The notes under the pieces were generated by a model. It was not told the origin of the DNA and made no database searches. It was given only the letters and a program-made list of their open reading frames with translations. This document shows positions 1-32,000 of a stretch of 32,000 nucleotides of DNA, piece by piece. The position numbers were made by a program, and so were the translations under genes. Positions within the stretch are counted from its first letter, which is position 1. Each line of letters starts with the position of its first letter. This DNA is from Candidatus Iainarchaeum sp. (GTDB lineage Archaea > Iainarchaeota > Iainarchaeia > Iainarchaeales > 0-14-0-20-30-16): contig JAQTTP010000002.1 in assembly GCA_028710695.1 (NCBI GenBank), forward strand, positions 30,001-62,000, read 5' to 3'.

Positions 1-176
1 GCAATATTTGCTTTTTCGATACAAAAAGAATATTTTCCATCTTTTGTAAAATAATCATCCGTGCTATACACATATTTTGATAGAGTTTTTGCATAAGTGG
101 TTTTTCCGCTTCCAGATACTCCACGCATAATTAGTAAATCTTTATTTTTTTCGCCTTTATAGATAAGTTGTCTCAT
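1..176 (-). CDS. P-loop NTPase/kinase (AAA_33-like). Only the N-terminal part is present; the gene runs off the window's left edge.
   Basis: The reverse-strand translation from the ATG at 176 reads MRQLIYKGEKNKDLLIMRGVSGSGKTTYAKTL..., with a Walker A motif GxSGSGKTT. The frame is open to position 1. Confidence 0.6.
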   Translation of the reverse strand, partial: MRQLIYKGEKNKDLLIMRGVSGSGKTTYAKTLSKYVYSTDDYFTKDGKYSFCIEKANI

Positions 177-194
177 GTAAATCACTCTTCTTGT

Positions 195-503
195 CTAAGC
201 CTTATTATTAGCATATGACTTTTCTTTTATTACTACATATGAACAACACTTACTTTTTTTAATTATTCGGTGGAATTCATTTTTTTCTATCATTAATAAA
301 TCCAATTTTTTTAAGGCCATATTTTTAGAACCAACTTCCAAAGTAAGAGACCCTTTTAAAACCAAGAAGTATTCTGCAAAATCTTTATGACTATGCTGAT
401 CTTCAATTTTTAATGGCCTATTCTCAGAGTATTTTATTTGCAAAGGAGAGTTATTCCAATGCCCACAAAACCAGCCATCTTGATTTACAATATATTTCTT
501 CAT
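195..503 (-). CDS. Small cupin-fold protein
   Basis: 102-aa ORF with an ATG start. The pattern HSHKDFAEYFLVLKGSLTLEV...NEFHRI resembles the two cupin motifs (HxH...E...H). Confidence 0.55.
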   Translation of the reverse strand: MKKYIVNQDGWFCGHWNNSPLQIKYSENRPLKIEDQHSHKDFAEYFLVLKGSLTLEVGSKNMALKKLDLLMIEKNEFHRIIKKSKCCSYVVIKEKSYANNKA

Positions 504-511
504 AACAAGAC

Positions 512-1321
512 CTATTTTCTAAAATAAATCCCTAAGTCATATCTCTTCATTAATTTCCAACCTGCCTGTTTTGCTCTTTCTATTGTTGCGCTTGTAAGAT
601 CTTTTCCTCTAAACTTATTTCCAGGATTTCCAGTATAGTGAAATAGAATACAACCCTCTTCTGCAAGCCCATACAAATCAGCATAGAATTCTTTTGTATA
701 CAATTCTGGTGCGAATTTGAATGTTGGGGGATCATGCAAAATTTTTGTAAATTTTTCTTTTGATTTTTTTGCATAGTTAGTAGCATCATCAGTTATGATT
801 TTTACATTTTCTTTTTTTAGTAATTCTTTTGTGTATGGATTATATGTCATTAATTCCAAAACTTCTTTGCTTTTTTCTATACTCACAACGTTCTTTGCTT
901 TTTCCGCAAGCAAAAGAGTTTTGTATCCTGCGCCAGTACAAATTTCCAACACATCATCATATGTGCTTACTTCTAAACTATCCATCACGTTTTCATTGTA
1001 AGCATCAATCCCAAGATCTTTGGAAACATTCATTTTTACTGCGTTTATGTATAAGATTGGCTTGTTTTCATTCTTGTCTTTCCTTAGCGAGAAAATTCCA
1101 TTTTCATTTGAGATTTGTAGCTTTACTCCTTCTTTCTTTTTCTCATCATAGAATACAATATCTTCATTTCTTATTTTTGGGCATTTGTCTAATAGGGCTT
1201 CAAATTTGTCTATTGGCCAAGTAGTCTTTGATATCCCTAAATCAAAAGTAGTTTCAAAAGTAGTTTTGTTTTCTTTTTTAGCAATTAGATAATCCTGTAT
1301 GGTTTCCAAAGTTAAGTACAT
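512..1321 (-). CDS. Class I SAM-dependent methyltransferase (spermidine-synthase-like fold)
   Basis: Motif I-like VLEICTGAGYKT, acidic loop VVSIEKS, and HDPPTF followed by ELYTKEFY. ATG start at 1321. Confidence 0.7.
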   Translation of the reverse strand: MYLTLETIQDYLIAKKENKTTFETTFDLGISKTTWPIDKFEALLDKCPKIRNEDIVFYDEKKKEGVKLQISNENGIFSLRKDKNENKPILYINAVKMNVSKDLGIDAYNENVMDSLEVSTYDDVLEICTGAGYKTLLLAEKAKNVVSIEKSKEVLELMTYNPYTKELLKKENVKIITDDATNYAKKSKEKFTKILHDPPTFKFAPELYTKEFYADLYGLAEEGCILFHYTGNPGNKFRGKDLTSATIERAKQAGWKLMKRYDLGIYFRK

Positions 1322-1408
1322 ATTTAATTAAAGAAAGAATAGAATAAAAAGCAAATAGGGCAAGAACAGCATTAGTTAGGATTAAAGGATACAAGAAAAT
1401 AAGGCAAA

Positions 1409-2521
1409 TTATTCCTGCTTCACAAAAGCCCCATCTTTTATTGTTTTCATTATTATTTCTTTTACTGTATCTCCATCTTCATTCATTGTTGATTTACCGC
1501 TTGCACCATCAAAATCTTTTATTTTATATAACTCGTTTTTTATACATTCTGTATCTAATTTTCCACAATTATCATATGCTAATTTTAACATATACACCAC
1601 ATCATATCCCAACGCTGATGCACCAGAAGGAACGTTACCATATTTTTCCAAAAATGAATTATTGTACTCTTTTGATTTTTTGTTAGACAAATCAAAAAAA
1701 TGAGTATATATTGCACCATCCAATTCAGGTATTTTCAAAACTTCAGATCTTTCTATTGTATAGCCTGCAAAATAATTAAATTTCATTCCAAGTTCTTCGC
1801 TTTGTTTCATCATTGCCATTGTTTGTGAAGCAGATAAAATAATAAACATATTTTTCAATTGTGCATCTTTCATTTTTAAAATAAATTCTTTGTACTCAAC
1901 ATTATCTGGCACAAATTTTTCAGCAACAATAATTTTTCCGCCCAGATTTTCATATTCTTTTTTGAACCCTTCAAAGTAACTAGTCCCAGATTGGGTGTTT
2001 AGTATAACCACGCCCAGTTCTTTTACTCCATTATTAATTAGATATTTTGAAATTACTTTTACTTCGTCCTGAACTAAAATATTATTTCTAAAAATATAAT
2101 CCCCTGCAGAACTTATTAAGGGTGAACCACCACCTGCAGAAAATACAATTACTTTATTTTGTTCCGCCAAAGGTGCAACTGACAAAACAGTATCACCATA
2201 AGAAGTTATTACTAGTTCTATTCCGTCAGTAATTAATTTATTGTACGCTTGAACCGCCCCGTTATTAGTTCCAACTGAATCTTCATAAACAACTTTTATT
2301 TTCATATTACTTTTCAAGTTTATTTCATCTACTGCCAAGTCAATACCATTTTGTATTTCTTCTCCAAAATCGCCCAAAGCACCAGTTAATGGAATTATCG
2401 CACCAATTTCCAAATTTTCTTCTTGGGCTAGTCCAAAATATGGAATTGTGTTTACTCCAATTATACACACAATTACTACAAAAACAACACCAATTGTAGA
2501 ATATAAAAATACCTTATTCAT
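1409..2521 (-). CDS. LivJ-type (Peripla_BP_6-like) solute-binding protein with an N-terminal membrane anchor
   Basis: The internal start MNKVFLYSTIGVVFVVIVCIIGV gives a signal anchor, preceded by GGTGAT. PLTGALGDFGEEIQNGIDLAVDEIN is typical of branched-chain amino-acid/amide binding proteins. It is a paralog of 14641-15759. Confidence 0.8.
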   Translation of the reverse strand: MNKVFLYSTIGVVFVVIVCIIGVNTIPYFGLAQEENLEIGAIIPLTGALGDFGEEIQNGIDLAVDEINLKSNMKIKVVYEDSVGTNNGAVQAYNKLITDGIELVITSYGDTVLSVAPLAEQNKVIVFSAGGGSPLISSAGDYIFRNNILVQDEVKVISKYLINNGVKELGVVILNTQSGTSYFEGFKKEYENLGGKIIVAEKFVPDNVEYKEFILKMKDAQLKNMFIILSASQTMAMMKQSEELGMKFNYFAGYTIERSEVLKIPELDGAIYTHFFDLSNKKSKEYNNSFLEKYGNVPSGASALGYDVVYMLKLAYDNCGKLDTECIKNELYKIKDFDGASGKSTMNEDGDTVKEIIMKTIKDGAFVKQE

Positions 2522-2616
2522 ATTATCACCAATATACCTGGATTGGGAGAGGTACATACGTGTTTGTTGTGCTAGTTGCCACAACACTTAAATATATATT
2601 GCACCTAATTTCCCTA

Positions 2617-3336
2617 ATGGATACAAAAATTCTGCGTGATTTGGGCCTAAGCGAGAACGAATCCAAAGTTTACATTGCTCTTCTTGGATTAGGGCTAGCG
2701 AACGCAGGAGAAGTCACAAAAAAAAGTGAGGTAAATAGAACAAATGTTTATGACGCTTTAGAAAGGCTTATTGACAAAGGCTTAGTAACTTATATTAAAA
2801 AAGACAAAAAGAAATTTTTCGAGCCTGTGAACCCAACGAGACTAAAAGATCTTTTAAAAGAAAAAGAAGAAGACCTAGATTCTATTCTTCCAGAACTTAT
2901 TGACAAATTTAGTTCAAGCAAGCCAAAAGAATTTGCAACAATTTACAAAGGAAAAAGAGCGATAAAAACCGCCTTCGAAGAAATTCTTAAAGAAAAAAAA
3001 GAGATTTTTGCATATGGGGCCCAAACTCATTTCATTAGATTGTTTCCAGTTTACCAAAGAATTTGGAACCTAAAAAGAGCAGAACTTGGAATAAAAGTAA
3101 ATATGATTTACAACGAAAAAGTAAGAGAATCTGTAAATAGTTATAATAGAAAACTCATTGAGATGAAATTCCTTCCAAAGAAATATGATTTTCCATCAAC
3201 TGTTTTAATTTATGGAAACAAAACAATGACATTCATTTGGACTGAACAGCCAATGGCAATATCAATTACAAGTGAAGAAGTTTACAAAAGTAACAAGAAC
3301 TTCTTTGACATTCTTTGGAAGATTGCCAAGAAATAA
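2617..3336 (+). CDS. TrmB-family transcriptional regulator
   Basis: The N-terminal wHTH reads MDTKILRDLGLSENESKVYIALLGLGLANAGEVTKKSEVNRTNVYDALERLIDKGLV. The ATG at 2617 is preferred over the ORF-track start at 2560. It is transcribed divergently from the binding-protein gene. Confidence 0.8.
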   Translation: MDTKILRDLGLSENESKVYIALLGLGLANAGEVTKKSEVNRTNVYDALERLIDKGLVTYIKKDKKKFFEPVNPTRLKDLLKEKEEDLDSILPELIDKFSSSKPKEFATIYKGKRAIKTAFEEILKEKKEIFAYGAQTHFIRLFPVYQRIWNLKRAELGIKVNMIYNEKVRESVNSYNRKLIEMKFLPKKYDFPSTVLIYGNKTMTFIWTEQPMAISITSEEVYKSNKNFFDILWKIAKK

Positions 3337-3364
3337 CATTATAAACTATCCCAATATTATTTAT

Positions 3365-3844
3365 TTGGAGAGGATTTTTATAAAACTAAACAGCGGATTC
3401 TTTTTTGGACTAACTTCAGGAGTTATAACAACTCTTGGCTTAATTATGGGTTTATACTCCGCCACTTTATCTTTAAAAGTTATATTAATTGGAATAATTA
3501 CAATTGCAATTGCAGATGCACTTTCTGATTCTTTAGGAATCCACTTAGCAAAAGAATCAGAGAATAAAAAACACAACATAGTCTGGAAGGAAACTTTTAG
3601 TACATTTTTTTCTAAGCTCATAGTTGCTGGCTCTTTTATTATCCCATACCTATTATTTTCACTAAACATCGCCACAGTTATTGCAATCGTTTGGGGAATG
3701 GTTATTCTTATTATCGGAAATATTATTATTTCAAAAATTAGAAAAGAATCTGCGATTAAATTAATTTTTGAACATTTAGTTTTTGCGATAATTGTATTAA
3801 TTGTCACTTATGGAGTTGGCTATTTGCTTTCAATTTTATTTTAG
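3365..3844 (+). CDS. Integral membrane protein, VIT1/CCC1-like pattern
   Basis: About five hydrophobic helices. GLTSGVITTLGLIMGL and AIADALSDSLGIHLAKESE resemble VIT-family motifs. The start is uncertain: the ORF is open from 3272 but overlaps the trmB end, and I chose an in-frame TTG at 3365. Confidence 0.4.
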   Translation: MERIFIKLNSGFFFGLTSGVITTLGLIMGLYSATLSLKVILIGIITIAIADALSDSLGIHLAKESENKKHNIVWKETFSTFFSKLIVAGSFIIPYLLFSLNIATVIAIVWGMVILIIGNIIISKIRKESAIKLIFEHLVFAIIVLIVTYGVGYLLSILF

Positions 3845-3854
3845 GAGGAATTCG

Positions 3855-4364
3855 ATGAAAAAGATTTTAATAACTATATTTTTGCTTTGTATTGCACTTC
3901 TTATTTTTTCAGGATGTGTAGCAGAAGACAAAAAAGATGATGACACAAACAAACTAGCTGGCACAGATTTACAAGACAACACAGCACCAGAGCAAAATAC
4001 AGATTTACAAACAGACAACAGCGATAATTCTGGCACAGAAGATAACACAAATTTAGAAACAGAAAACTCAACTACAAGTGACACTATGACATATTGTATA
4101 ATCCAATACGCACCAACAATAAAACAAGAATTTTGGTTGTATAAAGATTCTGCAAGAATGTACACACAAGGAGAAAATGGAGTCTTTACTGATAAAATAA
4201 TCAATAAAGAAACAAATTGTACAAAAGACGAAAAAGGAACTCATGCCTGCTTCCCAATGACTGAAGATTTTGAACAGACAAAAGAAGGTTGGCTTACTTT
4301 AGGACAAATGTCCGGAACTTGTACGTCAGATGATTATGATGCAAGTGTATTTAAGTTCGAATAG
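3855..4364 (+). CDS. Lipoprotein with an Asp/Asn/Thr-rich low-complexity linker
   Basis: AGGAGG lies 7 nt upstream of the ATG at 3855. The signal peptide with lipobox is MKKILITIFLLCIALLIFSGC. A repetitive NTDLQ/DNS linker is followed by a Cys-containing globular C-terminal region. Confidence 0.6.
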   Translation: MKKILITIFLLCIALLIFSGCVAEDKKDDDTNKLAGTDLQDNTAPEQNTDLQTDNSDNSGTEDNTNLETENSTTSDTMTYCIIQYAPTIKQEFWLYKDSARMYTQGENGVFTDKIINKETNCTKDEKGTHACFPMTEDFEQTKEGWLTLGQMSGTCTSDDYDASVFKFE

Positions 4365-4367
4365 GCA

Positions 4368-4712
4368 TTATAGCCTATTATTTTCTTCTTTTTTATTTTC
4401 AAATCTTTTGAATATGTTTTCCTTAACCATATTGAATGCTTCTTCTATATCAATATCCAACTGGTTTGCTAGCCTGCAAGTTCCAAAGAATAAATCTCCA
4501 ATTCCATCCTTAAATGCTTCTTTCCGTTCTTGAATTATTTTTATTCTTTCTTCCTCGCTTTTATATCTTAAAAGCTGAGACATTTCAATCAATTCTTCGT
4601 GCAAGTGATCAAATTTATCTACATTAGGGGTATCTTTCCAGCCATTTCTTTCAGCAAAGTATTTCACTGCTTTTTGCGCATCCTTCATAGTAGTAACTCT
4701 TTCTTGTTCCAT
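4368..4712 (-). CDS. MazG-like nucleotide pyrophosphohydrolase (small all-alpha NTP-PPase)
   Basis: 114 aa. The pattern HLHEELIEMSQ...GDLFFGTCRLANQLDIDIEEA is typical of MazG/YpjD-type domains. Confidence 0.65.
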   Translation of the reverse strand: MEQERVTTMKDAQKAVKYFAERNGWKDTPNVDKFDHLHEELIEMSQLLRYKSEEERIKIIQERKEAFKDGIGDLFFGTCRLANQLDIDIEEAFNMVKENIFKRFENKKEENNRL

Positions 4713-4776
4713 AATATATTACCTAAAGCACAATGTTTTTAATCTATTGGACATATAATTAAACTAAGGGATAACT

Positions 4777-5172
4777 ATGAAAGTTGCAATTATATTGGAT
4801 GACAGTTTAGGACCCGGATTATTGGCTAATTCTTCTGCCTGTATTGCTTCTGGCCTTTTCAATGGCGTAGAAAACGTATTAGGCCCAGAAATAGAAGGCT
4901 ATTTTTTTAAATATATCCCAATAACAAAAATTCCAATTCTAATAATGAAACAGCACAACAGGACTTGGCCAGAATTACTTAAACGTGCTAAAAAATTTAA
5001 ATTAAAATATATGGTTTTTACTCAAGAAGGCCAATCAACTACAAACTACGAAGAATACATAGAAAGAGTAAAAGGAAAGCCAATCGAAGAAGTCAAAGTT
5101 ATAGGTATAGGTGCAATAGGCGAAGATAATGATATACAACGATTCTGCGGAGATCTGCCTTTACTTAGATAA
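4777..5172 (+). CDS. DUF2000-like protein
   Basis: The N-terminus MKVAIILDDSLGPGLLANSSACIASGL matches my recollection of the DUF2000 signature. 131 aa. Confidence 0.45.
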   Translation: MKVAIILDDSLGPGLLANSSACIASGLFNGVENVLGPEIEGYFFKYIPITKIPILIMKQHNRTWPELLKRAKKFKLKYMVFTQEGQSTTNYEEYIERVKGKPIEEVKVIGIGAIGEDNDIQRFCGDLPLLR

Positions 5173-5706
5173 GTTACCAATATAACAAAAGGGAATCCAG
5201 GTAACCAAGATCTTTTTTAATTCTTTTATAATTATTAAGTTTGTTTTCTTAATTCCATTTTCGTTAGTAATACAAAATGTACAAGCCCCTTTTTTTGCAA
5301 TTTCTGCGGCATTCTGTGTATTTTTTGCAGAAACAAATACTAAATCAGTTGGCTTAATAAGTTGTTGTAATATTGGAATTGTTGCGCAAAAATTATTCTG
5401 TTTTTGCAAGCCATTTTTTGCAAGATATATTGGCGGATTCTGTAATGAAAACTTTAAGTCCACTTGCGTTTTCCATTTTGGGTCGTGTTCTAATTTTATA
5501 CAAAGTGGATTAATATGCGGCAACAGAACAAGCGAATTCTTCTCTTTCTTCGCAAGTTTTTCCAATTCGGGGTAAGAGCTTACATAAACTATTTCCGCAT
5601 TTTTTTTGAATATGTTTTTTACAAAGTATTGGCAAGCAATATCAGTACAAGTTCCTTGCTCAAGAGAAATTATTTTTACTTTTTCTCCAATACAGTCCAT
5701 ATCCAT
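5161..5706 (-). CDS. Hypothetical protein with a weak prephenate-dehydratase/PBP2-like pattern
   Basis: 181-aa ORF with an ATG start. The resemblance to a PDT-type fold is only loose (KIISLEQGTCTDIA...LLPHINP...). It overlaps the convergent neighbour by 12 nt. Confidence 0.35.
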   Translation of the reverse strand: MDMDCIGEKVKIISLEQGTCTDIACQYFVKNIFKKNAEIVYVSSYPELEKLAKKEKNSLVLLPHINPLCIKLEHDPKWKTQVDLKFSLQNPPIYLAKNGLQKQNNFCATIPILQQLIKPTDLVFVSAKNTQNAAEIAKKGACTFCITNENGIKKTNLIIIKELKKILVTWIPFCYIGNLSK

Positions 5707-5742
5707 ATTAAGTAGAGTTTTATTTTTATACCTTTTGAATAA

Positions 5743-6486
5743 CTAAATCATCTTCTTAAAAACTTCTTTCTTTATTTCTAAAAACTTTTTGCTTGTTTTT
5801 AAATTCTGTGTTCTTAATTTGGGCAACTTAACATCAATCTCATGATAAATGCCTTGCGAAGTCATTAACAAAATTCTATCTGAAAAAAATACAGCATCAT
5901 CTATTGAATGCGTAATTAGTATTGCGCTCTTTTTCTCATCACAAATTATTTTATACAAATCATCTTCCAACTTATTCTTTGCATAGTAATCTAATGCACT
6001 AAAAGGTTCATCTAACAATAAAATTTCTGAACCAGAAATAAATGCCCTTGCAACCGCAACTCTTTGTTTTTGACCCCCAGAAAGTTGCATAGGCAATCTA
6101 TCTTTTAAGCTAAGCAAATCAAACAACCTCAAATTTTCATTTATTTGCGTTCTCATTATTTCTTTATCTAATTTTTTTGAAACCAACCCCAAAGCAACAT
6201 TTCCAAAAACAGTTTTCCAATCTAGCAAACTATATTCTTGAAAAACAAAAGCACAAAAGTTGTTCTTCAAATCAGCCGAATAAATTATTTCCCCCACGTC
6301 CTGTTTTAAGAGCCCTGCAATAACATTAAACAAAGTCGTTTTCCCACAACCATTCTTTCCAAGTATAGACACGATTTCATTCTTATTCAATTCAAAAGAT
6401 ATGTTTTCAAAGACATTATTTTTTTCCGCATCTTTGTGGCTATAACCCAGCCCATTTACAGTAAGATAATTTGATTTACCAGGCAT
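5743..6486 (-). CDS. ABC transporter ATP-binding protein (nitrate/sulfonate/taurine-type)
   Basis: Walker A GKNGCGKTT, signature LSGGQKQR, Walker B LLLDEPFSALD. The ATG at 6486 is preferred; a GTG at 6495 is the alternative. Confidence 0.9.
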   Translation of the reverse strand: MPGKSNYLTVNGLGYSHKDAEKNNVFENISFELNKNEIVSILGKNGCGKTTLFNVIAGLLKQDVGEIIYSADLKNNFCAFVFQEYSLLDWKTVFGNVALGLVSKKLDKEIMRTQINENLRLFDLLSLKDRLPMQLSGGQKQRVAVARAFISGSEILLLDEPFSALDYYAKNKLEDDLYKIICDEKKSAILITHSIDDAVFFSDRILLMTSQGIYHEIDVKLPKLRTQNLKTSKKFLEIKKEVFKKMI

Positions 6487-7234
6487 GTGAAACACTTCTC
6501 CAGTAAATTACCTTTTTTTCTATTAATGACAATATTTTACTTAATAAAAATCCAACAAGCCCAATAAACAACATTGTGGCAATAACCAAGTCAGTATTCA
6601 TCAAGGACCTATTTACTTCTATTAAATAACCTAAACCAAAATTTGCAGATATCATTTCTGCCGCAATTACAACCATCCAACTTAACCCTAAGCTTACCCT
6701 ACTACCGACAAAAGTATATGGCAAAACAAATGGCAAAATAACATGATAAAATCTTTGCATCTTTGTTAAAGATAGATTTTTACTAACGCAAGAATATATT
6801 TTTGGCAATGATTTAACTCCAAAAAAAGTATTTGTAAACACAGGAAAGAATGCTGCAATGAAAATAATAAATACAGATGAAGAATCACCAATTCCAAACC
6901 AAAGTATTGCCAAAGGAATCCATGCAATTGGAGGGATGGGCCTAAATAGTTCTAATATTGGATTTATGTAATCACCCAACTTACTAAGCCCAACAATAAC
7001 CCCTACTACAAAACCAATAATTAGCCCACACAAAAAACCAAATACAACTCTCTTTACACTCAAAAAAATGTGCTCAAATATCTCGCCAGTAATAATTAAT
7101 TTAAAACACAAATAAATTATTTCAATTGGCCCTGGCAAAAAAAGGCTATGTGACAAAAAAGAAATTAATTGCCACAGAAATAAAAACAAAAAAATAGAAA
7201 TTATCATTTTTATGGCTTTATGCAAAAGTATCAC
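6476..7234 (-). CDS. ABC transporter permease (SsuC/TauC-like)
   Basis: Six or more TM helices, in an operon between the binding protein and the ATPase. A GTGA stop/start overlap links it to the upstream gene; the alternative ATG is at 7207. Confidence 0.85.
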   Translation of the reverse strand: MILLHKAIKMIISIFLFLFLWQLISFLSHSLFLPGPIEIIYLCFKLIITGEIFEHIFLSVKRVVFGFLCGLIIGFVVGVIVGLSKLGDYINPILELFRPIPPIAWIPLAILWFGIGDSSSVFIIFIAAFFPVFTNTFFGVKSLPKIYSCVSKNLSLTKMQRFYHVILPFVLPYTFVGSRVSLGLSWMVVIAAEMISANFGLGYLIEVNRSLMNTDLVIATMLFIGLVGFLLSKILSLIEKKVIYWRSVSHAW

Positions 7235-8232
7235 TCAGGTACAAAACTCAGATCAATATGTTTATTTACGTCAACCAACTTAGTAAAAAATCCTTCATTA
7301 TACTCAAAGTCAGCCTTATACTGCATTATTGGAAGCCAGCTTTCAGGAATGTCAAAATTTATTTCTTTTAAATCCTTTGCAAAATAATTTGGTTCTACTA
7401 ATTTTATTTCTTTTATTAAATCATAATCAAAAACTGTTTCCTCTGGCGCAAGTTTAAAAATTTCGTCACTATTTTGTGAAAAATAATAAAATGATTCTTT
7501 CAAAGATTCCAAAAATAATTTTATTTCTTCCGGGTGTTTTTCTACAAAGGATTTTTTGAAAATCACAACAGCAATGTCATCCCACTTTGTAAGCACATAA
7601 GCCAATCCTTTTTTTGTGAATATAGTAGTCAGAGGTTCACCCCAAGATGATGCATCTATTTGTTTGGTTTCAAATGCAACTCCGTGATCCGAAGGTTTGA
7701 TATTCAGCAAAGTCACATCTTTCTTTGGATCTAGTCCATTATCTTGTAATAGTTTATACACCACAGGATGTGGCCCAGTAGTTACTGGCAAAGCAATCTT
7801 TTTCCCTTTCAGTTCGGAGATGGAGTTAATGTTCAAATCAGACCTTACCATCAATGAATTCTGAAAATATCCCAATCTTCCAACAATAACCCAATCATCA
7901 GATTTAGATAATAAACTTAGGGACGGAAGGATTCCCACAAATAGAACATCAACTTCCCCTACGATTGCTGCTTCAACCATTGGAGGACCATATTGAAACC
8001 CAATATATTCTATATTTAAACCATTATTTTTTACAAAATCAGTATTCTTCATTGTTATTGCAGGCAAAGCACTTTCTGCCCAGCTATTCATCCACGCCAG
8101 CCTAATTTCTGGGCCCAAATTATCATCAGAAGTCAAAGCAAATAAGGGTGTTACACTAGAAATAATAAACAGTCCAATTATCCCAAAAACACAAACTATT
8201 CCAAGAATAAGATATTTATTTTTGTTATCCAT
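7231..8232 (-). CDS. ABC substrate-binding protein (NMT1/THI5- or SsuA-like)
   Basis: N-terminal anchor MDNKNKYLILGIVCVFGIIGLFIIS. PBP2-type pattern, and first gene of the three-gene importer operon. Confidence 0.75.
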   Translation of the reverse strand: MDNKNKYLILGIVCVFGIIGLFIISSVTPLFALTSDDNLGPEIRLAWMNSWAESALPAITMKNTDFVKNNGLNIEYIGFQYGPPMVEAAIVGEVDVLFVGILPSLSLLSKSDDWVIVGRLGYFQNSLMVRSDLNINSISELKGKKIALPVTTGPHPVVYKLLQDNGLDPKKDVTLLNIKPSDHGVAFETKQIDASSWGEPLTTIFTKKGLAYVLTKWDDIAVVIFKKSFVEKHPEEIKLFLESLKESFYYFSQNSDEIFKLAPEETVFDYDLIKEIKLVEPNYFAKDLKEINFDIPESWLPIMQYKADFEYNEGFFTKLVDVNKHIDLSFVPE

Positions 8233-8318
8233 AATATACCTGTCTCATCGGCAGTATATATCACTGTGTGGTATTGTAACAACACCAAATTATAAACATT
8301 TTGATTAGATACAATACT

Positions 8319-9056
8319 ATGGACATAGAAATACTATCAAAAATTGGGCTCTCAAAAGGAGAAATAAAAATTTATTCTATATTACTTGAACTTGGAGTAT
8401 CAAACATCACAAAGATTCATGAAAAAACAGGCATTGAACGAAGAAATATTTACGATATTTTAAATAAACTAATTGAACGAGGACTAGTAACATATATACA
8501 AGAAAATAAAAAACGACTTTTCAAAACAACTAACCCTGACAAAATCATAAGCTACATCGAAGACAAAGAAAATAGCTTACAAAAAATCAAAAAGGATGTT
8601 CAAAAACAGATTCCAGACCTTACTAAAAAGTTCAATTCTCGTCAATCTACAATAAATGGAGAAATTTTTAGGGGAAAAGAAGGAATAAAAACAATTTGGG
8701 ATGACTCTTTAAACTACAAAGAAATCTACTGGATTGGTTCTGGGCGATATGTTCCAAAAAAATACCCTGCATTCTTTGCAATGTGGAACAAAAAAAGAGT
8801 GGCAAAGGGAATAAAGCTCCATAATATCTTAAGAGAAGAAATGAGGGGAAAGATCAAGCCTTGGGTTTCAGAGAATATAAAATTCTTGCCAAAAGAATTC
8901 AGTGCAAATCCAGTAGTTATTGGAATCCACGGCAACAAGGTAGTTAATTACTCCTATGGAAAAGAGTTATTTGCTTTTGCAATAGAAAATCAAGATATCG
9001 CTGAGAGCTACAAAGCATATTTCAAATACCTTTGGAACAAAGTTGCAAAAAAGTAG
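8319..9056 (+). CDS. TrmB-family transcriptional regulator (paralog of 2617-3336)
   Basis: MDIEILSKIGLSKGEIKIYSILLELGVSNITKIHEKTGIERRNIYDILNKLIERGLV. It is divergent from the importer operon. Confidence 0.8.
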   Translation: MDIEILSKIGLSKGEIKIYSILLELGVSNITKIHEKTGIERRNIYDILNKLIERGLVTYIQENKKRLFKTTNPDKIISYIEDKENSLQKIKKDVQKQIPDLTKKFNSRQSTINGEIFRGKEGIKTIWDDSLNYKEIYWIGSGRYVPKKYPAFFAMWNKKRVAKGIKLHNILREEMRGKIKPWVSENIKFLPKEFSANPVVIGIHGNKVVNYSYGKELFAFAIENQDIAESYKAYFKYLWNKVAKK

Positions 9057-9098
9057 TCAGCCCACAATTTTATTAAATGTTTGCCAGTTTGATTTAAT

Positions 9099-9863
9099 AT
9101 GGAACAAAAAGGAATGTTTTCAGATTTAAACCCAAACACCTATAACGACTTTTACAAAAAAAATCTAAAAACCGTATTCTTAGCAATTCCAAGCAATTAT
9201 TTTTATTTAAGAGCAGACATAAGTGCTTTTGTTTTAAATCAAGGGCTTTGCCCCCTAAACCCATACATGAATTTCGATTATAACCTTCTAAATACAATCC
9301 CAAAAAAGATAACAAGAATTGCAAACAACAATCTAATAAAAAAATCAGATGAGTTGTGGGTTTTTTGTGAAGACCCCGAAAAACTCACAGATGGAGTTCT
9401 ATTTGAAATATATTTAGCAAACAAGGAAAACAAAAAAATAAAATATTTCCTGATTCCTGATTTTAAAGAATTAAAAATTAACCTGCAAGGAAGCAAAGAG
9501 CATTATGGAAACGAACTACTAAATGAAGACTGGAAAATAGTTTACACCGCAATGAGCAGCAAATTATTTTATTATAGGAATTTTATTTCAAAGTTCGCAC
9601 TTGACAATAAAGTAATTCCGCTAAATCCATTTACCTCTTTTGATTATTTTTTAGCAGATAAAACAAACAGGAATTCTATCTTGCTTGCAAATTCCAGATT
9701 TATTGAACTTGCAGACGAGTTGTGGAGTTTCGGCAAATTAAGTGATGGCATCCAAGCAGAAATAAAACTGGTAAAATCAATAGGAAAAAAAGTAAGATAT
9801 TTCAAAACAGATAAAAAGAATATTATTGAAATAAAAGAAGAAGATGCAGAATTGGAGAATTAA
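9099..9863 (+). CDS. Protein built from two tandem copies of a ~100-aa Rossmann-like (nucleoside deoxyribosyltransferase/DUF4406-like) domain
   Basis: The two halves align: VFLAIPSNYFYLRADISAFVLNQGLCPLNPYMNFDY...SDELWVF...TDGVLFEI...KKIKYF versus IVYTAMSSKLFYYRNFISKFALDNKVIPLNPFTSFDY...ADELWSF...SDGIQAEI...KKVRYF. Confidence 0.5.
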   Translation: MEQKGMFSDLNPNTYNDFYKKNLKTVFLAIPSNYFYLRADISAFVLNQGLCPLNPYMNFDYNLLNTIPKKITRIANNNLIKKSDELWVFCEDPEKLTDGVLFEIYLANKENKKIKYFLIPDFKELKINLQGSKEHYGNELLNEDWKIVYTAMSSKLFYYRNFISKFALDNKVIPLNPFTSFDYFLADKTNRNSILLANSRFIELADELWSFGKLSDGIQAEIKLVKSIGKKVRYFKTDKKNIIEIKEEDAELEN

Positions 9864-10288
9864 ATTTTTTCATAAATCATCTTGATATGTTTAATTCCGG
9901 CATCATCAAATGGTTTTCCAACTTCTTTAAATCCAAGTTTTTTGTAGTAATCTAACAAATAGTATTGTGCGTTCATATAGATTTCATTGTAGCCTTTTTC
10001 TTTGGCCGCTTTTATCATTTCTTTTGTAACCACTTGTCCAAGATGTTTTCCCCTAAACTCTACTAACACAGCAACTCTTTCAAGTTTTGCTTTTCCACCC
10101 ACAAATCTTAATCTTCCACATGCAGCAGGTTTATTTTCATTATAAAGAATAAAATGGATTGCATCTTTATCAAAAGCATCTTTTTCTATTTCTTTAGAAA
10201 TTCCCTGGCCTTTAATAAAAACTTCTTCTCTTATTTTAAAAATAGCATTTAATTCTTCTTTTGTTTCTGCAATTTTTACAGTTATCAT
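9860..10288 (-). CDS. GNAT family N-acetyltransferase
   Basis: 142 aa. The acetyl-CoA motif region is VAVLVEFRGKHLGQVVTKEMI. Confidence 0.85.
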   Translation of the reverse strand: MITVKIAETKEELNAIFKIREEVFIKGQGISKEIEKDAFDKDAIHFILYNENKPAACGRLRFVGGKAKLERVAVLVEFRGKHLGQVVTKEMIKAAKEKGYNEIYMNAQYYLLDYYKKLGFKEVGKPFDDAGIKHIKMIYEKI

Positions 10289-10295
10289 TAAATCA

Positions 10296-10907
10296 CTAAA
10301 AGTATTTTACAATTTCGCCACTCTTTTTATCTCTAGATAATATCATTGCTTTTTTTACTTGTTCCAAATTCTTTCCTGTATATCTAAGCACATTTTCATG
10401 CTTAAAATCTTTGTTCCATGCCTGATCAGGCATTATTACTAATCCCCTGGGCCTATTTCTCAACCAATCAATAATATATTCGGGATAATCATCAACTAAA
10501 ATTTTTCCATAAACAAGGCCCTTATCTTCAGATATTGTAATACTAACATCATACTCTGCAAGATTTGTTTTTATCCATTCAACTTTTTCAGTATAGGCAT
10601 TAGGAGAACTCCTTGGCCCTTTTGTCAAAATGTTTATTGAAAAATCAAGTTCTCTTGCCAAATTTAATATATCAAAACCGGGTTTGTATTTTTCAAGCTT
10701 TGCCCACCAGCCTGGCTGATTTCTAATTAATTTAATTCTTGCTTTTAAAGCAGGGCTATTTTGTATTTTTGGACTAAAAGATTCATATTCCGGATCTCCA
10801 CTACTCTTTATCAAGTTATAATCCGCAATAATCGCCTTGTCATAATCACAAAGAGTGCCGTCTAAATCAAAAAGAGCAATATTGTCATGATTTTGTTCTT
10901 TTTCCAT
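10296..10907 (-). CDS. HAD-superfamily hydrolase, 5'(3')-deoxyribonucleotidase (NT5C)-like
   Basis: HAD motif I FDLDGTLCDY and a late VDDYPEY acidic motif. Size and layout are typical of the NT5C family. Confidence 0.55.
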   Translation of the reverse strand: MEKEQNHDNIALFDLDGTLCDYDKAIIADYNLIKSSGDPEYESFSPKIQNSPALKARIKLIRNQPGWWAKLEKYKPGFDILNLARELDFSINILTKGPRSSPNAYTEKVEWIKTNLAEYDVSITISEDKGLVYGKILVDDYPEYIIDWLRNRPRGLVIMPDQAWNKDFKHENVLRYTGKNLEQVKKAMILSRDKKSGEIVKYF

Positions 10908-10911
10908 AAAA

Positions 10912-11493
10912 TCACATCATATTCAATAGTCCATCTACTGCTGTTTTGTTTTCTTTTATTCCATCCTCTTCAGTAAAATGGCCTTTATTTCTCTCAACAA
11001 CTATTTTTGCACCTAATTTTTCTTTAAAAATCTCTGAATCATTAAATGGCACATAAGGATCATTGTTTGAAAATATACACAAGAATTCATTTGTGTGCGT
11101 TTTTATCTTTGAGAAATCAATAGGTGTTTCTACCCAAGGCTTTACAATTTTAACTGATTCTTCGCCTTCTTCCTTTATTGTATTTTCATCCAAATGCATC
11201 CAAGGAGCAATAAATACTACTCCGCCGATTTTTGTTTTTGAATCTAATTCTTGCAAAAATCTCATAATTGCTTGGCATCCAATTGAATGTCCAATAAAAT
11301 AAGTATCTTCATCTAATTTTCCAACATTTTTCTGCAAAAAGGGAATCCATTTCTCTATCTTTGGGCTTTCTGAATTTGGCATTTTTGGAACTATTACTTC
11401 AAAACCCTTTTTCTCAAGTTCTGCTTTCATCCAAGCATGCATTGCTTCCTTAGGGCTTCCGGCCCATCCGTGAACTATAATCACTTTTGTCAT
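10912..11493 (-). CDS. Alpha/beta serine hydrolase (YdeN/RBBP9-like)
   Basis: VIIVHGWAGSP, the nucleophile elbow GHSIGCQ, and a C-terminal GHF. Confidence 0.7.
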   Translation of the reverse strand: MTKVIIVHGWAGSPKEAMHAWMKAELEKKGFEVIVPKMPNSESPKIEKWIPFLQKNVGKLDEDTYFIGHSIGCQAIMRFLQELDSKTKIGGVVFIAPWMHLDENTIKEEGEESVKIVKPWVETPIDFSKIKTHTNEFLCIFSNNDPYVPFNDSEIFKEKLGAKIVVERNKGHFTEEDGIKENKTAVDGLLNMM

Positions 11494-11543
11494 AATATAT
11501 TATGTCCTATACAAATATATTTTTTTGCATAAGTATTTTTCCC

Positions 11544-11618
11544 TTAGGCTTACGACCCTCACCTTACCCGTCAGCCTAAAAGTTAGGCTTACATATATTT
11601 ATAAGGTTGTCAGCCTAA
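11544..11618 (+). promoter_or_regulatory. Double inverted-repeat operator spanning the TATA box of the Fic gene
   Basis: TTAGGCTTAC-N16-GTCAGCCTAA occurs at 11544-11579, followed by AAG, then TTAGGCTTAC-N16-GTCAGCCTAA again at 11583-11618. The second spacer is ATATATTTATAAGGTT, a TATA-like box, and the ATG is at 11628. Confidence 0.6.
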
Positions 11619-11627
11619 TATTATATT

Positions 11628-12566
11628 ATGGGTTTAAGATCAAAAAAAGTTTCAGGAAAGGATTATTATTATTTAGATCTTAGCTACAGGCTATTACATA
11701 AAGCAAAAACATACAGCAAATATGTCGGATCTAATAAACCAACTGCACAAAAATTAAAATTGATCGAATCAAATTTTAAAGATGAAATAATAAAAAAATT
11801 GACAAAAACAGATTATGAGTGTAATTTAATTAGTAAAGATGATTTCATCAGAGCCATTTTGTTTAGAGATTTATTTTACAAAAAATATAAGGCACTAACA
11901 CCAACAAAAAGAAAAAAATACGACATAGATAACACAATAATCTTTACTTTAACTACTTTAACCACTGAGGATGTGCAAGTAAACTTAGAAGATGTAATTA
12001 ATGCTTATGAAAAAAACAAAGATCTAAACATTAAAGAACAAATAAGTAAAAACATGCTTAACGCAATAGAAAAACTTAAAGAAAACAAAACAATAACTCT
12101 TGATTACATATTGGGCCTACATGGCTTAATAATGAGTAATTTTGAATCAAAAACACCGGGACTTATAAGAAATAAACAAGTAAAAATACATAAAACAGAC
12201 AAAAATCATCCTTTAGGCGCAGAAATAGCATACAACCCACCGCACTATTCTACAATATTACCAAAACTTAAAGAATTTGTGGATTGGTTAAATAATTCAA
12301 AACTAAATCCTATTGAAAAGTCTGCGTTAGCACATTATAAAATGTATTTGATACATCCATTTTTAGATGGCAACAAAAGAACTTGCAGATTAATATTCAA
12401 CAAAATTCTTCTTAACAATTGTTTTCCACTAATTAACATCTCTCAAGACAAAGACAAATATTTTGACAGATTATTAGAATCAACAGAAAAGCAAGACCCA
12501 AAGTATTTCGTAAATTTTGTAAGAGAGCAATATTTGTTACAAACAAAGAAATTTTTAAACAGATAA
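11628..12566 (+). CDS. Fic/DOC family protein with a Lys-containing (Doc-like) active-site motif
   Basis: HPFLDGNKRTCR matches HxFx(D/E)GN(G/K)RxxR. The conserved upstream TLTTED resembles the (S/T)xxxE(G/N) inhibitory motif. 312 aa. Confidence 0.85.
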   Translation: MGLRSKKVSGKDYYYLDLSYRLLHKAKTYSKYVGSNKPTAQKLKLIESNFKDEIIKKLTKTDYECNLISKDDFIRAILFRDLFYKKYKALTPTKRKKYDIDNTIIFTLTTLTTEDVQVNLEDVINAYEKNKDLNIKEQISKNMLNAIEKLKENKTITLDYILGLHGLIMSNFESKTPGLIRNKQVKIHKTDKNHPLGAEIAYNPPHYSTILPKLKEFVDWLNNSKLNPIEKSALAHYKMYLIHPFLDGNKRTCRLIFNKILLNNCFPLINISQDKDKYFDRLLESTEKQDPKYFVNFVREQYLLQTKKFLNR

Positions 12567-12579
12567 TTTGAGGAAGATC

Positions 12580-13593
12580 ATGATGGAAAAATTAACTTTT
12601 GCTTTTAGGGAATACAGCCCCTTATATTGGGCAATATTAGCAAATAATTCAAAAACTGATTACATTTTCATAACAAAGGGAAAAGATAGTGTTTGCTATT
12701 ATCTTGGCAGCCTAAAAAAGTTCGACAAAGTAAGAAAAAACCTACAACACAAAAAGTTTAGAGAAAAATTAATTCAAGACATAAAAAATAACAATAAATT
12801 ATTACAAAACTACAAACACGCACCTAATCTATCAAAACTAAATTTAAAAGAATTACAAAAGAGTTTCAAAGCAGGAATAGAACTTGCTTTAAAATGGCAA
12901 AAGACTTATCATTTAACAGAAGAAGAATATTGGAAGGGGTTAGAGGATTCTATTTCTGAATCAGAACAGAAAGAATTAACACACTTAAGATTTGAATCAA
13001 AAAAACTAATAAGAAAACATTGGAAACATTTGGTTCACGACATTCTAGAAGAAATTTCAAGAAAAACACAAATAGATTTGGATGATTTCTGGAATTATAC
13101 TTATGAGGAAATATTAAAATTACCAAAAAAGCCAAGCACAAAATCAATAAATTCTAGAAGAAAGGAATGGGGACTAATAAAAACAAAAAATAAAAAAAGA
13201 CTTATGACAAACAAAGAATTGCAAAAATATCAAAAACTAATAGCAAAAGAAACAAAATTAGAAAACAAGGAATTTTCTGGTTTACCTGTACACAAAGGAG
13301 AGGTTATTGGCATTGTTAAAGTAATAAGATCAAGAGATATAAATCAAGACAAGGTTTTTGATCTAAAAAATAAAATTCTTGTAACAGAAATGACCAAACC
13401 AGAGCTTGTTCCATTTTTAGGTGGCTGTTTAGGAATTATTACTGATGAAGGTGGATTACTTTGCCACGCATCTATTGTAGCAAGAGAGTTTAATATTCCA
13501 TGTATTGTTGGCACAAAAATAGCAACAAAAGTCCTAAAGAACAACACAAAAGTCAAGTTAGATGCAAATACTGGAAAGGTTTCAATACTTTAA
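12580..13593 (+). CDS. Protein with a C-terminal PEP-utilizing-enzyme mobile (swivel, phospho-His) domain and a Lys-rich N-terminal region of unknown function
   Basis: GEVIGIVKVI...ILVTEMTKPELVPFLGGCLGIITDEGGLLCHASIVAREFNIPCIVG contains the conserved His-A-x-I-x-AR signature. The ATG lies 13 nt after the Fic stop, preceded by AGGAAG. Confidence 0.7.
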   Translation: MMEKLTFAFREYSPLYWAILANNSKTDYIFITKGKDSVCYYLGSLKKFDKVRKNLQHKKFREKLIQDIKNNNKLLQNYKHAPNLSKLNLKELQKSFKAGIELALKWQKTYHLTEEEYWKGLEDSISESEQKELTHLRFESKKLIRKHWKHLVHDILEEISRKTQIDLDDFWNYTYEEILKLPKKPSTKSINSRRKEWGLIKTKNKKRLMTNKELQKYQKLIAKETKLENKEFSGLPVHKGEVIGIVKVIRSRDINQDKVFDLKNKILVTEMTKPELVPFLGGCLGIITDEGGLLCHASIVAREFNIPCIVGTKIATKVLKNNTKVKLDANTGKVSIL

Positions 13594-13735
13594 CGTTTAG
13601 AAACAGGTTTATTATTATCTCCAAATAGCTTTTTTCTTAAAGTATCTTTAGAAATATAGTCTCCTGCTTTAATTCTTGCCCTTGCTTTTTCTATTGATTT
13701 TACTGCACTCAAGCTTAATTCTTTACACACAAGAA

Positions 13736-14146
13736 TCACTTCTTAAAGAAACCATCAATCATTTTCTTTGCATCATCTAAAGTTTTATACTCTTTAATTA
13801 TAAAATACTTATTCCCGCCAACCATTGCAGAAAGCTTCTTTCCATCTTGGGGTCTATATAAGCAATACACTTTCTTTCCTAAAGACTCACCAATTCCAAG
13901 CTCATAACCAACACCCAAAGATGGTTGAGTTACTTCCGCAACAATAACATCTGCCTCTTTTATCCAGGACATATCTCTATTGTAAATATAATCTTCAGAA
14001 TGTGATTCCCCTTGAGATGAAAGGTTCTCATTTCCTATGTGCTCAGTTAGCACTTTTCCATATTTCCCAAGGTGGTTAATAATCTGCAGGTAGGTATCTT
14101 TATCATCTCTTCCGCCTCTAATTGATCCTGCAAAATATATTTTCAT
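13736..14146 (-). CDS. DNPH1/Rcl-like 2'-deoxynucleoside 5'-phosphate N-hydrolase (nucleoside 2-deoxyribosyltransferase fold)
   Basis: MKIYFAGSIRGGRDD...VLTEHI...ADVIVAEVTQPSLGVGYELG closely follows the DNPH1 signature. The ATG at 14146 is preferred over the GTG at 14155. Confidence 0.8.
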   Translation of the reverse strand: MKIYFAGSIRGGRDDKDTYLQIINHLGKYGKVLTEHIGNENLSSQGESHSEDYIYNRDMSWIKEADVIVAEVTQPSLGVGYELGIGESLGKKVYCLYRPQDGKKLSAMVGGNKYFIIKEYKTLDDAKKMIDGFFKK

Positions 14147-14155
14147 ATTTATCAC

Positions 14156-14629
14156 TTAAATCTCTGCAAATAAAACAACATAGTTCTTCCCATACTTCTT
14201 TGCGCATTTAGGGCAAGTTGTGTAATAGAAATAAATCTTCTTTGCTGTTTTGCCTTTTGCTTTCACATACTCTAACATTTCTTTATACCATTTTCCTGCA
14301 TCCCTATATGGGCCTTCAAATACTCTTGTTAAAAAAGTGCCAGAAATCTTTACATTTTCTATCCCGTTTACTTCTTTTCTTACTGCCAAGTATTGCTCGC
14401 TTTTCCAAGGAGAAACATCCAAGGTAAGAAGTAACCATTCTCTTGGATCTACTGCTGCTTTTGAGGCTTCTACCTTACTTACCATTCTCTTTATTACTGA
14501 ACCAAAATTCAGCGGAATATGGAAAAAGCAAGTTACTTTGTCTTTAACAAAAAGCTTGTCTTTCAATACTACTTCTCTGCCATTAAATGGCTTAGGATTA
14601 AACTTCGGACAACATATATCTTTATTCAT
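14156..14629 (-). CDS. Conserved hypothetical protein with N-terminal CC and C-terminal CPKC cysteine motifs
   Basis: 157 aa, with AAGGGGG upstream of the ATG. The sequence reads MNKDICCPKF...FFHIPLNFG...YYTTCPKCAKKYGKNYVV. The stop abuts the start region of the DNPH1-like gene. Confidence 0.5.
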   Translation of the reverse strand: MNKDICCPKFNPKPFNGREVVLKDKLFVKDKVTCFFHIPLNFGSVIKRMVSKVEASKAAVDPREWLLLTLDVSPWKSEQYLAVRKEVNGIENVKISGTFLTRVFEGPYRDAGKWYKEMLEYVKAKGKTAKKIYFYYTTCPKCAKKYGKNYVVLFAEI

Positions 14630-14640
14630 AAAAAACCCCC

Positions 14641-15759
14641 TTACTTAGGAACATAATCTATTGTTTCTAGAGTTCCCAATTCATCTACCACTTGTTTAAA
14701 CACAATTTCTTTTCCTGCTGTACCATCTGACAAAATAGAGTATATTCCACTTGCACCCACATAATCTTTTACATTTAATAAATAATCATGAATACAATCT
14801 TTATTATCCCCACAATTCTTATATGCAGCATATTCTAAATGTATTGCATCATAAGCAACTCTTGCCAATACTGCCGGATTTTCATTATATTTATCTTTAA
14901 ATTTTTTTTCAAATTCAAACATATACTCTGATTCCGTCATCCCAGGAATTGCAATTACCATTCCAATTGCATTTTCTTTTGCAGTCTTAAATAAATCAGG
15001 ATTTTCCGCTTCTTCATAGGTTATTATTGGTTTATTAATTCCCATACTTTTTAGTTGATTTAACATAGATCCCAAATTGGGGCCCATATGGACAAGTTGT
15101 AAAACATCAGGATTTTTTTCAAGTATCTTTGTAAGTACATCTTTAAAGTCATATTGTTCCAAAGCTGTTTCTTCAAGTACCAATACTTTCCCACCTAAAT
15201 TTTCAAACTCTTTAGCAAAGTTTTTTCCATAGGATTTCCCCATATCAGTGTTATAATGAATTATTCCCACTGTATTTGCATCCCAATAATCTTTTGCAAA
15301 TTTAGCCTGCGCTTTTGCACTATATGCACTTGCAATATTTGGAGAGAAAACATATTCTCCCGAAGTTAGAATCATATCTGAAGCAGTAGAAATCTGCATT
15401 ACAGAAATTTTTTTTGGTTCAGTTACTGCCGAAATTGGAGGCATAGCAATAACACAGAAATTTCCACCTACAAAATCAATCTCATCAATTTCAACTAATT
15501 TTGATATCGCAGTAGTAGCATCTTTAGGATAACAGGCATCTTCATAAATTAATTCTATTTTACTTTTGTTTTCTGGATTTGCATTAATTTCTTCAACTGC
15601 CAAATCCAGCCCTTTCTTTATTTCTTCACCATAGCTTGCCATAGCGCCAGTCAAAGGTAGAGTAATACCTATTTTTACGCCATTATCTGGATTAGAACCC
15701 ACACACCCCGACAAAAGAATCAATAAAACTAGGCTAATAGAGATATATAGCTTAATCAT
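14641..15759 (-). CDS. LivJ-type solute-binding lipoprotein (paralog of 1409-2521)
   Basis: Lipobox LLSGC. KIGITLPLTGAMASYGEEIKKGLDLAVEEIN. GGTGAT precedes the ATG. Confidence 0.8.
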   Translation of the reverse strand: MIKLYISISLVLLILLSGCVGSNPDNGVKIGITLPLTGAMASYGEEIKKGLDLAVEEINANPENKSKIELIYEDACYPKDATTAISKLVEIDEIDFVGGNFCVIAMPPISAVTEPKKISVMQISTASDMILTSGEYVFSPNIASAYSAKAQAKFAKDYWDANTVGIIHYNTDMGKSYGKNFAKEFENLGGKVLVLEETALEQYDFKDVLTKILEKNPDVLQLVHMGPNLGSMLNQLKSMGINKPIITYEEAENPDLFKTAKENAIGMVIAIPGMTESEYMFEFEKKFKDKYNENPAVLARVAYDAIHLEYAAYKNCGDNKDCIHDYLLNVKDYVGASGIYSILSDGTAGKEIVFKQVVDELGTLETIDYVPK

Positions 15760-15789
15760 AATATCACCAACAAAGAATAAGAGTTAGAA

Positions 15790-16074
15790 TTAACTCTTAA
15801 CTCTACAATTTCTTAAGTCTTTCAGTTCTGCAGCATATCTGCCATCAGGCGATGTTCTTAGAACTTTGCCATTATAGATTTCCATATAAGCTTTCTTTCC
15901 ATCTTCAAGCAAGAAATAGAATTTAGTTCCATATTCTTTCATTTCGGCCATAACTTCAGATGTTGAGATTATCTCTCTTGATAGCTTTTTATCTCCAGAT
16001 TCTGGGTTAATTACACCCACTTTCTCCAGTTTATTATCGCTGCTTAAAACAACACAAACAATTTCTTTTTCCAT
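15790..16074 (-). CDS. DUF3892-like small protein
   Basis: 94 aa. The C-terminal KVLRTSPDGRYAAELKDLRNC resembles the DUF3892 signature (xLRTxPDGxxxNNLxxLPxC). Confidence 0.45.
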   Translation of the reverse strand: MEKEIVCVVLSSDNKLEKVGVINPESGDKKLSREIISTSEVMAEMKEYGTKFYFLLEDGKKAYMEIYNGKVLRTSPDGRYAAELKDLRNCRVKS

Positions 16075-16177
16075 AGTTCCACTCCCCTTAACTCTTTGAA
16101 ATATAATTAGTATTTGTTATTCTATAGGCTTTTTGAGAATTTATTCTTTTCTATCGGGGGGCAGAGTAGAAAACTTC

Positions 16178-16213
16178 GCAGGTAGGGACAAAGACTAAAC
16201 CGCAGAGGTTAGG
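16178..16213 (+). repeat. Copy A of a purine-rich ~35-bp repeat
   Basis: GCAGGTAGGGACAAAGACTAAACCGCAGAGGTTAGG. Related copies lie at 17317 and 17680. It contains GCAGRG(G)TAG sub-repeats at 16161, 16178 and 16202. Confidence 0.6.
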
Positions 16214-16229
16214 AGAAAAGGGGGAAAAA

Positions 16230-17168
16230 TCATTTTTCCAAAAAAGTCTTAATTTGTTTAAAGTATTGTTCTTTTGAGAATTTTACAAAAAATTCTGGGT
16301 CTTGTTTTTCCGTTGATTTAATAAGACTATCAAAATATTGGCTTCTTTTATCTGAGATATTCATTAATGGAAACCCACAATCCAGCAGTATTTTGTTAAA
16401 AATCAGTCTACAAGTCCTTTTATTACCATCTAAAAAAGGGTGTATTAAATACAACTTGTAATGTGCCAAAACAGATTTTTCTAGAGGATTAAGTTTACTT
16501 CCCCTAACCCAAGCAACAAAATCATCAAGCAACTTAGTTATTTGTTCAGGTTTTGGTGGCTTATAACTTATTTCAATTCCAAGAGGATTTTTTTCATCCC
16601 TTTTGTGAATATATACATCTTTTGTTCTAATTAAACCGGGCGTTTTATTTTCAAATTCTTTCATAGTCAAGGAGTGTAGATCCAATAAATATTTTTTTGT
16701 AAACTCTTGTTTTTTCTTAATTTGCTCAACAGCATCAATCATGTTCTTACTAATCTTTTCTTTAGCGGTTAAACCATAATCTTGTTCATAAGCCCTAGCA
16801 ACATCATCCAAACTAACATCAACATCTTCAGTAGTTAAAGTTGTCAAGGTAAATAAAATTGTTGAGTCAATCTCATATTTTTTTCTCTTTGTTGGACTTA
16901 ATGCCTTGAATTTTTTGTTAAATGCATCTCTAAACAAAAAAGTTCTAATAACATCATCTTTACTTATTAAATTACAACCATATTTTTTACCAGATATTTT
17001 TTCTATTATTTTATCCTTAAAGTCTTCTTCCAGTTCCTTTATCTTTTTATTAGTTGGTTTTTTTAGACCAAGGTATTTGGCAAAGCTTTGCGATTTTGTA
17101 AGAACACGGTAACTTAAATTCAAATAGTAGTATTTTTTTCCAGCCCTAGTTTTTACTTTTAAACCCAT
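16230..17168 (-). CDS. Fic/DOC family protein (inverted paralog of 11628-12566)
   Basis: MGLKVKTRAGKKYYYLNLSYR..., with an identical HPFLDGNKRTCRLIFNKILL and FTLTTLTTEDV. 312 aa from the ATG at 17168. The ORF-track extension to 17216 reads through the operator and is rejected. Confidence 0.85.
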   Translation of the reverse strand: MGLKVKTRAGKKYYYLNLSYRVLTKSQSFAKYLGLKKPTNKKIKELEEDFKDKIIEKISGKKYGCNLISKDDVIRTFLFRDAFNKKFKALSPTKRKKYEIDSTILFTLTTLTTEDVDVSLDDVARAYEQDYGLTAKEKISKNMIDAVEQIKKKQEFTKKYLLDLHSLTMKEFENKTPGLIRTKDVYIHKRDEKNPLGIEISYKPPKPEQITKLLDDFVAWVRGSKLNPLEKSVLAHYKLYLIHPFLDGNKRTCRLIFNKILLDCGFPLMNISDKRSQYFDSLIKSTEKQDPEFFVKFSKEQYFKQIKTFLEK

Positions 17169-17178
17169 AATTATTATA

Positions 17179-17256
17179 TTGGTCCGACAAAAATATAAAT
17201 ATATGTCTGACCACACGTGTGGTCTGACAAATCACACCGCCATTGTTTGACCACAC
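17179..17256 (-). promoter_or_regulatory. Double inverted-repeat operator spanning the TATA box of the second Fic gene
   Basis: Read in the gene's direction: GTGTGGTCAAAC-N16-GTCAGACCACAC|GTGTGGTCAGAC-N16(ATATATTTATATTTTT)-GTCGGACCAA. The core GACCACACGTGTGGTC (17209-17224) is a perfect 16-bp palindrome. Confidence 0.6.
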
Positions 17257-17316
17257 AAGGATTGTACAATTTTTTTATTTTATATTTTTAATTACAAACT
17301 ATAAGGTAATAAAAAT

Positions 17317-17350
17317 GCAGGTAGGGGAAAAAGACTAAATCGCGGGGGTC
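17317..17350 (+). repeat. Copy B of the purine-rich repeat
   Basis: GCAGGTAGGGGAAAAAGACTAAATCGCGGGGGTC. It matches copy A over about the first 26 nt, apart from a 1-nt indel and about 2 substitutions. Confidence 0.6.
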
Positions 17351-17360
17351 ATGCTTATTT

Positions 17361-17587
17361 CGTAATCGTGATTATTATAATCACACTTACGATTTTTACA
17401 AGGGGCCAAAATATGGCGGTTATAATCATAGCCTTTATAAACCTCTGCAGTGCCACTGCACACTTTTACCGGTTTTTGTTCACTGGCAGTGCACACTTTT
17501 TTCGTATTCCTAAACCATTTATAAAGGGTTCTACTGACAGTAGAAGCTTTTGTCTATTGCCAATAGAAACCCCAAGCCCATTCTTGG
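17361..17587. repeat. Cluster of odd-length perfect palindromes and a 14-nt direct repeat in a region that is probably non-coding
   Basis: Palindromes: 17361-17391 CGTAAtcGTGATTATtATAATCACacTTACG; 17447-17459 GCAGTGcCACTGC; 17481-17491 CACTGgCAGTG; 17531-17543 CTACTGaCAGTAG; 17554-17566 CTATTGcCAATAG; 17572-17587 CCAAG-N6-CTTGG. CA(C/G)TGCACACTTTT occurs twice, at 17454 and 17487. Confidence 0.7.
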
Positions 17588-17679
17588 CATTAATTTACCC
17601 ATTTTTTGTCAAGTTTGTAGGCAGTCCCTTAAAACAAAGGAATTTGTGGTGGGGGAAAAGAAAGAAGATAAAAAGACGA

Positions 17680-17713
17680 GCAGGGAAAAAAGGGATAAAC
17701 CGCTTTAGTTAGG
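17680..17713 (+). repeat. Copy C (more diverged) of the purine-rich repeat
   Basis: GCAGGGAAAAAAGGGATAAACCGCTTTAGTTAGG. It shares the GCAGG start, the TAAACCGC core and the GTTAGG end with copy A. Confidence 0.45.
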
Positions 17714-17751
17714 CAAAAAGATAAATAATCCCTACCAGCTAATTATTCAAT

Positions 17752-18165
17752 ATGTTAAAAAATCACCTTTCCGCAAAAGAATTAAACCAAGTTGTAGATT
17801 TAGACAAAGAAGCCCATAAAGAAATTTCATGGTGGAAAAGAACTGGCAAAAAGGATTTCCAGCTTCAAAACAAAGCAATGTTTTTGTATATGATCTATGA
17901 CAAAGACAAGGTTATTGGTTTCATCAGATTATCAGAAGACAAAAGGCGAACCAAACAGAAGACAATATGTATTGAAGACATTTTCATTAAGAAAGAATTT
18001 AGAAAAAGAGGGTATGGAAAGAAAGCACTAAAGAACATAATTTCAGCCCTTAAGAAAGACAAAGTAAAAGTAATAAAAGTCATTGCTCCAAAACAGTTTC
18101 AAAAAAAGCTTTATGAAGCAGTGGGATTTAAGGCCCAATATGTTTGTTTGGATATGAAACTATAA
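17752..18165 (+). CDS. GNAT family N-acetyltransferase
   Basis: 137 aa, with the motif A region IEDIFIKKEFRKRGYGKKALKNII. Confidence 0.8.
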   Translation: MLKNHLSAKELNQVVDLDKEAHKEISWWKRTGKKDFQLQNKAMFLYMIYDKDKVIGFIRLSEDKRRTKQKTICIEDIFIKKEFRKRGYGKKALKNIISALKKDKVKVIKVIAPKQFQKKLYEAVGFKAQYVCLDMKL

Positions 18166-18198
18166 ATTACTCTGTCTTTTAGTTATTTTTAGGAATAA

Positions 18199-19050
18199 TT
18201 ACTTGTTTTCAATAGATAACACTAGATACATAAATGAACCTGTAAGATATAAAATAAATCTGGTTTCTTCACCATAATATTTTTCATTGTGTTTTACATT
18301 TTTGTTTTGATAGTTACAATAATAATTTATTAATTTTGTATATAGTTCTCGTATTTCTACAGACACGCCCTTATCTTTAAGGTAACCCCCAAGACTTTCT
18401 ATTTGGTTTTCTAGAGACTTATCGTTTTTTAATATCTTTTTGAGCAATTGTTCTAATGAAAATCTTAAATCATCCAAAATATTTCGCTCGTCTTTATTGG
18501 TTTCTTGTAGTTTTTTCAAAGCAGATATAAATTGTTTTTGTGACTCAGGATATTTAGTTAGCCACTTTATATCTTGCACCATAATTTCATCTAGCTCTTT
18601 AACCTCCGATGGATACAAAACAATACTATCTGCCAGTTCAACAAAACTAATTTTCAAACCGTTTATTTTTATTGACTTAATTATCAAATCAAAAAAATCA
18701 ACGTAAATTTTACTCCAATATTTATCTTTTTTTTCTTTTTTTAACATAGACAAAAATATCTCTAAACAACGATAAAACTCCAAATAAGAATTGGGGGCAT
18801 CAGAATAGGACAAGTAACTTTTTGACAAATTATGATAAATATGTGTATGGTCTTTAGTTCCAAAGAATGGTACCCTGTATACGATATGCAAATGTCTACA
18901 AAAAAGTTTATCGGCTTCAACAGGGAAAAGATCTGGAAATAAATCATTAAAACCATTTATAACATCCGCCTGAAATGCTGTAAATTTAGAAAAATCGTCT
19001 TTTTTAATTCCAAAACGGTCATTAAAATCAATAGTTAATTTTTCATCCAC
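18199..19050 (-). CDS. Hypothetical protein whose C-terminal helical region is patterned like Abi_C/HEPN
   Basis: GTG start preceded by GAGGAAGTGAAT. The C-terminal DDLRFSLEQLLKKILKNDKSLENQIESLGGYLKDKG...YQNKNVKH follows the Abi_C layout, but a Gln sits where the HEPN Arg is expected. It is the last gene of a four-gene operon. Confidence 0.5.
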   Translation of the reverse strand: MDEKLTIDFNDRFGIKKDDFSKFTAFQADVINGFNDLFPDLFPVEADKLFCRHLHIVYRVPFFGTKDHTHIYHNLSKSYLSYSDAPNSYLEFYRCLEIFLSMLKKEKKDKYWSKIYVDFFDLIIKSIKINGLKISFVELADSIVLYPSEVKELDEIMVQDIKWLTKYPESQKQFISALKKLQETNKDERNILDDLRFSLEQLLKKILKNDKSLENQIESLGGYLKDKGVSVEIRELYTKLINYYCNYQNKNVKHNEKYYGEETRFILYLTGSFMYLVLSIENK

Positions 19051-19074
19051 CTTTTATTCACTTCCTCTTTTTGT

Positions 19075-19431
19075 TTAATACTTAATTTGGTTTATTACTT
19101 TGGTTCTTTGGTTTGGGTTGGCAGGGGTTTGGTTTTTAAATCTTAACCACTGCACATAATTAATATAAACTGTAATAAAAATAAAAACTAGTCCAATTTT
19201 TATTAAAATAATAAAAAAATCACTTATATTAGGTTTCAAAAAATAAGAGATCATTTCAAAGACAAGAAGCAACAATGCAACCATTAAAGATGCAATTACA
19301 CTTTGAACTATCTCTTTTTCATAAACAACAAAAAATCTTTTTTCACCCATAGAATAATTATAAAAGTCATCAAAGTTTGACTTTTTAGTTCCTTTTTCTC
19401 CAAAATTGCATAGTTGTTTTTTGTTTGTCAT
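19075..19431 (-). CDS. Small 2-TM membrane protein
   Basis: 118 aa with two hydrophobic helices (VIASLMVALLLLVFEMISYFL and FFIILIKIGLVFIFITVYINYV). Its ATG overlaps the upstream stop as ATGA. Confidence 0.55.
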   Translation of the reverse strand: MTNKKQLCNFGEKGTKKSNFDDFYNYSMGEKRFFVVYEKEIVQSVIASLMVALLLLVFEMISYFLKPNISDFFIILIKIGLVFIFITVYINYVQWLRFKNQTPANPNQRTKVINQIKY

Positions 19432-20144
19432 GCGAGATCACTACAAATTATATTTTTTACTTTATCATAATAACTTGAATTACCATTTAGCTTTATTTGC
19501 CTTACTGCACCCAATAAAAAATCTGTTGCAATATGTCCACCAATATAATTATAAGTTTCAACTATCGGAAAACAGTCAAAATCTATTGAATTATAAATAT
19601 GCTCTTTTAGGTACGGATTCTTTTTAGGAATAAATGCACAGCCAGAGGACGTCTCAGACAAATCATCTATTGTCACATAAAACTTATTTGACTTTATTTT
19701 AAAAAAGGCCTTATCCACATTGACATAAAAATTGCTACCCCAGAGATTAGATTTATACAAGGACAAGATTTGTTTTTGGAATACATTTAGCTCTTTGCTA
19801 AAAACAGTTTCTCCAGGTCCAACAGGAGCATAAAAAAACAAGGAATTTTCTAATTTATTAAACTTACTTAAAGATAATTCAATAAAACCAGACAAATTTT
19901 CGTTCAACAAGTCAGAAAAATGCAATTTAGGTAATCTTGAATTTATGCTTGGATAATCACAAAGATATTTTTTGCTAAGGTCTGCAGTAATATTTTTTAT
20001 TTTGTCAGCTTCAGAAGTTAATAACATACCAATGTATTTATCTTTTCCAAAATAGGACTCATCAAAGAACAGATCAACTCTATTATAAGCATCGTTAAAC
20101 TTAATTTTATTTAATCTTTCAACTAAAGATTCATTAACCAACAT
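19428..20144 (-). CDS. DUF3800-like protein
   Basis: The N-terminal VDLFFDESYFG resembles the iyiDESG motif, and the C-terminal GGHIATDFLLGAVRQ resembles lqlADliAGai. The ATG at 20144 is preferred; a TTG at 20222 would overlap the upstream gene by 47 nt. Confidence 0.45.
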   Translation of the reverse strand: MLVNESLVERLNKIKFNDAYNRVDLFFDESYFGKDKYIGMLLTSEADKIKNITADLSKKYLCDYPSINSRLPKLHFSDLLNENLSGFIELSLSKFNKLENSLFFYAPVGPGETVFSKELNVFQKQILSLYKSNLWGSNFYVNVDKAFFKIKSNKFYVTIDDLSETSSGCAFIPKKNPYLKEHIYNSIDFDCFPIVETYNYIGGHIATDFLLGAVRQIKLNGNSSYYDKVKNIICSDLA

Positions 20145-20175
20145 TAATTTCACGCCCAGTTCTTCTTTATTAATA

Positions 20176-20955
20176 TTAAGAAATATTATGGTGGTTTGCC
20201 TTTTCAGGCAAAGATATTTCAAAAACGATTGGAAAACTAATTTTTCTATAGCTATTTAATTCTTGCAAAGGTATTTTTACTTCTCCAATCTGACAGGTAA
20301 TCAACATTTTTTTTTCTTTTCTTATATCACAATCTATAAAATAGATATGGTTTTTTTCTTCTTTTACAAATACCCCAAATTGTTTTTTTCTGGACTTTAA
20401 GAAGAGTTCTATAATATAAGGGGGCGCAAATTTCCATTTATGGACAAATAAAAGTTCATAGATTACTGCGATTCCAAAAACAAATAATAAAATTATTTTG
20501 CTATCATAAGTTAATATCGGAGAAAGCATCAATGCTATCATTACTACAGACATAACAAAACAGACAATATAGTGAAACCCTTTTATAAAAAAAACCTTGT
20601 GCCGTATATTTTCAAAATTATTGTGGTCTTTTGGCAAAACAAACTTTGATTTTTTTTTGTTAAAAGTTTTGTTCACTGCATAATAAGAGCAGATCATAGA
20701 CGCGCTTTTATCCCATAATTCTTGAACTTTCCTACGATAGTGTTCTCTAAAAACAATAAAAAGGCAATAAATTACAAAACACATATAAACAAAAATTAAA
20801 TACAATTGGCTATCAACTGCATAATATTGCAGATATTTTAAAAACAAATAATTTATTACCAAAGATAAGCAAAAAGGAAAGATCACTAAACTACAATATT
20901 CGGAGAATCGTTCTGTTCCAAATAAATTAAGAATATCATTAATATTAAATTCCAC
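20176..20955 (-). CDS. 4-TM membrane protein with a ~85-aa soluble C-terminal domain and no recognisable family
   Basis: It has two helical hairpins. The GTG at 20955 lies 8 nt after GAGGAAG, the same GAGGAAGTGAAT box found ahead of 18199-19050. The alternative GTG is at 20964. Confidence 0.5.
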   Translation of the reverse strand: MEFNINDILNLFGTERFSEYCSLVIFPFCLSLVINYLFLKYLQYYAVDSQLYLIFVYMCFVIYCLFIVFREHYRRKVQELWDKSASMICSYYAVNKTFNKKKSKFVLPKDHNNFENIRHKVFFIKGFHYIVCFVMSVVMIALMLSPILTYDSKIILLFVFGIAVIYELLFVHKWKFAPPYIIELFLKSRKKQFGVFVKEEKNHIYFIDCDIRKEKKMLITCQIGEVKIPLQELNSYRKISFPIVFEISLPEKANHHNIS

Positions 20956-20960
20956 GCCAT

Positions 20961-21053
20961 TCACTTCCTCATCAAACTTTCCTCAATAATCTTTTTTTCT
21001 TCTTCAGTCAGATCATAAAGGTTGTAGACTAATTGATCTATTTCATTATCTAT
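20961..21053 (-). pseudogene. 30-codon relic of the C-terminus of an R-M/BREX-type N6-adenine methyltransferase or type IIG enzyme
   Basis: The translation is IDNEIDQLVYNLYDLTEEEKKIIEESLMRK*. It is preceded by an in-frame stop and has no start codon. The IDxLVYxLYxLTEEExxII tail is a common C-terminal signature of such enzymes. Confidence 0.5.
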
Positions 21054-21161
21054 TCATCCAAAACAGTCTTAAATAATATAGTTACAAAAACATTATAAAT
21101 CAAAACAAATAAACTTGACAAAACCGGTTTGTTTTTATGGTTTTCGTCATGTTATGATTTT

Positions 21162-21833
21162 GTGAAGATTAAAGATTTGCCAGAACAAAACAGACCCAGA
21201 GAAAGATTTTTGAAACAAGGCGCAGAAGCCTTAAGTGATGCAGAGCTTTTCGCAATAATTTTAAGAACAGGAACTATAACTGAAAATGTTATTGATATGT
21301 CCAATAGATTAATTAAAGAGTATGGATTAGACAAATTATTTGAATGTTCATTAAAAGAACTACAAAAAATAAAGGGCATAGGTCCAAGTAAGGCAATGCA
21401 GATTTTAGCAATATCTGAATTAGGAAAAAGGCACAATCAATCAAAAAAAACCCTCAAACAGATTTCTTCAGCAAAAGAGGTTTTTAACCTATTTCATGAA
21501 AGATTAAAAGATGAAAAACAAGAAAACTTTTATGTGTTGATGTTAAATAATAAGAATTATATAATTAAAGAAGAATTAATAACAAAAGGAATTCTTGATT
21601 CCACAATCATACACCCAAGAGAAATTTTCAAACCAGCAATAAAGAATTCTTCTGCAAGAATAATTTTAGTACATAATCACCCTTCTGGAGATCCCGCACC
21701 AAGTGAAGAAGATGTAAAAGTAACACAGCAAATCAAAGAAGCTTCAAAGGTTATAGGCATAGAATTAGCAGATCACATAATTATCGGAACAGACAATTAC
21801 TATAGCTTCAAACAAAAGTCTATAGATTTTTAA
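21162..21833 (+). CDS. radC: RadC-like JAB/MPN domain protein
   Basis: VKIKDLPEQNRPRERF...SDAELFAIILRTGT, a HhH region KGIGPSKA, and the JAMM motif HNHPSGDPAPSEED. The GTG at 21162 is preferred. Confidence 0.85.
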   Translation: MKIKDLPEQNRPRERFLKQGAEALSDAELFAIILRTGTITENVIDMSNRLIKEYGLDKLFECSLKELQKIKGIGPSKAMQILAISELGKRHNQSKKTLKQISSAKEVFNLFHERLKDEKQENFYVLMLNNKNYIIKEELITKGILDSTIIHPREIFKPAIKNSSARIILVHNHPSGDPAPSEEDVKVTQQIKEASKVIGIELADHIIIGTDNYYSFKQKSIDF

Positions 21834-21840
21834 TTATAAT

Positions 21841-24150
21841 TCATCGTTCTGAAGAAACTTCAAATAAATGCTTTTGGAAATTAATAAAAGTAGCTCTTAT
21901 TTTATTAACACCGCCAAGTAATTCTGTTGCATCAGTTATTGCAAAATATTTAATTTTCAAAAGGTCAGGCAGTTTCTCTTGATCAAGTTCTTCAATACCT
22001 GTTTCAATATATTTAGACAAAACAAATTCTAAAAATTCTTTCTGATTATTATCTAGCGACTTAAATATATTGGATTGCGCATTAGCAACTCTTTTCTCTC
22101 TTGAAATTGGTCTAATTGCAAAAGAAATATATTCTAATACATCAAATATATCACTATTTTCCGCGTTTATTAATTGCTGCAATGTTTTTAATTCATTCAG
22201 CCCATAGCCCGCACTCGCCAATTTATCAAATAAAGATTTCCTAGTTATAGGATTAGACCAAATTTTACGAAGTTCCGGTTCATTTTTAAAAAAACCAGGT
22301 AATTTTCCGTACAGGTTTTGTAAAAACTCTTCTGCAGAAATTGGTTTTCCGTTTGCACCCCAAAATGATGTCTGAATCATATGTTTAATTTCTCTTTCTT
22401 TTCCATCCGCCAGTTTTATTTTTATTTTTTTCTTTTTTGATTCAGCCTCTAACTCACCATCATAGGTTGCAGACGGTTCTTTTATTATTAAAGACTTAGA
22501 ACCACCCTTTGGTGGTTCTGCTGGATCTAAAGGCTCACCATCCCATTCGGGGTCACTAAAATGGTGATAAGCATCAACAAAATCATAAATTGTAAAAAAC
22601 TCTTTCCCATCAAATAATCTTGTGCCACGCCCGACAATTTGTTTAAATTCTATCATTGAATTAATTGGACGCATTAAGATAATATTGCGAATATTTCTTG
22701 CATCAACACCTGTTGAAAGCTTTTGTGAAGTAGTAAGAATTGTAGGAATAGTTTTTTCATTATCTCTAAATTCTGCTAAATATTGATCCCCTAGTTTACC
22801 ATCGTTAGCAGCAACACGCACACAATAATTTGGTTCTTTGCTTTTCTTATATTGATTAATTAGATCCCTTATTGCCTGGGCATGATTTTGATTTGCACAA
22901 AAAACAATTGCTTTTTCCTTTTGATTAATTTCAGATAATAATATCTTTACTCTTTTTGACTCACGTTCTTTAATTTCAATTATTCTATTGAAATCTGATT
23001 CAATATAACGTTTTCCTTGTTCTACTTCACCCTCAATAACTTTATCATCAGAAGTATAAACATAATCATCCAAAGTTGTTTTAATTCTTCTAACCTTAAA
23101 AGGAGTTAAAAAACCGTCATTAATTCCTTCTTTTAATGAATAAATATACACTGGATCTCCGAAATATTTGTAAGTATCTGCATTTTCTTTTCTTTTAGGA
23201 GTAGCGGTTAAACCTAATTGAACTGCGGGAGAGAAATATTCCATTATCGCCCGCCAATTACCTTCATCATTTGCTCCACCTCTATGACATTCATCAATAA
23301 TTATTAAATCAAAATAATCTTTTGGATATTGCCCAAAATAAGGAGTATTATTTGGACCGCTCATGAATGTTTGAAATATTGTAAAAAATATACTGCCATT
23401 TGTTGGCACATGCCCTTTTTTTCTTATTTCTTCTGGTTTAATTCTTATTAAAGCATCTTCTGGAAATGCAGAAAATTCATTAAAGGCTTGATTTGCTAAA
23501 ATATTTCTATCTGTAAGAAATAATATTCTGGGTCTTCTTGCACCATCTTGTTTTAAATTCCAACGTGTTTGAAAAAGTTTCCAAGCAATTTGAAAAGCAA
23601 TAGTTGTTTTTCCTGTTCCTGTTGCAAGCGTTAATAATAATCTATTTTTTCCTTCTGCAATGGCATCTAAAACTTTATTTGTTGCAATCTCTTGATAAAA
23701 TCTAGGGTCATAAATTCCACCTTTAGGAATTGCATTAAATTTTTCTTTCCAGTCATTTTGAACTCTAAAAGTTTTATTCCATAATTCATCTGGTGTTGGA
23801 AATCTTGTTATTAGCCCTTCTTTACCAGTTTCCATATTTATTTGGTAAATCTCTTTCCCATTTGTTGAAAAAGTGAAATCAATGTGTAATTTTTCTGCAT
23901 AATTTTTTGCTTGAGCAACACCTTCTCCAACTTCAAAACAACTTTCTTTAGCCTCAATAACTGCAAGTTTACGCCCTTTATATGACAATACGTAATCTGC
24001 CCTAAGAGGACTAGCCCTTATATTGCCTGTTTGAATTCTACCTAAAGTAATTGGAAAATTTCTGTTAATTTTAGAACCCTCAATTATGCCCCAACCACTT
24101 TCTTTTAATTTTGGGTCAATAAGTTCTGCCCTAGTGTCATCTTCACTCAT
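21841..24150 (-). CDS. hsdR: Type I restriction enzyme, R subunit
   Basis: The N-terminal nuclease region is MSEDDTRAELIDPKL...VIEAK. Helicase motifs are LATGTGKT and IIIDECHRGG. The C-terminal region is EcoEI_R_C-like. The ATGA overlap links it to hsdS. Confidence 0.95.
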   Translation of the reverse strand: MSEDDTRAELIDPKLKESGWGIIEGSKINRNFPITLGRIQTGNIRASPLRADYVLSYKGRKLAVIEAKESCFEVGEGVAQAKNYAEKLHIDFTFSTNGKEIYQINMETGKEGLITRFPTPDELWNKTFRVQNDWKEKFNAIPKGGIYDPRFYQEIATNKVLDAIAEGKNRLLLTLATGTGKTTIAFQIAWKLFQTRWNLKQDGARRPRILFLTDRNILANQAFNEFSAFPEDALIRIKPEEIRKKGHVPTNGSIFFTIFQTFMSGPNNTPYFGQYPKDYFDLIIIDECHRGGANDEGNWRAIMEYFSPAVQLGLTATPKRKENADTYKYFGDPVYIYSLKEGINDGFLTPFKVRRIKTTLDDYVYTSDDKVIEGEVEQGKRYIESDFNRIIEIKERESKRVKILLSEINQKEKAIVFCANQNHAQAIRDLINQYKKSKEPNYCVRVAANDGKLGDQYLAEFRDNEKTIPTILTTSQKLSTGVDARNIRNIILMRPINSMIEFKQIVGRGTRLFDGKEFFTIYDFVDAYHHFSDPEWDGEPLDPAEPPKGGSKSLIIKEPSATYDGELEAESKKKKIKIKLADGKEREIKHMIQTSFWGANGKPISAEEFLQNLYGKLPGFFKNEPELRKIWSNPITRKSLFDKLASAGYGLNELKTLQQLINAENSDIFDVLEYISFAIRPISREKRVANAQSNIFKSLDNNQKEFLEFVLSKYIETGIEELDQEKLPDLLKIKYFAITDATELLGGVNKIRATFINFQKHLFEVSSER

Positions 24151-25370
24151 ACTAATTCCTCTGTAAGTTCCCCTTTAAAGGCTTTCTGTAAAATTGATTT
24201 TTTTAATTCTTCTAAGTCTACTAATTTCTTTTCGTAAATTTCTTCAAGTTTCTGCGTTTCTGATGAAAAAGCATTGAATTTATCAATGAATTTTTGCTGA
24301 TCAATAATGCTTTTTGGAAATGTCATCTTGATGTTTCTGATTAGTGGCATATTAAGACCACGCCTATCATTGTCAGAGTCACTAGTTATTTTGCGAATTT
24401 CCGTATATCTATTATTTAGATTATGATAAATGTATTCGGGTAATATTTTTTTAATATCTTTTGGATAAATGCTAACAAGAGATTGATTGCAAGTTGCTTT
24501 AGTACGTAGCATTGCAACCGTTCCACGAGTTTTACCTTGACCGTTTAATGCAATGATAATAGAATTAATGGGAAGATATTTTGTACTTGAATTATTCATA
24601 CCTAATTCAGTTATACGTCCTTCGCATTCAAAAATTTCTTTGAGATTTACGTCTCCAGAAACTAACCAGTTTATTTTACCCCCTTCAAAATATTCTTTCT
24701 TAGCTCTGCTTGGAGTTCCGCCAGTCATCAGATCACAAATTTCTCCAATACTTCTCTCGTCCCATCCTTCGCCTTTATTTTTAAAAACACGTTGCAAATA
24801 ACTTTCAAAAATCTCTTTTACATTCTTCAAATTATTTTCTATATTTTCTTTTGCTTTTGCAATACTTTCAAATGCTTTGTTTAAAATGGTGACGATACGT
24901 TTTTGTTCGGGAAGGGGTGGAATTGGAATCTCTATTTCTTTGAATTTATTCATAGAAACCCCCCCAATAAGCCCTGCTAGACTTGAAGAGAATTGTTTTT
25001 GAAATGATGAACTAAAATAGTAATAGAATACATAACGACTTTCAATACTTTTATTCACAGCCAATGCAAATAATTTGTTCCCAAAGCAGACGTCTTGGTT
25101 TGTAAATCCAATTTTTTTTCCAGCACTACCGCCCTCTCCACAAATTAAAACAGTATTTTTTGGTGCTATTTTAAATTGTTCTCTCTCTTCAAAAGGTATT
25201 TTAATGCCATTCTCATAATCAATAACATTCTCATAGCTAACATCTTTAGTAGCTATAAAAGGGTACCCTTCATTTACATTTGTATATTTAACTTTCTTAA
25301 CCGCCTCATTTATGCTGTTGCCATTGTATACTTTTCCAATGTCTCCTAACTTCTTAACTTCCCAAGCCAT
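24147..25370 (-). CDS. hsdS: Type I restriction enzyme, S (specificity) subunit
   Basis: Two target-recognition halves are separated by conserved helical spacers: PPLPEQKRIVTILNKAFESIAKAKEN, and the C-terminal LEELKKSILQKAFKGEL. Confidence 0.9.
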   Translation of the reverse strand: MAWEVKKLGDIGKVYNGNSINEAVKKVKYTNVNEGYPFIATKDVSYENVIDYENGIKIPFEEREQFKIAPKNTVLICGEGGSAGKKIGFTNQDVCFGNKLFALAVNKSIESRYVFYYYFSSSFQKQFSSSLAGLIGGVSMNKFKEIEIPIPPLPEQKRIVTILNKAFESIAKAKENIENNLKNVKEIFESYLQRVFKNKGEGWDERSIGEICDLMTGGTPSRAKKEYFEGGKINWLVSGDVNLKEIFECEGRITELGMNNSSTKYLPINSIIIALNGQGKTRGTVAMLRTKATCNQSLVSIYPKDIKKILPEYIYHNLNNRYTEIRKITSDSDNDRRGLNMPLIRNIKMTFPKSIIDQQKFIDKFNAFSSETQKLEEIYEKKLVDLEELKKSILQKAFKGELTEELV

Positions 25371-26825
25371 TTATAGCAGCCCCTTTATTAGTTTGAGAAT
25401 GTCTGCACTTTCTTTATCGAGTGTTGCTATTTCCCTAAGTATTTCTTGTGGATCTCGAAGTACTGTTTCTTCTTTTTTATTGGGATTCCTTACAGACAAA
25501 TCATAAGTATCAGTGTTTATATCATTAATATTCACAGTCCAAGAATTATCTGAATCGGCTTTAGTCTTTTGTAATTTAACAAATTCTTCTAGATCTTTTT
25601 CGTTTAATGGATTAGTTTTTCCTAAATTTCTATCCAAGTTCAATTGATAATACCAAATCTTTCTAGTAGGAACTCCTTTCTCAAAGAAAAGCACAACTGT
25701 TTTTACTCCAGCCCCTGAAAATGTGCCTTGTGGCAAATCTAAAATAGAGTGTAAATTACAACTTTCTAATAAATACTTTCTTAATGAAACCGAGGCATTA
25801 TCCGTATTTGATAAAAACGTATTCTTAATTACTATTCCTGCCTTGCCTTGTGCTTTTAAAATTTTTATGAAATGCTGCAAAAATAAAAATGCAGTCTCCC
25901 CAGTTTTAATTGGAAAATTTTGTTGAACTTCTACTCTTTCTTTTCCTCCAAAGGGAGGATTTGCTAAAACAATATCATAACGATCTTTTTCTTGTATATC
26001 AGTAATATTTTCTGCAAGAGTGTTTGTATGAATTATATTTGGTGATCCGATGCCGTGAAAAATCATATTCATAATTCCAATAATATATGCTAATGATTTT
26101 TTCTCTTTACCAAAAAAAGTATTTTTTTGTAGTATTTCCAAATCTTTAGTAGTGAGATTTTTACTGTTTTTCAAATATTCAAAAGCTTCACATAAGAACC
26201 CTGCAGAGCCAACTGCACCATCATAAATTTTATTTCCAATTTCAGGAGCTACAACCTTTACAATTGTTTTTATAAGTGGACGGGGTGTATAATATTCTCC
26301 CCCATTTCTACCTGCATTACCCATATTTTGAATTTTTGCTTCATATAGATGGGACATTTCATACTTTTCAGCATTAGAACTAAACCGCAACTCGTCAATT
26401 AAATTAATTACTTCACGTAAGGTATAGCCACTCTGAATCCTGTTTTTTAGTTCACTAAAAATTTCCCCAATTTTATATTCTATTGTGTTTGCACTTTCGG
26501 CGCTCGCTTTAAATTTTTTAAGATATGGAAATAACTTTTGATTAACAAAATCAGTTAGATCATCCCCCGTAAGAGCTTTTTGATGATCTAACTTACCATC
26601 TTTAGTCTTGGGAACCGCCCAGACACCCCATTGAAACTCTGGACTAATGATGCTTACATATGTTTTTCCTGATAATTCCGCAGAAATGTGTTTTTCTTTT
26701 TCCAGATCATCAAGATATTTCAAAAAAAGAATCCAAGAGGTTTGCTCAACATAATCTAATTCGCTGCTACAACCCGCATCTTTTCTAAGAATATCGTCTA
26801 TATTTTTAAAAATTTGCTCAAACAT
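25371..26825 (-). CDS. hsdM: Type I restriction enzyme, M subunit (N6-adenine DNA methyltransferase)
   Basis: HsdM_N-like N-terminus, SAM motif DGAVGSAGFL, and catalytic motif NPPFGG. Confidence 0.95.
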   Translation of the reverse strand: MFEQIFKNIDDILRKDAGCSSELDYVEQTSWILFLKYLDDLEKEKHISAELSGKTYVSIISPEFQWGVWAVPKTKDGKLDHQKALTGDDLTDFVNQKLFPYLKKFKASAESANTIEYKIGEIFSELKNRIQSGYTLREVINLIDELRFSSNAEKYEMSHLYEAKIQNMGNAGRNGGEYYTPRPLIKTIVKVVAPEIGNKIYDGAVGSAGFLCEAFEYLKNSKNLTTKDLEILQKNTFFGKEKKSLAYIIGIMNMIFHGIGSPNIIHTNTLAENITDIQEKDRYDIVLANPPFGGKERVEVQQNFPIKTGETAFLFLQHFIKILKAQGKAGIVIKNTFLSNTDNASVSLRKYLLESCNLHSILDLPQGTFSGAGVKTVVLFFEKGVPTRKIWYYQLNLDRNLGKTNPLNEKDLEEFVKLQKTKADSDNSWTVNINDINTDTYDLSVRNPNKKEETVLRDPQEILREIATLDKESADILKLIKGLL

Positions 26826-26947
26826 TTTTTATCACCGCACATTTTTCGCGTTTTTAACAAATCAGCCAATTCACACCACTTCTCTTTCTTTCTCTTTTCT
26901 ATCTATATTATAGCTTGTATATTATAGATTATTAAAGATTATAACTC

Positions 26948-27616
26948 TTATGCCATTCTCAAGACATTATTAAGGCTTTTGTTTATTTCGTCCAACGTGT
27001 GCTCAGTAATAAACTTTTCCAATCCTGCTTTAAGCAACAGCACCAATATTGCTTTTTCTAAATACGTCACATAAACATTCAAATTTAATACTGGCATATT
27101 TTCTCCAACCTTAGCAGTTAAGTCTTTTAAAATATTTTTTTTGTTTTGTTGTAAACCGCCATGTTCATTTAATAAACAAATATTTTCTCCTAACCTGCAA
27201 AAATATCCTTTATCAAACTTGCCAGAATTATGCACAATTAGGTCTCTACGCAATATAAACTCGCAAATAAAAAACTTATCCAAAGATTTCAAAACTGTAT
27301 TCTTACAGATCACATCCTTCAATTTATTTTCATTTTTTAAAGCAGAACCGTAGGCCAAGTTTTTGGCAGATTCTAAAAAAGAACACAAAGTAACATAATT
27401 CCCGCATTGAAAATAAAAATCAACTGGGCTGATAACGCTATTTTGTTTAATCGTTTTTTCATGTTCAATTGCTTTTTCTTTTATAGCCCTAAAATCGTCA
27501 ACAAGCCAAGAAAATGTATTTTCAAGTATTTTATCTTCTTTACTTAGTTTTTTATACATTGCCAGATTAGAACTAATCATACAAAAAATGTCGTGAGTTT
27601 CAACCACAAAAATCAC
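26948..27616 (-). CDS. Hypothetical protein with an Rx4H (HEPN-like) motif
   Basis: FILRRDLIVHNSGKFD fits R-x4-H followed by a small/polar residue, as in RiboL-PSP/Abi-type HEPN domains. A GTGA stop/start overlap links it to the upstream gene. The start is uncertain; the internal Met MISSNL is the alternative. Confidence 0.4.
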   Translation of the reverse strand: MIFVVETHDIFCMISSNLAMYKKLSKEDKILENTFSWLVDDFRAIKEKAIEHEKTIKQNSVISPVDFYFQCGNYVTLCSFLESAKNLAYGSALKNENKLKDVICKNTVLKSLDKFFICEFILRRDLIVHNSGKFDKGYFCRLGENICLLNEHGGLQQNKKNILKDLTAKVGENMPVLNLNVYVTYLEKAILVLLLKAGLEKFITEHTLDEINKSLNNVLRMA

Positions 27617-28122
27617 TCAACCAATCTTTTTAATTTCTCCAATTCATCCAAACACAATATCTTCTGTCCTTTCTTTAAACAAGTAAAATCTAATCCTTTT
27701 AGAACTATTTTTGGTTTGCCATAAACATTATAATCTTTTGTGGGCCCTACTAAAGGATCATACTTGTGCCATTTGCCAGTGAAATAAATATCTACAAAGA
27801 TATGACCTGCTACTTGGCTACCTTTTTCTATACTTCTTATGGTTTCAACATATCTTACTGGAATTTTTAAACTCTTGCATAAAGAACAAAACAACAAACC
27901 GGCATCAGTGCAACCTGTTAAAAAACCAGAATTTAATACTTCTAAAGAATTTCGGGTTCTGAACAATTCTTTTTTGTAGCCTGTGTAAGGTAAAGACTTT
28001 AGATATTCAGTTATATTTGTCAAAGTTGATGATATTTTTCTTGATTTTAAAGTATTTGCCAAATTTAAAATTTCTTTTGAATTTGTGATATATTTTGTAA
28101 AATCTAAATACTTTAAAGGCAC
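27613..28122 (-). CDS. Transglutaminase-like (papain-fold Cys-His-Asp) protein
   Basis: GCTDAGLLFCSLCKSLKIPVRYVE supplies the Cys, AGHIFVDIY the His, and KWHKYDP the Asp. GTG start. Confidence 0.6.
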   Translation of the reverse strand: MPLKYLDFTKYITNSKEILNLANTLKSRKISSTLTNITEYLKSLPYTGYKKELFRTRNSLEVLNSGFLTGCTDAGLLFCSLCKSLKIPVRYVETIRSIEKGSQVAGHIFVDIYFTGKWHKYDPLVGPTKDYNVYGKPKIVLKGLDFTCLKKGQKILCLDELEKLKRLVE

Positions 28123-28220
28123 AATTAATTTAACCTACAAAACCCTTAAAAATAGAATACAAATAAACTTTTAACGGACATATTTCCCATCAGTGATGCA
28201 ATGATATCGATAATTAATCA

Positions 28221-29060
28221 TTATTGTTTTATTCCACATAAACAATAATAATATCTTGTCTTGGATTCATGTTTTATACTTAATGTTTTAAAGAAAGATT
28301 TTTGCTCTTCTAAAGAAATAAAACATTCTTGAGCAAGAGGGACCTGCTCTCCTGAAGAATTAAACTCATTTTTGTGGGCGTTTAGCCAGTCACAATAATC
28401 TTCATAAGTTAAACATTCATCTACAAGCCCAATAACACCCCCCTCTAGGGTAATACGCTCGATTTCAGAAGTTGCTTTTTGCTTATCTTGCAAGTTTAAA
28501 TGATGAAAAGTAAAGCCACTAATACAAATATCAAACTGACCTATGTTTTTGGGCAAATTAGTAATACCTGAACAAAAATATTTTGCTTTAGACAACTCCG
28601 CCTTGACTTCAACAGCAGACTTAAAATAAGAAAAATATTTTTCAAAAAGCAAATCTGGCAGATAAAAATTACCTACAATAGTGGATTCCAATGCTTTTTC
28701 AGAAACGTCTATTAAAACTAGCTTTGTTTTTTCAAGAAGATTGTGTTTCCCAAGAATGTCCAATAAAAACAAAGTTGATAATGAACCACCTGCAGAGCCC
28801 AAATCAATTACTTTAATGGCTGGTTTTTTAGAATAATAATCCAAATTAGAACTAATTTCTTTTTCAATAAATTCACATAACTCCTTGTTTCCAATAATTG
28901 GAAACAGTTCCTCTGTTGCCTTTTTATAAATATAATCTTTATCTAATTTTGAAAACCTTTCTTTTGCAGTTTTTGAAAACAAAGTACTAGGAATAAATTT
29001 CATTTCTTCAAATTGTTTTTTTGTTGGTTTAGGATTCACTTTCCAATTTATAGAAACCAT
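28221..29060 (-). CDS. Class I SAM-dependent methyltransferase
   Basis: Motif I VIDLGSAGGSLS, acidic LIDVSEKA, and later GFTFHHL and GGVIGLVDE. The ATG at 29060 overlaps the upstream radical SAM gene by 32 nt. Confidence 0.7.
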   Translation of the reverse strand: MVSINWKVNPKPTKKQFEEMKFIPSTLFSKTAKERFSKLDKDYIYKKATEELFPIIGNKELCEFIEKEISSNLDYYSKKPAIKVIDLGSAGGSLSTLFLLDILGKHNLLEKTKLVLIDVSEKALESTIVGNFYLPDLLFEKYFSYFKSAVEVKAELSKAKYFCSGITNLPKNIGQFDICISGFTFHHLNLQDKQKATSEIERITLEGGVIGLVDECLTYEDYCDWLNAHKNEFNSSGEQVPLAQECFISLEEQKSFFKTLSIKHESKTRYYYCLCGIKQ

Positions 29061-30780
29061 TTTCCATCTTCCTCTTTGTTTTTGAACTCCGCAATGCATT
29101 TAAGTTATTGTAATATTGTTCTTCCAATTCAGAAATATTTTTCTTATAAATTGTAGGCAAACTGACAATTTTTATTTCTGGTTCATCATAAATTTTATTT
29201 TTTGAGCTTAACTCTGAATAATGACTTGCACATTTACTTGGAATCAAAAAGAAGCCATTATAACGCATTGTCAAATTTTTATATTTTTCAGAAATTTTGT
29301 CCATTTTCTTATAATATAAGGTTATTTCTGTTTTTTTAGGAACTAATGACAAAATAATATTTGTTCCAACTTCTAATTTTTTGTTATGCTTTCTTGCATA
29401 ACAATCCAAGTAAGATAGAACTGATTTGTATCCCTTTAGACCAAGACTACATTTTGCAATTTTTGATTTTTCTGGAGTACATGATAAACCCCAGATATTT
29501 TCATAAGGCAAGTAAACATATTCTAATGTGTCTAAAAATAAAGAAATTAATTTTTTGTATATGTTGTTGTGTTTACTTTTTTGAATTATTATTGCTAAAG
29601 AATAGATTTCAATTCCATTTCCATAAAAAAATTTAAAGCCCAATGCTTTTGCATAATCAAGAATTTCCACTATTTTCTTTGCAAAACTTTCATCATTACT
29701 TGCGCCAAACAAAACTTGGTCATCCGTAGGAATTAATGCTGTTGCCCCCAAGCCGCAATAGTAATCCAAAAGTTTTTTACAATTGTCCACCGATTTTTCA
29801 AAATAGCCTTTGCCCCCCGCATGACAAAAATCACAATTTCTTTGGCACCCAAAAGAAATAAAGAACTCGTCTGCAGCAAAACGTACTTGTTTTCCAAGCA
29901 AGTTTATTATTGTATCTATTGGCAAATCCTGCATACTACAACAATAATCCAACAAAGATTCTTTTTTGTCAATTAATTCTTCTCTTCCAATAAGTTCTAC
30001 ATCAATGTCACAAAAATTAAAATATTTTGCTACTTCTTTTTTCCAAAAATAAATATTTCTTTTTCTAATTCCATCAGGCTGTTGATAATTTCTAGGCCCT
30101 AAATTCCTTACTTTTTTGTCTTTAAAATTATAATTTACTCCAGGCATTTCTGACAAAGAAGCATAATCTTTAGTCACAATTCCTTTTAATACATCTTCAC
30201 CACGGTCAGTAACAGTTCCAACAAAAACAAAATCAAAACCCAGATCCAACAAATAGTCTTCATACCCTTCTACACCAGTTCCAGAAGCCAATAAAACAAT
30301 TTTTTCGCCATATTTTGATTTTAGATATTTGCCCACTTTTCCAACTTCAGTTATTCTGCTTTCAAAAGGAGTAGTACACACAAATAAGTCTACAGAATCA
30401 ACCAGTTCATCAAAGCTTTTTATTGACTCTATAGGAACACCAATGTTTCTGAGTTCTATGTTGGATTTGCCATACTCTATTTTTTTATATACTGGACCCA
30501 AATATTTGTTTTTCCATGAAGACGATATAAATAAATTTCTTGGGACCGCAGAAAGATTCAATAATTTAGATTCTAATTTTATATTTCCCAAAGCACTTTG
30601 TAATTGCCTTATAGCAGATAAAATAGAAGTAAATGGATAATTTATTTGCCCATCATAACTTAAGACTTTTCCATCCGAACCAATTAGTTCAAATAATTTT
30701 GAATCCTTGGATGGAACAATCTTCAGCTGAATGTCTTGGGGCTTTATCCAGCAGATTTTTATCTTATCCAAATTTATCAC
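29029..30780 (-). CDS. Radical SAM enzyme with a B12-binding-like N-terminal Rossmann domain
   Basis: CxxxCxxC is present in FISFGCQRNCDFCHAGG. The upstream KIVLLASGTGVEGYEDYLLDLGFDFVFVGTVTDRGEDVLKGI resembles the cobalamin-binding-domain layout of class B radical SAM proteins. GTG start. Confidence 0.7.
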   Translation of the reverse strand: MINLDKIKICWIKPQDIQLKIVPSKDSKLFELIGSDGKVLSYDGQINYPFTSILSAIRQLQSALGNIKLESKLLNLSAVPRNLFISSSWKNKYLGPVYKKIEYGKSNIELRNIGVPIESIKSFDELVDSVDLFVCTTPFESRITEVGKVGKYLKSKYGEKIVLLASGTGVEGYEDYLLDLGFDFVFVGTVTDRGEDVLKGIVTKDYASLSEMPGVNYNFKDKKVRNLGPRNYQQPDGIRKRNIYFWKKEVAKYFNFCDIDVELIGREELIDKKESLLDYCCSMQDLPIDTIINLLGKQVRFAADEFFISFGCQRNCDFCHAGGKGYFEKSVDNCKKLLDYYCGLGATALIPTDDQVLFGASNDESFAKKIVEILDYAKALGFKFFYGNGIEIYSLAIIIQKSKHNNIYKKLISLFLDTLEYVYLPYENIWGLSCTPEKSKIAKCSLGLKGYKSVLSYLDCYARKHNKKLEVGTNIILSLVPKKTEITLYYKKMDKISEKYKNLTMRYNGFFLIPSKCASHYSELSSKNKIYDEPEIKIVSLPTIYKKNISELEEQYYNNLNALRSSKTKRKMENGFYKLESES

Positions 30781-30789
30781 AAAACAATT

Positions 30790-32000
<1,211 letters not shown>

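Follow-up and report, generated by a model that had tools for sequence, protein, structure and literature searches.

Paired inverted repeats before two Fic genes of a DPANN archaeon as putative operators of the Fic proteins themselves

Introduction

Two Fic genes face each other in the 32,000-nucleotide stretch of archaeal DNA analysed here (the window), and each is preceded by two long-spaced inverted repeats whose half-sites differ between the genes. The locus thus raises the question of what these repeats do and, if they are operators, which protein reads them. An earlier note on this DNA had described facing Fic genes around about 3.7 kb of unrelated cargo; the genes (Fic1 and Fic2) are indeed convergent, with 3,663 nt of unrelated genes between them.

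Results and discussion

Architecture of the two Fic promoters

The features considered are as follows.

11544..11579, plus strand: Fic1 distal dyad, TTAGGCTTAC-N16-GTCAGCCTAA; spacer GC-rich, without a TATA box
11583..11618, plus strand: Fic1 proximal dyad, TTAGGCTTAC-N16-GTCAGCCTAA; brackets the TATA box
11598..11603, plus strand: Fic1 TATA box TTTATA, -30 to -25 from the ATG
11628..12566, plus strand: Fic1 gene, 312 aa; FICD/SoFic-like class-II Fic core with motif HPFLDGNKRTCR and the inhibitory-helix-like motif TLTTED
11628..11813, plus strand: Fic1 N-terminal domain, residues 1-62; proposed operator reader (AlphaFold models, covariation, charge)
16178..16213, plus strand: left copy of a direct repeat of about 35 bp that, with the right copy, brackets the Fic2 gene and promoter
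16230..17168, minus strand: Fic2 gene, 312 aa; domain layout as in Fic1, N-terminal domain encoded at 16983-17168
17177..17216, minus strand: Fic2 proximal dyad, GTGTGGTCAGAC-N16-GTCGGACCAATA; brackets TTTATA at 17199-17194
17217..17256, minus strand: Fic2 distal dyad, GTGTGGTCAAAC-N16-GTCAGACCACAC; adjoins the proximal dyad directly
17318..17353, plus strand: right copy of this direct repeat, on the other side of the Fic2 cassette

In the Fic1 promoter, the half-site TTAGGCTTAC occurs at 11544-11553 and 11583-11592, and its inverted counterpart GTCAGCCTAA at 11570-11579 and 11609-11618. Each dyad has a gap of exactly 16 nt, the distal and proximal dyads are separated by 3 nt (aag), and 9 nt lie between the proximal right arm and the ATG at 11628. 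Each pair of arms forms an imperfect inverted repeat (9/10 in a 10-mer frame), the one mismatch being common to both dyads. The Fic2 arms, read on the minus strand, are GTGTGGTCAAAC (17256-17245), GTCAGACCACAC (17228-17217), GTGTGGTCAGAC (17216-17205) and GTCGGACCAATA (17188-17177), again with 16-nt gaps in both dyads and with imperfect pairing (8/10 in the same frame). The junction of the two Fic2 dyads forms a perfect 16-bp palindrome, GACCACACGTGTGGTC, which had been noticed before and which we place at 17209-17224. The proximal spacer opens with ATATATTTATA in both promoters. The start codon of Fic2 is the ATG at 17168; a GTG at 17216 was rejected in favour of this downstream codon.

When the dyad patterns were searched with up to 3 mismatches, the window matched only at the Fic1 and Fic2 sites (expectation 0.00 from 100 shuffles), and the 0.9-Mb genome contains essentially no exact half-sites outside the two promoters. 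Of 683 long-ORF starts, only 6 are preceded by an inverted repeat that has this geometry and matches in at least 8/10 positions; two of these are the Fic genes and the others are AT-rich. The two-dyad N16 layout reported upstream of both genes is thus real and far above chance.

The host is an archaeon whose genome contains TBP and lacks sigma-70. Across the genome, TTTA[AT]A is most frequent at positions -30 to -27 relative to ORF starts, and the Fic TATA box, 30 nt before the ATG, follows this norm, which implies a leaderless Fic transcript. What had been called a TATA-containing spacer is an archaeal TATA box in the usual leaderless geometry of this genome.

Conservation of the layout across the family

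Our main comparison comprised 63 unique orthologous loci of DPANN archaea, and the wider set about 100 relatives or loci. The family layout is a half-site, N16 and an inverted half-site, given twice, and the TATA box lies within the second pair; both dyads are present as in Fic1 in 57 of the 63 loci. The proximal inverted repeat is perfect (10/10) in 46 loci, 9/10 in 12 and 8/10 in 5. A gap of 16 nt separates the arms of 56/57 proximal dyads and of 55/57 distal ones, and the proximal right arm of the orthologous loci ends 6-10 nt before the start codon (mode 7). The half-site sequence itself comes in 13 variants. The ortholog alignment that the earlier note had proposed as a check therefore recovered N16 dyads in essentially all 63 loci, with half-sites that co-vary with the protein, and its view that spacing was kept while the recognition sequence diverged is supported. 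Fic1 and Fic2 are 61% identical overall. Their recent duplication is contradicted by the 64% identity between their cores, and by a metagenomic relative that is 80% identical to Fic1 and has another half-site.

The four half-sites of one locus are 94% identical, as against 75.5% between loci; for distal and proximal spacers the identity is 46% if both come from one locus and 44% if they come from different loci. This pattern suggests that the agreement of half-sites within loci reflects selection on the half-sites, not homogenisation. Locus-specific repeats also flank the TATA box in two subfamilies that are further removed (35-38% and 26-32% identity), the third subfamily having direct repeats in place of inverted ones, and in front of a third Fic paralog of the host genome, whose half-site is ATACCACACA.

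Might the repeats be recombination or cassette-exchange sites, or cruciform or hairpin elements, of a mobile Fic cassette instead of operators? Fic subfamilies do replace one another at one chromosomal spot, with junctions within the operator region; tRNA genes adjoin many loci, and Fic2 is bracketed by the direct repeats of about 35 bp, which occur in the genome in these two copies only. However, across about 100 loci the repeats keep their distance from the TATA box and start codon with a tolerance of a few nucleotides, the outer TTAGG is conserved as a sequence, beyond its complementarity, and both dyads of a locus carry one sequence, which a hairpin would not require. Moreover, the direct repeats of the third subfamily and of the NuoE fusions described below cannot pair, the inferred transcript begins downstream of the repeats, and no linked recombinase was found among the conserved neighbours of the 63 loci. 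We regard this explanation as the least probable of those considered.

A Fic core resembling FICD and SoFic

Both proteins match the Fic/Fido family (PF02661) at 67.5 bits for Fic1 and 68.6 bits for Fic2 (cut-off 24), and the core fold matches FICD (Foldseek E = 1e-11). The Fic active-site motif is HPFx[D/E]GN[G/K]R (PMC2686095); it is present here as HPFLDGNKRTCR, with Lys replacing the second Gly (GNKR), as in Doc. Among 120 homologues H243, F245, D247, G248, N249, K250, R251 and R254 are invariant. So are T110 and E114 of the segment T110-L-T-T-E114-D, in which Asp stands at the expected G/N of (S/T)xxxE(G/N). Fic1 and Fic2 share with SoFic and FICD (PDB 3EQX, 6I7G) the core fold, the motif and, putatively, an inhibitory glutamate N-terminal of the core, but they have neither the C-terminal winged-helix domain of SoFic nor the TPR domain of FICD.

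Several class assignments were rejected. The PADLOC model of the SoFic anti-phage defence protein was hit at E = 2e-29 over model positions 68-263 of 361 only, and the NCBIfam SoFic equivalog scored 43.7 bits, far under its cut-off of 550; there is no full-length match, and the C-terminal domain is missing. The Doc kinase subfamily (TIGR01550) scored 16.9 bits against a cut-off of 38.65. A type II toxin-antitoxin module would have a separate, co-transcribed antitoxin gene, which these loci lack, and no conserved neighbour gene was found, the commonest neighbouring family occurring in only 5 of the 63 loci.

An N-terminal domain without known relatives

In the AlphaFold models, the N-terminal domain of Fic1 consists of three strands (residues 2-8, 11-21 and 26-34) and a helix (40-59). 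The domain is strongly basic: in Fic1 the net charge of residues 1-38 is +7, and for the domain a value of +7.9 over 38 residues was obtained. A Foldseek search with the 65-aa N-terminal model (pLDDT 86) returned no significant structural match (best E 0.78 in the PDB and 0.05 in BFVD), and no sequence match was found in Pfam, NCBIfam or the PDB. Because neither search gave a match, DNA binding is a putative property of this domain. The beta-beta-beta-alpha order is like that of the AP2/ERF domain and of the arm-binding domains of lambda and Tn916 integrases, a resemblance that we take to be a lead only; neither type appears among the Foldseek top 50, and membership is unsupported. As in those domains, the sheet would recognise DNA through side chains placed in the major groove. 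We thus describe the domain, from its models, as a putative DNA-binding domain of unclassified type, without a known relative and apparently unique to this Fic family among SoFic/FICD-type proteins.

Half-sites co-vary with the N-terminal domain

In loci L012 and L015 the cores are 88% identical and the beta domains 47%, and the half-sites differ; L012 and L018 have the half-site in common, at 75% identity of the beta domains and 72% of the cores. Operator type thus tracks the N-terminal domain and not the Fic core. For bases 6, 7, 8 and 10 the top-scoring of the 312 protein columns always falls within residues 1-36. The clearest case is base 10, for which residue 21 scores 0.90 and the next column 0.27: 24 loci combine R21 with C10 and 36 combine F21 with T10, leaving 2 exceptions (60/62), and the rule holds in 4 further loci outside the set from which it was made. 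On the core tree there are 12 residue-21/base-10 changes, and 6/6 independent pairs on supported branches point in the same direction (p = 0.03); a tree built from the N-terminal module gives an estimate of about 10 joint changes, of which one pair only lies on a supported branch. The pairings are chemically sensible, with Arg opposite G:C, Asp/Glu17 opposite C6 and Phe opposite T. On the other hand, no more than 150 bp separate the operator from the codons of the N-terminal domain, and covariation could therefore stem in part from a co-inherited 5' module exchanged by recombination.

The same domain type is also fused to NuoE-like [2Fe-2S] proteins (hydrogenase subunits). All eight 'MPYL'-type NuoE fusions have, downstream of the TATA box and ahead of the ATG, the sequence GTGGTA(A/G)TTAA at -19/-20, and 7/8 have 2-3 more direct copies upstream; the sequence is absent from the 17 domain-less NuoE-like genes of the same order (0/17). 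The N-terminal domain thus travels as a module.

One could argue that separate trans-acting regulators, encoded elsewhere, bind the dyads and that the Fic N-terminal domain serves otherwise. The fold indeed could not be placed in any DNA-binding class, and unclassified regulators do occur in small archaeal genomes. Yet each half-site would need its own regulator, with 3 of them in one 0.9-Mb genome and at least 13 across orthologs, while no gene is linked to the loci and the genome has no other copies of the half-sites. Residue 21 of Fic itself predicts base 10, and the domain accompanies promoter repeats in a non-Fic protein too. Regulation in trans thus seems very improbable.

Autorepression as the preferred reading

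Since the variation tracks the N-terminal domain instead of the catalytic core, and no other protein of the locus is conserved, the Fic protein itself is, on comparative evidence, the best-supported candidate for the repressor, as the earlier note had supposed. We consider autorepression through its own N-terminal domain the probable explanation. Each Fic gene would be a self-contained, self-repressing unit. The protein would act as a dimer, placing two N-terminal domains on two 10-bp arms whose centres are 26 bp apart. As the proximal dyad brackets the BRE/TATA region and its right arm follows the TATA box and precedes the leaderless start, a protein bound to this dyad would block TBP/TFB or RNA polymerase and impose negative feedback on a potentially toxic Fic enzyme; the distal dyad would be a second, independently spaced site. 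What appears to count against this reading is that arms 26 bp apart lie on opposite helix faces, so that a clamp-like or bent complex would be needed.

The same binding evidence would also serve a different outcome, in which the N-terminal domain binds the dyads but DNA tethers or allosterically switches Fic, or the protein is an activator or a bistable switch. Tethering could set Fic beside a target such as TBP, TFB, RNA polymerase or topoisomerase. The invariance of the Fic motif and the putative inhibitory glutamate implies an enzyme under selection, and the NuoE-like fusions head metabolic operons, which makes a sensor or regulator role plausible. Archaeal activators often bind upstream of the core promoter, where the distal dyads lie. 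However, one arm always falls between the TATA box and the start, which for archaeal regulators is a repressor position, and the sole characterised analogue, CccR, is a repressor (PMC9755527). This alternative is in our view unlikely.

Comparison with known systems

The nearest known counterpart, CccR of Yersinia pseudotuberculosis, is a Fic-domain toxin and transcription factor in one, with regulatory and toxic activities independent of each other; its dimer represses its own promoter via 10-bp inverted repeats with a 26-bp gap, AGATAATCAT-N26-ATGATAATCT, at the -35/-10 boxes (PMC9755527). Fic1 and Fic2 resemble it in combining a class-II Fic core, auto-inhibited in CccR and putatively so here, and a DNA-binding domain (putative here) in a single chain, and in long-spacer 10-bp inverted repeats over their own core promoter, found here as 10-N16-10 around the TATA box, twice, with negative autoregulation that would be shared. 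They are not of the CccR type by domain order: CccR is bacterial and has a C-terminal HTH, whereas the proteins of this DPANN archaeon end with the Fic core, match no HTH model and carry the putative binder, a beta sheet and helix, at the N-terminus. The spacer is 26 bp in CccR and 16 bp here, where it encloses the TATA box, and unlike CccR this family has two dyads and many variants of its diversified specificity. CccR is proven to bind its operator; for Fic1 and Fic2 we infer binding, as we do the dimer stoichiometry and the direction of regulation.

As in type II toxin-antitoxin operons, a potentially toxic enzyme would be tightly restrained by negative feedback at palindromic operators of its promoter, but here the putative inhibitory helix, the putative DNA-binding domain and the toxin share one Fic chain, under an archaeal promoter. 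As with the repressors and operators of heteroimmune phages, diversified specificities would insulate co-resident copies.

Implications

Specificity may reside in side chains on a single face of the beta sheet: residue 21 would read base 10, and residues 16/17, 4 and 28 would read bases 6-7. With specificity so diversified, family members in one cell, namely Fic1 (TTAGGCTTAC), Fic2 (GTGGTCAGAC) and the third paralog (ATACCACACA), would not cross-regulate. A more far-reaching idea, which we hold only tentatively and at somewhat less than even chances, is that of a new DPANN DNA-binding fold whose major-groove beta strand has a legible code, giving orthogonal repressor-operator pairs in a unit that moves between Fic and NuoE genes and is swapped from one Fic core to another. 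In this code, Arg at position 21 would read G:C and Phe would read T, while at position 17 Asp/Glu would read C and Phe T, the four-residue spacing (17, 21) matching a four-base spacing. If this idea is true, domain and operator would shuttle as a unit between Fic toxins and NuoE/hydrogenase operons; if autorepression is true, each Fic gene would have its private on/off switch.

Two convergent Fic genes are preceded by paired inverted repeats

The source genome (0.9 Mb, 27 contigs, about 30% G+C) encodes TBP and lacks a sigma-70 region-2 match, and thus belongs to a small-genome archaeon; its nearest public relatives are labelled Iainarchaeota (Diapherotrites), Aenigmatarchaeota, Micrarchaeota and Woesearchaeota. 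The earlier note had described two Fic genes facing each other around some 3.7 kb of unrelated cargo, and we found them to be convergent indeed, with 3.66 kb of unrelated genes in between. Their products, Fic1 and Fic2, are 61% identical and score 67-69 bits against Pfam Fic (cut-off 24). Upstream of each gene lie two dyads (half-site, N16, inverted half-site), the distal one farther from the ATG and the proximal one bracketing the TATA box; both the repeats and the geometry claimed for them proved exact in the sequence.

Features of the Fic1-Fic2 locus
11544-11579 and 11583-11618, + strand: Fic1 dyads, TTAGGCTTAC-N16-GTCAGCCTAA, 3 nt between dyads, 9 nt to the ATG
11628-12566, + strand: Fic1, 312 aa, Pfam Fic match
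Between Fic1 and Fic2: PEP-utiliser swivel-domain protein; nucleoside deoxyribosyltransferase-like protein; 'Bact_hydrolase' protein; periplasmic binding protein; DUF3892-like protein
16230-17168, - strand: Fic2, 312 aa, ATG at 17168, Pfam Fic match
Upstream of Fic2, - strand: Fic2 dyads, GTGTGGTCAAAC-N16-GTCAGACCACAC then, abutting, GTGTGGTCAGAC-N16-GTCGGACCAATA, 8 nt to the ATG at 17168

With up to 3 mismatches allowed, each dyad pattern occurs at no other place in the window (shuffle expectation 0.00), and genome-wide the exact half-sites are essentially confined to the Fic1 and Fic2 promoters. Of 683 long-ORF starts, only 6 have an inverted repeat in the same geometry that matches at 8/10 positions or better, and two of these belong to the Fic genes. 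A regulon with further operator copies elsewhere in the genome was also considered, and a whole-genome half-site search revealed none beyond chance. Rfam and tRNA scans of the window returned no matches.

A recent local inverted duplication as the origin of the pair is unsupported, the cores being only 64% identical and Fic1 having a metagenomic relative at 80% identity. In this relative, both dyads carry TTAGGCGGAC/GTCCGCCTAA and the spacer is nearly unchanged. As for the cargo, the PEP-utiliser protein (12568-13593, 341 aa), whose sole recognised domain is a C-terminal PEP-utiliser mobile (phospho-histidine swivel) domain, starts 1 nt past the Fic1 stop, as if transcribed together with it; other Fic loci do not keep this neighbour.

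The proximal dyad is predicted to flank a leaderless archaeal promoter

The element ATATATTTATA, common to Fic1 and Fic2, includes TTTATA at -30 to -25 (Fic1) and -31 to -26 (Fic2) from the ATG, and across 681 long ORFs of the genome the motif TTTA[AT]A has a sharp maximum at -30 to -27. The centre of an archaeal TATA box lies about 26-27 nt upstream of the transcription start, and because of this spacing and the TATA-to-ATG distance, both transcripts are predicted to start at or beside the ATG. We thus read both promoters, from their sequence, as archaeal and leaderless. With such a start, the left arm of the proximal dyad would overlap the BRE side of the TATA box, and the right arm would lie between the TATA box and the start.

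Dyad spacing is kept across the family while half-sites vary

Our primary search covered 196 genomes of the window's order and found family members in 81 of them; genome and metagenome scans, two other phyla and four exact look-ups supplied extra loci, so that about 100 were examined in all. At identity of at least 45%, 63 unique loci form the orthologous set. Comparison of their upstream regions, which the earlier note had proposed as a check, revealed that the dyads persist with fixed spacing and that the half-sites co-vary with the N-terminal domain of the Fic protein. The proximal inverted repeat matches at 10/10 positions in 46 loci, at 9/10 in 12 and at 8/10 in 5. Automatic calling recovered both dyads at 57 loci, and here a gap of 16 nt separates the arms of 56 proximal and 55 distal dyads. 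Six of the 63 loci were missed by the automatic caller: L029-L032, which by eye have N15 gaps and abutting dyads, L026, missed at the thresholds used, and L158, where no distal dyad was recognised. The right arm ends 6-10 nt (mode 7) upstream of the start codon, and the distance between dyads varies from 1 to 21 nt.

The consensus half-sites of these loci fall into 13 kinds, in which positions 1-5 (TTAGG) and 9 (A) are nearly invariant and positions 6, 7, 8 and 10 vary; Fic2 alone departs at positions 1, 3 and 5. Hence the proposal that spacing is retained while the recognition sequence diverges is supported well beyond the original pair, as the gap is 16 nt nearly throughout. Within one locus the four half-sites share 94% identity, against 75.5% between loci, whereas distal and proximal spacers are no more alike within a locus (46%) than between loci (44%), so agreement is maintained on the arms specifically and does not stem from the unit being copied whole. 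We rejected a hairpin in RNA or a cruciform, since one sequence serves both dyads, the outer TTAGG is kept as sequence, and direct repeats occur in related subfamilies.

Two more distant subfamilies have related arrangements. Members at 35-38% identity have two dyads, with half-sites of the types TTATCACCAC, TTATAACTAC and TTAACGCCAC; those at 26-32% have two direct half-sites and one inverted across the TATA box (GTATTACTCA ... TGAGTAATAC). The window's genome (G000) holds a third paralog:

G000:C3:171901-172764: third Fic paralog (L003 / L206), 28% identical to Fic1, with ATACCACACA-N30-TGTGTGGTAT around the TATA box

This paralog and the Fic2 operator have the 7-mer GTGTGGT/ACCACAC in common, in opposite orientation relative to the dyad centre. 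Wherever a genome has two or more members, their half-sites always differ; two members of one subfamily occur together only in the window's genome and in one other, G100 (TTAACGCCAC vs TTATCACCAC).

The Fic N-terminal domain is a candidate reader of the arms

The Fic protein is the sole protein present at every locus; there is no conserved neighbouring regulator or antitoxin, the commonest neighbour family occurring at 5 of the 63 loci. A type II toxin-antitoxin operon was ruled out, as the partner gene is absent. In the AlphaFold model (pLDDT 94.9), strands 2-8, 11-21 and 26-34 and a long helix (40-59) precede a FICD-like core, and the N-terminal 38 residues carry a mean net charge of +7.9. 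Foldseek found nothing significant for this domain in PDB and BFVD, and its profile matched nothing among PDB sequences, Pfam and NCBIfam.

In a core-only tree, the operator types are dispersed, and the N-terminal types with them. Loci L012 and L015, with unlike half-sites, are 88% identical in the core but 47% in the beta domain, while L012 and L018 have a half-site in common, with beta domains 75% identical and cores only 72%. The clearest case is residue 21: 24 loci combine Arg here with C at base 10 of the half-site, 36 combine Phe with T, and 2 are exceptions; four loci fetched afterwards obey the rule. On the core tree 12 changes are counted, and 6 of 6 independent pairs on supported branches agree in direction (p = 0.03). 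When all 312 protein columns were scanned, the top column for every variable base fell within residues 1-36: residues 16 and 4 for base 6, residues 28 and 17 for base 7, and residue 21 for bases 8 and 10, with a base-10 score of 0.90 vs 0.27 for the second column. At residue 17, C6 is accompanied by Asp or Glu and T6 by Phe. As residues 13, 15, 17, 19 and 21 alternate with hydrophobic 14, 16, 18 and 20, we infer that the odd-numbered ones form the exposed face of strand 2; residues 17 and 21 are four apart, which matches the 4 bp between bases 6 and 10.

It should be added that the operator lies less than 150 bp from the codons of the domain, and exchange of this 5' module by recombination would move both. 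A tree of the N-terminal module still gives about 10 joint changes, although it is poorly supported and too short for supported independent pairs.

The same domain marks promoter repeats in one type of NuoE-like fusion

A search of 1.84 billion representative proteins with the domain profile gave 56 matches only. Outside Fic proteins, the domain is fused to thioredoxin-like [2Fe-2S] NuoE/HydC-like proteins at the head of NuoF-[FeFe]-hydrogenase operons in Woese- and Nanoarchaeota; in one order, the fusion occurs in 12 genomes and a domain-less counterpart in about 49. As an independent test, we compared the upstream regions of the 12 fusions, of three from exact look-ups (one a duplicate of an order hit) and of 17 domain-less genes. 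All eight fusions of the 'MPYL(K/R)...YYYLFHTVR' type have GTGGTA(A/G)TTAA past the TATA box (-28) and ahead of the ATG, at -19/-20, and seven of the eight have two or three more direct copies upstream. The motif is found in 0/17 domain-less NuoE-like genes, and the other fusions, with more divergent N-termini, lack both the motif and clear promoter repeats. With 8/8 fusions of this type against 0/17 domain-less genes, the presence of the domain predicts promoter-flanking repeats in a protein otherwise unlike Fic. The core GTGGT, seen in the 7-mer of the third paralog and Fic2, recurs in these repeats.

These observations also bear on whether a separate trans-acting regulator might read the dyads. 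We find this very improbable, given the family-wide variation of half-sites, an operator that tracks the N-terminal domain, and the repeats at NuoE fusions.

Fic genes replace one another and may move as cassettes

At one chromosomal site, Fic genes of different subfamilies replace one another (L018/L112; L101/L012). L018, of the orthologous subfamily, and L112, of the 35-38% subfamily, have the same upstream gene and remain homologous through the first TTTTTATCACCACC half-site, then diverge; L101 has TTATCACCAC dyads of its own and, upstream of them, retains one and a half dyads of the TTAGGCATAC type. Both cases place the replacement junctions inside the operator region. In the window, the repeats that bracket the Fic2 gene and its promoter suggest arrival or movement of Fic2 as a cassette:

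16178-16213 and 17318-17353: direct repeats of about 35 bp (GCAGGTAGGGACAAAGACTAAACCGCAGAGGT...), 1,140 bp apart

These repeats have no further copies in the genome. Upstream strings read by eye place apparent tRNA gene ends (e.g. ...GGTTCAAATCCC...) directly beside many family members (L013, L019, L021, L022, L024, L025, L099, L105, L107, L118, L120, L130, L132), positions that fit insertion hot-spots, and the flanks of L167, L168, L140 and L038 (AbiEii, AAA_14 ATPases, a PemK/MazF-like and AbrB-like pair, a GIY-YIG protein) fit variable defence or toxin islands.

On one hand, cassette replacement with junctions in the operator region lends some support to the idea that the repeats are recombination or structural sites. 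On the other hand, this idea leaves unexplained why the repeats keep one register with the TATA box and the start codon, why TTAGG is conserved and why some variants are direct repeats, and we give it hardly any credence.

Proposed self-repression and the enzyme core

In the scheme that we favor, the Fic protein would bind each dyad, probably as a dimer whose two N-terminal domains contact arms with centres 26 bp (about 88 Å) apart. Once bound, the proximal dyad would be closed to TBP/TFB or RNA polymerase, resulting in negative feedback on an enzyme likely harmful when over-produced, and diversification of arms and reading residues would keep co-resident copies insulated. It is also conceivable, if unlikely, that the domain binds the dyads for a purpose beyond plain repression, such as tethering, sensing or activation.

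The Fic core resembles SoFic and FICD, and its catalytic motif and putative inhibitory glutamate are invariant among homologues; a SoFic equivalog was ruled out (43.7 bits vs a cut-off of 550). The motif HPFLDGNKRxCR is found in 120/120 closest homologues, with Lys at the second Gly position. AMPylating Fic proteins have the second Gly, while Doc, a kinase, has Lys there, and thus this Lys may mean kinase rather than AMP-transferase chemistry.

To our knowledge, a Fic toxin acting as its own transcription factor has so far been known only from CccR, in one bacterium; CccR is also the closest known case. CccR of Yersinia pseudotuberculosis belongs to the class-II Fic proteins and has a C-terminal HTH; in its dimer the DNA-binding helices are 70 Å apart, and within its own -35/-10 region it protects AGATAATCAT-N26-ATGATAATCT, acting as its own repressor (PMC9755527). 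The archaeal proteins would follow the same logic, a Fic toxin as its own regulator. In contrast to the C-terminal HTH of CccR, their domain is N-terminal, made of beta strands and without a Pfam, PDB or Foldseek relative; the host and promoter are archaeal, there are two dyads, and the specificity is diversified. Our literature search found no paper tying Fic to DPANN regulation, and nothing relevant on a beta-sheet archaeal autoregulator.

DPANN archaea have tiny genomes and, as far as we know, almost no characterised transcription factors. They now gain a concrete and widespread candidate regulator-operator system with a predicted domain, sites and a residue-base rule, and the idea of a self-regulating Fic toxin is extended to archaea and to a different putative DNA-binding fold. 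Natural operator variants with matching protein variants provide a data set on the evolution of repressor specificity and paralog insulation, and could be a source of orthogonal parts for archaeal genetics. The system also points to self-repressing Fic units in one chain as a general way to carry a dangerous enzyme in the absence of an antitoxin gene.

Follow-up and report, generated by a model that had tools for sequence, protein, structure and literature searches.

Three bodies of earlier work bear on the locus described here. The PDC systems are 145 untested candidates discovered within BREX, DISARM and type I restriction-modification (R-M) loci (bioRxiv 10.1101/2024.01.29.577857). The DUF3800 proteins, a family of nucleases with an RNase H fold, provide the effector in type VII retrons and an accessory in some Cas12a2 and type VI-F loci (PMC7736814, PMC10910872, PMC12669027); their DE motif is described in PMC7736814. 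Defence in the DPANN archaea is poorly known, with a reported reliance on compact single-gene systems (PMC12988326). The metagenome-assembled genome of the DPANN archaeon Candidatus Iainarchaeum has a string of four genes, here named g1 to g4, in which a PDC-S32 candidate and what appears to be a DUF3800-type nuclease lie side by side. The string was analysed within a window of 32,000 nucleotides, that is, the whole stretch of DNA that was examined.

Gene string and its defence-island setting

All four genes are intact ORFs on the minus strand, and the ORF listing and the sequence agree with the sequence-only reading that they are packed as one unit, with 31 nt between g1 and g2, a 4-nt overlap (ATGA) of g2 and g3, and 24 nt between g3 and g4. 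By our own estimate of coding likelihood at ~28% GC, one would expect ~0.2 chance ORFs of at least 118 codons over the entire window, and longer ones much more rarely; at that GC content, chance is very unlikely to leave 118-283 codons free of stops. The four are real, co-directional genes and are probably co-transcribed, while the ATGA overlap suggests translational coupling of g2 and g3. The GC content of the block is ~27-28%, against a window average of ~30-31%. No paralogs of g2 or g4 were found elsewhere in the 32 kb window, and scans of all four proteins with Pfam, NCBIfam and PHROGs gave nothing significant.

The 12-nt sequence GAGGAAGTGAAT is found exactly twice in the 32 kb, and two matches occurred in no shuffle. 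It had been read as an identical box behind which both g1 and g4 start at GTG; it does stand before both genes, but the g1 copy contains the first GTG of the ORF. The NCBI and Logan gene calls place the g1 start at the second GTG (20955), and if this start is taken, the box is followed in each gene by 3 or 5 nt and then by GTGGA. The box carries a GTGA(A/T) Shine-Dalgarno-like element, which also precedes g2, g3 and many other genes of the window, and most of it is simply the GTGA-type ribosome-binding element usual in this organism.

The setting of the cluster is a true defence island, composed of SoFic, GNAT, the cluster itself, a type IIG methylase relic, RadC and type I R-M (Table 1). The position beside radC and hsdMSR, remarked on from the sequence, is one on which Pfam and PADLOC agree. 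The SoFic gene at the other edge is flanked on both sides by 33-nt direct repeats. A methylase relic fused to the cluster had also been proposed, and tblastn supports one of 30 codons, whose TGA stop overlaps the first g1 GTG (GTGA). Its peptide matched 40 plasmid records (best E 1e-3, most 0.06-5), the annotated matches being Eco57I methylase, TaqI-like C-terminal specificity domain, N-6 DNA methylase and other DNA methyltransferase or restriction endonuclease genes; the best match is annotated as 'hypothetical protein' only and several are without annotation, and a comparison with PDB sequences gave nothing. Like the genes in or attached to R-M systems that Payne et al. (2024) treated under guilt by embedding, the cluster abuts a type IIG relic, with the relic stop overlapping the g1 ORF start, and a type I R-M operon is 0.9 kb away. 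Unlike them, its partner R-M gene is destroyed, and since RadC separates the cluster from the type I operon their relation is one of adjacency, not embedding.

Table 1. Features of the island, positions counted from the first nucleotide of the window.
Feature	Position	Strand	Remarks
Fic-domain protein, SoFic-like	16230-17216	-	other island edge; Pfam Fic 9.8e-19; PADLOC SoFic 1.6e-28
GNAT acetyltransferase	17752-18165	+	convergent with g4, 33-nt gap; Pfam Acetyltransf_1 1e-13
g4	18199-19050	-	283 aa, GTG start; PADLOC PDC-S32 (PDLC04998)
GAGGAAGTGAAT box 2	19056-19067	-	5 nt before g4 GTG start
g3	19075-19431	-	118 aa, 2-TM; ATG overlaps g2 stop (ATGA)
g2	19428-20144	-	238 aa, ATG start; apparently divergent DUF3800-like; longer TTG ORF reaches 20222
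g1	20176-20964	-	262 aa from first GTG (259 aa from 20955); 4 TM and soluble C-terminal tail of ~85 aa
GAGGAAGTGAAT box 1	20959-20970	-	holds first GTG of g1 ORF; 3 nt before second GTG
Type IIG methylase relic (Eco57I/TaqI_C-type)	20961-21053	-	last 30 codons, IDNEIDQLVYNLYDLTEEEKKIIEESLMRK then stop; translation, tblastn
RadC-like JAB protein	21129-21833	+	divergent from cluster; Pfam RadC 1.6e-46, UPF0758_N 2.7e-28
Type I R-M operon, complete	21841-26825	-	Pfam, PADLOC
hsdR	21841-24150	-	PADLOC REase_I 2e-131
hsdS	24147-25370	-	PADLOC Specificity_I 1.5e-57
hsdM	25371-26825	-	PADLOC MTase_I 1e-158

g4 and the PDC-S32 family

The g4 protein matches the PADLOC PDC-S32 profile with an E-value of 1.2e-40 (138 bits), residues 96-277 aligning to positions 52-229 of 237, with the N-terminal ~95 aa lying outside the match. 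It is a PDC-S32 protein, a stand-alone 'guilt-by-embedding' candidate that PADLOC models as a single gene. The view that none of the four matches a named system does not hold, and 'undescribed' is wrong for g4; an existing defence model covers the cluster in part, namely g4. PDC-S32 itself was not found in paper texts or supplements. The search gave 51 homologs; the family is widespread in bacteria and present in 102 GTDB species genomes, and the 80 GTDB matches listed are all bacterial. The N-terminal half of the protein is variable, the middle consists of helix and beta-hairpin, and the C-terminal helical domain (~aa 165-283) is conserved; in the latter R189, D193, R196, E200, N209, K211, Q248, N249 and K253 are invariant and H254 nearly so (alignments A1 and A3). 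The AF2 model has a pLDDT of 76, with the C-terminal helices above 90. Like its relatives g4 has these invariant C-terminal residues, and like several of them it adjoins R-M genes. It differs in that it closes a string of four genes and has no intact R-M operon around it, and in having a DPANN archaeon as host where the listed GTDB matches have bacteria.

The C-terminal helices had been likened to the Abi_C/HEPN layout, with QN-x4-H where RN-x4-H is expected. The motif is real and family-invariant (YQNKNVKH), and the likeness includes an all-helical C-terminal domain with a conserved x-N-x4-H near a helix end. However, the arginine which defines the Rx4-6H motif is invariantly glutamine (Q248 is never R in 41 sequences), Pfam (Abi_C and HEPN models included), PDB profile search and Foldseek gave no assignment, and no HEPN structures occur among the top 50 Foldseek matches of the model; g4 was therefore rejected as HEPN/Abi_C. 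Two of the 41 sequences give a weak match to DUF4145 (E ~0.009), a member of the HEPN clan.

The genomic contexts of g4 relatives vary: some are alone, some lie within or next to R-M-like operons (L091, L001 and L002-4), and some are paired with an AAA_14-DUF4143 ATPase. One, on a Lactobacillus plasmid (L091), has a DNA methyltransferase on one side and a DEAD helicase with a GIY-YIG nuclease on the other, others are found behind hsdRMS and DUF5655 (L002-4), another sits in an island of ResIII, N6_N4_Mtase and toxin-antitoxin genes (L001), and at several loci the relative follows an AAA_14-DUF4143 ATPase. Otherwise the contexts are heterogeneous, and so are the neighbours of the 80 GTDB relatives, in agreement with a single-gene unit that needs no fixed partner. 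Housekeeping genes are found as the immediate neighbours of most relatives in GTDB genomes, and a crude tblastn search placed type I R-M genes within 6 kb in ~4 of 80 loci (L006, L043, L050 and L076). The upstream neighbours of ~400-460 aa were considered as HsdS and rejected, since a Pfam census showed them to be AAA_14-DUF4143 ATPases, integrases and many housekeeping genes.

g2, a divergent DUF3800-like protein

The g2 protein has no Pfam match even at E<=10 and lies below the gathering threshold of PF12686 (21 bits). Exhaustive phmmer searching identified four distant full-length homologs (alignment A2), which delimits a tiny and very divergent DUF3800 subfamily of five members in 1.84 billion representative proteins. 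All four homologs align to PF12686 end-to-end with sub-threshold scores of 15.4-17.8 bits against the cutoff of 21, spanning profile positions 2-148 or 28-148 of 149. Two motifs of g2 that had been compared with DUF3800, FFDESYFG and ATDFLLGAV, both fall in family-invariant columns (DE, H..D, D and D..GAxRQ), the invariant residues including D28, E29, H75, D78, D144, D208 and R215-Q216. The AF2 model (pLDDT 82.8, pTM 0.86) has as its only significant BFVD match a phage DUF3800 protein (E 1.5e-4, prob 1.00, TM 0.44); further structural matches are to RNase H, integrase and resolvase folds, and the weak PDB matches are EndoV, integrase and RNase HI, with RNase H-like folds dominating. Motifs, transitive HMM and fold all agree with the DUF3800-like call, and g2 appears to be a very divergent DUF3800, a predicted RNase H-fold nuclease, with its acidic site apparently intact.

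Shared with DUF3800 are the N-terminal DE motif, a C-terminal aspartate in a helix, a length of ~240 aa and the best fold match. The differences are that g2 has no Pfam match of its own and that, while D208 of the C-terminal QxxD is invariant, the Q, which all four homologs have, is replaced in g2 (GHIATD); this Q is also absent from retron-linked DUF3800 proteins (PMC7736814). A further difference is that neither a reverse transcriptase nor a CRISPR array nor an Rfam-listed RNA associated with DUF3800 lies near g2, a search for such ncRNAs giving no Rfam match at gathering score in the window, nor at E<=5 in 16-22 kb.

One g2 relative adjoins an integrase, and those in L088 and L089 stand alone between opposite-strand genes. 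Small multi-TM ORFs adjoin g2 relatives in three of four contexts (L086, L089 and L090), with no sequence similarity to g1 or g3 by BLASTP and tblastn. Such ORFs are common in genomes of this small size, and these neighbours could hint at a recurrent theme of nuclease and membrane partner that sequence searches miss. A recurrent pair of DUF3800-like and HEPN-like proteins was also considered, the candidate being a 155-aa FRNQFAH protein in L090, and was rejected as hhalign against the g4 family gave a probability of 0.2%, with no Pfam or PADLOC match.

Orphan membrane genes and the nature of the cluster

Kyte-Doolittle windows bear out the earlier description of g1 as a 4-TM protein with a tail of ~85 aa (TM-like segments at ~23-45, 49-75, 123-147 and 153-177) and of g3 as a 118-aa 2-TM peptide (~44-66 and 71-94). 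In a word-indexed search of 5.8 billion proteins g1 matched itself alone (PHH82_01765, annotated as 259 aa); no match was obtained with Pfam, PADLOC, NCBIfam or PHROG, and no relatives were found in plasmid or viral sequences. In scans for close relatives g3 is a singleton cluster, with none in viral contigs, metagenome contigs or plasmids. Searches of g1, g2 and g3 by tblastn against plasmid and phage sequences were empty, as were scans of metagenomes and viral contigs for relatives of the same three. No homolog was thus detected for either of the membrane ORFans g1 and g3; remote ones could exist.

The synteny sample consisted of g4 relatives at 95 loci, with tblastn on the first 84, and g2 relatives at five loci. 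Against the 84 g4-family loci g1, g2 and g3 gave nothing better than E 0.8, and against the five g2-family loci g1, g3 and g4 gave nothing. The neighbours of g2 and g4 relatives were also examined as hidden homologs of g1, g2 or g3, a suggestion rejected by BLASTP and tblastn. A relative of another cluster gene was thus beside a g4 or g2 relative in none of about 100 loci; the homologs therefore occur singly and without conserved synteny, a result that the sequence-only reading had itself named as refuting it, and the proposal of one four-gene module is not supported. Operon-like packing in a defence island is insufficient for calling a multi-gene system; the synteny must recur.

g1 to g4 are ordinary defence-island cargo, consisting of new members of two known candidate families and two orphan membrane genes. 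We think it rather probable that they form a lineage-specific mosaic of co-directional real genes in a defence island, not a conserved four-component system. In such a mosaic the block would once have been joined to the downstream end of a type IIG R-M gene, of which the last 30 codons survive, and g2 and g4 would be independent accessory immune genes. As an effector g2 may cleave nucleic acids, and its putatively translationally coupled 2-TM partner g3 may tether or modulate it. g4 may be a single-polypeptide module taking its specificity from the variable N-terminal half, with the C-terminal polar face of R189/D193/R196/E200 and Q248/N249/K253/H254 as a putative constant effector or partner-binding surface. 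The value of the locus is as a pointer for the testing of PDC-S32 or stand-alone DUF3800, not as a new class of immunity, and it offers testable invariant residues in g2 (D28, E29, D144 and D208) and g4 (R189, R196, Q248, N249 and H254).

That the cluster encodes no defence effectors is a rather unlikely alternative, in which g4 would serve R-M-like enzymes as an accessory that binds DNA or acts as an adaptor, for instance as a controller or a helper in specificity, and g1-g3 would be unrelated DPANN 'dark matter' that happens to be adjacent. The middle of g4 is a helix-helix-beta-hairpin in the model and has a weak PADLOC match to the wHTH antitoxin AbiEi (E 0.002), one homolog is named 'transcriptional regulator TrmB' at its source, for several homologs there is an overlap with a methyltransferase start or stop codon, many relatives have the housekeeping neighbours described above, and g1 and g3 match nothing. 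However, conservation in g4 peaks in the C-terminal helical domain and not in the putative winged-helix region, the approximately ten invariant and mostly polar or charged residues look more like a catalytic or ligand site, most g4-family loci are without any R-M gene, and DUF3800 has been repeatedly linked to immune systems (PMC7736814, PMC10910872, PMC12669027). That all four genes are required together, in a lineage-specific abortive-infection-type system with membrane proteins g1 and g3, nuclease g2 and sensor/effector g4, we regard as unlikely. The one strand, the tight gaps (31, -4 and 24 nt), the ATGA overlap and the identical box in front of g1 and g4 would be compatible with one functional unit too, albeit in one instance only, as would the island position, the small TM ORFs beside g2 relatives and a weak match of g3 to the PADLOC '2TM' effector (PDLC00686; E 0.002, 15.7 bits), which hydrophobic composition alone could drive. 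Against these stand the unconserved synteny, the g2 relatives found alone in L088 and L089, the single-gene PADLOC model of the g4 family, the dissimilarity of the TM neighbours to g1 and g3 together with the commonness of such ORFs, and the ordinary nature of most of the box. Quite improbable is the more specific form of a DPANN-restricted, membrane-anchored abortive-infection operon, in which g2 coupled to g3 would act with g1 and g4 and would originally have been translationally coupled to the type IIG R-M gene; if true, two families known to date as single genes only would here be combined in a new multi-component architecture.

Very unlikely, finally, is a decaying, non-functional remnant of a mobile cassette or of a destroyed R-M locus, as might be suggested by the reduction of the type IIG neighbour to 30 codons, the slightly lower GC content of the block, the integrase beside one g2 relative and the direct repeats around the neighbouring SoFic gene. 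The four ORFs are nevertheless intact and have ribosome-binding elements, unselected ORFs of such length at 28% GC would soon gain stops, and g2 and g4 retain all of their family-invariant residues.

Gene layout and the surrounding defence island

The four packed minus-strand genes g1-g4, g1 being the first and g4 the last, lie on a 124-kb contig in a 'Candidatus ainarchaeum sp.' MAG of the DPANN lineage Iainarchaeota; their proteins are PHH82_01750 to PHH82_01765. The flanking SoFic, RadC and type I R-M genes, together with a type IIG methylase relic, mark 16.2-26.8 kb as a defence island. The layout described in the sequence-only reading holds, with 31 nt between g1 and g2, a 4-nt ATGA overlap of g2 and g3, and 24 nt between g3 and g4. 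Hydropathy windows likewise bear out four TM-like segments and a tail of ~85 aa in g1, as well as the 2-TM character of g3. The cluster has a GC content of 27-28%, slightly under the window's ~30%, and its genes are co-oriented and probably co-transcribed.

Coordinates of features in the window and in loci with relatives of g4 or g2
Feature	Sequence	Positions	Strand	Remarks
Fic-flanking repeat	window	16176-16209		~33 nt
Fic protein	window	16230-17216		PADLOC SoFic match, E 1.6e-28
Three TGACCACAC-like repeats	window	17196-17260		
Fic-GNAT stretch	window	17217-17751		535 nt, intergenic
Fic-flanking repeat	window	17316-17349		~33 nt
Hairpin	window	17360-17392		strong
Twin elements	window	17448, 17481		CAGTGCCACTGCACACTTTT / CACTGGCAGTGCACACTTTT
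GNAT acetyltransferase	window	17752-18165		flanking gene
g4	window	18199-19050	-	283 aa, GTG start (ORF listing)
Box ahead of g4	window	19056-19067	-	GAGGAAGTGAAT
g3	window	19075-19431	-	118 aa, ATG start (ORF listing)
g2	window	19428-20144	-	238 aa, ATG start (ORF listing)
g1	window	20176-20964	-	262 aa, GTG start (ORF listing)
Box ahead of g1	window	20959-20970	-	GAGGAAGTGAAT
Relic stop/g1 start	window	20961-20964	-	GTGA overlap
RadC	window	21129-21833		flanking gene; 21129-21165 from TTG start
hsdM-hsdS-hsdR	window	21841-26825		flanking genes, complete type I R-M operon
R-M-like operon	L091	1734-8322		plasmid NZ_CP104880.1
g4-family gene	L091	4450-5160		
ATPase and short-form g4 pair	L092-L095	4609-6735		
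Match to g4 C-terminal domain	OR846638.1	1542-1901		tblastn E 4e-9, 36% identity
Tyrosine integrase	L086	111-1337		
Small TM ORFs	L086	2342-2722, 3695-4276		
Small TM ORFs	L089	430-987, 1857-2342		
Small TM ORF	L090	172-543		
155-aa ORF	L090	1467-1934		

The 12-mer GAGGAAGTGAAT has just two exact copies in the 32 kb, ahead of g1 and g4. In the gene calls of NCBI and Logan, g1 begins at its second GTG (20955) and has 259 aa; with this start both genes show the box followed by 3 or 5 nt and GTGGA. GTGA(A/T) within the box is a Shine-Dalgarno-like element which also precedes g2, g3 and many other genes of the window. The ATG start of g2 is backed by the N-termini of its homologs.

Directly upstream of g1, translation gives a 30-codon peptide, IDNEIDQLVYNLYDLTEEEKKIIEESLMRK, which matched 40 plasmid records by tblastn. 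E-values are weak (best 1e-3, most 0.06 to 5) and annotations concordant: the best match is a 'hypothetical protein' and several carry no annotation, the annotated others being Eco57I methylase, TaqI_C, N-6 methylase and other DNA methyltransferase or restriction endonuclease genes. The TGA stop of this relic overlaps the g1 ORF at its first GTG. A type IIG R-M gene, since lost, was probably once joined to the cluster, and the GTGA overlap suggests that g1 was translationally coupled to it. On the other side of the relic, the longest radC ORF has a TTG start which adds ~12 residues (MFLWFSSCYDF), and the Pfam UPF0758_N match begins at residue 14. Translation probably begins downstream of this TTG, which would make the g1-radC intergenic region ~200 nt.

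Family assignment of g4 and g2

No family match for g4 was found in Pfam, NCBIfam or PHROG, and PADLOC model PDLC04998, the single-gene candidate 'PDC-S32', matches it with an E-value of 1.2e-40. It thus adds an archaeal protein to an already known candidate family. Genes lying inside BREX, DISARM and type I R-M loci were the source of the PDC systems (10.1101/2024.01.29.577857), a set of 145 untested candidates most of which still await validation (PMC12988326). A word-indexed database yielded 51 matches to the family. Among GTDB species genomes, 102 have a member, and the 80 that were listed are all bacterial. In alignments the N-terminal half varies and the C-terminal domain is strongly conserved, with R189, D193, R196, E200, N209, K211, Q248, N249 and K253 invariant and H254 nearly so. 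The QN-x4-H motif noticed earlier is thus genuine and extends throughout the family, but the arginine expected at the Q position never occurs there. A match to the C-terminal domain also lies in an unannotated 16.6-kb Enterococcus phage record (OR846638.1), so the family can be phage- or prophage-borne.

g2 is an orphan in the word-indexed search. When 1.84 billion representative proteins were searched exhaustively with phmmer, four relatives of full length emerged (27-32% identity, E 6e-19 to 3e-7), which share with it the invariant columns FFDE (D28, E29), LHFxD (H75, D78), D144 and D208..GAxRQ. g2 itself has no Pfam match; all four relatives score 15-18 bits against PF12686 (DUF3800; cutoff 21), covering positions 2-148 of its 149 in three cases and 28-148 in one. 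The AF2 model of g2 is good (pLDDT 82.8, pTM 0.86), and a single BFVD entry matches it significantly, a 'DUF3800 domain-containing protein' from a phage (E 1.5e-4, prob 1.0), followed by RNase H, resolvase and integrase folds; PDB matches are weak (EndoV, integrase, RNase HI). The suggested DUF3800 likeness thus survives as that of a divergent relative, but not as formal Pfam membership; the DUF3800 subfamily of g2 is tiny and divergent. DUF3800 has been described as an RNase H2-like domain that carries DE and QxxD motifs and serves type VII retrons as their effector (PMC7736814), as a Cas12a2-linked RNase H fold with catalytic rearrangement (PMC10910872) and as an accessory nuclease of class 2 CRISPR (PMC12669027).

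Module or mosaic

The proposal of an undescribed four-gene defence module fails because homologs of g4 and g2 occur singly, without conserved synteny. Searching 84 g4-relative loci, with 6-8 kb flanks, for g1, g2 and g3 gave no score better than E 0.8, none of these partners was present at 11 further g4-family places, and no relative of g1, g3 or g4 lies in the five loci of the four g2 relatives, two of which have the g2 relative alone between opposite-strand genes. The cluster as one 'system' is unsupported, and an existing defence model covers g4 but not the rest. A four-part, lineage-restricted Abi system made up of g1-g4 appears improbable. The other two members are g1, which has a self-match only among 5.8 billion proteins, and g3, a singleton cluster; neither has relatives in viral contigs or plasmids, nor g3 in JGI metagenome contigs. 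This orphan status is provisional, as a full profile search would be more sensitive than those used.

We favour, with moderate confidence, a lineage-specific mosaic within the defence island, in which PDC-S32 and a DUF3800-like nuclease are independent single-gene families with a candidate immune role, accompanied by two membrane ORFans. In such a mosaic g2 would cleave nucleic acid, possibly together with g3, the 2-TM protein coupled to it, and g4 may act as an effector or adaptor with a variable N-terminus and a constant C-terminal domain. That g4 has instead a non-effector, R-M-accessory or regulatory role, its neighbours being unrelated, is unlikely, if somewhat less so than the four-part system. 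Some g4 relatives are clearly R-M-embedded or R-M-adjacent. Locus L091, on a Lactobacillus amylovorus plasmid, is a clear example of embedding in an R-M-like operon, encoding a 908-aa DNA methyltransferase, the g4 homolog, a DEAD/DEAH helicase and a GIY-YIG nuclease, with the codons of the g4-family gene overlapping or abutting those of the flanking genes. Another homolog follows hsdRMS and then DUF5655, and a further one lies in a ResIII/N6_N4_Mtase/toxin-antitoxin island. When the genes directly beside the 80 GTDB relatives were classified by Pfam, no partner recurred family-wide, the neighbours including AAA_14-DUF4143 ATPases (3), integrases (3), HsdR (1) and many housekeeping genes. Least probable of all is a decaying remnant comprising g1-g4.

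Additional features of the relatives and of the Fic-GNAT interval

In L092-L095, L013, L017 and L019, g4-family loci, an AAA_14 + DUF4143 ATPase of ~435 aa is followed after a 10-nt gap by a short-form (~244 aa) g4-family protein. Such pairs, found in Aggregatibacter, Haemophilus and Capnocytophaga, seem to form a two-gene sub-architecture within PDC-S32.

Of four contexts with a g2 relative, three have small ORFs with two to five TM segments beside it, and one of these three (L086) also has a tyrosine integrase. The small ORFs have no sequence similarity to g1 or g3 and may be the mere background rate of small-genome lineages. In L090, the g2 relative P0057 shares its first 11 nt with an ORF of 155 aa, in which a HEPN-like Rx4H motif occurs as FRNQFAH. 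Pfam and PADLOC gave no match for this ORF, and a profile comparison showed no similarity to g4.

Between Fic and GNAT lies a stretch with few ORFs and higher GC, which contains the hairpin and twin elements and whose RNA fold z-score is ~-2.2 on either strand. No Rfam match was found for it, and it may be an unclassified ncRNA or regulatory region. Diverse ncRNAs are known as partners of DUF3800 genes, but g2 lies 1.7 kb away. The SoFic-like Fic gene is itself flanked by imperfect direct repeats (GCAGGTAGGG..AAAGACTAAA.CGC.G.GGT), of which none is expected by chance; the pair might mark the termini of a small cassette, in the manner of att sites, or serve as a common regulatory element.
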